A stretch of DNA of 64,000 nucleotides, from NCBI RefSeq assembly GCF_963921235.1, contig NC_086108.1:28708001-28772000 (forward strand), given 5' to 3'. Positions 1-64,000 of this stretch are shown here, one piece after another. The translations under genes were made by a program, and so were the position numbers. The stretch's first letter is position 1. Each line of letters starts with the position of its first letter. Source of the stretch: Mobula hypostoma (Eukaryota). The notes beneath the pieces are model-generated. The model saw only the letters and a list, made by a program, of their open reading frames with translations. It was not told the DNA's origin and did not search any database.

Positions 1-36
1 GTGAACGCAGCAGGCCAGGCAGTATCTCTAGGAAGA
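1..36 (-). mobile_element. End of a Penelope-like terminal repeat fragment, cut by the window edge and abutting a CR1 3' region
   Basis: gtgaacgcagcaggccaggcagtatctctaggaaga is near-identical to the PLE repeat at 24180-24215, 41687-41722 and 46941-46976. Confidence 0.8.
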
Positions 37-1316
37 CCCTATCGTTTCCGTCTCCACCACCGCCGCTGGCAGCCCATTCCACGCACTCACCACTCTGTAT
101 AAAAAAAATTTACCCCTGACATCTCCTCTGTACCTACTTCCAAGCACCTTAAAAATATGCCTTTTCGTGCTAGCCACTTCAACCCTGGGAAAAAGCCACT
201 GACTATCCACAGGATCAATGCCTCTCATTACCTTGTAGACCTCTATCAGGTCACCTCTCATCCTCCGTCGCTCCAAGGGGAAAAGGCCAAGTTCACTCAA
301 CCTATTCTCATAAGGCATGCTCCCCAATCCAGGCAACATCCTTGTAAATCTCATCTGCATCCTTTCTATGGTTTCCACGCCCTTCCTGTAGTGAGGCGAC
401 CAGAATTGAGCACAGTACTCCAAGTGGGGTCTGACCAGGGTCCTATATAGCTGTAACATTAACTCTCGAATCTTAAACTCAATCCCACGGTTGATGAAGG
501 CCACACACGCCTTCTTAACCACAGAGTCAACCTGTGTAGCAGCTTTGAGTGTCTTATGGACTCGGACCCCAAGATCCCTCTGATCCTCCACACTGCCAAG
601 AGTCTTGCCATTAATGCTATATTCTGCCATTATATTTGCCTTACCAAAATGAACCACCTCACACTGAATGGGTTGAATTCCATCTGTAACTTCTCAGCCC
701 AGTATTGCATCCTATTAATGTCTCACTGTAACCTCTGACAGCTCTCCACACTACCCACAACACCCCCAACCTTTGTGTCATTAGCAAATTTACTAACACA
801 TCCCTCCACTTCCTCATCCAGGTCATTTATAAAAATCACAAAGAGAAGGGGTCTCAGAACAGACCCCTGAGGCACACCACTGGTGACCGACCTCCATGCA
901 AAATATGACCCATCTACAACCACTCTTTGCCTTCTGTGGGCAAGCCAGTTCTGGATCCACAAAGCAATGTCCCCTTGGATCCCATGCCTCCTTACTTTCT
1001 CAATAAGCCTCGCATGGGATACCTTATCAAATGCCTTGCTAAAATCCATATACACTACATCTAAGGCTCTACCTTCATCAATGTGTTTAGTCACATCCTC
1101 AAAAAATTCAATCAGGCTCGTAAGGCACAACCTGCCTTTGACAAAGCCATGCTGACTATTCCTAATCATATTATGCCTGTCATAATCTTCATAAATGTTC
1201 ATAAATCCTGCCTCTCAGGATCTTCTCCATCAACATACCAACCACTGAAGTAAGAATCACTGGTCTATAATTTCCTGGGCTATCCCTACTCCCTTTCTTG
1301 AATAAGGAAACAACAT
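37..1316 (-). mobile_element. CR1-clade LINE, 5'-truncated, frameshifted RT fragment
   Basis: ORFs 723-1202 ([36 protein letters not shown]) and 28-657 (LYRTLVRPHLEYCAQFWSPH, RGDLIEVYK) are CR1 RT motifs. It is the reverse complement of the family at 11870-13100. Confidence 0.95.
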
Positions 1317-1648
1317 ACTTTGATAATAAATGGACTTTGATATAATATTATAAACAGCATTCAACAAGAAAAGCACAAATATACAAGAAAGAACAATTAG
1401 AAAAAATACAAATTTAGTGCAAAGGAACAGATTATTTGGCCAAATAGATCTTCATTAGAATTTATCTCTACTTGAGACACCCCCATAAGCATATTCTATT
1501 TTCTTTCCTCCTCGTACACTTATCTAGCTACCCATTAAAATCATCTATGCTTTTTGCCCTCCTACTTCTAGCAATAGTGATTTTTCTCTGCCAGTTTATT
1601 ACAGGAACCCCTTTATCTGTTCAACACCAAAACTTCATGGCCAGATAA

Positions 1649-1935
1649 GGTGGCGTGGTAGCGAGGTGGTTAGCACAATGCTTTACAGCCCAGGCGATCG
1701 GGGTTCAGTTGCTGCCACCGCCTGTAATCAGTTTATATGTTCTTCCCATGAACGATGAACGCATGGATTACCTCTGGGTGCTCTGGTTTCTCCCGCATTC
1801 CAAAAGATGTACCAGTTGGTAGATTAATCAGCCATAGTAAATTGTCCCACGATTCAGCTTGGATTAAATCGGGGGGGGGCGGATTGATGGGTAGCACGGC
1901 TTGAAGGGCCTATTCCACACCGTATCTCAATAAAT
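1649..1935 (+). mobile_element. tRNA-derived V-SINE (HE1-like) with CR1-type tail
   Basis: A-box-like head ggcgtggtagcgaggtggttagcac, B-box-like ggttcagtt, V-domain-like ctctgggtgctctggtttctccc, tail gaagggcctattccacaccgtatctcaataaat. Confidence 0.8.
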
Positions 1936-2069
1936 TCTGAGAACAAGGAGGTTTTGCAGAGTTTAACTAACAACTAAATGTAGAAGAACAATAATATTAA
2001 TGATTAATTGAGCATTACAAATAGGGCAGCACCTATATTGGAAGATGAAAGCAAAAGTCAGAATAATAA

Positions 2070-2340
2070 GTGGCCTGAAGACACATACTCAATGTTTCAG
2101 GAACAGCTTCTTCCTCCCTGCAGTCAGATTTCTGAACCAACTCATGTACACTGACTCACTATTTTTGCTCTCTTTGCACTACTTATTAATTTATTTTTTA
2201 TGTACTTATTGCGATTTATAGTTTTTTATGTTTTGCACCATACTGCTGCCACAAGACAATACATTTCTCAACATACGTCAGTGATATTAAACCTGATTCT
2301 GATTCCGTACATATGACAGTAATAAACCAATTTCAATTCC
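2070..2340 (+). mobile_element. Rex1/Babar-like LINE 3' end remnant
   Basis: ctgaagacacatactcaatgtttcaggaacagcttc matches the end of the element at 8810-8870; tail ctgattctgattc. Confidence 0.65.
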
Positions 2341-2575
2341 ATTCATTTTGCTCCATTGTTTAAACCTATAATTGTTGACTACTAGTCATCGTGTTTAAAA
2401 TAGATTCACCACTTTTTGTCATTAGTCCTGACAAACTTAAATATCTGCCTAACTTCAGATTACTTAAAGGATTAATTTCTACATCTCATCAGGTAGGTAG
2501 AGTTTCCAGTCGCAATGTACTTTACCTCTACTTTATAAATCTTTCTCTTCTAATTCAATTCCATGACTGAAGTTA

Positions 2576-2722
2576 AAAACAAGAGATTCTGCAGATACTG
2601 GAATTCCAGAGAAACACATAAAAAATGCTGATGAAAGGTCTTGCCCCAAAATGTCGACTGTTTATTCCTTTTATCAGATGCTGCCTGACATGCTGAGTTC
2701 CTCCAGCAGTTTGTACGTCTCC
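2576..2722. mobile_element. Fold-back mini-PLE with degenerate 15-bp TSD
   Basis: PLE terminus in one orientation is joined to the inverted terminus. Flanks are ccatgactgaagtta (2561-2575) and ccattactgacgtta (2723-2737). Confidence 0.7.
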
Positions 2723-3531
2723 CCATTACTGACGTTACTGACCATTCACCATTTCTCAGTTGTTTTCTATCGGCCTGTCAGGCCTGCACAGACAGACAGC
2801 TCCCAGTCTCCACCCAGCTAACAAGAGTTACTTACCACTCATTTGCCACTCATCACCTGCAACCTATTTAAATCCAGCTGTCTTCTGCATACCTTATTCA
2901 CCCATTGAATCACCTAACCTCAACCAGTTCCTCCTAGCCTTCAGATGCCTTGTGCCTTGCCATGTTAAGTATCCATTCTCTCTTGTTGTGTGGTCCCTCA
3001 TAGCTTAATATTTTGAAGTTTATTATTAAAGTGAGCATTCACCATTAAATTCTCTCTGCTACTCAGTGTTTAGATCAGGCTTCTTCTACATTTCCTTATA
3101 TACTATACCCGTTATTCTCTTAATAACTTTTAATAGATTGCTTCTTAGTCTTTCTTGATTCAAAAACACTATTATCTTTACAATCTTGCCTCATAACTGA
3201 AGCCCTTTGTTCCTGGTAATATCTTCTAAGCCTTCTCTAGGCCTAGTGGATTTTTGTGAAATATGGAGCTCAGAATCATTCAAATGTCTCCTACTGAGGC
3301 CCAGCCATCTATGAATTCTCACATGATCCTTTTTCCTTAATATTTTATTCATCTGTTTATTAATTCACCATGTGCTAAATTAACTTCACATATATTCACT
3401 CCAACAGGTATAACCTTAAACTAAAACAAAAACTCACAATGTTGTTTAATTCTTCAGTTTTCCTTGGGGAGCATTTACATTGTTTGATAAAGATGGAATA
3501 GTCATATGAGCAGACCTGTAATATCCCAAGT

Positions 3532-4297
3532 CAGACAAGAGAAAATCTTCAGATGCTGGAAATCCAAGCAACACACACAAAATGCTGGAGGAACTCAGCA
3601 GGCCAGGCAGCATCTATGGAAAAAAGTACAGTTGACGTTTCAGGCTGAGACCCTTTAGTAGGACTGGAGAAAAAAAAGATGAGAAGATTTAAAAGGTTGG
3701 GGGAGGGGAGAGAGAAATACAAGGTGATATGTGAAACTGAAGGGGGAGGGATGAAGTAAAAAGCTGGAAAGTTGATTGGTGAAAGAGATACAGGGCAGGA
3801 GAAGGGGGAGTCTGATAGGAGAGGACAGAAGGCCACGGAAGAAAGAAAAGGGGGGAGGACACCAGAGGGAGGTGATGGGCAAGCAAGGAGATAAGGTGAG
3901 AGAGGAAAAAGGGAATGGGGAATGGTGAAGGGGGATGGGCATTACCAGAAGTTCGAGAAAGCCATGTTCATGCCATCAGGTTGGAGGCTACCCAGACAGA
4001 ATACTGTATAAGGTGTTGTTCCTCCAACATGAGTGTGGCCTCATCACACCAGTAGAGGAGGCCATGGATTGACATATTGGAATGGAAATGGGAAGTGGAA
4101 TTAAAATGGGTGGCCAATGGGAGATCCCACTTCTTCTGGCAGACATAGTGTAGGTGCTTAGCAAAGCAATCTCCCAATCTACCTCGTGTCTCACCGATAT
4201 ACAGGAGGTCACACCGGGAGTCACTTCACCTGTGAGTCTGTTGGGGTCATATACTGTGTCTGGTCTGCTGAATTCCTCCAGCATTTTGTGTGTTTTG
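3532..4297 (-). mobile_element. Penelope-like element remnant (GIY-YIG end plus terminal repeat, 5' inversion)
   Basis: ORF 3968-4177 (GDCFAKHL..DLPLATHFNS..LEEQHLI) matches the PLE endonuclease C-terminus. Inverted pieces lie at 4220-4295. Degenerate TSD cctgtaatatccca (3515-3528) / cctgcaatatctca (4298-4311). Confidence 0.85.
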
Positions 4298-4624
4298 CCT
4301 GCAATATCTCAGCTGATTTGAAGGAATATGGAATATTATAAGGAATCAGTACACTAAAATGCGATTTGGAATTTTTTGTAAGAGAAATTAATACCTGACA
4401 CGATTTCCAGTTATTGCTTGATAATGGGTTCAACTTGATCCTTCATTCCTGAGATAGTTGTCTTCTATTTAATATCTGAGATTAAGCATCGGATTATAAA
4501 TATGGAGCCAGAGATCATACCTTGCATCTGTCCTGACAATATAATGCACAGATATCTGTCTCTCTGGCAGAACGTCGACACCTTGAGTTACCTGAATAAT
4601 TCTAATTTAGATCCATCGCAAAGT

Positions 4625-4890
4625 ATTTTGGTCATAAAGAAACAGCCCTGTGGGATTGAGGTGAGGAAAAAATTTCTACATGGTGGTGAACCTTTGGAAT
4701 TCTCCTGCCAGGGCAATGTAGAGGCTTAGCTGTTATTTTCATTCTAAACAAAGATAGAAGGATTTCTCAACATTAAAAGAATCGGTGGGAGTTGGAAATG
4801 GTGCTGGAAATTGACAGCAGAGTAGAAGGTCAACCACAATCTTATTGAATGGTGGAGTAGGTTTGAAGGGTCAGATGCTTCTATATTTTC
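4625..4890 (+). mobile_element. Highly decayed CR1 3' end
   Basis: gtgaggaaaaaatttctac..ggtggtgaacctttggaattct..ttgaatggtggagtaggtttgaagggtcagatg resembles the CR1 tail at 58680-58910. Confidence 0.55.
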
Positions 4891-6654
4891 TGTTTCCATC
4901 TAAAGACAATCTGCAGGTGGATTAATTCATCCTTTTAATGTTTCTGACCACCAGGAGGCATCATCCCCACATTGTTTAATCTCTAGCACGAAACTCAAAA
5001 TTGTGGTGTTGGACAGGAAACTAGTTTAGCACATTATTTGAGCTGGTTTTTTTTAAGAATTAGCAATAGTCTCACTTATGTAAAGTGACAACCTTGCAAA
5101 ACCAAAAGTATTTTGTGTAAATAAATACTAACTACGCTAGGCAAATATATGCATACGCAAAGAGCTAAAAATATAAGGTGGCAAAATATTTCAGACAGCT
5201 ACCTAGAGAGGATTCTACACCACAGTGTAAATTTTGTCTTTTATTAGAAATGCTTCTGAACATTCTTCATTGTGGAAAGATGATTTAAATGTGGAAACTT
5301 GCCACATTTTTTCCACCTTGAAACAACATCCGGTTTTTCACCTACTTATGGTTCGCACAGAATGAATAGCATGGAAACTGACTATTCAGCCCAAATGCTG
5401 TCTGCTGGGCCTTGTTTTCCACTTGAATTGATTTCACCCTCTCAACACATCCTACCATTCCTTTCTGCCTCATGTGCTTAAATGGATCCACGCTGAATGC
5501 ATAATTTAATTTTTAAGTAATATTTGCTGTTCAATAGGATTTAGAGCAAAGCCATAAAACATCTTGTTTTATATTCTCTGTAGCTGATAAAATAGAACAC
5601 CATTAACTATTACACTGAATTTCCAAACTAACTGCCATGAGCCATTCTCCAGTGAAATAAATAATTCAGTGACTCGAACTTAAATAATCCTCTGAAGCCT
5701 AAGTGTGCTCTGCTCTAAAGCTGAAAACTATTAAATGATGAACATGTTTGGATATCTTTTATTTCACAGTACATATTGGCAGATGCAGTTCTAGTACTTC
5801 CTCAGAAGAAATATCTGTTGTTTTGCCTTCAGCTCAGAAACACAGAGTTTGCAAATAGGCTTCTTTATGACATTGGGATGATTCAATCTGTACTGTCCTG
5901 GCTGAAGTCGACTAGAACTGGCTTCAGTGTCACCAGACCAAGAAAGGGAAAAACAATCACCAAAGGCCTTATTTGTCTCCTCACATTGGGTGAAGTCAGT
6001 GCTTGTTTGAAAGCAGGAACCCACCTTGGCCAATATTAGATCAAGGGCACTGAGAAAAACTGATGCTCTCATCGGTCATTTGATCTTCTGCCATTTACCT
6101 CCTGGTTACCTGTGAAGAACGGTTATTAGGACAAGGCGTGACTTCCTAGCTACTTGAGCTCCTGTGAAATACAGTCATTGACAGCATAAGCATTTGTAGA
6201 ACTAGAAAGCAGAAAAGGTTAAAAAAAAACCTATGAATTTGGTCTGAACGTTCTTTCAGTCCAATCATAAGTTTACTATCGAAAATATAAAGAACAGGAG
6301 CAGGCGTAGGCCCTGAAGATCCTACTTTTGTTGTTTTATCTTTGCATTTTGTTCCCCATACTATCTGGCAGGAATATTTTAGGATTCTAAGTCTTTCAAA
6401 CAGTACATCGAATACAAGGCTGATAAAAGCATTACACCACATCCTGCAGAAAATCTCTACAAATTAAAGAACTCGCCCATAGTGTTTTGAGATGGGAGCA
6501 GATGCTTAGCTCTCAGTTTCTTTCTAAGATAATAGGATGCAAAAATGGTGAATTAAGGCCTTTGGTTTATTATGGTACTATTTTGTGGCCTGCACTGTTG
6601 TTATGTACTTGATCATAAAATCAACTTAGGGAACTCTGTGAACTTTAACTAAAG

Positions 6655-7275
6655 GAGCTAGTTGCCCCATTACAGAAAGGATGTGGAGGGTTTTGGAGAC
6701 AGTGCAGAAGAGATTTAGAGTGTGTGTGCAATGCAGAGGAGTTAAACAAACTTGTATTGTTTTCTCAGAAGCTGGGGTGAGACCTGAGAGAGTTTTATAA
6801 GATTGTGAGAGGCATAGACAAGGTAAACAGCTGGGATCTTCTTTTCCCAGGATTGAACTATCTAATACCAGAGGCGTGCATTGAAGCTGAGAGGGCTAAG
6901 TTCACAAGAAGTGTGCAGTCAAGTTTTTTAAACCCAGGGTTAAATGCACTGCCAGGTGTGGCGAGGAGGCAAATACAACAGAGATATTTAAGAGGATCTA
7001 CATCCATCTGAATATGTAGAGAATGGAGGAATAGCAACATTGTGTAGGCACAAGGATCCGTTTAGTTAGGCATTTAATTTTTTTTAAGCATATCGTACCA
7101 GACATTCAGCCATTCTTGTCTGGCACGTGGTGTCAGGATTAAGTGGGTCACATTATGAACGTTCCTGACTCGACCCTTGTATTTTTTGCGAGGTCAAGTG
7201 GCTAGCTTAATGACTACCTTAATTTGTTTGGCACAACGTTGTGGGTCAAAGAGCTGTACTGTTCTATATACTATC
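6655..7275 (+). mobile_element. Decayed CR1 3' end, interrupted at about 7078-7215
   Basis: gttgccccattacagaaaggatgtggag..gtgagacctgagagagttttataagattgtgagaggcatagac (PHYRKDV and RGID motifs); tail ctgtactgttctat. Confidence 0.75.
7078..7212 (-). mobile_element. Short poly(A)-tailed retroposon (SINE-like) 3' fragment with stem-loops, inserted in a CR1 3' UTR
   Basis: Poly(T) run at 7078-7085 on +; internal inverted repeats ccagaca/tgtctgg and gtcagga/tcctgac; the CR1 tail resumes after about 7215. Confidence 0.5.
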
Positions 7276-7544
7276 TTTACAATTTTAAAGTACATCCCTG
7301 TGCCACTAATAAGGTATCACAATAAGAGGGTTGCAAAGTTCTCATGAGCATTTGTATTTCATTAGTATTCATAATATATTATATTTACTATGAAGTGTAC
7401 AAATGGTAATGTAGTTTTCAGAGGGTTTAACTGCCCTGAATCTTTTTGTGATCCAAAAGCCAGTATTTAGTTTCATTGAGCCACTGAGATAAAGATTTGG
7501 AAATTACAGCCTGTCAACGTCAAATCGTTAGTATCTCAGGAAAC

Positions 7545-7808
7545 AGGTGGCACGATAGTGTAGTGGTTAGTACCAGAGGGCAGGGTTCAATTCCTGTAAG
7601 AAGTTTGTACGTTCTCCCTGTGACCGCGTGGGTTTCCTCCGGGTGCCTCAGTTTCCTCCCACAGTCCAAAGACGTACCAGTTGGTAGGTTCATTGCCCAT
7701 TGTAAATTGTCCTGTGATTAGGCGAGGGCTAAGTCGGGGGTTGCTGGACGGTGCAGCTCAAAGCGCCAGACGGGCATGTTCCGCGCTGTATCCCAGTAAA
7801 TAAATAAA
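7545..7808 (+). mobile_element. V-SINE (HE1-like)
   Basis: ggtggcacgatagtgtagtggttag head, V-domain gttctccctgtgaccgcgtgggtttcctccgggtgc..tttcctcccacagtccaaagac, (taaa)n tail. Confidence 0.85.
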
Positions 7809-7974
7809 TTGCAGTAACCTTAGCATAACATTGCCTCTGATTTTGTAGGAGTATTGGCAGTATTCACCTTTATTACATTGCATAATGGACAGCGACTTCT
7901 GGATTTGGAAGTGCTTATCCATTTAATATGGAAACGCAGTTATTTGGCTCTTCTCCATAAAATGCATTGATTCA

Positions 7975-9790
7975 CTTATTCATTGTTCAGGATCTGGGCA
8001 TCACTGGCAATGCCAACATATCTCATTGTTAAATGCTCTTGAGAAGATGGTAGAGAACAGCTTCTGTCTCTCTGGTGAAGATACTCCTACAGTGCTGTTT
8101 GGAAGGGACAACAGAACTTAAACCCAGTCATGATGGTGTGTAAATTGGAGAGGAACTTACACATGCTCTACTCTACACCCACGACTGTGTGACTAGGCAC
8201 AGCTCAAAGACCATCTGTAAATTTTCCAATGACACAACCATTATAGGCAGAATTTCAGGTGGTGATGAGGAGATGTATGGGAGTGAGGTAGGTCATCTGG
8301 TTGAGTGGTGTCAGAACAACAACCTTGCACTCAACATCAGTAAGACCAAGGAATTGTTTGTGAACTTCAGGAAGGGCTAGTCAAGGGAACACACAACAGT
8401 CCTCATTGAGTGACCAGCAGTGGAAAGAGTGAGCAGTTTTAAGTTCCTGCATGTCAACATCTCTGAAGATCTATCCTGGGCCCATCATATTGATGTAATT
8501 ACAAAGAAGGCACAATAGTAGCTACGTTTCATTCAGAGTTGGAGGAGACTTGATATGTCACCAAAGAATCTCGCAAATTTTTACAAATGTACCATGGAGA
8601 GCATTCGAACTGGCTGCATCGCCATCTGGTAAGGAGGGGTCACTGTGCAAGATCGGAAAAAGCTGCAGATAGTAGCAAACTCAGCCAGTTCCATCATGGA
8701 CACTAGCTTGGAGGACATCTTCAAAAGGCAATGCCTCAAAAAGGCAGCATCCATCATTCAGAATATGCCCTATTCTCATTGCTACCGTCAAGGTGGTGGT
8801 ACAGGAGCTGAAGAAACACACTTAATGTTTTAAGAACAGCTTCCCCTCTGCCATCAGATTTCTGAATGGACACTGAACTCATTTACACTACGTCATTAAT
8901 TTTCTTCTTTTCCCTCATTACTTATTTAACTAGATTTTTAAAATATATATTTTAATTTGTAATTTACAAATTTTTATGTATTGCAATATATAGCTGCTGC
9001 AAAACAACAAATTTCACGCCATGTGCCAAGTGGTGATGGTGTTTCTGTGACCCTGGTAGAGGTGCAGAGAAAATGGGTTGTGGTAAAGGTCACAGTTTGG
9101 GAGGCACTTTTGGAGTGGTCTGGGTGATAAAGTGCTGTCCACTTTGTAGAAGTTACACGCTGTGGCTACTGCATCGGCCATAGAGGGAATTAATGCATCG
9201 ATGTATAGGATGGTGAAATATGCATGAGTCAAGTGGGGTGCATTGTCATAGATGATGTCAATCTTCTTAAGTGTTGTTGGATCTACACTCATCCATTCAA
9301 GTGGAGAATATCCCAGCACACTCTTGACTTGTTCATTATCAATGGCAGAAAGGATTTGGGATGTCTGGAAGTGAACCATTCACCACAGTGTATTCAGTCT
9401 CTGACCTACTCTTGTAGCCACAGTATTTATGTGTCTGATCCTGTTGAGCTTCTAGGGGTTTGTGACACCCACCATTTCCCCAAAGATGTTGATGGTGGGA
9501 ACTCAGTGATAATGGCCATTGAGCACCAAGCGTTTGTGGTTAGAGTCTTCTGTATTGTGATCACCATTGTCCAGCTCTTTTGAATTTTGTGCCATGAATA
9601 TTACTTACCATGACTCAACCCATAGCTAAATGTCATCTAGGTCTGCTGCATGCAAGCATAGAGCCTAGGTATTTCAATGATGAAATAACTATGGTGCTTA
9701 AGACCAGTATGCTGCCACGAGGAACTCCAACACTGATATCCTGGGGAGAAGATGATTTGCATTCCTTTGTACACAGTATCATCCAACAAT
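7975..9790 (-). mobile_element. Old L2/Crack-like (CR1 group) LINE remnant, split by the Rex1-like insertion at about 8160-9030
   Basis: ORF 9014-9379 contains QVKSVLGYSPLEWMSVDPTTLKKIDII, an RT C-terminal motif. Region 7975-8160 looks like its 3' tail, also seen at about 55920-55975. Confidence 0.6.
8160..9030 (+). mobile_element. Rex1/Babar-like LINE 3' fragment
   Basis: KFSNDTTIIGRISGGDEEMYGSEVGHLVEWCQNNNLALNISKTKELFVNFRK is a typical Rex1-type RT segment; multiple stops. Confidence 0.85.
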
Positions 9791-10480
9791 TACCCATTGA
9801 TTGAAAATTTCTCCAATGTCTCCACAGAAACTGATGTGAATTTCAGTATTTAGAAAGGAAAATATCACTTAATTGCATGATATCAAATCGGTTTTTAATG
9901 ATGTATCATTCACACTGCCAAATAAATTATTCAGATCTATTCTAAATTTCCTTATTTTAGAAAAATATTTATAACATTGCAGCTTCCATTTTAATCAAAT
10001 AATGTATTAATATTCCAATCCTTATTCAACATATTATATAATGTTTAAAATGTTAACAAATGCTTACCTCTAATTTGCTATCTGTAAGAACATTTGATAT
10101 GGCTGCTTGCTCAGCCAGCTTGATGACATCACAATTACTTGACATCATGTCTTCTGACCTGATGCCTCCCAGCAGCCCTCAGGATAGGGGAGGTTCTCAG
10201 CAGAGTTCACAAGATCTTTATGGCAAAAATTCTTCAAGATCAACAGAAGGCCCATTCTTTCACTGTTGACCTTAAATTCTATTTGAAATGGGTTTGCATT
10301 ATGATTGAGATAATGGTTGTTTCATTCTACAATAGGTTTACGGAGAATGTTTCTTGACTTCTCTCACGAGGTTTAGGGCATCCCAAAGTTATTATTCTGG
10401 CCCCTGAACCAGCATGGACAACTCCACTTACCTCAACGTTGAACTGACTCTATAGCCAATGGGCTCACTTTCAAGGATTC

Positions 10481-13250
10481 TACAGAGACGTGGATGGCTC
10501 AGGGCTGGAATGATTACTTCGAGTGCCAGGCTTTAGATGTTTCAGAAAGGACAGAGAGGAAGGCAAAAGAGGTGGGAGCATAGCACTGTTGATCAGAGAT
10601 GGTGTCACGGCTGCAGAAAAGGAGGAAGCCATGGAGGGATTGTCTACGGAGTCTCTGTGGGTGGAAGTTAGAAACAGGAAGGGGTCAATAACTCTACTGG
10701 GTGTTTTTTATAGACCACCCAATAGTAACAGGGATATTGAGGAGCAGATAGGAGGACAGATTCTAGAAAGTTGTAATAATAACAGAGTTGTCAAGATGGG
10801 AGATTTTAATTTCCCAAATATCGATTGGCATGTCCCTAGAACGAGGGGTTTAGATGGGGTGGAGTTTGTTAGGTGTGTTCAAGAAGGTTTCTTGACACAA
10901 GAGGAAGAGGAGAGGCTGTACTTGATCTGGTATTGGGAAATTAACCTGGTCAGGTGTCAAATCTCTCAGTGGGAGAGCATTTTGGAAATAGTGATCACAA
11001 TTCTATCTCCTTTACCATAGCTTTGGAGAGGGATAGGAACAGATAAGTTAGGAAAGCACTTAATTGGAGTAAGCGGAAATATGAGGCTATCAGGCAGGAA
11101 CTTGGAAGCATAAATTGGAAACAGATGTTCTCAGGGAAATGTATGAAAGAAATGTGGCAAATGTTCAGGGGACATTTGCATGGAGTTCTGCTTGGATACA
11201 TTCCAATGAGTCAGGGAAAGGATGGTAGGGTACAGGAACCGTGGAGTACAAAGGCTGTTGTAAATCTAGTCAAGAAGAAAAGAAGAGTTTGCAAAAGGTT
11301 CAAAAAGCTAGGTAATGATAGAGAGCTAGAAGATTATAAGACTAGCAGCAAGGAGCTCAAGAAAGAAATTAGGAGAGCCAGAAGGGGCCATGAGAAGGGC
11401 TTGCGGACAGGATTAAGGAAAACCCCAAGGCATTCTACAAGTATGTTAAGAGCAAGAGGATAAGATGTGAGAGAATAGGATCAATCAAGTGTGACAGTGG
11501 AAAAGTGTGTATGGAACCGAAGGAAATAGCAGAGGTACTTAATGAGTACTTTGCTTCAGTAGTCACTACAGAAAAAGATTTTGGCAATTGTAGGGATGAT
11601 TTACAGTGGATTAAAAAACTTGAGCATGTAGATATTAAGAAAGAGGATGTGCAGGAGCTTTTGGAAAGCATCAAGTTGGATAACTCAGGGACTGGACGAG
11701 ATGTACCCCAGACTACTGTGGGAGGCGAGGAAGGATATTGCTGAGCCTCTGGCGATGATTGTTGTATCATCAATGAGGACGGGAGAGGTTCCAGAGGATT
11801 GGAGGGTTGCAGATGTTTTTCCATTATTCAAGAAAGGGAGTAGAGATAGCCCAGGAAATTATAGACCAGTGAGTCTTACTTCAGTGGTTGGTAAGTTGAT
11901 GGAGAAGATCCTGAGAGGCAGGATTTATGAACATTTGGAGAGGCATAATATGATTAGGAATAGTCAGCATGGCTTTGTCAAAGGCAGGTCATGCCTTACG
12001 AGCCTGATTGAATTTTTTTAGGATGTGACTGAACACATTGATGATGGTAGAGCAGTATGTGTAGTGTATATGGATTTCAGCAAGGCATTTGACAAGGTAC
12101 CCCATGCGAGGCTTATTGAGAAAATAAGGAGGCATGGGATCCAAGGGGACCTTGCTTTGTGGATCCAGAACTGGCTTACTCACAGAAGGCAAAGAGTGGT
12201 TGTAGACAGGTCATATTCTGCATGGAGGTCAGTGACTAGTGGTGTGCCTCAGGGATCTGTTCTGGGACCCCTTCTCTTTGTGATTTTAATAAATGACCTG
12301 GATGAGAAATGGAGGGATGTGTTAATAGATTTGCTGATGACAGAAAGGTTGGGGGTGTTGTGGATAGTGTAGAGGGCTGTCAGAGGTTACAGCAGGACAT
12401 TGATAGGATGCAAAAATGGGCTGAGAAGTGGCAGATGTTCAACCCAGATAAGTGTGAGGTGGATCATTTTAGTAGGTCAAATATGATGCCAGAATATAGC
12501 ATTAGTGGTAAGACTCTTGGCAGTGTGAAGGATCAGAGGGATCTTGGGGTCCAAGTCCATAGGACACTCAAGGCTGCTGCGCAGGTTGACTCTGTGGTTA
12601 AAAAAGCATACAGTGCATTGGCCTTCATCAATCATGGGATTGAATTTAGGAGCCGAGAGGTAATGTTGCAGCTATATAGGACATTGGTCAGACCCCACTT
12701 GGAGTACCGTGCTCATTTCTGGTTGCCTCACTATAAGAAGGCTGTGGAAACCATAGAAAGGGTGCAGAGCAGATTTACAAAGATGTTGCTTGGATTGGGG
12801 AGCATGCCTTATGAGAATAGGTTGAGTGAACTCAGCCTATTTTCCTTGGAGCGTTGGAGGATGAGAGGTGACCTGATAGAGGTGTATAAGATGATGAGAG
12901 GTATTGATCGTGTGGATAGTCAGAGGCTTTTTCCCAGGGCTAAAATGGCTAGCATGAGAGGGCGCAGTTTTAAGGTGCTTGGAAGTAGATACAGAGGAGA
13001 TGTCAGGGGTAAGTTTTTTACGCAGAGAGTGGTGAGTGCGTGGAATGGGCTGCCAGCGACGGTGGAGGAGGTGGATATGATAGGGTCTTTTAAGAGACCC
13101 CTGGATAGGTATATGGAGCTCAGAAAAATAGAGGGCTATGGGTAACCCTAGGTAATTTCTCAGGTAAGGACATGTTCGGCACAGCTTTGTGGTTAGAAGG
13201 GCCTGTATTGTGCTGTAGGTTTTCTATGTTTCTATGTTTTTTCTATGTTC
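10481..13250 (+). mobile_element. CR1 LINE with nearly complete but frameshifted ORF2 (APE endonuclease plus RT) and intact 3' tail
   Basis: [70 protein letters not shown]. Octamer tail (ttctatgt)n at 13221-13250. Confidence 0.96.
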
Positions 13251-15034
13251 ATATGGTGACCTATATGTACTCTGATATAAATTTACTTTGAACTTTGAAG
13301 TACTCAACATTTAATGAAATCTAGTTGCTATCATAACAAAGAATTCACAGCAGGCAGATGCTGTACGCAAATTCCCAAATCAATGTGATAATGGCCAGGT
13401 GACATATTTTAATAATCTTGCTTGAAGTATCTTTCATGTACATTTAATTAATAAATGTATTGTATTTACTTGATGCAAACAATTTAAAAATTGCTGACCA
13501 AAAATATCCTAATAGAAAATAAACTAAAAACCTGTAGGTGGTGCTGATTTTCAGTTTTACCACTTTGCAATGCAGGGTGCAGAAGCGGAACGTGGGAATT
13601 TAATGATTGAGAATGGAGTAGAAAGAAATGTCAATCTTATTTTAACAGACGAGCCATTTAGGAAGTAGAACTATTCCATTTCATGAAATGGAACATCAAA
13701 CAAAAAGGCACTCGTTTGAATTTTGCAAGAGACTTTAAACTAACTTTAGATTCAGCTTCTGGATTGAGCTTCAACCTTCAGTACAATTATAACATTTCTA
13801 CATCAAAGCAGACATTAAGTGCGTGCAGAATTTACACAGCAGCTGTTACAGTGCAGGGTCCCTTTGCATAATGACGTGCACATGCTCCATGCAAATAAAA
13901 TGAATTCCTGGGAAGCATAATTCTGTTAAAGTAATTTGAACTACTGGACGTGTTTATGCATTTGATCATCATAAATAATTTTGACTGCATAAATTTCTTT
14001 AGCAATATAGTCAAAATAAAAATATTTTTGTGATATGTCCTCTTGGTATTCTGCCTGAGAATGCTCTAACTTCAGTCAGGTTCTATCTAGATATGATGTA
14101 CTAACTCTAAATGACTGGATAGACACAAAATGCATTGAAATTACCAAACCTTCATGTCGAAACATAGTTTAGGTTGAATATTGACTTCATACAGTCAAAG
14201 CAGTAATGTCCAAGTTTCCCTCCCTTTCCTCATGGAAGGTCATTCGGTGGAGCAGCACAGGAGACATTTCCTTGGAGATCCTGACTAAGGCCCTTCTCAT
14301 GAGCAGGCTTTCATACCCCTCATGAAAATACTCCGATTCTGTGGCACTGAAGTTCTCCATTCTTGACGATACAGCCATAACCTCCTCTTACTATAAATCC
14401 ACTCGTCATTTCATCTAAATCGAATTTAACTTAACCTGAGAGCGAAGGCAGCAGCTTTCTTACCAGTTTATTCATATCACCTACATCGCTGATTTAACTC
14501 ATCAGTACACTGCATCATCCTGTACACCCCTACCTTTATTTGCCCATTATACAAGCAAATGTAGCAAGACTCAGCATCTGGGTTTCAATGGATTATTTAG
14601 TACTTCTGTCTCCAGAAAGTACAAAAATATAGAGTCATGGAATCTCACAGCACAGGACACTGTTCAGCCCATTGCACCAGGCTGGCTCTGTCCTACTCAA
14701 CTCCACATTAACTTTAGCCCCCTTTTCCTTAATATATGATCCTTTTCAAATACATGTGCCATAATCCTTTAAGATATCCAATGGAATCTGATTTTGACTA
14801 TTTTTTGATGGGCTCTATTAGATGTAAGCAATTACTTAAAAACTTGTCTCCATTTTTTCCAATTGGCAAATTATGTTAACTCTGATTTGTGGCCCTTGAG
14901 TCAAAACTGGTCAGAGAGGAAACAGCTTTTCTCTTCTCGATTTACCAAGCACATCAGCATGTTTAGGGCTTGATCTTTTTACTTACAATTCAGTTTAGGT
15001 TTTTGTTTGGTTTTTCTAATTATTCAACAAAATG

Positions 15035-15815
15035 TATTTATTTATTTAGAGATAGTGCGGAATAGGCCCTTCTGGCCCTTCGAGCCATCTATTTAATTGG
15101 CACAGTAGTGTAGTGGTTAGCACAATGCTTTACAGTACCAGTGAGCCCCTATTCTATTGCTGCCACTGTCTGTAAGGAGTTTGTACCTTCTCCCTGTAAC
15201 TGTGTGAGCTTCCTTCCACAGTCCAAAGACGTACCCGTTGGTAGATTAATTGGTTATTGTAAATTGTCCTGTGATTGGGCTAGGGATAAATTGGGGGCTG
15301 CTGGGTGGCAAGGCCTGAGGGGCCTGGAGGGCCTTTACCGCAGTGTGTCTCAAAACAAAAGGTACTTGGAACTGGGTACAAGAGGGAAGACAGAGGTAAG
15401 TTTTTCGCACAAAGAGTTGTGGGTGCATGGAATACACGACCAACGACAGTGGTGGAGGCAGATACAATAGGGTCTTTTAAGAGACTCTTAGATAGGTACA
15501 TGGAGCTTAGAAAAATAGTGTAGTGAAATGCTAGGCAATTTCTAGAGTAGGTTACATTGTAGAGTAGGGCACAACATTGTGGGCCGAAAGGCCTACAATG
15601 TGCTGTAGATTTAAAAACACAAAAAAAGTACAATTTACAATGACCAATTAACCTACTAACCAGTGCGTCTTTGGACCTGAGCACAAGAAGGAAACCCACG
15701 TGCTCACGGGAAGGAACATACAAACTTTCTTACAGAGGACACCAGAATTGAACTCCAAACTCCAACGCCCCAAGCTATAATAGTGTTGCACTAACCACTA
15801 TGCTACGGTGGTGCC
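15035..15815. mobile_element. Nested cluster: minus-strand V-SINE (15035-15095 and 15628-15815) interrupted by a plus-strand V-SINE (15099-15355) and a CR1 3' end (15358-15612)
   Basis: SINE tail and head are visible on both strands. CR1 peptide GKFFAQRVVGAWN..TIGSFKRLLDRYMELRKI is in ORF 15305-15523. Confidence 0.75.
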
Positions 15816-16267
15816 CATTGATAAAATCATACCATAGATAGCATACCATTTACCATAGATAAAATTAGCTGGTTTTATCTGGGTAAGGAATAATAAAATG
15901 CATCAGCTTTGTTCTCTATGTTCAAGAGCATTATGAACATTAAAGTTTGTCACTCTCCACAATGTCACCACTGTCAATGCATTGTGATTGATAAGTAATC
16001 CTTATGCCCATGTTGAAAGCATTGTGCTCTATCCCTAAAATGAAATGAATGGAGGTATAATTTTTGTGTGGTTTACATTTACTGCCAATGTTCTTTAATT
16101 TTACTGATAGAACTCAACAAGTTATTCAAGTAGGTCTGATGGACAGTGATGGCATCAAGAAATTAAACAATTAGTTTCTATTTTTATGCAGTTAACACCA
16201 AACAAAAGACTAACCAAAAAAGCCAAAAGATAACTATATAAAATGTTTACTTGTTTTATTCAGTCAC

Positions 16268-16612
16268 TCAAGATTAAGATTGAGATTAACTTTATTTGTC
16301 ATATGTACATCAAAACTTCAGAGCAAACAGTGAAATGCATCATTTGCATCAAATCAAATAAGCGAGGTTTGTGCAGTGGCAGCCCACAAGAGTTACCATG
16401 CTTCTCGCACCGACATAGCATGCCCACAGCTCACTGGCCCTGACCATATGTCTTTGGAATGTGGGAGGAAACCAGAGCACCCAGAGGAAACACACAGTCA
16501 CAGGGAGAACATACAAACTCCTTAGAGATATCAGTGGGAATCAGACACCAATCAGTGATAACTCATGCTGTAAAATGGTTGTGTTAACTGCTATGCTGCA
16601 GTGCTACCACAG
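16268..16612 (-). mobile_element. V-SINE with a Rex1-type (not CR1-type) 3' tail
   Basis: V-domain reverse complement gtgggaggaaaccagagcacccagaggaaac. The tail on - reads gcatttcactg..gtacatatgacaaataaagttaatctcaatctt. Confidence 0.7.
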
Positions 16613-17409
16613 CTCTATGCCTTGCCTGGTTCAAAAGGATCAAATTCTCCACTCAACTTCACACTTTCATCTCTAATACCCTCATCAACCCTCCTGTATT
16701 AATTCCTAAGGGCGCTCACATCTTTCTTGTGATGCTCAGAGATGTACACAATATTCCGGAGGCGGATGGTAAAGATACAACAGGAGGCCTTGTTTCCTTG
16801 TTCAGTACACCCACTTACATTGTCAGATATCCATAGGTTTTATACAGCTTCCCTGCCACATCCAAGGATTTCTGATTATGCATCTCCCAGCTCCGTCCAT
16901 TCTTGTACCCTTTCAAACTGATACTTTTTAAATTATTAAATGTCTGTAGGTTATTTCCCTCAAAACACATCACTTCACAACGGCTTAAGTTTAAAGCACA
17001 TGTGCTTCACTGGTTGCTCAATGCTCCTTGTGCATGCATTTTCAAAGTCACCATATTGATGGATCTGGAGTCACATATAGACTGGAAATAGCAGATCTAC
17101 ATCCCAGAAAACATTTATGAACCATTGCATAAACACTTACGAAAAATTGCTTTAACAGCAATCTGGTGGTTAAGTGGCAATGACTGCTAATGTATCGTGT
17201 CTTTATAAATCCCAGGTTATTAACAGATACCAGGCTGGGATTTGCTCAGGTGTCTTGATGGTGAATGCAGGTCTCTGAGTTACTAGATTGCTAATATAAA
17301 TACTAACCCGTATGCTTTCATGTATTGCTTACTTCACCATTATGCGTATGCTCTCCTAAAACCTGTTCCTTTCCACTTTACCTTTTCCTCCCCCCACATT
17401 TCCAAGTTT

Positions 17410-18345
17410 GGAATTGGTTTATTATCGTCACATGTATCAAGATGCAGTGAAAGACTTATCTAACATACTGTTCGTACAGATCAAATCATTATACAGTGCA
17501 TTGTGGTAGAACAAGGAAAAAATGATAACAGAATACAGAATAAAATACAAGAGCTAAAGAAAATGTTCACTGCAAGTGAACAGTAACGTGTAAGATCATA
17601 ATGAGGTAGATTGTGAGGTGACAAGTCCTTATTGTCATACTAGTAAACAAAGCAATAGTATTAGAACAGCAGGGTCGAAGCTGTCCTTGAGCCTGGTGGT
17701 ACTTGCTTTCAGACTTTTGTATCTTCTGCCTGTTGGAAGAGGGGAGAAGAGAGAACGTCCAGGGTGAGTATTTTGATAATGCTGGCTGCTTCAGTGAGAC
17801 AGTGAGAAATACTACCTGTGTCCACAGAGAGGAGGCTGGTTTTCATGATGTGCTCAGCAGTGATCATGACACTCTGCAGCTTTTTGCAGTCTTGTGTAGA
17901 GCAGTTGCCTCGCCAAGCATCCAGATAGGATGCTTTCTACAGTACATCAATAAAAACTGGGAAAATTGACGGGGGCATGCAAAATTTCTATAGCCTCCTG
18001 AGAAAGCAGAGGTGACTGTGAACTTTGTTAGATATTGTATCTTTACGGTTGGACCATGTTCACTCTTCGGAGCTTGAAGCTCTCGACCTCAACACCATTC
18101 ATGTAGAAAGGAGCATGTGCACCATCCCCTTCCTGAGGTCAGTGACCAGCCGTTTTGCTTTGCTGACTTTGAGGGAAAGGTTGTGTAATGGCATCATGTT
18201 ATGAAGCTCTCTATCTCCTTCCTGTGCTGTTTGCTCTTTGAGATACAGCCCACTGCCAACTTACAGGTGGATTTAGGGTAGAATCAGGTCACACAGCCCT
18301 GAGTGCACAGGGAGTAGAGTATGGAGCTGAAGTCAAAACATGGGG
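17410..18345 (-). mobile_element. Decayed Rex1/Babar-like LINE 3' portion
   Basis: Reverse complement similar to 8165-9030 and 27340-28410; 3' tail ggtttattatcgtcacatgtatcaagatgcagtgaaag on +. Confidence 0.7.
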
Positions 18346-18875
18346 AACACTAACGTTTAATACTACATCAAATTTTGAAACTGCCTTCTTCAGAAGCAAA
18401 AGAGAAAAGGTAATCAAACCATATAGAGGTCTGTCTTTGAGTCAATACCCCACATAATTTTAATTAATTACGGAACTCTACATATGAAAGGAAGTAATGG
18501 CAACAACCTTTTCAGAAAGCAGGAGTTCAGCATGAGGCACATAACAAGGGTCTATACTTTGGTAAAATAGCAAGAGTGTTGAGCCATGAAGAGCCATAGA
18601 GTCATAAACACAGAGTTATGGGCTCCTACCATTAACTGAGGGGTTCATGGATCCAGGATGGAAACTCCTGGTTGACAGCTTGTTTTTCCCTAGTTGCAGC
18701 AGGCAGAGCATCAGAAAGGAGCAATCACCAGTTTTCTGACTGGCCACATGCTTTGCCATTAAAAAGGTTGGGTTAAGCGTGGCCATTGTGAGCGTGGGTC
18801 AGTGTAGGAGCCAAGGTGTTGGCTAGAGAGGCTTCAGCAAGGTGGAACAGGTGAGTAGCATGTAAGTATCTGATA

Positions 18876-19420
18876 AGCACACATAAAATGCTGGAGGAAC
18901 TCAACAGGTTAGGCAACATCTATGGAAATGAATCAAGAGTCAACGTTTCAGGCCAAGACCCTTTCAGGACTGAAAAGGAAGGAGGACAAGGTAGAAGATG
19001 ATAGGTGAAACCATGCCGGGTGGAGAGGGGGGAGGGGAAGAAGTAAGAAGCTGGGAGGTGATAGGTGGAAAAGGCAAAGGGCTAGAGAAGGAGGAATCTG
19101 ATTGGAGAAGAGAGTGGACCATGAGAGAAAGGGGAGGAGGAGGGGCACCAAAGGAAATTGATGGGCAGATTAGGAGAAATAAGAGACTGGAGTGGGGAAT
19201 AGAAGAGAAGGGAAGGGGGACAAGTCAGATTGGGAATGGGAATAGGAATTAAAATGTTTGGCCTCTGGGAAATTCCACTATTTGCGGATGGAGCAGAGGT
19301 GCTTGACAAACAATTCCTCCAACTCATGTCAGATCTCACCAATGGAGAGAGATAGAGCTCCTCCTGTTCACACCTACCATCCCAAGAGCCTTCACATCCA
19401 ACACATTATTCTCTGCAAGA
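18876..19420 (-). mobile_element. PLE remnant (terminal repeat, purine-rich 3' UTR, rearranged coding scraps)
   Basis: aaaatgctggaggaactcaacagg..gtcaacgtttcaggccaagaccc and a GA-rich tract homologous to 3580-4190. Confidence 0.75.
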
Positions 19421-19424
19421 AAGC

Positions 19425-20115
19425 TGAAAATGTTCACTTAATGGTAGACCCCTTAAAAACGTTGAGGTCCAGAGGAATCTTGAGGTTGAGGTCCATAGTT
19501 CACTGAAGGCTGCTATGCAAAAGAAGGTGTATGACATGATTGTCTTCATTAGCAGTGGTGTTGAGTATAAGAGTAAGGAAGTCATGTTGCAGCTATGTAA
19601 AATTTTGGTTAGATTATACTTGGAGTATTGTGTGCAGTCTTGGTCGCCCCATTATAGCAACAAATTGGATGCTCCTGAAGAGGTTGACAATCATTAGAAG
19701 GTATGTCCCTAAAGGAAAGGTTGGACAAACTTGGGCTGTACTCTCTAGAACTTTGGAGGCTGAGGGGAAACCTAATATAGGTTTTTAAAATTAAAAGAGG
19801 CATAGATAGAGTACACATCTGAATCTTTTTCAAGGATATAAATATCAATTGCCAGAGGACATGATTTTAAGGGTGGAGAGGAATTTAAAGATGGCATGAG
19901 AGCCAAGTTTTTATTTATGCAGAGAGTGATAGGTTTTCTGTAAGAGTTTACCAAGGCTAGTAGTGGAACGAGGAAGTTTGGTGGAGTTTAAGAGGCTTTT
20001 TAGATGGAGGCATGCATATGAAGTGGTGATACATAGGAGAAAGACATTTAATATAAATTGGTATTGATATTGGCACAACATTGTCCAGTGTTGTTGATTT
20101 TCTGTGTTCTATGTA
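19425..20115 (+). mobile_element. Decayed CR1 3' portion
   Basis: ORF 19515-19697 VEYKSKEVMLQLCKILVRLYLEYCVQSWSPHY; tail ttctgtgttctatgt. Confidence 0.8.
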
Positions 20116-20252
20116 CTAACCTGCAATCCTTTGGGATGTGGGATGAAACCAGAGGACATGGAGGAAACGCACATGGCACAGACAGCACCAAAGGTCAGGA
20201 TTGAACTCGGGCTGCTGGAGCCGTGAGTCAGCTGCACCAGAATGCCACCCAA
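20116..20252 (-). mobile_element. V-SINE 5' remnant
   Basis: ctttgggatgtgggatgaaaccagaggacatggaggaaac..caggattgaactcgggctgctggag. Confidence 0.6.
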
Positions 20253-21059
20253 TGATAAAAAAAATGAGTATCAGTCTGATTGCAGTGTGTTGATGGCAAT
20301 ATTAACTCTGCAGTGAGAAAATTAAAATAAAATTTGAGGGGGAAATGCAAAGGCGAATCGATGAAGGATCTTTATCTGAAATTTTAACAGTTTCTTTTTT
20401 GTAAAGGTACTATCTGACCTGTTAAATGCTCCCAGCATTTTCTGGTTTCATTTCAGGCTTCTAGTTCTTTTCAAAAGTTTCCATCCAAAGTGGATGGGTC
20501 CTGAATAGCAAAGTAGAAATATTGAAACAGAAAATGGAATTTTGTTGTTTTTTCAAATGAATGGCAATAAATACAAAAGCAGGAGACTGATGTTGAGGGT
20601 ATTCAGGGAGACAGGATAGATCACCACTAAAATATTTTTAGTTTTAATAGTTTGCTCAATATGTCAGCAGAGAAGGTATCATATATATGTACAGGAGCTA
20701 CAGAAAGTATAGCTATAAATATAGGTATACTGTAACTCCAATAATCCAGCATCCAACTGTTCAGAAACTTCTCACTAGTCTGGAATGAGAGGAGAAGAAC
20801 ATGGGTAGTTCTGCAAGGCCAAGGTCCTGAGTACTTGTATATTTACTGCTCCCTTTAAGCTCAGTGGAGTCACTGGGAAATTTATTATGCAACTGTGTAA
20901 TATGTCAAAAAGAAGTGCACTTAGGTTGCAAATACCTGCCAGAGGAACTTGTGGGTTGAACAGCATTTGTGAGGGGAAAGGAACTGTTGGTGCTTTGGGT
21001 TGAAACCCTGCATCAGAACTCTGTATTTAGGTGTTATGTGTAACATTCAGTAGCTTCTC

Positions 21060-21965
21060 AAAGTTGAAAGTACATTTATTGTCAAAGTGTTTACACATTA
21101 TACAACCCTGAGATTCATCACCTTACACAAAACAAGAAACCTCAAAGAGCCCATTAAAAAAAGACTGACAAACACCCAACCTGCAGAGAGAAAAAAAACT
21201 ATGTCAGCAATAAAAGTAAGCAAATAGCATTTATAACAAAAGTGAGTCCTCAGACACGAAGCACAGAGCAGCCGAAGCAGGCCCACAGCCTCAGTTCAGC
21301 ACATTGCGGAGTAAATGCCATGAGCAGTGAGCAGAACTTGCCTGACCCTCTCCTCTGGTCCCAACGCTCTGTCTTTTCAATCCATCTGGCTCACTGTTTA
21401 AATTGTCCAAACATCAGGTCATTCCTCTCTCTAAGAGCTGGGCCTTGTTGCATCAATACACTCCGGGCCTGGACCCTGCTGCCACATTTCAGCCCATATC
21501 CAACTTTTCCAAATCAGCCCAGCACTTAGATCGATCAAATTTCGCTCTAGGTTTGGGTTAACGGACCCCAATCCTGCGTCTCCACCTTTGCTCCACTCCG
21601 CTCACCTTGACTTTGTCTCATATGTGCCTTGACTCACCCTAACTTCGCCTTGCACCTGCATGTTTCATCCCTTGACTTAGCCACACCTTTGCTCACTTTA
21701 TCAAAGGTTCAAACTGTCATTTAAAGGTTCAAAGGTTCATTTATTATCAAAGCACGTATCCATATACAACTCTGAAATTCACCTTCTCCAAATAGCCACA
21801 AAACAAAGAAAGAGCATGAAATTCGTTCGGAGAGAAACCCCCTCCCACCCATACAAAAGAGACTAACAGAACATCAACCCCCAAACACCCTCCCCTCACA
21901 CAACAAAATGGAAAAGGTACGGGTGATAAAGAACACAGAATATAAAAACCATGTCTGAAATGCAC
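21060..21965 (-). mobile_element. Two LINE/SINE 3'-tail remnants of Rex1 type (about 21060-21260 and 21700-21965)
   Basis: aagttgaaagtacatttattgtcaaagt and aaaggttcaaaggttcatttattatcaaag are reverse complements of the tail at 28600-28642. Confidence 0.5.
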
Positions 21966-24110
21966 CATTTTAAACCGGAAATGTCTCGCGCTACAAGTCT
22001 TAAGTATGATGGGTTATAAGAGTTTTACTGTATTATTTACTGAAGAAAGTTAAACCAAATAACTTTGAGCTGGGTTGTGTGGCTAGAGGCATAGCTTTTG
22101 AAAACTGGAATTCAACACCAAATCTGTCAATCAAACCAAACCCAGACTTCTGTGATTAACAATGAAGGCACCAAATTTCCAACCGTGCTTCAATCTGAAC
22201 CATCCTCATTGGGCCCCTGACATCTTCCAATGTGGTTTGGGCCACAGGAATTATACCATGTGCTTTTACACTTATCGAATACATCAATTTTACAAAGTGC
22301 CTTCTGAAGTGAAAAGCAGCAGGTTACAGAGAGTTGTGATCACTGTAGTTCCACAGTTAATGTTCGAAACTACAAATTTCAGAATAAAATAATCAGCATT
22401 TTAAAACAAGATGTTCTCACTTCCCAAGTGCTCCTCTGAACTCAGACCTCCTGTTGTGAGTCAGACCTATTTAAATCAAGCAATTAACTTTGCTAGATGG
22501 AATGCATTCTGCATTATCAAATCCAATGACTCATGAACCGAAACTGTCTCCTGATCTCTGTGCTGCGGATGGGGGCAGCAGGCTACAGGATGAACAATTA
22601 CCTCTTAATCACAGTGCAGTGATGAAGACAATGCGGGATGCCTATTATATTGTCTTTCATACTCTGAAAGGCAGTAAATGCGATATTCCTTGAGAACCAT
22701 AATTGACTCAATGTATTTACAAGTCACATAATTGGAATCCAGATACAATATTGAAAATATCCAAAATATAAAGACTGATTATAGAGATACATAGTATGAA
22801 AGCAGGCCTCTGAGTCCTTCTTGACATCAAGAACCCACTGAATTAATAAAATACTTGTTCTATTCTCCCTAAATTTATATCAATTCCCCCTCTCAGTTTC
22901 TACCACTCAACGACACACTAGAGGTAACTTAAAGTAGTCTTGCCTGGGTTTAACTTACTGAAGTTCAACAACTTGTACTTGTCTATGTTAAATCCCATCT
23001 CCCATTCTTTCGTCCACTTCACTAATTGATCTAGGACCTATTATTCTTGGATAACCCTTTTCACTGTCCACTATACCACCAATTTTGGTGTCATCCACAA
23101 ACTTAATAATGATGCCCATTACAGTCTCATCCAGATAGCTTAAGATAGTATTTCAAAAGACATCTAAATTTATATTATGTGGCACTTTCAATACAACATC
23201 TCCTAAAAGATATCAAAAGTGCATTAACAAATAAAAGTGATTCTGAGCCACAAAGAAAAGATGCGCAAGGTTTTGGTTGGAAAGGACGACTAAGGGAGTG
23301 TCTAACAAGACAGTAGCGAGAGACAAGGAAGTGAGAAAGCCTGAGAGAATTCCAAAATCCTCATATGCTCATTCAGTTAAATATTGAATAACTTAGTCAT
23401 AATAATCAATTATCCATGGCTGCTAATCTCCAGCCTTTTTTACCTTGGGCAAACACAAATAGTCAATACTTCAGATTAACTGATATGTTGGATTGAAAAA
23501 TCTGACCATATTTCAAATATGCCTCAGGGAGTGTACTGTAGGACATGCCAAGTTTGACAAGGATACCTTCACCGCTCTGTATTTTGCTGCTGCTACCTTC
23601 TTCAGTCTATGATTTTTTTCCTCTCTATGTTCTAACTGTACCCATTCACTCATTGAACAGCAACCTTGTTTACAGCTTATCCTCATGCTCATCCTGTCAG
23701 TACTCTATCAGATACATAAGCCTCCCCCAAGCTTCCTGCAGCTCAACAAGCTTCTTTCATCTTCTTAGTTCTGTCAAAGATTCTTCAACCTGAAATTTTT
23801 AGCTCTGCTTTTCTTCACATAGATGTGCCCTGGCCTGAGTACTTCCAGCATTCTTATTTCAAAGTATTTGTCCAGAAGGAGAGAATACGTTAGCATAGCG
23901 GTTACCGCGACACTATTACGGCTTGGAGTGTTGGAATTTGGAGTTCAGTTCTGGCAACCTCTGTAAGCAAGTCTGTACGTTCCTTCCCCTGTGTGCGTAG
24001 GTTTCATCTAGGTGCAACCAGCTTCCTCACAGAGTCCAAAGATGAACCGGTTAGTAGGTTAATTGTTCATTGTAAATTGTCCCATGATTAGGCTAAGGTT
24101 AAATATGTGG

Positions 24111-24322
24111 ATTTAAAAACGTAAACACGAGGAATTCTGCAGATGCTGGAATTTCAAGCAACACACATCAAAGTTGCTGGTGAACGCAGCAGTCCAGGCA
24201 GCATCTCTAGGAAGAGGTACAGTCAACGTTTCAGGCCCAGACCCTTCGTCAGGACTCGGCCCGAAACGTCGACTCTACCTCTTCCTAGAGATGCTGCCTC
24301 GCCTGCTGCGTTCACCAGCAAA
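24111..24322. mobile_element. Young fold-back mini-PLE with perfect 12-bp TSD
   Basis: TSD ttaaatatgtgg at 24099-24110 and 24323-24334. Arms at about 24174-24240 and 24256-24321 are inverted repeats. Confidence 0.9.
24220..24256 (-). ncRNA. Minimal type-I hammerhead ribozyme motif in a PLE terminal repeat (core intact)
   Basis: Minus strand reads AGUC-CUGACGA-A-GGGU(CUGG)GCCU-GAAA-CG-U-U/GACUG. This gives helix I AGUC:GACU, the conserved CUGANGA and GAAA boxes, a palindromic ACGU helix III and a GUU cleavage triplet. Confidence 0.7.
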
Positions 24323-25784
24323 TTAAATATGTGGTTTGCTGGGTGGCGCAGCTCAAAGGGCTGGAAAGGCCTGTTCTGTGCTGTGTCTCTAAATAAAAAT
24401 AAAACATGTTTATCTATGTCCTGGCAAAACATAAACCCAGAATACAGAGGACCCTCACACTCACTCTCAGCTGAATACCATTTTATTGCTTGGATTAATT
24501 GGATATTTAACATTGGAAACCTGGTTGGGAACTGATCTTATCCAATGCTGAAGGACTTGGAATAGTGTTCAGTCCTACAGATGTTGACTGACCTACCACA
24601 TCTTCCACAGCTGGTATTCTCTGTGAGTGCCAATAATGTAGTGCTAGGTACCTCTCCGCAGGTGGTGTGTACATGTGTAGTTTCTATTCATAATTGTATG
24701 GTTAGGAAGCGAAGGAAATCATTTAAGTTCTCACCTGATTGCCCTCTGTCCCTGGTTCAGCAGCACAGAGAAAGATCGGAGCTTTTCATTTCTGGTTACA
24801 GCTGATGTTATTGAGTCTCAGCATGAGTGAGAGAGTGGGAGTGCAAATTCAAGTGAGTATGCAAAAGGGAGCGAATGAGATCAAAAGTACAAGAATGTGT
24901 GAGACAGACAGAGAGACAGGGAGACCTTGACTGTTCAGCTGGAAACCATATAAAGAAGTGAAGTTATCCACTAGACCAGAAAAGCCCCAGGGAACCATGG
25001 TCATGTGAATATTCACATCACAGAACCTCACAGACCGATAATAAGCCAACAAATCAAAATAAAAAATAAGGATAGGCAGCAGCATGACTGCTTTATGCTC
25101 CTGTTACCAAAGCAACAAGATCTTTTGCTTCTGCCACATAATGCAATGGACCAAACTGGAGCATGGGTGCCACCCCCTCACAGACACCCCCACCCACTGC
25201 ATATGGTACCATTCACTGTGACAGATGCAAGGAATCAAATGGTTCAGAAAGGCCACATCATTTCAAGCGGTGGTCTCCATTTGCCCAGAACAAGCTACAG
25301 AAGCAGGTATTAGTGCCTTGAAGATCAAGTCAGAGGAATTGTTGGCTGTGCTCTTTATGCCCTTAATTAACTAACAGCCACCACTGTGACAATTAGCCTG
25401 AGTTGCCATAGAGATCGGATAATGAGCTGACTAACTCTCTTCTACCTTTTTTTAGAAAGATGCAGTTATTTGCACATTTTTATTTTCTCTAATTTTGATC
25501 TTTTTACAGTGTTGACTCCCTGCAACTTCTGTGAAGGATTAGCATTCAATTATCAGAGTTTTGCATTTTACCATATTTCCATCTTGCTTCCGACTGTTAG
25601 AATACTTGTAAGACAGACTCAAAAAAATAGCCACATCAATTCTGCCTGAATAAAACAGAACTGAGCATCTTCATTTAAATTGTGACCTTACTTGTGCTTT
25701 GCTCGAGATAAAACTTCCAAATCAGATCTTATTAATCTGACCCAATCCAGACTGATAGGAATTTGGATTGTGTTGAGGTCATTC

Positions 25785-25922
25785 TTCATTCCCAAAGAAG
25801 GGTCTTGGCCTAAAACGTCAATTTTTATCCTTTTCCATAGGTGCTGCCTGACCTGAGTTCTTCCACATTTTGTGTGTGTTGCTTTGGATTTCCAGTATCT
25901 GCAGAATTTCTTGTGTTTGTGA
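25785..25922 (+). mobile_element. PLE terminal repeat remnant
   Basis: gaagggtcttggcctaaaacgtc..gctgcctgacctgagttc..ttccagtatctgcagaatttcttgtgttt. Confidence 0.7.
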
Positions 25923-26374
25923 TGAGAATCTAATGGCATTTGGCAATGACTGAATCAACAACTTCCCAAGGACAGAGCGAGGTTCATTGTGCAGCTTACA
26001 TCCGTTCCTTTCAGCAAAAGTGATCTCAACTAGTGTTCTGTGTGAACAAGTCCAATCCATTATAACTCTATTTGCACATAGGTTTGAGATACCCGACTTA
26101 TTCATGTCGACTATGGTGCCAACCAACCTGGGCCCATCTTACTCTGAACCTTTACTATTCACGTACTTATCCAAAAAGCTTTTAAATGTAGTTATTGTAC
26201 CGACCTCAACCACTTCCTCTGGCAGCATGCCCCATATATGTACTAATCTGTGTGTAAAGTTATCCCACAGATCCTTTTTAGATCTTTCATATCTCACCTT
26301 AAATGCATATCCTCTATTTTCGTAGTTCATTTCCTTGGAGAAAAAAAAGACTGTGTGCTTTAACCCTATCTAAT

Positions 26375-28643
26375 AGATGAGTGTGTCCCCACTAAATCAT
26401 TCAGAGTCTTCCCCAATCAGAAGCCCTGAATGAACTGTGAGATCTGAAGTTTGCTGAGGGCCAGATCAGAGGTATTCAAGTCTGGAGACCGAGAATGCTA
26501 CAAGAGGTGCAAGTATGATGGCCAGAAAGCCACCTCATGGACGAAGTGGAGATTCTAGACTAAACTTGAATCAACAAGAGGTGCTCGACAGCTGTGGTAG
26601 GGCTTGAATGCCATCATCTCCTACAAAGTTAAATCAAGCCACATAGGAGACAGAAGGGCTTCACTTCCAGATGAACTTAATGCCTTCAGGGCTCACTTTG
26701 ACTGTCAGAACATGGAGGAGCTATCGTAATCCCCAACATCTTCTAATGATCCTCAGCTCTCAGTGTCTGAAGCTGACATGTGGATTGCCTTCAGGAGGTT
26801 GAATCTACAGAAATCATCCAGACCAGATGGGGTACCTGGCCACGTACTAAAGACCTGTGCTGACCAAATGGTTGGTGTGTTATCTCTATATCTTTAACCT
26901 CTCACCGACAGTGTACGGTACTCACCTGCTTCAAGCAGGCTTCAATTATACCGATGTCCAAGAAGATCGCGGTGACCCACCTCAATATACTTACATCCAC
27001 AGTGATGAAGTACTTTGAGAGGTTGGTGATGAAACATAACAGCGATTCGGATCTGCTCCAATTTGCCTGCCGGAGCAACAGGTCCACAGTAGGTGCCATC
27101 TCACTGGCTCTTGGCTCAATCCTGAAACGTGGACAGTCAGGATGCGTACATCAGGATGCTCTTTATCAACTACAGCTCTGCATTTAATACCATCATCCCC
27201 TCAGAACTAATCAATAAGTGCCATGAGCTTGGCCTCAAAATCTCCTTGTGCAGTTTGATCCTGGATTTCCTCACCTGTAGGCCCCAGTCAGTTCAGATTG
27301 GCAACAACATCTCCTCTATGATCTCAATCAGAACAGGCGCACCACAGGGCTGTGTGCTTAACCTCCTGCTCTACTTAAGTTACATCTATGATTGTATAGC
27401 TAAGCAGAGTGCCAATGCCATATTAAGGTTTGCTGACGACGCCACTGTTGTGACCCGAATCAAAAGTGGTGATGAATCAGCATACAGGAGGGAGATTGAA
27501 AATTTGGCTGAGTGGTGTTATAACAACAACCTCTCACTCAATGTCAGCAAGACAAAGGAACTGATTATAGACCAGGAGAGAGAAACCAGAGGTCCATGAG
27601 CTGGTCCTGATCAGAGTATCAGCGGGGAAGAGGGTTAGCAACTGTAAATTCCCAAGTGTTACTCTTTCAGAAGATCTGTTCTGGATGCAGCACATAAGTG
27701 CAATTGTGAAGAAAGCACAACAGCACCTCTACTTCCTTAGGAGTCTGCGGAGATTCAGCATCTAAAACTTCGACAAACATCAATAGGTGTGTTGTGGAGA
27801 GTATATAGTGTGGGCACGTGGCCAAGTGGTTAAGGCATTGGACTAGCTACTTGAAGGTCGTGAGTTTGAGCCCCAGCCGAGGGAATGTGTTGTGTCCTTG
27901 AGCAAGGCACTTAATCACACATTGCTCTGCAACAACACTGGTGCCAAGCTATATGGGTCCCAATGCCCTTCCCTTGGACAACATTGGTGTTGTGGAGAGG
28001 GGAGACTTGCAGCATGGGCAATTGCTGGTCTTCTATACAACCTTTCCCAGGCCTGCGCCCTGGAGAGTGAAGACTTTCCAGGTGCAGATCCATGGTCTCG
28101 CAAGACTAGAGTATATAGACTGGCTGCATCACAGCCTGGTATGGAAGCACCAATGCCGTTGAACAGAAAGTCCTACAAAAGGTAGTGGATTTGGCCCAGC
28201 ACATCACAGGTAAAGCCCTCCCAACAATTGAACACATCTACATGAAATGCTGTCATAGGAAAGTAGCATCCATCAGCGGAGATCCCCACCAAACAGAACA
28301 TGCTCCCTTTTCTCTGCTGCAATCAGGTAAAAGATACAAGAGCCTCATGACTCGCACCACCAAGTTCAAGAACAGTTACCATTCAACCTTGAGGTTCTTG
28401 AACAAAAGGGGATAACTACACTACCCTGTCCTTTACCTCAGGTTCTAGTTATTTACTGCTGTTTATTTATATTTGCATTTGCAGAGTTTGTCGTCTTCTG
28501 CACTCTAGCTGATATTTCATTGATACTGTTATACTTACTATTCTATAAATTTGCTGAGTATGCCCACAGGAAAATGAATCTGAGGGTTGAGTAAGGTGAC
28601 ATCTATGTACTTTGATAATAAAATTTATTTTGAATTTTGAACT
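26375..28643 (+). mobile_element. Rex1/Babar-like LINE, about 2 kb, 5'-truncated, many stops
   Basis: [71 protein letters not shown]; tail tttgaattttgaact. Confidence 0.92.
27809..28107 (+). mobile_element. tRNA-derived SINE with CORE-like domain and RTE-like tail, 11-bp TSD
   Basis: A box tggccaagtgg, B box gagtttgagcc, CORE-like gtgtccttgagcaaggcacttaa. TSD agagtatatag at 27798-27808 and 28108-28118. Confidence 0.85.
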
Positions 28644-28962
28644 TAATACCCTCATGAGTTTATACACCTATATAAGATCACCCCTCAGTCTCCTACATTC
28701 CAAAGAATAAAGTCCTCGCCTGCCCAACTTCTCCATATAACTCGGGCCCTTGAGTCCTAGTAGTATCCTTGCAAATCTTCTCTACATTCTTTCCACTTTA
28801 ATGATATTTTCAATGATGGATTGAAATCCATATCATTCACCAACTTGAGCTATGAGCGCTGTTGAAGATCAGATTAACTCGCCGAGATAAATGAGTCCTC
28901 CTGCAGCTTAAAACCAGATTTCTTGTTCTTGATAATAAGCTGATTTGCTCGTGTCTCAATTT

Positions 28963-31650
28963 AAGACCGTAAGACAAGGGAACAGAATTAGGCCATGCGA
29001 CCCATTGAATCTGCTGCTCTGCTACATTATGGCTGATTATATTATTCCTCTTACCCCATTCTTCTGCCTTCTCCCGTAATCTTTGATGTCCTGATTAATC
29101 AAGAACTTAACAACCGCTCCTCATATGTTAACCCTTTCATTCCAGGATCATTGTGAACCTTGTCTGGACCCTCTCCAAAGCCAATATATCTTCTCTTAAA
29201 TAAGAGGCTCAAAACTACTCACAATACTCCAAGTGCAGTCTGACCAATGCCTTATACTGCTTCAGCATCACATCCTTGCTTTTGTATTCCAGTCCTCTTA
29301 AAATGAATGTTAGCATTGCAATTGGCTTCATTATCACCGACTCAACCTGCAAGGTAACTTTGAGGAAGTCCTGCACGAGGACTCCCAAGTCCCTTTGCAC
29401 TTCTGATTTTGATGTTTTTCTCCATTTAAAAAATAGTCAGCAACTTTATTCCTTCTACCAAAGTGCAGGACCATGCACTTCCCTGCACTGTATTCCAGAT
29501 GTCACTTCTTTGCCCTTGCTCTCAATCTGTCTAAGTCCTTTTGCAGACTCTCTGGTTCTTCAACATTACCTGCTTCTCCACTGATCTTCATATCATCTGC
29601 AAACTTGGCCATCAAGCCATCAATTCCTTCATCCAAATCATTGACATAACATGAAAAGAAGCAGTCCCAACACCAGCCCTTGCAGAACACCACTAGTCAC
29701 CGACAGTCAATCAGAAAAGTCTCCCTTTATTCCCACTCTTTTCCTCCAGCTAGTCAGCCAACCTTCCATCCATACTAATATCTTTGCTATAATATCATGG
29801 GTTCTTATTTTGTTAAGCAGCCTCATGTGCAGTACTTTGTTAAAGGCCTTCTGAAAATCCAAATAAACAACATCCACTGACTGTCCCTTGTCTATCCTAA
29901 TTTATTTCCTAAAAGAATTCCAACAGATTCATCAGGCAAGATTTCCCCTTAATGAAACCAAGCTGGCTTTGACCTATATTAGCACGTGCCTCTGTACTCT
30001 GAAACCTTGTCCTTAGTAATAGACTTCAATATCTTTCCAACCACTGAAGTTAGGCTAACTGGCCTATAATTTCCTTTATTCTGCCTCCTTGCCTTCTTAA
30101 ACGCTGGAGCGACATTTACAAATTTCCAGTCCTCTGGAACCATACTAGAAACTAATGATTCTTGAATGATCACTGGTAATGCCTCCAAAATCTCTTCAGC
30201 TACCTCTTTCAGAATCCTGTGGTGTAGTTCAACTGGCCCAGGTGACATCTACCTTCAAACCTTTCAGCTTCTGCTTAGTAATAGCAACAGCACTCACCTC
30301 TTCCCTCTGACACTCATGAATTTCTGGCATCCCGCTGGTGTCTTCCTCAGTGAAGACTGATGCAAAATACTTATTAAGCTCATCTGCAATTTCTTTGTCC
30401 CCCATTACTACCTCTCCAGCAGTCTGACATCCACTGTCATGTCTCTTTTACTCTATATATCTGAAAAAAAACCTTTTGTATTCACTTTTATATTATTGGC
30501 TAGCTTACCTTCCTATATCATCTTTTCTCTCTTTATGGCTTTTCTAGTTACCTTCTGTTGGTTTTTAAAAACTTCCCAATCCTCTACCTTCCCATTATAG
30601 CCTTTGCTATATTATATGCCCTCTCTTTTGCTTGTATGCTGTCTTTGACTTCCCTTGTCAGTCACGGTTGCCTCATCCTCCCTTTAGAAAACTTCTTCAA
30701 CCTTGGGTTCCACACCTTCCTAATTACTCCCAGAAACTCCAGCCTTTGCTGTACTGCATCATCCATGCTCGTGTCCCCTTCTGATCAACTTTGGCAAGTT
30801 CCTCTCTCATGTCTCTATTATTCCCTTTAGTTCACTGTAATAGTGATACATCAGATTTTAGCTTCTCCTTCTTAAACTGCAGGGTGAATGCTATATTCTG
30901 ATCACTGCATTCTAAGAGTCTTTTACTTTAAGCTCCCTAATCAAATTGGGGTCATTACACAATTACCAATCCAGAATTGCCTTTTGCCTAGTGGACTCAA
31001 CCACAAGCTGCTCTAAAAAGCTATCTTGCAGGCATTCTACAAATTTCCTCTCTTGGGATCTAGCACCAACCAAATTTTCCCAATCTACCTGCATATTGAA
31101 AACCCCCATGATGATCATAACATTGGCCTTTCTACATGCCTTTTCAATCTCCTGTTGTCAACTGTAGCTCAAATCCTGGCTACTATTCAGATGCCTGTAT
31201 AAATCCCATCAGTCTTTTTTCCCTTGCATTTCCTTAACTCTACCCACAAAGATTCTACATCTTCCAATCTTATGTCTTCTCTTTCTAAGGATTTGACTTC
31301 ATTTCTACCAACAGAGCCACCCTATCCCCTCTGCTCCCAACTATAATCTCCTTTCAGCCACGAGTTAGCGATGTCCACATCATCATTCCTGCCTCTCTCC
31401 AACTGCACTACAAGATCATTCCCTATACTGTGTGCATTCAAATATAACACCTTCATTCTTGTATTCATCACCCTTTGCCATTTGGCCACCAGCTGTTACA
31501 CTTCAACATCCCACTGACTCTAATTTTGCCCTATCATCTGCCTGCCCTTCCTCACAGTCTCACTACACACTGCATCTACTTGGATTCCAACTGCCCCACC
31601 CTCAACCCTATCACTTCAGTTCCCATCCTGCTAACTCTCTTTCATAATGG
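28963..31650 (-). mobile_element. CR1 LINE (second subfamily), decayed ORF2 with internal deletions
   Basis: QRDLGVLV..LVRLHLEYC, AKFADDMK, SPGPVELHHRILKEVAEEI..GNYRPVSLTSVVGKILKSI; tail (taagac)n at about 28963-28976. Confidence 0.9.
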
Positions 31651-32322
31651 CACCAGTTGATTGCTGGCAAACTTCAGCAATATATGCATTTTTTTTTACA
31701 TCAAGAATGGAATACCAGGAGTGGGATTTGAACCTGTGGTTGCAGTGGAGACTTCAACTTGAACACATGCCTCCGATGAATAGAGGATTGTGCTGTCTAA
31801 TTTACCGAGAGGATTGTGTCAGATTAAAAATGTGCAATTGAATTGCAAACAAAATTGGAAGCAAACAGGTGAATGTATCATGAAACAAAAAAAAAAAATG
31901 ACGTTATAGGGATCAATCTCAAGGGTAAAGACCTCAAACCAGAAAATGTAAGTTTACCTGCACTGCATTTTCTCTGTAGCTATTCCGCTTTATTCTGAAT
32001 TGTCATCTTTTTACCTCAATGTAGTATAAAAATCTGATCTATATGAACTGTGTGCAAGATGAGCTTTTCACTGCATCTCGGTACCTGTGACAATAATAAG
32101 TCAATAATGTAAACTCATGGACAGAAACCTCTCCCAAGACTGAGAGATGAAAAATATAGGCAGTAAAAGAAAACTGAATGACTGACAATAATGAATATCT
32201 GAAGGACTAAGATGTCAAAATTACAAAGATAAATTTAAGCCTACAAGATACTGCTTGACTGTAATTAAGACTCACTGCATCAACAAAACTTGCAGCTGCA
32301 TTTAATGGATAAGCATCCTAAC

Positions 32323-32612
32323 TACACACACAAACTGTGAGATTAGTCCAGCAAGTCAGGCAGCATCTATGGAAAAGAATGAACAGTCAATATTTCAGGT
32401 GATACTTTTCTTGAGGACTGGAAAGGAAGGAGGAAGATGCCAGAATAAAAACTTGGGAGGGGAGGGCAGATAGAAGAGGAGAGTGCACGATAGGAGAAAG
32501 AGTAAGAGGAGGGGACCCAGGGGAAGGTGATAGGCACGGAGGAGGTAAGAGGCCAGAGAGGGGAATAGAAGAAAAGGGGAAATTGATATTCGTGCCATCA
32601 GGTTGGAGGCTA
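32323..32612 (-). mobile_element. PLE remnant
   Basis: gtcaggcagcatctatggaaaag..gtgccatcaggttggaggcta, homologous to 3590-3990. Confidence 0.7.
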
Positions 32613-33257
32613 TGTTTTCATGTGTTCTCACACCAAATTTGTGTATCATGTGCAGTAGAGTACAACTTTCTGTTTTCCTCTGTTAGCTGCACACGTGCCA
32701 GTGCTGGATGTTGTTGATTTACTCCTGAATAACGTTACACTTTCAGAACCTCCTTGACACTTCCTCAATAAAACCTGTGACTGCCATTCTCAGTCTATGT
32801 GCAGGTTGAAAGTGTAGTGTGGTAAAGTTTAGTTTTAGGCAAGAGGCAGGAACTTTCCCTGCAGAAAACAGGCAAACGAATCGGTAGGAAGCAACCCTGA
32901 TTAGAAACTAATACTACGGTCAGAACAAATCTAAATGTTCACTTAAATTAATTTCAGAATAAGTTTTGCAATGTGAGTTTCATCTTTCAGATCACAATAG
33001 AACTCTGGGCTAAATTGCAGTTTTTTTCAGGTTATAAATGCAATCATTACAGCTAAGTAAGACAGTAAGATTATTTTCCAATGCTCTGTTTCATCAAAGT
33101 TTAAACAGTGCTGTTCCCAAAGTGGAGGTACCTTTTCAAGGTGCGTCCATTCACGGGAAAAATGAGTCAATCAACTCCAAAGAATGGATGTGGGGAATGG
33201 AATGTTTGGCCTCCTTGCTCGACAAATAGAAATAAAAACTAAATCAAAAATCATATG

Positions 33258-33324
33258 TAGTACTATGTAATAGTCTTAGGCACAAATATATAGCTAGGGT
33301 GCCTAAGACTTTTGCACAGCACTG
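33258..33324. mobile_element. Tc1/mariner-derived miniature inverted-repeat element (about 67 bp)
   Basis: 26-bp TIRs tagtactatgtaatagtcttaggcac (33258-33283) and gtgcctaagacttttgcacagcactg (33299-33324), 21/26 complementary; CAGT-type end followed by TA. Confidence 0.7.
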
Positions 33325-35084
33325 TATTTGTCAGCATGGAGTGGAGAGGGAGTTCGTAAATCTGGTGGGAGCAAAGGATGTTGGGAACGTTGAGGGCGGA
33401 GCCCAACGGAAGGGGTGTAGGACAGGTGGCAGAGAAGGAATGCCAGGGGTGGGGGCATGGCGTGGCTGGAGTCGTACCCAGCCCTGAGATACCAGGAAAG
33501 GTCAGTTGATTCCAAACAATTGGTTTATTGATCATTACACAATGACTCTTTGGTACTTGCTGCATCTTCCCATCTCCCTTCCCCTCTCCCTGTCCCCTTC
33601 CTACTCTCAGTCCACAATAGAGACTCGTATCAGAATCAGTTTTATCATCACTCACATACCATGAAATTCTTACACTACCTGATAGCTATTCTTTTGCACT
33701 TCTGGCCAGATGCTAATTGCATTTCATTGGCTTTGTATCTGTACTCGGCACAATGACAAGAAAGTTGAATCTAATCTAATATAATCTAATAGCTAGTTCC
33801 TGGGTTAAATTACATGAACTAGAGGAGGTTGCAAAAATAAAAATAAGCGTCATCAGCCAGGAATCTTTTTATCACTGTATCCTAACGGAGCTGACTGTAA
33901 AAAGTGTGTTCACGTGTACACCGATTATTGGTAGGATACCTTCTGCAGTCAAATACCCAGCTGCAGTGGCAAATAGCTCCTTAGGTTGACATCTTAACAG
34001 GTTTGCTAGAGCTGAGAGAATTTTGGCCCAGCGATGGAGGGAGTAAACTGTGTTGGAAAAATAATAGTAAATATTGTGTTTATCTGATTCAGTCTTCATC
34101 CTGAGAGAAATTCTTCTCCCATGGAATTGAAGTGGCCTGGTTCATGTTTTGTGACTGCTGGATTTATCTCATGTCAGATATGTGTATGTTATTTTTTAAA
34201 TGACAGAATTGTATAATTTATTTATTTTAATACAAACCATTTCAAACATGTTAGGAGTTGATAATTCCATATTTCCACAGCCTAAAGCAAAATATGGCAG
34301 AGCAATTTATAATAGCATTGATTTACTGAAGGCATGATGCGTGAAGAATCAACGTGAACTTAAAGTTATCTACACTTAGCTGAGCGCTAGCAATCCAGTC
34401 ATCGTATATGCACATCTTCCATTCATCAAAAATGCAATTTTTTCCACACTCAAAAGTTGTTTATTTGGGCATGACATGTTTTGAAAGGCACGAACTGGTT
34501 GTACACCTGTGGCAGGAGCATCTTAAAAAATACAGTTATTTTGTAAGGTAATAATTGAATGAGATTAACACAGATATTGTACACAAGAGTAATGTCATTG
34601 AAATAAATTCATACTCCATTAGTGAAAGGAACATGCTGCATCCGTCACTGGTGTTACAGTTCTTTTTTATTGTAATATTTGGGGCTATAATGTCTAAATA
34701 ATTAATTTCTAGCATCTCAAAGGTTGTTTGCAAAACAGGATTTGATGAAGTTTACCTAACTGGCAGACGGTATGTCATTAGCTCTCCTCAATGAAAACAA
34801 GAATACACTTTACTAACCTGCTGTTGTTAAGTGAACAAATTCGTAAATCCACATTAACAACTGCTTCTGTATATCGTCTCTCTATCAACATAAAACTGCT
34901 TAACTTGTTATGTTTCCAACCCAATTAGTTCCAAATTGGAAGTAAACAGATTTGAACTATGGCGACCACAATCAGAAGAAGTGCAGAAAAGGCCTTTCGG
35001 CACAACTGGTCTATGATGGCCAAGGTTCCGATTTACCACAACACTCTAAATCTCCCCTATTTATGTACCTGCCCAAGTGCCTTC

Positions 35085-35790
35085 AAGCATCTGATGTGCA
35101 AAGGGATTAGGAGTCCTCATGCAGGATTCCTTAATTTGCAGGTTCAAGTTGGTAGTGTGGAAGGAAAATGCGATTTTAGCATTCATTTCAAGAGGACTAG
35201 AATATAAAAGTAAGGATGTAATGATGATGCTTCATCAGGCACTGGTGAAGTATTGTGAACAGTTTTCAACCCCTTATCTAGAAGGGATGTGCTAACATTG
35301 CAGAGGGTTCAAAGGAGGTTTAAGAAAATGGTTCTGGGATTGAAAGGCTTATTATCTGAGGAGCATTTGATGGCTCTGGGCCTGTACTCCCTGGAATTCA
35401 GAGAATGAAGGAGGACCTCATTGAAACCTATTGAATGTTGAGAGTCCTCGATAGGGTGAATGTGAAGATGATGTTTCCTAAGGTGTGGGACTCTAAGACC
35501 ATAGGATGCAGCCTCAGAATAGAGGGATGTCCATTGAGAATGGAGATAAGGAGGAATTTCTTTAGCCGGAGAGTGTTGAATCTGTGGAATTCATTGCCAC
35601 AGGTGACTATTAAGGCCAAGTCATTTGGCGTATTTAAAGCAGAGGTTGATAGATTCTTGATTACTCAGGGCATGAAGGGCTCCAGGAAGAGGGCAGGAGA
35701 CTGGGGCTGAGAGGGAAATGGATCTGCAATGATGACAATGTAGACTCGATGGGCCAAACGGCATAATTCTGCTACTATATCTTAGTGTCT
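35085..35790 (+). mobile_element. Decayed CR1 3' portion
   Basis: ORF 35435-35710 LDRVNVKMMFP..RRNFFSRRVLNLWNSLPQ..FKAEVDRFL. Confidence 0.85.
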
Positions 35791-35794
35791 TGTA

Positions 35795-36235
35795 AATGTT
35801 AAGAATGTATCTGCCTAAACTACTTCCTCAGGCAACTTATTCCATATATTGACAACTCTGGGTGGAAGAAGTTGCCTCAGGCTCTTATTAATTCTTTCCC
35901 TCTCACTTTAAAGCTATGCCCCAGCCCTGGGGAAAAAAGACTATGTACATTGACCCTCTCTATGCCCCTTGTGAATTCATGCATATCTGCACAAACACCT
36001 ATTCTCCTTCAATTACACTCCAGTAAAATCAGTCCCAACCTGTTCCACCGCTCTGCATAGCTCAACCCCTCAAGTCTCAGCAACATTCTCATAAATCTCC
36101 TCTGTACTGTTTCCAGCTTACTGGCATATTTTCTTTTGCAGGCCAGCAAAACTGGACACAATTCTCTAAATACGGCTGCATTAATGTCTTGTGCAATTAC
36201 AACACAACCTTGCAACCTCTATGCTCCATGCCCTC
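35795..36235 (-). mobile_element. Decayed CR1 3' portion
   Basis: ORF 36009-36215 KLETVQRRFMRMLLRLEGLSYAERWNRLGL. Confidence 0.75.
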
Positions 36236-36283
36236 CTCCTTCCGACCACATCCATCCAGTTAAAACACAGGTTCTACCTCCAC

Positions 36284-36474
36284 ACAGCACACACAAAATA
36301 CTGGTGGAACTCAGCAGGCCGGACGGCATCTATGGAAAAAATACAGCTGACGTCTTGACCCGAAAAGTCAACTGTACTTTTTTTCCATAGATACTACCTG
36401 GCCTGCTGAGTTCCTCCGGCATTTTATGTGTGTTGCTTGGATTTCCAACATCTGCAGATCTGTTTGTGATTTGA
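36284..36474. mobile_element. Fold-back mini-PLE with perfect 13-bp TSD
   Basis: TSD gttctacctccac at 36271-36283 and 36475-36487. Arms ggaactcagcaggcc..atctatggaaaaaa and ttttttccatagat..ggcctgctgagttcc are inverted. Confidence 0.85.
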
Positions 36475-37550
36475 GTTCTACCTCCACGTGCTTAACCCCC
36501 TCCCAAAAAATATCTGGTTCTATCACTTCTTCCCTTCTACTCTAAAGGTCTCCATTCTCATCTCTCTTTCCTTATCTGAATCTAGCTCTGTTAGTACATT
36601 CTGTTTCTGCTCATCTCCCTCCAGCAGATGTCATCTATCTTCACACTCCCTTCCCCCAACTTGCCCCATCTGTTGTTTTTCCTCTGTCTCCATCTATCAT
36701 TCACCTTCCACAATCTTACAACTCCACCCCTGTTCTTTTCCCCTACCCAGCAATACCGGCCTTTCATCTTACACTCCCACTCAGTCCACCAATTGCTTTG
36801 GAATGCTCCCCCCTCTATCTGCCGGCTGTCTCACCTCTCCACTCTGTCCTAAAGAAGGGTTCTTCACCCAAGACATCAACACTTTCTTTCCTCCCACTGA
36901 TGCTGCTCGACCCACTGAATTCTTCCAGCAGATTGTGTTGCTCTCGGTTCTAGCGTCTGCAAACTTTTGTGTCTCCATGCATAAAGCCCCTTAGCCAATG
37001 AAGTCCACGCTATCAATCACACATTTAAAATATTTTCCTTCCCACATTCCCAACAGCCACTCCCATATGCCCCCGCCCCACTCACTTACATACTTCACAG
37101 TGACCAATCAACCTTCCAACCCACATATTCACAAGGGCTGGAAATTGTGAGCAACATACACAAAAGTGTGGGAGGAACACAGCAGTCATTCCTATCAATT
37201 GACAAGGTTCTTCATCGACCCTCATTCTGTGGGGTTGTGGGAAGAATCAGAGAAAGATCACACAGTCACAGGTAGAGCATGCAAACTCCACATAAGCAGT
37301 TCTGGATGTCAGCATTGAACCTGGGTTGCCTCTTATTCCTGAAACAACTATATTTACTCTAGCTTACAATGAGAACATTTAAAGGACATGTGCACGTCGG
37401 CCAATCAATGAGCAAGAGGCACATCTGTTGGTTATAAACAGGAGCAGCTGCACATCTTCCAGGTTATAAATGGAAACAGGCATGTATATTTGATAGCAGG
37501 AACTGGTGTGTCGACTGTTACTTTATGTACAGTATAGCTCAGGTGGTTTA

Positions 37551-37990
37551 CATAGAAACATAGAAAACCTACAGCACAATACAGGCCCACAAAGTTGTGC
37601 CGAACATGTCCCTACCAGGCATACCCATAGCCCTCTATTTTTCTAAGCTCCACGTACCTGTCCAAAAGTCTCTTAAAAGACCCTATCGTATCCGCCTTCA
37701 CCACCGTTGCCGGCAGCCCATTACACGCACCCACTACTCTCTGCGTAAAAAACTTACCCCTGACATCTCTTCTATACCTACTCCCCAGCACCTTAAACCT
37801 GTGTCCTCTTGTGGCAACCATTTCAGCCCTGGGAAAAAGCCTCTGACTATCTACACGATCAATGCCTCTCATCATCTTATACACCTCCATCAGGTCACCT
37901 CTCATCCTCCGTTGCTCCAAGGAGAAAAGGCTGAGTTCACTCGACCTGTTTTCATAAGGCATGCTCCCCAATCCAGGCAACATCCTGGAA
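37551..37990 (-). mobile_element. CR1 3' end, 5'-truncated
   Basis: (acatagaa)n tail at 37549-37570; RMLPGLGSMPYENR..RGDLMEVYKMMRGIDRV. Confidence 0.93.
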
Positions 37991-38027
37991 ATAGTCACAT
38001 ACATCTTCTGACTTACGAGAGGAGGCA

Positions 38028-38452
38028 AGTCAAGTTTATTAGCATGTGTACAAGCATGATGAAGTAGATGGACAGACATCACACAGAATATAAATTATAC
38101 ATGACAGTGAAGAGAGAGAGATGTAAAAAACAGTGCAAATCAAAACTTTACTGACAAAATCAGAGACAAGACCATAGTGGTGCAAGAAGAGATCTGCTGT
38201 GTTCCATGAGTGAGGTAGGGTGAGGTTTGTACATATCAGTTCAATAACCTGATGGTTGTAGGAAAGTAACTTCCTGAATCTGGTGTGTGGGCCTTCAGGC
38301 TTCTGTACCTTCTGCCTGATGGTAGCACTGAGAAGAGGGCATGGCCCAGAAGGTAAGGATCATTGATGATAGTAGTTGCTAGCTTCCTGAGGCAGCACTT
38401 CCTTGCAGATGCTGTCGGTAGTGCTGGAGGGCTGTGCTCATGATGGAACAGA
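38028..38452 (-). mobile_element. Rex1-like LINE 3' end
   Basis: ORF 38236-38457 IINDPYLLGHALFSVLPSGRRYRSLKAHT..YFPTTIRLLN. Confidence 0.8.
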
Positions 38453-41400
38453 AGCATGCATACATCTGCTATTTTATAATTAAAGCAGGTGTCTTAGCAA
38501 CAAGATATTTTTCAACAACCCATGAATAAGTTTTGTTTTAAAAACGTTCACTTCTTTTGTACTCTTGAAAGTTGGGAAAATGTCCTCCTGGTTTCTTAAT
38601 GGCATATGCTGGCTGGCACCTAGAAATTCCTGATGATTAGTTTGCCCTGGTCAACTTTTGAAAGGACTGAACCACTGAGACGAGAACACGTGTCAATCTT
38701 AAAATAGCTCATTCACTGCTGGCACCGTACGGGGTCGTTCTACAAAAAGCCTCCATGTCCCTGGACCAAAAGGTTGAAGGAGAGGGGAAAAGAGGGTAGA
38801 AATTCAAGACGATAAATAACCAATGACTACTTTAAACTTTAAACTCATTTCTCCTGAAACAACAGAAAACCTGGATGTTAATTTAAAAATACATTCTCAT
38901 TAGCAATTCTTCGGCTGAGTGCTCCGCTACTGCGCTGGTTCTCGCTTCACTGTGCTTCAACAGTGCGATGCTATACCTCATGTTGTGCACTTTAGGGTGA
39001 ATAATTTTGGCTGAGGATCAGTGAACAGTTCCCATTGACTCTAGTTAAAGTGGGCGTGGGGGATGGAAACAATCCTTTGATGTGGCTCTTCTAATCTTTC
39101 CACTCTCTTCACTAAATGTTTTCTTTCCAAGGGGTTTGTGGATTCCACTCTGGAAGTCAGATTCTGACACAAAGGTTCACACACATTACAGAGCATATAT
39201 ATTGGTACTTAAAAGCCGGAGCATACATATGAACAAACACATACACATGATGAAACATGCAAATGTATGCTCTGTCAGTCAAGTGAAACAGCGCGAGTGA
39301 TCTGATGGCTAAGCTCACCCCCAGTCCATCTGTCAATCACCAAAGTTGCTGCAGTGAAATACGATAAGGTTTCTTTGATCCCACCCATCTATCTTGTTCA
39401 CTTTCTATCACTTCAGTCACCAGACCTTCTCCATTTTGCCAAATATACCATTTTATTGTTTGCTTGCATCATGGCACCAAAGTACACCAGTGTTCTGCAT
39501 GGGCATCTTTGTCTCACCGACTATCGCAAGCATTATCTAAAAAATAATGTATTTAAATCGAACACAGAACAAATTAGAAAACTACCAAGACTACCACAGT
39601 ACTGGAAAACTGTGCATTGGTTCCTGGTAGTTATTGACGGAGGAATTCAATAAGTGTAAGCTGCTGTGTTCCCTTCATTGACTGTAACATAAAAACATAG
39701 AAAAACTACAGCACAATACAGGCCCTTCAGCCCACAATGCTGTGCCAAACACGTACTTACTTTAGAAATTACATGGGGTTACCCATAGCCCTCTATTTTT
39801 TTCAACTCCGTGTACCTATTCAAGAGTCCCATAAAAGACCCTATCACATCCATCTCCACAGCCATTTCCGGCAGCTCATTCCAACTATGCACCACTCGCT
39901 GAGTAAAAAACTTACCCCTGACATCTCCTCTGTATCTACTTCCAAGCACCTTAAAACTATGCCCTCTCATGATAGCCATTTCAGCCCTGGGAAAAGGCCT
40001 CTGACTGTCCACATGAGCAATGCCTCTCATCATCTTATACACCTCTATCAGGTCACCTCTCATCCTCCATCGCTCCAAGGAGAAAAGGCCAAGTTCACTC
40101 AACCTATTCTCATAAGGTATGCTCCCCAGTCCAGGCAACATCATTGTAAATCTCCTCTGCACTCTCTCTATAGTATCCACATTCTTCCTGTAGCGAGGTG
40201 ACCAGAACTGAGCATAGTACTCCAAGTGGTGTCTGACCAGCGTCCCATATAACTGCAACATTACCTCTCGGCTCTTAAACTCAATCGTAGGGTTGATGTA
40301 GGCCAATGCCCCGTATGCCTTCTTAACCACAGAGTCAATCTGCGCAGCAGCCTTGAGTGTCCTATGGACTCGGACCCCTAGATCCCTCTGATTCTCACAC
40401 TGCCAAGGGTCTTACCATTAATACTATATTCTGCCATCACTCTGAATTGTGATCACTCTGTCCAAAATGCTCTTCCACTGAGAGGTCTGACACCTGACCA
40501 AGTTCATTTCCCAATACCAGATCAAGTACAGCCTCTCCTCTTATAGGCTTATCTACATATTGTGTCAGGAAACCTTCCTGAATACACCTAATAAACTCCA
40601 CGCCATCTAAACACCTTGCCCCAGGGAGATGCCAATCAATATTTGGGAAATTAAAATCTCCCACCACGACAACCCTGTTATTATTATTCCTTTCCAGAAT
40701 CTGTCTCCCTATCTGCTCCTCGATGTCCCTCTTACTATTGGGTGTTCTATAAAAAACACATAGTATTGACCCCTTCCTGTTTCTAACTTCCACCCACAAA
40801 GACTCAGTAGACAATCTCTCCATGGCTTCCTCCTTTTCTGCAGCCGTGACACTAGCTCTGATCAGCAGTGCCACGTCCCCACCTCTTTTATCTCCCTCCC
40901 TGATCTTTCTGAAACAGCTAAAGCTGGGCACTCAAAGTAACCATTGCTGCCCCTGAGCCATCCAAAGTCTCTGCAATGGCCACAACATCTTAGCTCCAAG
41001 TACTGATCCATGCTCTAAGCTCAGCTGCTTCGTTCAAGATGCTTCTTGCATTAAAATAGACACATCTCAAATTGTGGGGCTGAGCGTATCGCTTCTCTAT
41101 CACCTCCCTATCCTCCCTGTTGCACTGTCTCCAAGCTTTCTCTATATGTGAGATAACCACCCCTTCCTCCGTCTCTTCAGTTCAGTTCCCACCCTCCAGC
41201 AATTCTAGTTTAAACTTTCCCTAATAGCCTTAGCAAACCTCCCTGCCAGGATGTTGGCCCCCCTGGGATTCAAGTGCAACCCGCCCTTTTTGTACAGGTC
41301 ACACCTGCCCCAAAAGAGGTCCCAATGATCCAGAATTCTGAATCCCTGCCCCCTGCTCCAATCCCTCAGTGACGCATTTATCCTCCACCTCCCTGTATGT

Positions 41401-41630
41401 CGCATGGCATAGGCAATAATCCAAGATTACTACCTTTGAGGTCCTGCTTCTCAGCTTCCTTCCTAACTCCCTGTAGTCTGTTTTCAGGACCTCCTCCCTT
41501 TTCCTACCTATGTCATTGGTACCAATACGTACCACGACCTCTGGCTGTTCACCTTCCCACTTCAGGATATCATGGACGCGATCAGAAACATCCTGGACTC
41601 TGGCACCTGGGAGGCAAACTACCATCTGCA

Positions 41631-42594
41631 AACACGAGGAATTCTGCAGATGCTGGAAATTCAAGCAACACACATCAAAGTTGCTGGTGAACGCGGCAGG
41701 CCAGGCAGCATCTCTAGGAAGAGGTACAGTCGACATTTCAGGCCGGGATCCTTCGTCAGGACTAACTGAAAGAAGAGCTAGTAAGAGATTTGAAAGTTGG
41801 AGGGGGAGGGGGAGATCCAAAATGATAGGAGAAGACAGGAGGGGGAGGGATGGAGCCAAGAGCTGGACAGTTGATTGGCAAAAGGAATATGAGAGGATCA
41901 TGGGACAGGAGGCCCAGAGAGAAAGAAAAGGGGGGGAAAGCCCAGAGGATGGGCAAGGGGTATAGTGAGGGGGACAGAGGGAGAAAAAGGAGAGAGAGAA
42001 AAAGAATGTGTGTATATAAATAAATAACGGATGGGGTATGAAGGGGAGGTGGGGCATTAGCAGAAGTTTGAGAAGTCAATGTTCATGCCATCAGGTTGGA
42101 GGCTACCCAGACGGAATGTAAGGTGTTGTTCCTCCAACCTGAGTGTGGCTTCATCTTTACAGTGGAGGAGGCCATGGATAGACATATGAGAATGGGAATG
42201 GGAAGTGGAATTAAAATGTGTGGCCACTGGGAGATCCTGCTTTCTCTGGCGGACAGAGCGTAGATGTTCAGCAAAGCAGTCTCCCAGTCTGCGTCGGGTC
42301 TCACCAATATATAGAAGGCCACATCGGGAGCACCGGACGCAGTGTATCACCCCAGCCGACTCACAGGTGAAGTGTCGCCTCACCTGGAAGGACTGTCTGG
42401 GGCCCTGAATGGGCCCTCCTGTCTTCTCCTATCATTTTGGATCTCCCCCTCCCCCTCCCACTTTCAAATCTCTGACGAGCTCTTCTTTCAGTTTGTCCTG
42501 ACAAAGGGTCTCAGCCCGAAATGTCGACTGTACCTCTTCCTGGAGATGCTGCCTGGCCTGCTGCGTTCACCAGCAACTTTGATGTGTGTTGCTT
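41631..42594 (-). mobile_element. Young PLE 3' fragment (GIY-YIG) with inverted 5' terminal repeat, 15-bp TSD, inserted in CR1 ORF1
   Basis: ORF 42057-42383 FTCESAGVIHCVRCSRCGLLYIGETRRRLGDCFAEH. Inverted repeat at 42414-42594. TSD aaactaccatctgca at 41616-41630 and 42595-42609. Confidence 0.95.
41727..41763 (-). ncRNA. Hammerhead ribozyme motif in a PLE terminal repeat (core boxes intact, helix II/III slightly mutated)
   Basis: Minus strand reads AGUC-CUGACGA-AGGAUCCCGGCCU-GAAA-UG-U-C/GACUG, with a GUC cleavage triplet. Confidence 0.6.
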
Positions 42595-43680
42595 AAACTA
42601 CCATCTGCATTTCTTTCTTGCATCCACAGAATCGCCTGTCTGACCCCCTAACTATAGAGTCCCCCGTTACTGCTGCCTTCTTCCTTTCTCTACCTTTCTG
42701 ACTCTGTTCCAAAGGCGTGACCACTGTTGCTTTCCCCAGGTAGGCCGTCCCCCCAACAGTACTCAAACAGGAGTACTTATTGTTAAGGGGGACAGCCACA
42801 GCGGTACTCTCTAGTATCTGACTCCTGCCCTTCCCTCTCCTGACTGTTTCCCACTTATCTGTCTCCCGAGGACCCAATGTGACTACTTGCCTATAGCTCA
42901 TCTCTATCACCTCCTCACTTTCCCTGATCAGACGAAGGTCATCGAGCTGCATCTCCATTTCCCTAACCCGGTCCCTAAGGAGCTGTAGTTCGAAGCACCT
43001 GGTGCAGATGTGACTGTGTGGGAGGCTGGGAGTCTCTGTAAATGAACAAAATCAGTGTAGACAGCTAGTGCAGACAATGGACTGCCTTCATACAATGCTT
43101 TCAATGATTTCAACTTCCAAACCTTCATTCTCATTGTAACATTCAAGATGATTGTTGATACCTACAAATTTTTCGTATTTCCTAACTTGAGGTAGGGAAG
43201 CATTTTGTGCCATGCCAAACGTGTTGGCTCTTCCTCCTGTCCACGGAACTTTGAACAACTAAATGCACACATCAAAATAGAGCAGATAAAATTAAAATCC
43301 ACCGATGACAGAAATATAGTGTGCTAACGTGAGTAAAAAGCTGCAGTAATATTTTTGGCAGGGACCATTTTTGATGTGGAGGTGTGGAAAGCACAAAGGT
43401 AAAGTTGATGCGTTGTTTTAACTGTAGCTTCAAAGGAAAAATAAAAGATTATTTATTGTTGCATCAGATTAAACACTATCCAAATAAAAAAAGTAATTAT
43501 TAATAACATAGCAGATGCTAGAAATCTGAAATAAAATCAAGCATGTCAGGCAGTATCTGTGATAACAGAAAGGGTTAATTTTTAGCTTGGTTCTAAATAA
43601 TTATAATAAAAAAAGGTAATTTCACAATTAAAGACCCATTGGAGAAAATACAGGATCAGATAATGACATACTTTTTACAC

Positions 43681-44110
43681 AATAATAATAAGTACTTTAT
43701 TCATCCTGAGTGGGAAATTATTTCACTGCAGCAGCAATATTTAAAACACACTTACCAATAATAATAAATAATAATTTTAATAAAGTACTGAATATGTACA
43801 ATAATAATTTACAATGTGCAATACTGTGCAATAATAATGTATAAAATAATAAAACAGAGACAATTGTACTATGATGTGTGTTCTCCTGTCGCACCCAAAT
43901 GAACTGTTGTATATGCTTATTGTATTTGGTAGGAAAGATTTTCTGTCACGATCCTTGTGAATGAGCCTGTTCAAAAGGGTACTCCACTGACTTCTGTAGG
44001 TCATGGAGATGATGTGCCTGATTGTGCAAGATGTATAACTGTTTGTATAGTGATAATGATGTTTCATAATAATAAAGTACAATAATGCCGCAGAGGTACA
44101 AATGCAGCCC
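43681..44110 (-). mobile_element. Rex1/L2-like LINE 3' end with (TTA)n tail
   Basis: ORF 43777-44118 contains NRLIHKDRDRKSFLPNTISIYNS, an 'SFLP..I..YN' terminal motif; (aat)n at 43681. Confidence 0.6.
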
Positions 44111-44124
44111 GACATCATTTCAAA

Positions 44125-45262
44125 CTACATGAGTAAGGCATTTGATAAGGCATCCCATGCAAGGCTCCTTCTGAAAGTAAGCAGTCATGGGACCCAAGGA
44201 GACCTTGCTTTGTGGACCCAGAATTCTGATCCATATTCTGCATGGAGGTCAGTGACCAGTGGTGTTCTGCTGGGATCTGCTCTAGGACCTCTCCTCTTTG
44301 TGATTTTTATAAATGACTTGGATAAGGAAGTAGAAGGGTGGGTTAGTAAATTTGCTGATGACACAAAGGTTAGGGGTGTTGTGGATAGTCTGGAGGGTTG
44401 TCAGAGGTTACAGTGGGACATTGATAGGATGCAGAACTGGGCTGAGAAGTGGCAGATGGTCTTCAACACAGATAAGTGTGACGTGATTCATTTCGGTAGT
44501 CAAATTTGAAGACAGAATATAATATTAATGGCAAAACTCTTGGCAGTGTGGAGGGTCTGACAGATCTTTGAGGTCCATGTCCAAAGGATGTTTAAAGCTG
44601 CTGTGCAGGTTGACAGTGTTGTTAAGAAGGTGTATAGAGTGTTAGCCTTCATCAACCATGGGTTTGAGTTAAGAGCCGTGAGATAATGTTACAGCTATAT
44701 AGGATCCTGGTCAGACCCCACTTGGAGTACTGTGCTCAGTTCTGGTCACCTCACTACAGGAAGGATGTGAATACTATAGAGAGAGTGCAGAGGAGATTTA
44801 CAAGGATGTTGCCTGGATTGGACAGTGTACCTTATGAGAATAGGTTGAGTGAACTTGGCCTTTTCTCATTGGAATGACAGAGGATGAGAGGTGACCTGAT
44901 AGAGGTGTATAAGATGATGAGGGGCACTGATCGTGTGGATAGCCAGAGGCTTTTTGCCAGGGCTGAAATGGCTGGCATGAAGGGGCATAGTTTTAAGATG
45001 CTTAGAGATAGGTACCAAGGGGATGTCAGGGTTAAGTTTTTCACACAGAGAGTGGTGGGTAGTGGAATGCATTGCCGGCGGTGGTGGTGGAAGCGGATAC
45101 AAGAAGGTCTTTTAAGAGCCTCTTAGATAGGTACATGGAGCTTAAGAAAATAGAGGGCTATGCACTAGGGAAATTCTAGGCAGTTTCTAGTGTAGGTTAC
45201 ATGGTTGGCAAACCATTGTGGGCTGAAGGGCCTGTAACGTGCTGTAGGTTTCTATGTTCTAT
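44125..45262 (+). mobile_element. CR1 3' portion, 5'-truncated, disrupted
   Basis: SKAFDKASH..KFADDTK, LVRPHLEYCAQFWSPHY, RGDLIEVYK; tail ttctatgttctatg. Confidence 0.94.
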
Positions 45263-45568
45263 GAGGAGGTATAAAGGAAGATGTTTGATGGCTTGCTGAG
45301 GGAGGCAGAGATTAAGAAATGCTTTAAGTGAGGGTAAAATAGCAAGGTGGAGAGCCTTGTGAGGAAATCAAACTGAGGCTATTAAGAACTGCAGCTATTG
45401 TTCTACTTCCTTTCCTTTCTACAGTCTAGATTACAAATCAGGACTCAGGTGATCATCAGAGCTTTTTGTAAATAAATCTCATTCATATGATTAATATCTC
45501 ATGCAGCTTAGATGGTCAAGGAAAGATGTGCTATCTTTCTTTGTTGTCCTTTTCAATGATATGACATG

Positions 45569-46210
45569 CAGTGGGTTTCAGTTACAGTACTTGGGCCATC
45601 AGTTAATCGGGGCAGCTCCTAAAGAACAAAAACTAGTTGAGAAAATAGTTGGGATTGCCTTAATTTATTTGGGACACTATGCCGCTTAATGAAGACAGGA
45701 GACTATTGACCAACAGTATCTAACTAGCATCAGTTGCGAGCACTTGCATGGCTGTTAGACACTACAATGTGTTTAGACAGAACAGTTTTTAAATAACGTG
45801 AGTTGCATGTGCTTGTGTTCAGAAAGCAGTGGTTTTTGGCACTGACAGTTGGCAAGAAATAAGTAGCAAGACAATCCAGAACCATTTTGTTCCCTGCGGT
45901 TTCAAGCATTAAGAGTTGGAGAAGCCAGAAAAGGCCGGGAGTAAAATGAAATGATTTCACTTCAACAACTTAGGAACTACAATCATTTGGTATCAACAAT
46001 CATCTTGAATGTTACAAGTTAAAATGAAACTTTGGAAGATACAATCATCGAAAGCATTGTATGAAGGATGTGCATTATCTGCATGAGGTGCCTGTGCTAA
46101 TTTTGTTCAATTAGTCAATCAAAACAATGCTCCTGCGCACGGGTGCACTGGATGTATTCCTTTGTCGATAACGATTAGGAACTAATGCAGTTTTATAGTA
46201 CTGTGATAGG
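45569..46210 (+). mobile_element. Tigger/pogo-like non-autonomous DNA transposon remnant
   Basis: Starts with a CAGT-type end. About 45826-45908 translates AVVFGTDSWQEISSKTIQNHFVPCGFK, resembling the W..I...TI.N.F..CGF motif after the pogo DDE domain. Confidence 0.65.
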
Positions 46211-46211
46211 A

Positions 46212-48650
46212 CCACAAGACCAAAAAACATAGCAGCAGAATTAGGCCATTCAGCCTATCGAGTCTGCTCTGCCATTCCCATCATGGCTGATCCTGGATCC
46301 CACTCAACCCCATATGCCTGCCTTCTCCTCCTGACTGATCAGCAAATGATCAACTTTCGCCTTAAAATATACACAGCCTCCACCACAGTCTGCAGTAGAG
46401 CATTCCTCCTTACCTCTGTTCTAAACAGTCTCCCTCAATTTTGAGGCTGTGCCCTCTAGTTCTGGATACTCCCACCAAAGGAAACATCCTCTCCACATCC
46501 ACCCTATCTAGTCCTTTCAACATACGGTAGGTTTCAATGAGATCACCCCGCATTCTTCTAAATCCCCGTGAGTACAGGTTCAAAGCTGCCAAACACTCCT
46601 CATATGTTAACCCCTTCATTCCCAGAATCATCCTTGGGAACCTTCTTTGGACTCTCTCCAATGACAACACATCCTTTCTGAGATATGGGAAAACTGCTGA
46701 CAATACTCTTGTTCTATTCCCCTTGAAATAAGTACCAACATTGCATTTGCCTTATTTACCACACACTCAACCTGCAAGTTAAACTTCTGGGAGTTTTGCA
46801 CGAGGACTCCTAAGTTTCTCTGCACCTCTGATGTTTGAACCTTCTCACCATTTAGATAATAGTCCACACTTTTACCAAAATGCATTATCCTACATTTCCC
46901 AACACTATATTCCATCTGCCAACACACATCAAAGTAGCTGGTGAACGCAGCAGGCCAGGCAGCATCTCTAGGAAGAGGTACAGTCGACGTTTCAGGCCGA
47001 GACCCTTCCACAGGACTAACTGAAGGAAGAGTTAGTAAGAGATTTGAAAGTTGGAGGGGGAGGGGGAGATCCAAAATGATAGGAGAAGACAGGAGGGGGA
47101 GGGATGGCGCCAAGAGCTGGACAGGTGATTGGCAAAAGGGATACGAGAGGATCATCGGACAGGAGGACCGGGAAGAAAGACAGGGGGGGGGGAACCCAGA
47201 GGATGGGCAAGGGGTATATTCAGAGAGACAGAGGGAGAAAAAGGAGAGTGAGAGAAAGAATGTGTGTATAAAAATAAATAACAGATGGGGTACGAGGGGG
47301 AGGTCGGGCATTAGCGGAAGTTAGAGAAGTCGATGTTCATGCCATCAGGTTGGAGGCTACCCAGATGGAGTATAAGGTGTTGTTCCTCCAACCTGAGTGT
47401 GGCTTCATCTTTACAGTGGAGGAGGCCGTGGATAGACATGTCAGAATGGGAATGGGATGTGGAATTAAAATGTGTGGCCACTGGGAGATCCTGCTTTCTC
47501 TGGCGGACAGAGCGTAGGTGTTCAGCAAAGCGGTCTCCCAGTCTGCGTCAGGTCTCGTCAATATATAAAAGGCCACATCGGGAGCACCGGACGCAGTATA
47601 CCACCCCAGCTGACTCACAGGTGAAGTGTCGCCTCACCTGGAAGGACTGTTTGGGGCCCTGAATGGCAGTAAGGGAGGAAGTGTAAGGGCATGTGTAGCA
47701 CTTGTTCCGCTTACAAGGATAAGTGCCAGGAGGGAGATCAGTGGGGAGGGATGGGGGGGGACGAATGGACAAGGGAGTCGCGTAGGGAGCGATCCCTGCG
47801 GAAAGCAGAGGCGGGGGGAGGGAAAGATGTGCTTAGTGGTGGGATCCCGTTGGAGGTGGCGGAAGTTATGCAGAGTAATATGTTGGACCTGGAGGCTGGT
47901 GGGGTCGTAGGTGAGGACCAGGGGAACCCTATTCCTAGTGGGGTGGTGGGAGGATGGAGTGAGAGCAGATGTACGTGAAATGGGGGAGATGCATTTAAGA
48001 GCAGAGTTGATAGTGGAGGAAGGGAAGCCCCTTTCTTTAAAAAAGGAGTACATCTCCCTCGTCCTGGAATGAAACGCCTCATCCTGAGAGCAGATGCAGT
48101 GGAGACGGAGGAATTGCGAAAAGGGGATGGCGTTTTTGCAAGAGACAGGGTGAGAAGAGGAATAGTCCAGATAGCTGTGAGAGTCAGTAGGCTTATAGTA
48201 GACATCAGTGGATAAGCTGTCTCCAGAGATAGAGACAGAAAGATCTAGAAAGGGGAGGGAGGTGTTGGAAATGGACCAGGTAAACTTGAGGGCAGGGTGA
48301 AAGTTGAAGGCAAAGTTAATAAAGTCAACGAGTTCTGCATGCGTGCAGGAAGTAGCGCCAATGCGGTCGTCGATGTAGCGAAGGAAAAGTGGGGGACAGA
48401 TAGCAGAATAGGCACGGAACATAGGTTGTTCCACAAAGACAACAAAAAGGCAGGCATAGCTAGGACCCATACGGGTGCCCATAGCTACACCTTTAGTTTG
48501 GAGGAAGTGGGAGGAGCCAAAGGAGAAATTATTAAGAGTAAGGACTAATTCCGCTAGACGGAGCAGAGTGGTGGTAGAGGGGAACTGATCAGGTCTGGAA
48601 CTTTCCATCTGCCACTTTTTTTGCCCATTCTTCCAATTTGTCTAAGTCCT
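46212..48650 (-). mobile_element. CR1 3' portion (second subfamily) interrupted by a PLE; pieces 46212-46921 and 48603-48650
   Basis: ORF 46410-46703 PYLRKDVLSLERVQRRFPRMI..RGDLIETYRMLKGLDRV; the CR1 sequence resumes after the TSD. Confidence 0.9.
46922..48602 (-). mobile_element. Penelope-like retroelement (Neptune-type), 5'-truncated RT plus Cys linker plus GIY-YIG, 12-bp TSD
   Basis: ORF 47634-48608 NNFSF..QTKGVAMG..PSYA..RYIDD..PFLD..YYKPTD..YSSSHP. Linker YPCKRNKCYTC. VVYCVRCSRCGLLYIDET follows a frameshift. TSD ttccatctgcca at 46910-46921 and 48603-48614. Confidence 0.96.
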
Positions 48651-49404
48651 ACTATCATCACACACTGCTTTTGAGACATGGGGGGGGGGCGGGTGCAGGA
48701 AGCGGAAATGGTGAAAGAGCCCATTGGTCTCCTTCCAAACTGTGAATTTTCCAGAAAGCTCCTGAAGGGGGTTTTCATGCTGAGCTGCATAGAACTCTGC
48801 TCTATCAGTTGTCCACATCACAATACACATTACCTGCTGCCTGTAAGAGCATAAATGCAGTGGAAAACGTACTGCAGTTCTCCTGTGCAGAGAGCTGCCG
48901 GCAACTGTAAGCTGTGGACTGGTACATTCCAAGGTCCAGGACAATATGCTGAGGAATGTGCTGAAATTTGGTGGGGGCAATCCAAAGTCTTCATGGGGGA
49001 AGGCCACAGGTTAAGGCCTAACTGTAATGTAACTGAGGGTTACCACTCCTTGTACTGTTTGCAGGGGAATGCAATGGAAGTAACATGGCATGCTGATGTA
49101 AAATTAACCTTGAAATTGGAATAGGAAACCCTGGAGTACCAAATACCACAGAGAATGCATATAATACTATGATGATAGCTGACTGCATTCTATTTCAGAC
49201 TTGCAAATTTCATAGATGCAGTACATATTTAGAGTAAAAAACTGGCAAATGGATTAAAAAGAACTGAAAATTTTCAGCAATCTACTTTTAATTTAAAAGA
49301 AAATCAAACTGAAATTCAGTTGATGCCTTAGTACACTGAAGTTGAGAATTCAAAGAAAGAATATTTCTACATCTTGACTCAGCATTCATTCTCTTTATTT
49401 AATA

Positions 49405-49582
49405 GTTATTTTCTGAGATACAGTGTGGAGTAGGCCCTTCTGGCCCTTCAAGCCATGCTGTCCAGAAACCCCAATTACCTACTAACCAGTGCATCTTGGA
49501 ACTGGGTGAGGAACACAGAGCACATGGAGTAAACCTTCATGGTCACGGTGAGAATGTACAAACTCCTTACTGACAGCAGCAG
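49405..49582 (-). mobile_element. V-SINE remnant
   Basis: gagatacagtgtggagtaggcccttctggccc..acctactaaccagtgcatc..gtacaaactccttac. Confidence 0.7.
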
Positions 49583-51429
49583 GACACACTAATGGCTTCT
49601 CTTTAACACCCAGATTTCTTTTTCTCCCCTGAATTTTCAAAAATTGTTTCAAAACTATTATTCAAAAAATACTGAAATCGGCTTTGCACAATTGTTGAAG
49701 ACCATTTCGGCAGTCCAGGTCTGGAAATGTTACTGATGCATCAAAGTAAACCGGGAGCAATCGACTACCTATATTCATCAGGAGAAAAATCTAGACACCA
49801 CATTCAAACTTTTGCGAAATGCACAGTCCTTCAAGCCAGTTTTAATGAACAGACTAAACATCATAAAAAGCTACAAGGAATGTAATGTTCTCTTGAAATG
49901 TGTATTTATTGATTCCTTTGCTTGGGACCATCCTGCACTTGGAGACGTCCATTATTGACATAGAAAGATTGAAAGATTTGGGTAGAATGATCTGCAAACA
50001 AAAAGTGGCACAAACTTGTGTATGGAGCGAACTTGAATGGTAAATGGAAATTGAGTGGAATTTGGAGCACTTGTCCCACATGCTGAAATACCTCAGAATC
50101 CAGGACGTCTGGAGCATCTTAAGGACGTGTTCTAAATGCAAATTCTCATTTTACTAATTAAGCCAAATTGTGTTTTATTATAAATAAATTAGAGAATGTC
50201 AATGGTCATCTCTCTAAATACACAGTGGAGGAGCAACTCAACTGCACCCAAGAACAGTTTGGGAGACAGCTGAGAAGTATCACTGCACTTTGATCTGGGC
50301 TTAGCTCTAATTAAATGCCACTTTTGGTGATGGAATGACACCCATTTCCACCCATCAGCTGCAGAGGGCAGGAAAACAAACAGCTCAGTGGAATGATCTG
50401 CTGGGGTGAGGGGTGAGGGGTCTCAATCACACTTGCTCCATTCCAGGCGTCTTCTTCCAGTTCTGTAGCAGCCTTCTGCTTCCTTCTGAACTCTCCTAAA
50501 CAGGTGCAGCAACCCTGCCGAGCAACAGCTGCATCGGTAATGTACAAAATTAGGTTTTAAACAAGATTTAAAAGGATATTTAAATACTTCATAATGATAT
50601 GATTAAATTTACCCAAGATATTAACACTTTAACTTCCAGATCTTGAACTTAACACTATCGGGGACTATATTATTTTTCCTTCTCTCAACCTTGCAGTAGT
50701 GTCATTATCACGCACACAAGAGACACTGCAGATGCTAGGAATTAGTGTCATGTGTTTATTTTGCACTTGCACATATAATTTATGCAAAATTAAGTTTGTT
50801 AACTTACGTTTGTTCTCGTCTTGCAAGGTACCACGCTGCTGCTGCACGTATTCATGGCACGGGTACCTTGTGTATATGTCTATGACAACAATAAACTTGA
50901 ATTTCGACATCTCAGCCCGCTCTCATATATTAACTCAAAGCAGTTGCCCAGAGCTTTCTTCACACTTACGCATTCCCAGCCATTTGAAATGTTTGACAGT
51001 CTCTGCTCTTTGCAGCCAGAGCAAACACAATTTAGCATCGACAAGAATCAAGTTCAAACAGAAGGGGGCATCTTCTTATAGAGGTCATTCTATATTTTCT
51101 AAAGAAAAGCATGGAAACTTAATTCTCAAAAACATACCCCCCTCCCCCCAAATACTGACATTTAAAACTACAACAATTGTTATTTTATTTTATGAAATCA
51201 TTACAAACAAAAAACCGCCATTGAAAACTGGTGAACACAAGAGGTTGTTCCTGCAGTTTTTACTAGTGGTCAGAAACATTTGTTTTAAAAATAATCTGAA
51301 AGCCAGTTATCGCTGTTTATATTTCTGGTACTTTGAGAAATGCTCCTGTGGCACCTAACAACCTCACATCTTCAGCCTCCTAATATTTCTAATATGAATG
51401 GTTCTGGATATTAAAGGAATCAAGTGATA

Positions 51430-52220
51430 CAAGACCATAAGACATAGGAGCAGAATTAAGCCATTCAGCCCATCGACTACACTCCGCCATTCCATTGTGG
51501 CTGATCCCGGATCCCATTCAACCCCATACACCTGCCTTCTCACCATAACCCTAGATGCCCTGACCAATCCGGAATCTCTCAACCGCTTTTAAATATACCT
51601 ACAGATTTGGCCTCCACCGCAGTCTATGGCAGAGCATTCCACAGATTCACTACTGTTTGGCTAAAAAAAGTTCCTCATTACTTCTGTTCTAAAAGGTTGC
51701 CCCTCAATTTTGAGGCTATGCCCTCTAGTTCTGGATACCCCCACCAGAGGAAACATCCTCTCCACATCCACCCTATCTAGTCCTTTCAACATTCGGTAGG
51801 TTTCAATGAGATCCCCACACGTTCTTGTAAATTACAGTGAGTACAGGCACACAGCTGCCAGCCACTCATATGTTAACACCTTCATTCCTGGAATCATTCT
51901 CGTGAACTCTCTCCAATGATAATCCATCCTTTCTAAGATAAGGGCCTCAAACCTGTTGACAATCCTCCAATTATGGTCTTATAAAACTTCAGCATTATCT
52001 CCTTGATTTTATATTCTATTACCCCTGAAATAAATGCCAACGTAACATTTGCCTTCTTTACAACAGACTCAACCTGTGAATTAAACTTCTGGGAGTCTTG
52101 CGCAAGGACTCCAAGTCCCTCTGCACCTCTGATGTTTGAATTTTCTCCCCATTTAGATAATAGTCTGCACTATTGTTCCTTTGACCAAAATACATTATCA
52201 TACATTTCCCAACACTGTAT
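51430..52220 (-). mobile_element. CR1 3' portion (same subfamily as 46212)
   Basis: Collinear with 46212-46910; tail caagaccataagacatagg. Confidence 0.88.
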
Positions 52221-52307
52221 ATGTAATTAGTCCAGGAAAGTGAGACTAAGATAGAATATCAATCATGATTTTACTGAATCAGAGCAGAGGAAAGTGATTC
52301 ATTGGAC

Positions 52308-52900
52308 ACAGCCTTGTACTCAACGCCAGTAAGACCAAAGAGCTGATTGTGGACTTCAGGAAGAGCAAGGTGAGGGAACACAAACCAATCCTCATCGAGC
52401 GATCAGAAGGGTAGAGAGTGAGCAATGTCAAGTTCATCGGTGTCTATCCCTGAGGACCTAACCTGGTCGTAAGACATGGAGGCAGCTATAAAGAAGACAA
52501 CAGCTATATTTCATTCGGAGTTTGAGGAGATTTGGTTTGCCATCTAAAACACTCAAAAATCTCTACAGATGTACCGTGGAGAGCATTCTGACAGGCTACA
52601 TCACCGTCTGGTATGGGGGGGCAGGGGGGCTACTGCACAAAATTGAACGAAGCTGCAGAAAGTTGTAAAATTAGTCAGCTCCATCATGGATACTAACCTC
52701 CATCGGATCCAATACATCTTCAAGGAACAGTGCCTCGGAAAAGCAGCATCCATCATTAAGGATGTCTGCCACCCAGGACATGTCCTCTTTTTCATTGTTA
52801 CCATCAGGAAGGAGGTATAGAAGCCTGAAGGTACACACACATTGAATCGGGAACAGCTTCCTCCCCTCTGCCGTCCAATTTCAAAATGGACTTTACCTGC
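52308..52900 (+). mobile_element. Rex1-like LINE 3' fragment
   Basis: ctcaacgccagtaagaccaaagagctgattgtggacttcaggaag (LNASKTKELIVDFRK); collinear with 8325-8870. Confidence 0.85.
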
Positions 52901-53379
52901 ATTACTTATTTTAACTTTAACTTTAAAAAAATGTTCTTCGACACTAGTTTGTGTTGCTCAACTCCTTATAAAACTGTGGGCACATTGTTTACTGCAAACT
53001 ATAACTTGCACTGTGCCCTATTGTAACCTGATCCACATACCAAATAAAGTTGTGATTATCTTGTTTACTTGGCAACACTTGACGAGATTGTGCAAAATGC
53101 CTTCCCCGCAGCTGCTGCTCCATGTTCTTTCAAAACATTCCTTAGTGACTCATTCTAGTCCACTCTGCTCATCTCAAACCGCCCCATCCTTAAAGTGTGT
53201 TGCCATATTCTCAATCCATGTGGATTTCTCTTAAATCTATATCAATTTAGTCCAATGGCTCAGCCCCTCTGTGGTACTTGGCGACATTATTGTGCCCATC
53301 CTGAACAATGGAGGCAAAATTCTGGATTTCCTTTCCGGAATGAAGATGGACAGCTGGAAAGAGTATTAGCAGGATAAAG

Positions 53380-54300
53380 TTTGAGATTTTGATTCAAATC
53401 TGGTGAGATTTAGTATTGCTCATGGAAAAGGACAGAAAAGTTCTATACTGGGGCAAGGCCAATTTCACTGGGAAAAGTAGACTGAAGAGGAACCAATTTG
53501 ACAATAAATCACTCTTGGAGCAACGGGAAGTATTCATGAATGAGATTCAGCTGGCCCGGGCTTCCACGTTCCCATGAAACAGAATTTAGCCAAATCTAGA
53601 GCCCCAGGTTGAAATAAAGCAGAAAGAACAAGTTTGCCAGGTAAAAGAGATTAGCTTAGGATGCGAGTAAGCACAAATTCAGTGGCCTAGGGGCCTGTTG
53701 CTGTGCTGTATGACTATAAACAGTGTGGAATTGGTAGGAAATTAGGAAAGAAAGGAGAGCTTAAAAAAACATCAAGTATAATCAAAATCCAATAAAGAGT
53801 AAGAGGATAAATTTGGATTGAGGCAACCTATGTGTGGAGACAGACTCTTAATAAATAGTCGGTGGCGCTCTCCGCAAAAGAAGGCTTGATGTTGAACAGA
53901 GAGGATTGTTTCGGTCAGGGTAAACATATGGAATGATGAATCACTGATAGGTTTATGTCGTTCAAAGTGGATAAATCCAACCTGAATAAAATTTAACATT
54001 GTATTAAAAACAGTGAGGGAAGAAATAGCAAATGCTCTGGCCATCCATCCTCCCTAACCACAGGACTAGGAGGTTCCTAACACTGGTGTTGTTTAAAGCA
54101 GGAGGAAAAGATATATAGAAATAAACATTGGTAGTGGACAAGCTATTGCAATCAATTCCAAAGGACAGTTTCAATTGTCACTCAAAAGACAGACCAAACA
54201 CAGACAGTGAGTATGTATTTGTCAAAGCAAGGTCACATCTGAGCAAATTGCCCGCTTTTCAGGGTATTAAGAATGATTGAAACAAGAACAGGAATACTTG
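53380..54300 (+). mobile_element. Very old CR1 ORF2 scraps
   Basis: gtgagggaagaaatagcaaatgctctggccatc (VREEIANALA) and similar faint motifs; no continuous ORF. Confidence 0.45.
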
Positions 54301-55080
54301 AAGAATTCAAACCAGTCAATCAGCATTTGTGGAAAGAGAAATCAAGTTATGTTTCATGTCAGTGACCCTTCATCAGAACTGACATCGTCTTCATGGGTTT
54401 TGTCCAGGTTTTTGACACATACATGATGAGGGTTGGTTGGTCATATTCAACTGTGCTATTGGTCCCTCCATCCTAAAGATGGTCTCCTGGCTCCATCCTC
54501 TAAACCACATTGGCCATCCCATTAATCCTACCCTAACCTACTCTGCCCTCCCCACAAACCTATCAAATTACACACCACCAAGATTCTACTTCTCAGCTGC
54601 ATGCTAGAGATGGTAGCAAATTAACCCTACAATCCACACATTTTTGTATATGGAATGAAAGTGCAACGTCTCGGGGGATCCCATATGGTCACAAGGAGAG
54701 GGAATAACATGGACTGGAGGTCAGGATTGAACACGGATCACAAGAGCTGTGAGACAGCCGCTCTCCTAGTTGTGCCACCACAAAATCTCTATAGCTGTGT
54801 TCCCAACACTCATTACATTCCACTTGATCTTTCCTTCTCTTGCCAACATGCATTCGTTCCCAAATCTGCAGATTTCAAGTCCACATTTGCTTGTTTAATT
54901 CTTTTCCTTATCACCAACTCTCCACTCCATCTACACACTTGGAAAGATAACTCAGCAGGTAAGCAGTGTGATGAAGAGGGGCCAGTAGATCAAGGTGGTG
55001 AGGGATACTCGGTTCCCTTCCTCAGTAGTACTTCTCCTGAATCTTTCCCATCTACCATCACCTTAAATATTCACCCCATT

Positions 55081-55500
55081 CAACACACACTAAATGCTGG
55101 ACGAACTCAGCAGGTCAGGCAGCATCTCTGGTAATGAATTAACAGCTGGAAGTTTTAGGTTCAGACTCTTCCTCATGACTGAGAAGGAAAGGGACAGAAA
55201 CCAGAATAAAGAGGTGGAGGACGGGGAAAGAGGCTAGCTGGAAAGTGATAGGTGAAGCCAGATGGGTGGGAAAGGGCAAAGGTTGGAGAAGGAGGAATCT
55301 GATTGGAGTGGAGAGTGGACCATAGGAGAAAGGGAAGGAGGGGCATCAGAGGGAAGTGACAGGCAGATGAGAACAGGTAAAAGGCCAGAGTGGGGAAATA
55401 GAGGAAGAGGGGAGGGAAGAGAGATTTTTTTTATTGAAAGAACTAGATATTCATGCAATCAGGTTGGAGGCTATCCAGACGAAATATAAGGTATTGCTCC
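55081..55500 (-). mobile_element. PLE remnant (terminal repeat plus 3' UTR)
   Basis: aaatgctggacgaactcagcaggtcaggcagcatc..caggttggaggctatccagacgaaatataagg. Confidence 0.8.
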
Positions 55501-57249
55501 CATTCACCCATATCTTCCCTTCGAACATCCTGTAAAGAAAAAAATGCAGCACCAAGCTGAGAGACAAGTTCTTTAAAAAAAAGAATGCATATTATATTCG
55601 CTGGCTGTATTTTCAATTAGTACTCCTGATGCTTTAGCATTTAAAATTAACTTGCTGTCAATTTCCCAAACAACAATGATCTGCTGATGAGAGGTCTCAT
55701 CGGATGCCACGACTCAAGCCTAAATTCCTATTTGATTTAAAGCAGCAAGAGAGATGAGGAGAAAATGAAGAGTATGCAGAGATGATGGCAAATGACAACA
55801 ATCATATCATAACTGGAAGGGCTGCAGCTGTTGATGGAAACTGAATGATCTTAAAGAGAGCAGCAACTGGCTGGGGAACTCAAGACGGCTTTCTTTCAAA
55901 CTCATTTTCAGGGTTGAGTTGTTGCTGGCATTTATTGTCCATCCCTCATTGATCTTGAGAAAGCAGCAGCTACTCAGTGTAGTAAAAGGGGAACACTGTT
56001 TCTGTATGTCACAATTATGACAGGGAAGTAAATGTTTTATTACCAGGAAATAGGCATGTAAATAAGCATTTTGCAAGCTGCATGGAAGTCTTCTGTAACT
56101 CCTTAATCAACCATTGGAGTATCAAACAGAAATTTGGTGTTTCACTTGGGTCAGATGTTAAGAGGAACGTAAATCTTCACCATTCATACATCTTCCTTGA
56201 TGACACAACCAGCAGAACAAGTATACTGATCCACACAATAACCTTGCTCCTATTATTTTCGGTCCCCTGTTAATTAGTAAACTGCTGAGAGTCGAATAAC
56301 CCAAGAGACAATAAAAGTACTCTAAACAAGCTTCAAAATGGCAGTTATGATTACATGTTCATTAATCAATGAAACAATTGAATAATTGTTGCACATGGGA
56401 AAACCATGTTGTACATGAGAAGCAAGCTCCAAATATTAAATGCTCTAATGTGCAAAATCTGTTAAAACTTGTGGGATAAAACAGGCACATTAGATTCCCT
56501 CCAAGTCCATTCATATGGGTCATAATATAATTTATAAGCTCAGCTACTGAAAGATATTGCCTGGATTGGAGACATGAGACAAACCATGCCTCTCAGAGTT
56601 AGTTGGAAAACACAGACACCTGACTATGTCCGGGCCAACCCTTTTTGCCTATCTACGTTAATCCCATTTGATAAAATTAGGATCATATATTTTTAGGCAT
56701 TGCTTATACTGTACAAGTATCTGTCTAAATGCTGCAAACAATCTTGAAAGGTGGCTTATAAATGCCTGATGAAATTACTGTTCTGAACATACACTCCTAG
56801 CTTCGATGGAAGTGACACATGCAGTCTCTGTGTATAATTTCTCAGCTGGATTTTCTTCTCTGCCACTTCCTTTCTTAAAATTTGAATTCTAATTCTTTTT
56901 TTAAAAACATAACGTGCAGCCTGGGAATTACTTAGAATTCCAAGTGAAGTTTTGCCTTTAAGATTAAAACTCGGAAACCTGAATACAAACTGAAAGCTAT
57001 AAATTATTACTCTCTTCATACTGTGTCAAGTTTTGAAAGGAAGCCACAGCTACTGATAATTCAATGGGTCCTTTCCTACTTGTTGTGTTGCCTTCTTCAA
57101 AGGGACACACTATGGTAAGCTGTGGAGTCAGAACTCATAAAAATGGATAATTTTGCCCAATTGGTCTGTGCCAACCTCAAACACTTACTTTGAACTAATC
57201 CTACACTAACTCCATTTTCTTCCCACGCTTCTCTCTCCTCCAGGTTTTA

Positions 57250-57460
57250 CCATTTATCTTACACAAGGGCAATTTACACTGACCAATTTACCTACCAACT
57301 TGCAGTCTTCGGAATACAAAAGGAAGTTGGAGCATCCAAGAACTCAGGTAGTCACAGGGTGAATGTCCACATTTCACATAGATGGCACTTGATGTCGGGA
57401 TTGAACTCGGTTGCAGGAGCTGTAAAACAGTGGCTCTACCAGCCATGCCACTGTGTTGCC
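57250..57460 (-). mobile_element. Old V-SINE remnant
   Basis: gggcaatttacactgaccaattt..gtcacagggtgaatgtcc..gggattgaactcgg..atgccactgtg. Confidence 0.55.
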
Positions 57461-57944
57461 CCATAGTCAGTGACACACTGGTACATTTCCGATAAATTCT
57501 TCCCATTATAATAAACCTCAATTCGCAATAAATGGGATGTAGCTTACATTTAGTTTTGAAGAGTAAATCAAGATTCACAGTTTTAACACCACTAAAGCCA
57601 ATGAAGCCTTTCCAATTCATTAATATTTCTTTCTCTAAATACAAGGCATCAACTTTGCTTGGTATTGTGTACTTTTTTTAAGCTTTGTACCATCACATTC
57701 AGAATATGTTAGTATTTCCTACAGGAATACATCCTACCGAGGCGGTACCTGCGAATGGATATGTCAACCAATCCCAGAACCCTACACACTTCCAGAGAGA
57801 AGCTACATTCTGCCTTTGCACCATTGCACCCTGGTTTCTCTTCAAATAATTCACCATTTTGCAAATTCTGTTTTGCTCTTTCAAGGTTGCGTTGCCTCCC
57901 AAGTTCAACAACACTCATCACTTCCTTCATCCCCCACTTTCAGA

Positions 57945-58932
57945 ATAGCAGGCGGTGACCAGTGGGGTACCGCAGCTGTTTACAATATACATTAATGATT
58001 TAGATGAAGGGATTAAAAGTAACATTAGCAAATTTGCAGATGACACAAAGCTGGGTGGCAGTGAGAAATGTGAGGAGGATGTTATGAGAGTGCAAGGTGA
58101 CTCGGACATGCTGGGTGAGTGGGCAGATGCAGTTTAATGTGGATAAATGTGAGGTTATCCACTTTGGTGGTAAGAACAGGAGGGAGGTTATTATCTAAAT
58201 GGAGTCAAGTTAGGAAAAGGGAAAGTACAACGAGATCTAGGTGCTCTCGTACATCAGCCACTGAAAGCAAGCATGCAGGTGCAGCAGGCAGTGAAGAAAG
58301 CTAATGGCATGCTGGCCTTCATAACAAGGGGAATTGAGTATAGGAGCAAGCTGTACAGGGCCCTGGTGAGACCACACCTGCAGTACTGTGTGCAGTTTTG
58401 GTCTCCAAATTTGAGGAAGGACATTCTTGCTATTGAGGGAGTGCAGCGTAGGTGCACAAGGTTAATTCCCAGGATGGTAGGACTGTCATATGTTGAAAGA
58501 TTGGAGCGACTGGGCTTGTATACACTGGAATTTAGAAGGATGAGAGGGAATCTGATTGAAACATATAAGATTATTAAGGGATTGGACACGCTGGAGGCAG
58601 GAAGCATGTTCCCGCTGATGGGTGAGTCCAGAACCAGAGGCCACAGTTTAAGAATAAAGGGTAGGCCATTTAGAACGGAGTTGAGAAAAAACTTTTTCAC
58701 CCAGAGAGTGGTGGATATATGGAATGCTCTGCCCCAGAAGGCTGTTGAGGCCAAGTCCCTGGATGCTTTCAAGAATAAGATGGATAGAGCTCTTAAAGAT
58801 AGTGGAATCAAAGGTTATGGGGATAAGGCAGGAACTGGGTACTGATTGTGGATGATCAGCCATGATCACAGTGAATGGCGGTGCTGGCTCGAAGGGCCAA
58901 ATGGCCTACTCCTGCACTTATTGTCTATTGTC
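57945..58932 (+). mobile_element. CR1 3' portion (third subfamily)
   Basis: TSGVPQ, KFADDTKLGG, ORF 58273-58845 LYRALVRPHLQYCVQFWSP..FFTQRVVDIWNALP; tail tattgtctattgtc. Confidence 0.94.
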
Positions 58933-59225
58933 ACTCTCCCAAAGTAAAATTAGATTCCTACTGGCTTCTTCTCTTCATCTACACCACATGCATCCAGATT
59001 AGCATGTATAATTCTGTTCTTTACTTTAAATAAACAATTTACCCATTGCCAGTGTCTCATACCCTGAAGCCTGATGCTTTTCCCTTTCTCAGTACCTCCA
59101 GTCCTTCATTTCCTGGCTGGTATTAAATAAGCAATACTCAAGATTTAGCAAGTGTTGAGTAGAACAGGGTGTAATATACATGTACTGACATTCCATGTCT
59201 CATTTCACCCTTTTTCATTCTCACT

Positions 59226-59250
59226 TCTCTCTCTCTCTCTTTCTCTCTCT
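59226..59250. repeat. (TC)n microsatellite
   Basis: tctctctctctctct tt ctctctct run. Confidence 0.8.
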
Positions 59251-59412
59251 GAGTTTTACAGTTTTGTATTGGATTAATGCATCTGCACGTTTTTTTAATA
59301 ATAGAAGATGAGTATCAAGGGTTCGCTGAACTTAGTTAGTTTCTACTCCAAAGGTTGATCTCCAAGGTCAAGTCCCAAAATAACATAGGAAAAGAGGCTA
59401 TTCGTAATCATA

Positions 59413-60148
59413 AAACACAAGAGATTCTGCAGATGCTGCAAATCCACAGCAACAGACACAAAATGCTGGAGGAACTCAGCAGGTCTATGAAAATGAATAA
59501 ACCGTCGACATTTTGGGCTGAGACCCTTCTTCAGGACCGTTAAGGAAGGGGGAAGACACTAGAATTAAAAGGTGAAAGGGAGGGGATGGAGGACAGGTTA
59601 GAAGGTGATAGGCAGTGGGCAATGTAATGGGTTGGAGAAGGAGGAATCTGATAGTAGAGGAGAGTGAACCATGAGTAAAAGGAAAGGAGAGGCACCAGGA
59701 GGTGGTATAGGGCGGTGAGGAGAAGAGGTAAGAGGCCAGAGTGGGGAAGGGTGAGGGAAATTCTTCCCAGAAGGAGAAATCAATGTTCATGCCCATCATG
59801 TTTGAGGCTACTCAGACAGAACATAAGGTGTTGCTCTTCCAACCTGAGAGTGGCAAAAGCAAGTGCAGAGCTTCATGGGGTGTTGGTGAGGCCTCCCCTT
59901 CCCTTCCACCCCCTCCCATGGTTCACTCTCCTCTCCTATCAGATTCCTTCTTTTCCATCCCTTCACCTTTCCCATCCACCTGGCTTCAACTATCATCTTT
60001 TAGCGAGTCCTTCTTCCCCTCCACCCCACCTTTTTATTGTGACACCTTTCCCTTTCCTTTCCACTCCTGAAGAAGGGTTTCAGCCCAAAATGTTGACTGC
60101 TTATTCATTTCTGTAGATGTTGCTGAGTTCCTCCTGCATTTTGTGAGT
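59413..60148. mobile_element. Fold-back PLE remnant (two long inverted arms) with degenerate 16-bp TSD
   Basis: Arm 59413-59855 versus inverted arm about 59890-60148. Flanks gctattcgtaatcata (59397-59412) and gctatacataatcata (60149-60164). Confidence 0.85.
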
Positions 60149-61319
60149 GCTATACATAATCATACTTATCAACATCAGTTCCTCCACCCCATGATAAATA
60201 AGCAATAGCAAATCACAGAAAGAAACTACAATGTCTTTATTAATAGAAAAAATCAAAATATCTCTGGCAACACCATTATCTGCTAAAAGCAACCATATTA
60301 TCCAGCACCGAGACAGAAAGCATTTTATATATATATATATATTTTTGGATAGAACAGGTGCTTATCAGTTCCAGAGAGAAAAGAAGTTTTATATTTAATT
60401 GTGTGTGCCTAATGGTTGGCTTATTAGGTTGCGTTCTCATAAAAGGTACAGGTTTTTCACTGTTCGTTGCACAATTCAATGACTGGTGGCAGACACAATT
60501 GAAGGAATCAACAGGAGGACATCCATCTGTGGTCATGTTGACCAAATTCACAAGATTTGACAGAGGCCTTTCACAGGTTTCGAAAGTTCATCAGAGAAAA
60601 CTTGTGTTTTCAGATGCGACTGGATCCATGCAGGACCAACCAGATTTCTGAAGTTTTGTTTATATCACCTGTTTTCTTCCTTGCTGTTTGAGGCAACACT
60701 CAAAGTTGCCATTCTTGTGGGCATGAGAAGAATGAATGCAGAAAGGAAATGATTAGCAGCAAAGAGCATTGATAGTCCTCAAGGATGTTTGCATCACCGT
60801 TTGCAAGGAAACATTAGTCCCATCACGTAGCACACCATGGCAAACAGGCTTCCACCTCCAATGCAGTTTTATTCGCAGTGGTAACTTGAACATACTGATC
60901 TGGCTTTAGTCTATATACACAGTGGTAGTCGTATATTATGTGAAAGTATTGGCACTATGTAACATCCTCTTCTTCTGAACAGTAGTCACGTCCCTAAAAA
61001 AAAATAAATAGCATTAATTTTAAAATCCAATAATGCATGTTCTTTCATTAAGTCACCTAATACAAATGGAATTAATGGCAATTCACTAATGTCATGCTAT
61101 CCAACATAAAATGATTTTGTTATTATTCAGACTTACTTTTTTCCAGTTCATATTGCATGCTGCAATTTATAAAATTAAATGAAACAACTTTGATTTAATT
61201 AAGCATTCGTTACTGGTCTGAATTTGAAAAAAGGCTTTTATCTCCTTCCAATTTACCATCACCAGTCCTTGAAAGTACAAGTACTTAAGGTCAAAGTATG
61301 ACTAGTGCAAAGTGGCAAT

Positions 61320-61966
61320 TCCACACCAAACTTGAAACACAGAAAGCTGTTAAACAGTTGTGGCAGGGCTTGGATGCCATCACTTCCTTCACAGCAAAAC
61401 CAAGAGAACTTTAACCTCTCACTTTAGCAGTCTGAGGTATCCACCTGCTTCAATCACCCTGGTGCCCAATAATATGGTAACTTGTCTCAATGTTTATTGT
61501 CCAGTAGATGCAAGTGCTCTTGGAGGTCGGTCATTAAGCATATCAACCTCTGCCTGTGGAGTGATCCAGATCTGCTCCAATTTACCTACCGTCACAACAG
61601 GTCAACAGCATTGACTCTCGGCTCAGCTCTGGAACATCTGGACAGTGAAGATGCACACATCCAGATGTTCTTCATGGACTACAGCTCAGTATTTAACACT
61701 ATCATCCCCTCTAAACTACTCAATAACATCCTTAGTCTCGATATCGCAATGTGTAACCGGATCCTGGACTTCCTCATTTGCAGACCCCAGTCAGTAGAGA
61801 TCGACAAAAACATCTCATCCACAATCACCATCAGAGCAGGTGCACCACGAGGCTGTATGTTTACCCCCTGCTCTATACCACTGTTGTTGGCCGAATCAAA
61901 GTGGTGACAAATTGGCATATAGGATAGAGATTGAAAACTTGGTTTGGTAATGCCACAACAACCTCT
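61320..61966 (+). mobile_element. Rex1-like RT fragment, cut off by the L1 element
   Basis: ORF 61482-61907 LQFTYRHNRST..MFFMDYSSVFNTIIPSKL..AGAPRGC. Confidence 0.85.
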
Positions 61967-64000
61967 CTTTTTTTGTTAAAAAAATTATTTGTTTTTTGCT
62001 CAGCATAACAAAACTTTCAATTTTCAGATACATTTACATTTCTTCCCCCACAGATATCAGCTATCAGAACACTTCCATCAAAATATAGACGTCACAACGT
62101 CCTGTACAAAAGCCCTTATTACTACAGCAGACAGGTTTACATCTACACACTGCAGAAAAAGTTGCCATGTTTTATGAAAACTATTTGTTTTTGAGTGTAA
62201 CATACATGCCAAAAAGTCCAAAGGAATGTATTCCATGATTAATTTACGCCAACCAAAAAGTCCAGGGGTCTTATCGGATATCCAACAAAGTGAAATGTTC
62301 TTCCTCGCACAAAAAGCCAGGAAGTTAAAAAGTTTTTTCTGATGTGCATTAATAATACGACTGCTGGGAAGCCTAGGAGAAAAGGCACTGAGACCAGTTC
62401 AAGCTCCATCTTCAGAATCTTTTGCATTTCACCCAAAATATCATTCCAGTATGCCTGAAGTTTGGGACAAGTCCAAAAACAGTGGGTGAAAGTTCCAGTA
62501 TTTACTTTACATTTAGAACACACTGGAGAAACCCCCGTCTTAAATTTCGAGAGACGATCTGTAGTCAAATGGGCTCTTTGCAGAATTTTGAGTTGCAATG
62601 CTTTAGTTCTATTACAAACAGAAATTTTCTTTGCATTATCACAGATGTCTTCCCATATTTCAGCTGTAATTTCTACTCCCAGCTCTTCCTCCCAGACCCT
62701 TCCCCGCTGCTCAGCCTCTCCACAAGAACATTCCCTCAGGATGCCGTAAAAAGTACTAATGGAGACTTCACCCTTAGAACAAAATACCCTCTTTTCTATG
62801 TCAGAACTATAGAAATCAGTTAACAATGTTTTTTTTCCTGTATATAATCTCTTATCTGAAAGAAACAAAAAAGATCCTTGTTTGCTATGTTAAATTTCTG
62901 TACTATTTGACGAAAAGATATCATCGTTCCTTCATCAAACAAATTTCCTACATGGAAAATACCCTTAGAAATCCAAAGTTTAAATCCAGAATCCATTATG
63001 CCAGGCTGAAAATCTGGACTGCCGGTTATTGGAGTGAAGGGTGGTATTTTCGCTGTGTTGCCCTAAATTTGTCGCACCGCCCTCCAAACCCTGACTGTAT
63101 AATTGTTATTGGATTGCAACAATACACCTTAATTAGTTTCATCTTATTGAGGAACAGCAAATTAATAAGAGGGCATTTTGCTTGTGAAGCTTCAATGTCT
63201 AGACAAATTGAGGAGGGGCCCCTGCAAACCCAGTCAACCACATAAGATAAAAAGGAACTTAAGTGATATTTTTTAATGTCTGGAAAATCCAGACCCCCTA
63301 GACTACTGGGAAGCTGTAACTTAGACATTTTAACACAGGCTCTTTTTTTGTTCCAGATGAAAGAAACAAACCAGCCATTTATTTTTTTAAGTATTTGTTG
63401 GGTAAAAATGACTGAAATCATTCATATTGGGTAGAGCAGACGAGGAAGAATGTTCATTTTGTTCAAGGATATTTGGCCAAGCCAAGAAATGGGAAGAGTG
63501 CTCCATCGCTCAAGATCCTGTTTGATTTTGTCAAATAACTGTGTAAAGTTAGCTTTGAACAATTGATCAAACGTAGGGGTGATAAATATGCCTAAGTAAA
63601 CAAAACCTGTCTGCGACCATTTAAAGGGGAAAACATCCTGAGTGTCAGGTACCTGTTGCAGATTCCCCAGAGGGATAGCCTCTGATTTAGTAAAGTTTAT
63701 TTTATAACCTGAAAAGGCGCTAAATGAATTGTTGCATTGTATAAGGTTGGTGCACTGATATAGCAGTGTTTGATAAGAAAATTAGAACATCATCCGCATA
63801 CAATGTAATTTTATGTGACTATAGTCCTATGTCTGGAGCAGATATTTTGGTGTCTCGCTGAATAGCCTCAGCCAATGGCTCGATCACTAGTGTGAAAAGT
63901 AGTGGTGATAAAGGGCAGCCCTGCCGGCTGCCCCTCAGAATAGTAAAATTATCCGACCTAATATCATTAGTGAGAATCGCAGCCAAAGGGTCATTATAAA
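61967..64000 (-). mobile_element. L1-clade (L1/Tx1-like) LINE ORF2 3' half, disrupted, extending beyond the window
   Basis: Minus strand gives RGSRQGCPLSPL (about 63900-63935), ITLYADDVL (about 63783-63809), GGLDFPD and a C-terminal CSKC..GTFTHCFWTCPKL zinc knuckle (ORF 62239-62868); A-rich 3' end. Confidence 0.92.

Follow-up and report, generated by a model that had tools for sequence, protein, structure and literature searches.

A minimal hammerhead motif at the apex of an inverted Penelope-like insertion in a ray genome, very likely sequestered in a hairpin

Minimal type I hammerhead ribozymes of metazoan Penelope-like elements (PLEs) are a class known since 2014 (Cervera and De la Pena 2014, PMC4209133). 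The report describes no cleavage of monomers and low cleavage of dimers, finds U common at H17 and terms the G10.1-C11.1 pair highly conserved, a trend that lies outside the catalytic core; dimer cleavage of PLE motifs is also described in reviews (PMC6765202, PMC6155905, PMC6466107). A CX2-5CxxC linker between the RT and the GIY-YIG domain at the C terminus was given as the mark of Neptune and Nematis, and inverted 5'-truncated copies with one-sided tails as typical of PLE insertions (Craig et al. 2021, PMC8557442). For a PLE of Anolis, it was reported that the hammerhead cleaves only with protein, that ribozyme mutants had no effect on insertion in vitro, that the cut site was neither the start nor the end of any RNA-seq read, that two RT start sites define the tail and that both target strands are cut (Frangieh et al. 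2024, PMC11167929). Hammerhead retrozymes have been reported in one chondrichthyan genome (bioRxiv 10.64898/2026.07.22.740005).

The window analysed here is the whole 64-kb stretch of Mobula hypostoma DNA. From 24256 to 24220, on the minus strand, all core letters of a minimal type I hammerhead were present. The predicted layout of helix I, CUGANGA, extra A, helix II, GAAA, ACGU and NUH was borne out, and the claim that this copy retains every core nucleotide held letter by letter (Table 1). The motif agrees with the published PLE hammerheads (PMC4209133) in being of type I, with CUGANGA plus one extra nucleotide, a 4-bp helix II, GAAA, a loopless palindromic 15.2/16.2, a NUH site and a short helix I, and also in its terminal-repeat position and the U-rich sequence upstream of it in long copies. 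It departs from them in that the 10.1-11.1 pair, here and in a sizeable part of the ray family, is G.U in place of the highly conserved G10.1-C11.1, and in that an inverted arm is predicted to bury the motif here; among the entries covered in Table S1 and Fig. S3 of that report there is no cartilaginous fish.

A descriptor of the minimal hammerhead, one of the checks proposed with the original prediction, gave this motif as its sole match on both strands of the 64 kb, and 1000 dinucleotide-shuffled windows gave 1 match when a minimum of 3 bp per helix was required and 0 when the minimum was 4 bp. The other proposed check had a negative outcome: no Rfam hammerhead match reached the gathering score in the window. 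A search of 23900-24500 at E up to 10 again returned no hammerhead, only seven miRNA-hairpin matches, all below gathering, of which that to mir-5681 (45 bits, gathering score 88) was rejected as a hairpin coincidence. The missing Rfam hammerhead match is to be expected, because the motif would have no helix III. The isolated 37-mer was not more stable than its shuffles (z -0.71).

Table 1. Coordinates of the insertion, its hammerhead motif and two longer copies in the window
Feature	Position	Strand	Remark
Left target-site duplication copy	24099..24110	+	exact 12-mer repeated at 24323-24334
Right target-site duplication copy	24323..24334	+	exact 12-mer
Arm A, 3' end and 'tail'	24111..24158	-	copies end near 24159 equivalent or reach ~24123
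Arm A, terminal-repeat sequence downstream of ribozyme	24159..24219	-	94% identity to 41630-41763 over 134 nt
Inverted tailless arm B, 5'-truncated	24255..24321	+	61/67 positions complementary to 24174-24240
Unrelated interspersed repeat split by insertion	23891..24397	+	both flanks match one continuous copy, 7594-7804
Minimal type I hammerhead	24220..24256	-	descriptor match and covariance-model match; G10.1.U11.1
Hammerhead helix I	AGUC 24256-53 with GACU 24224-21	-	4 bp
Hammerhead core CUGACGA	24252-46	-	agrees with CUGANGA
Extra A between 9 and 10.1	24245	-	as in minimal hammerheads
Helix II	GGGU 24244-41 with GCCU 24236-33	-	4 bp, 4-nt loop
Hammerhead GAAA	24232-29	-	
C15.2 G16.2 U16.1		-	loopless; palindrome ACGU, palindromic 15.2/16.2, no stable helix III
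H17 = U	24225	-	agrees with NUH; predicted cut between 24225 and 24224
Longer copy, same layout	41630..42596	-	tailed arm with GIY-YIG ORF end, inverted tailless arm 42414-42596, flanking duplication
Longest copy	46920..48605	-	broken RT, CX4CxxC linker, GIY-YIG (translation, homologs)

Among 87 loci encoding relatives of the element, 42 reached the protein end and 35 of them had at least 400 nt downstream. The strict descriptor matched 11 of these 35 usable relatives, always on the sense strand and 89-148 nt after the ORF, with 0 antisense matches and 0 in 100 shuffle rounds; the 11 represent about five families. In the other 24 relatives no strict match was found, with six near misses and 18 showing nothing within 700 nt. 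When candidates were selected by core letters only, 29 distinct ones were obtained (38 sites; 2.2 expected per shuffle round), in which helix I was 75% paired and helix II 92%, whereas sliding the partners left 24-49% paired. Four Watson-Crick types were found at the first pair of helix I, helices I and II covaried among families, and G10.1-C11.1 was present in 25 of the 29. A higher pairing of 92.5% was obtained for 15 hand-picked candidates, but as this rests on picked rows, the values for all 29 are the unbiased ones. The motif of one relative, L006, agreed letter for letter with that listed for the Acropora digitifera Neptune element in Fig. S3 of PMC4209133. A covariance model (R1), built from 15 hand-picked non-ray motifs, placed 24220-24256 second of 26 matches in the window (30.4 bits, E 9.6e-6), and the top ten were all family copies. 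The assignment to the minimal type I hammerheads of PLEs was supported, with the core and covarying helices kept across distant Neptune relatives. The conserved motif of the relatives, the Acropora identity and the R1 match make the family-level reading, which was already known, well supported.

Several observations on the relatives are recorded alongside. Inverted hammerhead-bearing copies were seen upstream of the ORF in marine relatives (L003:1087, L006:2059, L068:2352, L085:295; minus strand), indicating that the layout is clade-wide. Neptune-like ORFs with hammerheads also occurred in records titled bacterial MAGs (L081-L087), probably through contamination from a host animal. The zebra shark gene model P0017 has C-terminal residues compatible with hammerhead read-through, with a different helix I, and stretches of Neptune RT are present in several gene models of rays that bear the names of host genes. 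A DNA pattern scan of viral and metagenome contigs found nothing, and a protein scan of viral contigs gave no confirmed relative.

In the window, 24 family arms were detected at E <0.05 (37 rows at E up to 10). The placement of the motif in the terminal repeat downstream of a GIY-YIG ORF proved correct for the longer copies, in two of which 297 and 301 nt separate its start from the GIY-YIG stop; the hammerhead of the longest copy has core changes. The best of 627 protein hits came from Hypanus and Mobula (77-91% identity), in support of a PLE in an elasmobranch host, most likely a ray. Pfam gave EN at E 0.22 only and nothing for RT on the window's own element. The CX4CxxC linker, found in 46920-48605 and in relatives, together with the order of RT, linker and C-terminal GIY-YIG, is as in Neptune PLEs (PMC8557442). 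The element would accordingly be placed in the Neptune clade on its sequence, where the linker is common to Nematis and one relative shares the Acropora Neptune hammerhead. As to the surroundings, 13000-36000 consisted mostly of LINE-like and other repeats, inspection of 80 ORFs there by eye revealed no exon of a host gene, and eight window ORFs had no Pfam match. For 21000-27000 no RNA data set was listed, which speaks neither for nor against expression.

The family appears to be very large, since 101,923 contigs of organism A matched the related copy 41625-41925 at 85% likeness or more, although contigs are not equal to copies. For contigs of older subfamilies the match broke off where helix I begins, at its first base (41763; 179 and 183 loose ends), indicating that the shared sequence starts at the ribozyme edge. 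Both states of 11.1 occur in the family; C11.1 is carried by arm B and by the copies at 42495 and 36352, and U11.1 made up 65% of the contig depth for organism A and ~70% for two runs that are presumably RNA, shares that are inflated because the reference copy carried U. In run X21 the depth of U11.1 was ~5x that of the equally favoured U15.2. U11.1 is therefore not private to the copy at 24220-24256.

CpG-decay alleles at 41692-41755 (tail and ribozyme) were also noticed to be less frequent, in most cases by two- to several-fold, among the contigs presumed to be RNA than among those of DNA, as if younger copies were expressed. Contig depth showed a dip over the ribozyme and a higher tail in the same class of runs; contigs cannot rank these parts, and the reference was mismatched there. 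Three older copies (54343-54382, 20961-21020 and 23755-23852) have U in place of C on the 5' side of the innermost pair of helix I, and in most of them this U faces an A, which is possibly a compensatory change between subfamilies. As to core positions across genomic copies, whose lack of excess conservation would count against the original prediction, non-CpG variant sites numbered, among the rows listed, 0/37 in the motif vs 21/233 outside, a difference that was not significant (p 0.09) and that mapping bias favours. Since inserted copies decay neutrally, such a test is weak, and it is between source subfamilies and among relatives that conservation should be judged.

The insertion that holds the motif (24111-24322) is 212 bp long, 5'-truncated and flanked by an exact 12-bp target-site duplication. 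The interrupted repeat at 23891..24397 is presumably SINE-like; other copies of it run uninterrupted across the insertion point, without the insert. Tailed arm A ends with the 5' base of helix I, and inverted arm B begins in the helix II loop and holds the 3' half of the ribozyme only, with C11.1 and C17. The two overlap by 2 nt, the junction coincides with the ribozyme 5' edge of arm A, and the motif forms the apex of a 67-bp inverted repeat. At 11.1 and 17, two CpG sites, U stands in arm A where arm B has C. The bases 24111-24122 were matched by eye by the loose-end consensus of family contigs. An inverted 5'-truncated copy at the 5' end and a 30-40 bp tail at one end only are features shared with Neptune PLEs, but unlike in those described (PMC8557442), the arms here are so short that the junction falls in the ribozyme. 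The type I hammerhead also resembles that of non-LTR retrozymes, which is related to Penelope terminal repeats; those are tandem arrays (bioRxiv 10.64898/2026.07.22.740005), whereas 24111-24322 is a single inverted insertion and lacks the two or more tandem hammerhead units that define a retrozyme.

A hairpin of ~65 bp is predicted for the insertion on both strands (z -17.9 and -14.0). When helices I and II were imposed, the cost was 3.1 kcal/mol for the bare motif, 4.1 kcal/mol for arm A alone and 36.5 kcal/mol for the whole insertion, in which the hammerhead fold was predicted to lie that far above the ensemble. Once nine upstream nucleotides of the inverted arm were included, the predicted probability of an unpaired A13 fell from 0.94 to 0.03, and in the predicted hairpin GAAA and the cut site are buried; the plus-strand 3' half of the ribozyme is predicted to be paired as well. 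On the minus strand the blocking arm B is transcribed before the motif, so that co-transcriptional folding should not rescue the hammerhead. A transcript starting within ~6 nt of 24256 would, by the model, escape the block. These results suggest (probability about 0.85) that 24111-24322 is a dead insertion of a Neptune-clade PLE, very likely non-cleaving because the core would be locked up in the long hairpin of any read-through RNA.

The further claim of a remaining ability of this copy to cleave, in a dimer or in trans, was not supported and is regarded as very improbable. The core letters are complete and H17 = U is frequent in published minimal hammerheads, but the hairpin penalty of 36.5 kcal/mol and the pairing of A13 stand against it, as does G.U at 10.1-11.1, where 25 of the 29 core-only candidates in relatives have G-C. 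A G.U pair at this position and a NUU cleavage site lower the hammerhead rate. The palindromic ACGU duplex would contribute a mere -1.7 kcal/mol, and there is no nearby tandem partner, the next same-strand copy with a complete core lying 17.5 kb off. That the motif is a chance match might be argued from the lack of an Rfam hammerhead and from its unremarkable folding energy, and is refuted by the descriptor counts against shuffles, the conservation of position and structure in relatives and the covariance model, leaving it a practically negligible probability. It is quite unlikely that the hairpin itself is the product of the locus, a double-stranded substrate yielding small RNAs against the family. 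The ~65-bp hairpin on both strands would suit this role, and in Penelope-carrying flies siRNAs were mapped to inverted regions of rearranged copies (PMC3681739); against it, no promoter or host gene is apparent at the locus, and its arms have diverged at 6/67 positions, as neutral decay predicts.

For the family as a whole, cleavage of its RNA is plausible from the conserved sequence, and by analogy with the described PLEs the motif in active source elements is probably a weak ribozyme, assisted by a tandem partner or by protein. A rival reading, in which the ray motif persists for a structural or protein-binding role and rarely or never cleaves in vivo, is given a modest chance. It would be in keeping with the poor cleavage of minimal hammerheads even as dimers, with the frequent U11.1 in the ray family, with the fact that uncut or rejoined RNA was the template of each ray insertion across the cut site, and with Anolis, where mutants left insertion in vitro unaffected and no reads end at the cut site; yet the Anolis motif does cleave in the presence of its protein, and across distant relatives the catalytic core is invariant with covarying helices.

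How the insertion arose may be sketched as follows. The GIY-YIG/RT protein of the element would have nicked an AT-rich target on both strands; a pair of short cDNAs, or a single one folding back, would have been made, both ending in the ribozyme region; and arms A and B would then have been joined through the 2-nt overlap. As judged from the sequence, fold-back and second priming for arm B would fit the one junction equally. The ray insertions, with two 3' end points ~36-48 nt apart and two arms each, fit the two RT starts and both-strand cutting of the Anolis type. Anolis PAc, which belongs to a different clade, Poseidon, also resembles the ray element in its AT-rich target and in a hammerhead ~100 nt upstream of two alternative 3' ends (PMC11167929).

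Six inverted insertions were recognised by eye in the window (2577-2714, 3535-4304, 24111-24322, 36279-36458, 41630-42596 and 59413-60149), and in three of this small sample (2577-2714, 24111-24322 and 36279-36458) the junction lay inside the 37-nt motif. Arms beginning at or within the motif numbered 10 of 24, four of which are old, so that their upstream part may fail to align. These junction counts are too small to claim a hot spot. The ends of the contigs formed no pile-up either, a feature that contigs would in any case be unable to show. It is a speculative and rather unlikely proposal that the hammerhead fold or a bound protein acts as a stall or template-switch hot spot, routinely producing self-silencing hairpin copies and possibly small RNAs. 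By extension, the two arms may come from different RNA templates, with a G10.1.U11.1 subfamily amplified beside the canonical one.

Some further joints were observed. A loose-end consensus of three contigs in run X21 showed the same junction type as the copy at 2628. A joint that 'goes back' from 41731 to 41658 has one end exactly at G1.1, the first base past the predicted cut; it was seen in one contig each of X1, X21 and X22 and may reflect the copying of cut RNA, or coincidence. The two young inverted pairs (24233/24262, and 41740 and its counterpart within 42414-42596) both carry U11.1 on the arm with the tail and C11.1 on the inverted one, and in the longer pair, 41630-42596, the arms also differ at the polymorphic non-CpG site 41798. 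These differences give a hint of two templates, or reflect recurrent mutation.

The class itself being known, the ray copy adds a new host; no paper devoted to a ray Neptune hammerhead family was found in the literature covered, most subscription journals lying outside that coverage. The known pairing of ribozyme and retroelement is thereby extended to rays, with very numerous copies (24 arms in 64 kb). The locus indicates that an intact core alone is not enough, as context can switch off a hammerhead. With this huge copy number, a pile-up of junctions at the ribozyme or the cut site could be tested from the genome alone, and such a pile-up would reveal whether cut RNA ever serves as template.
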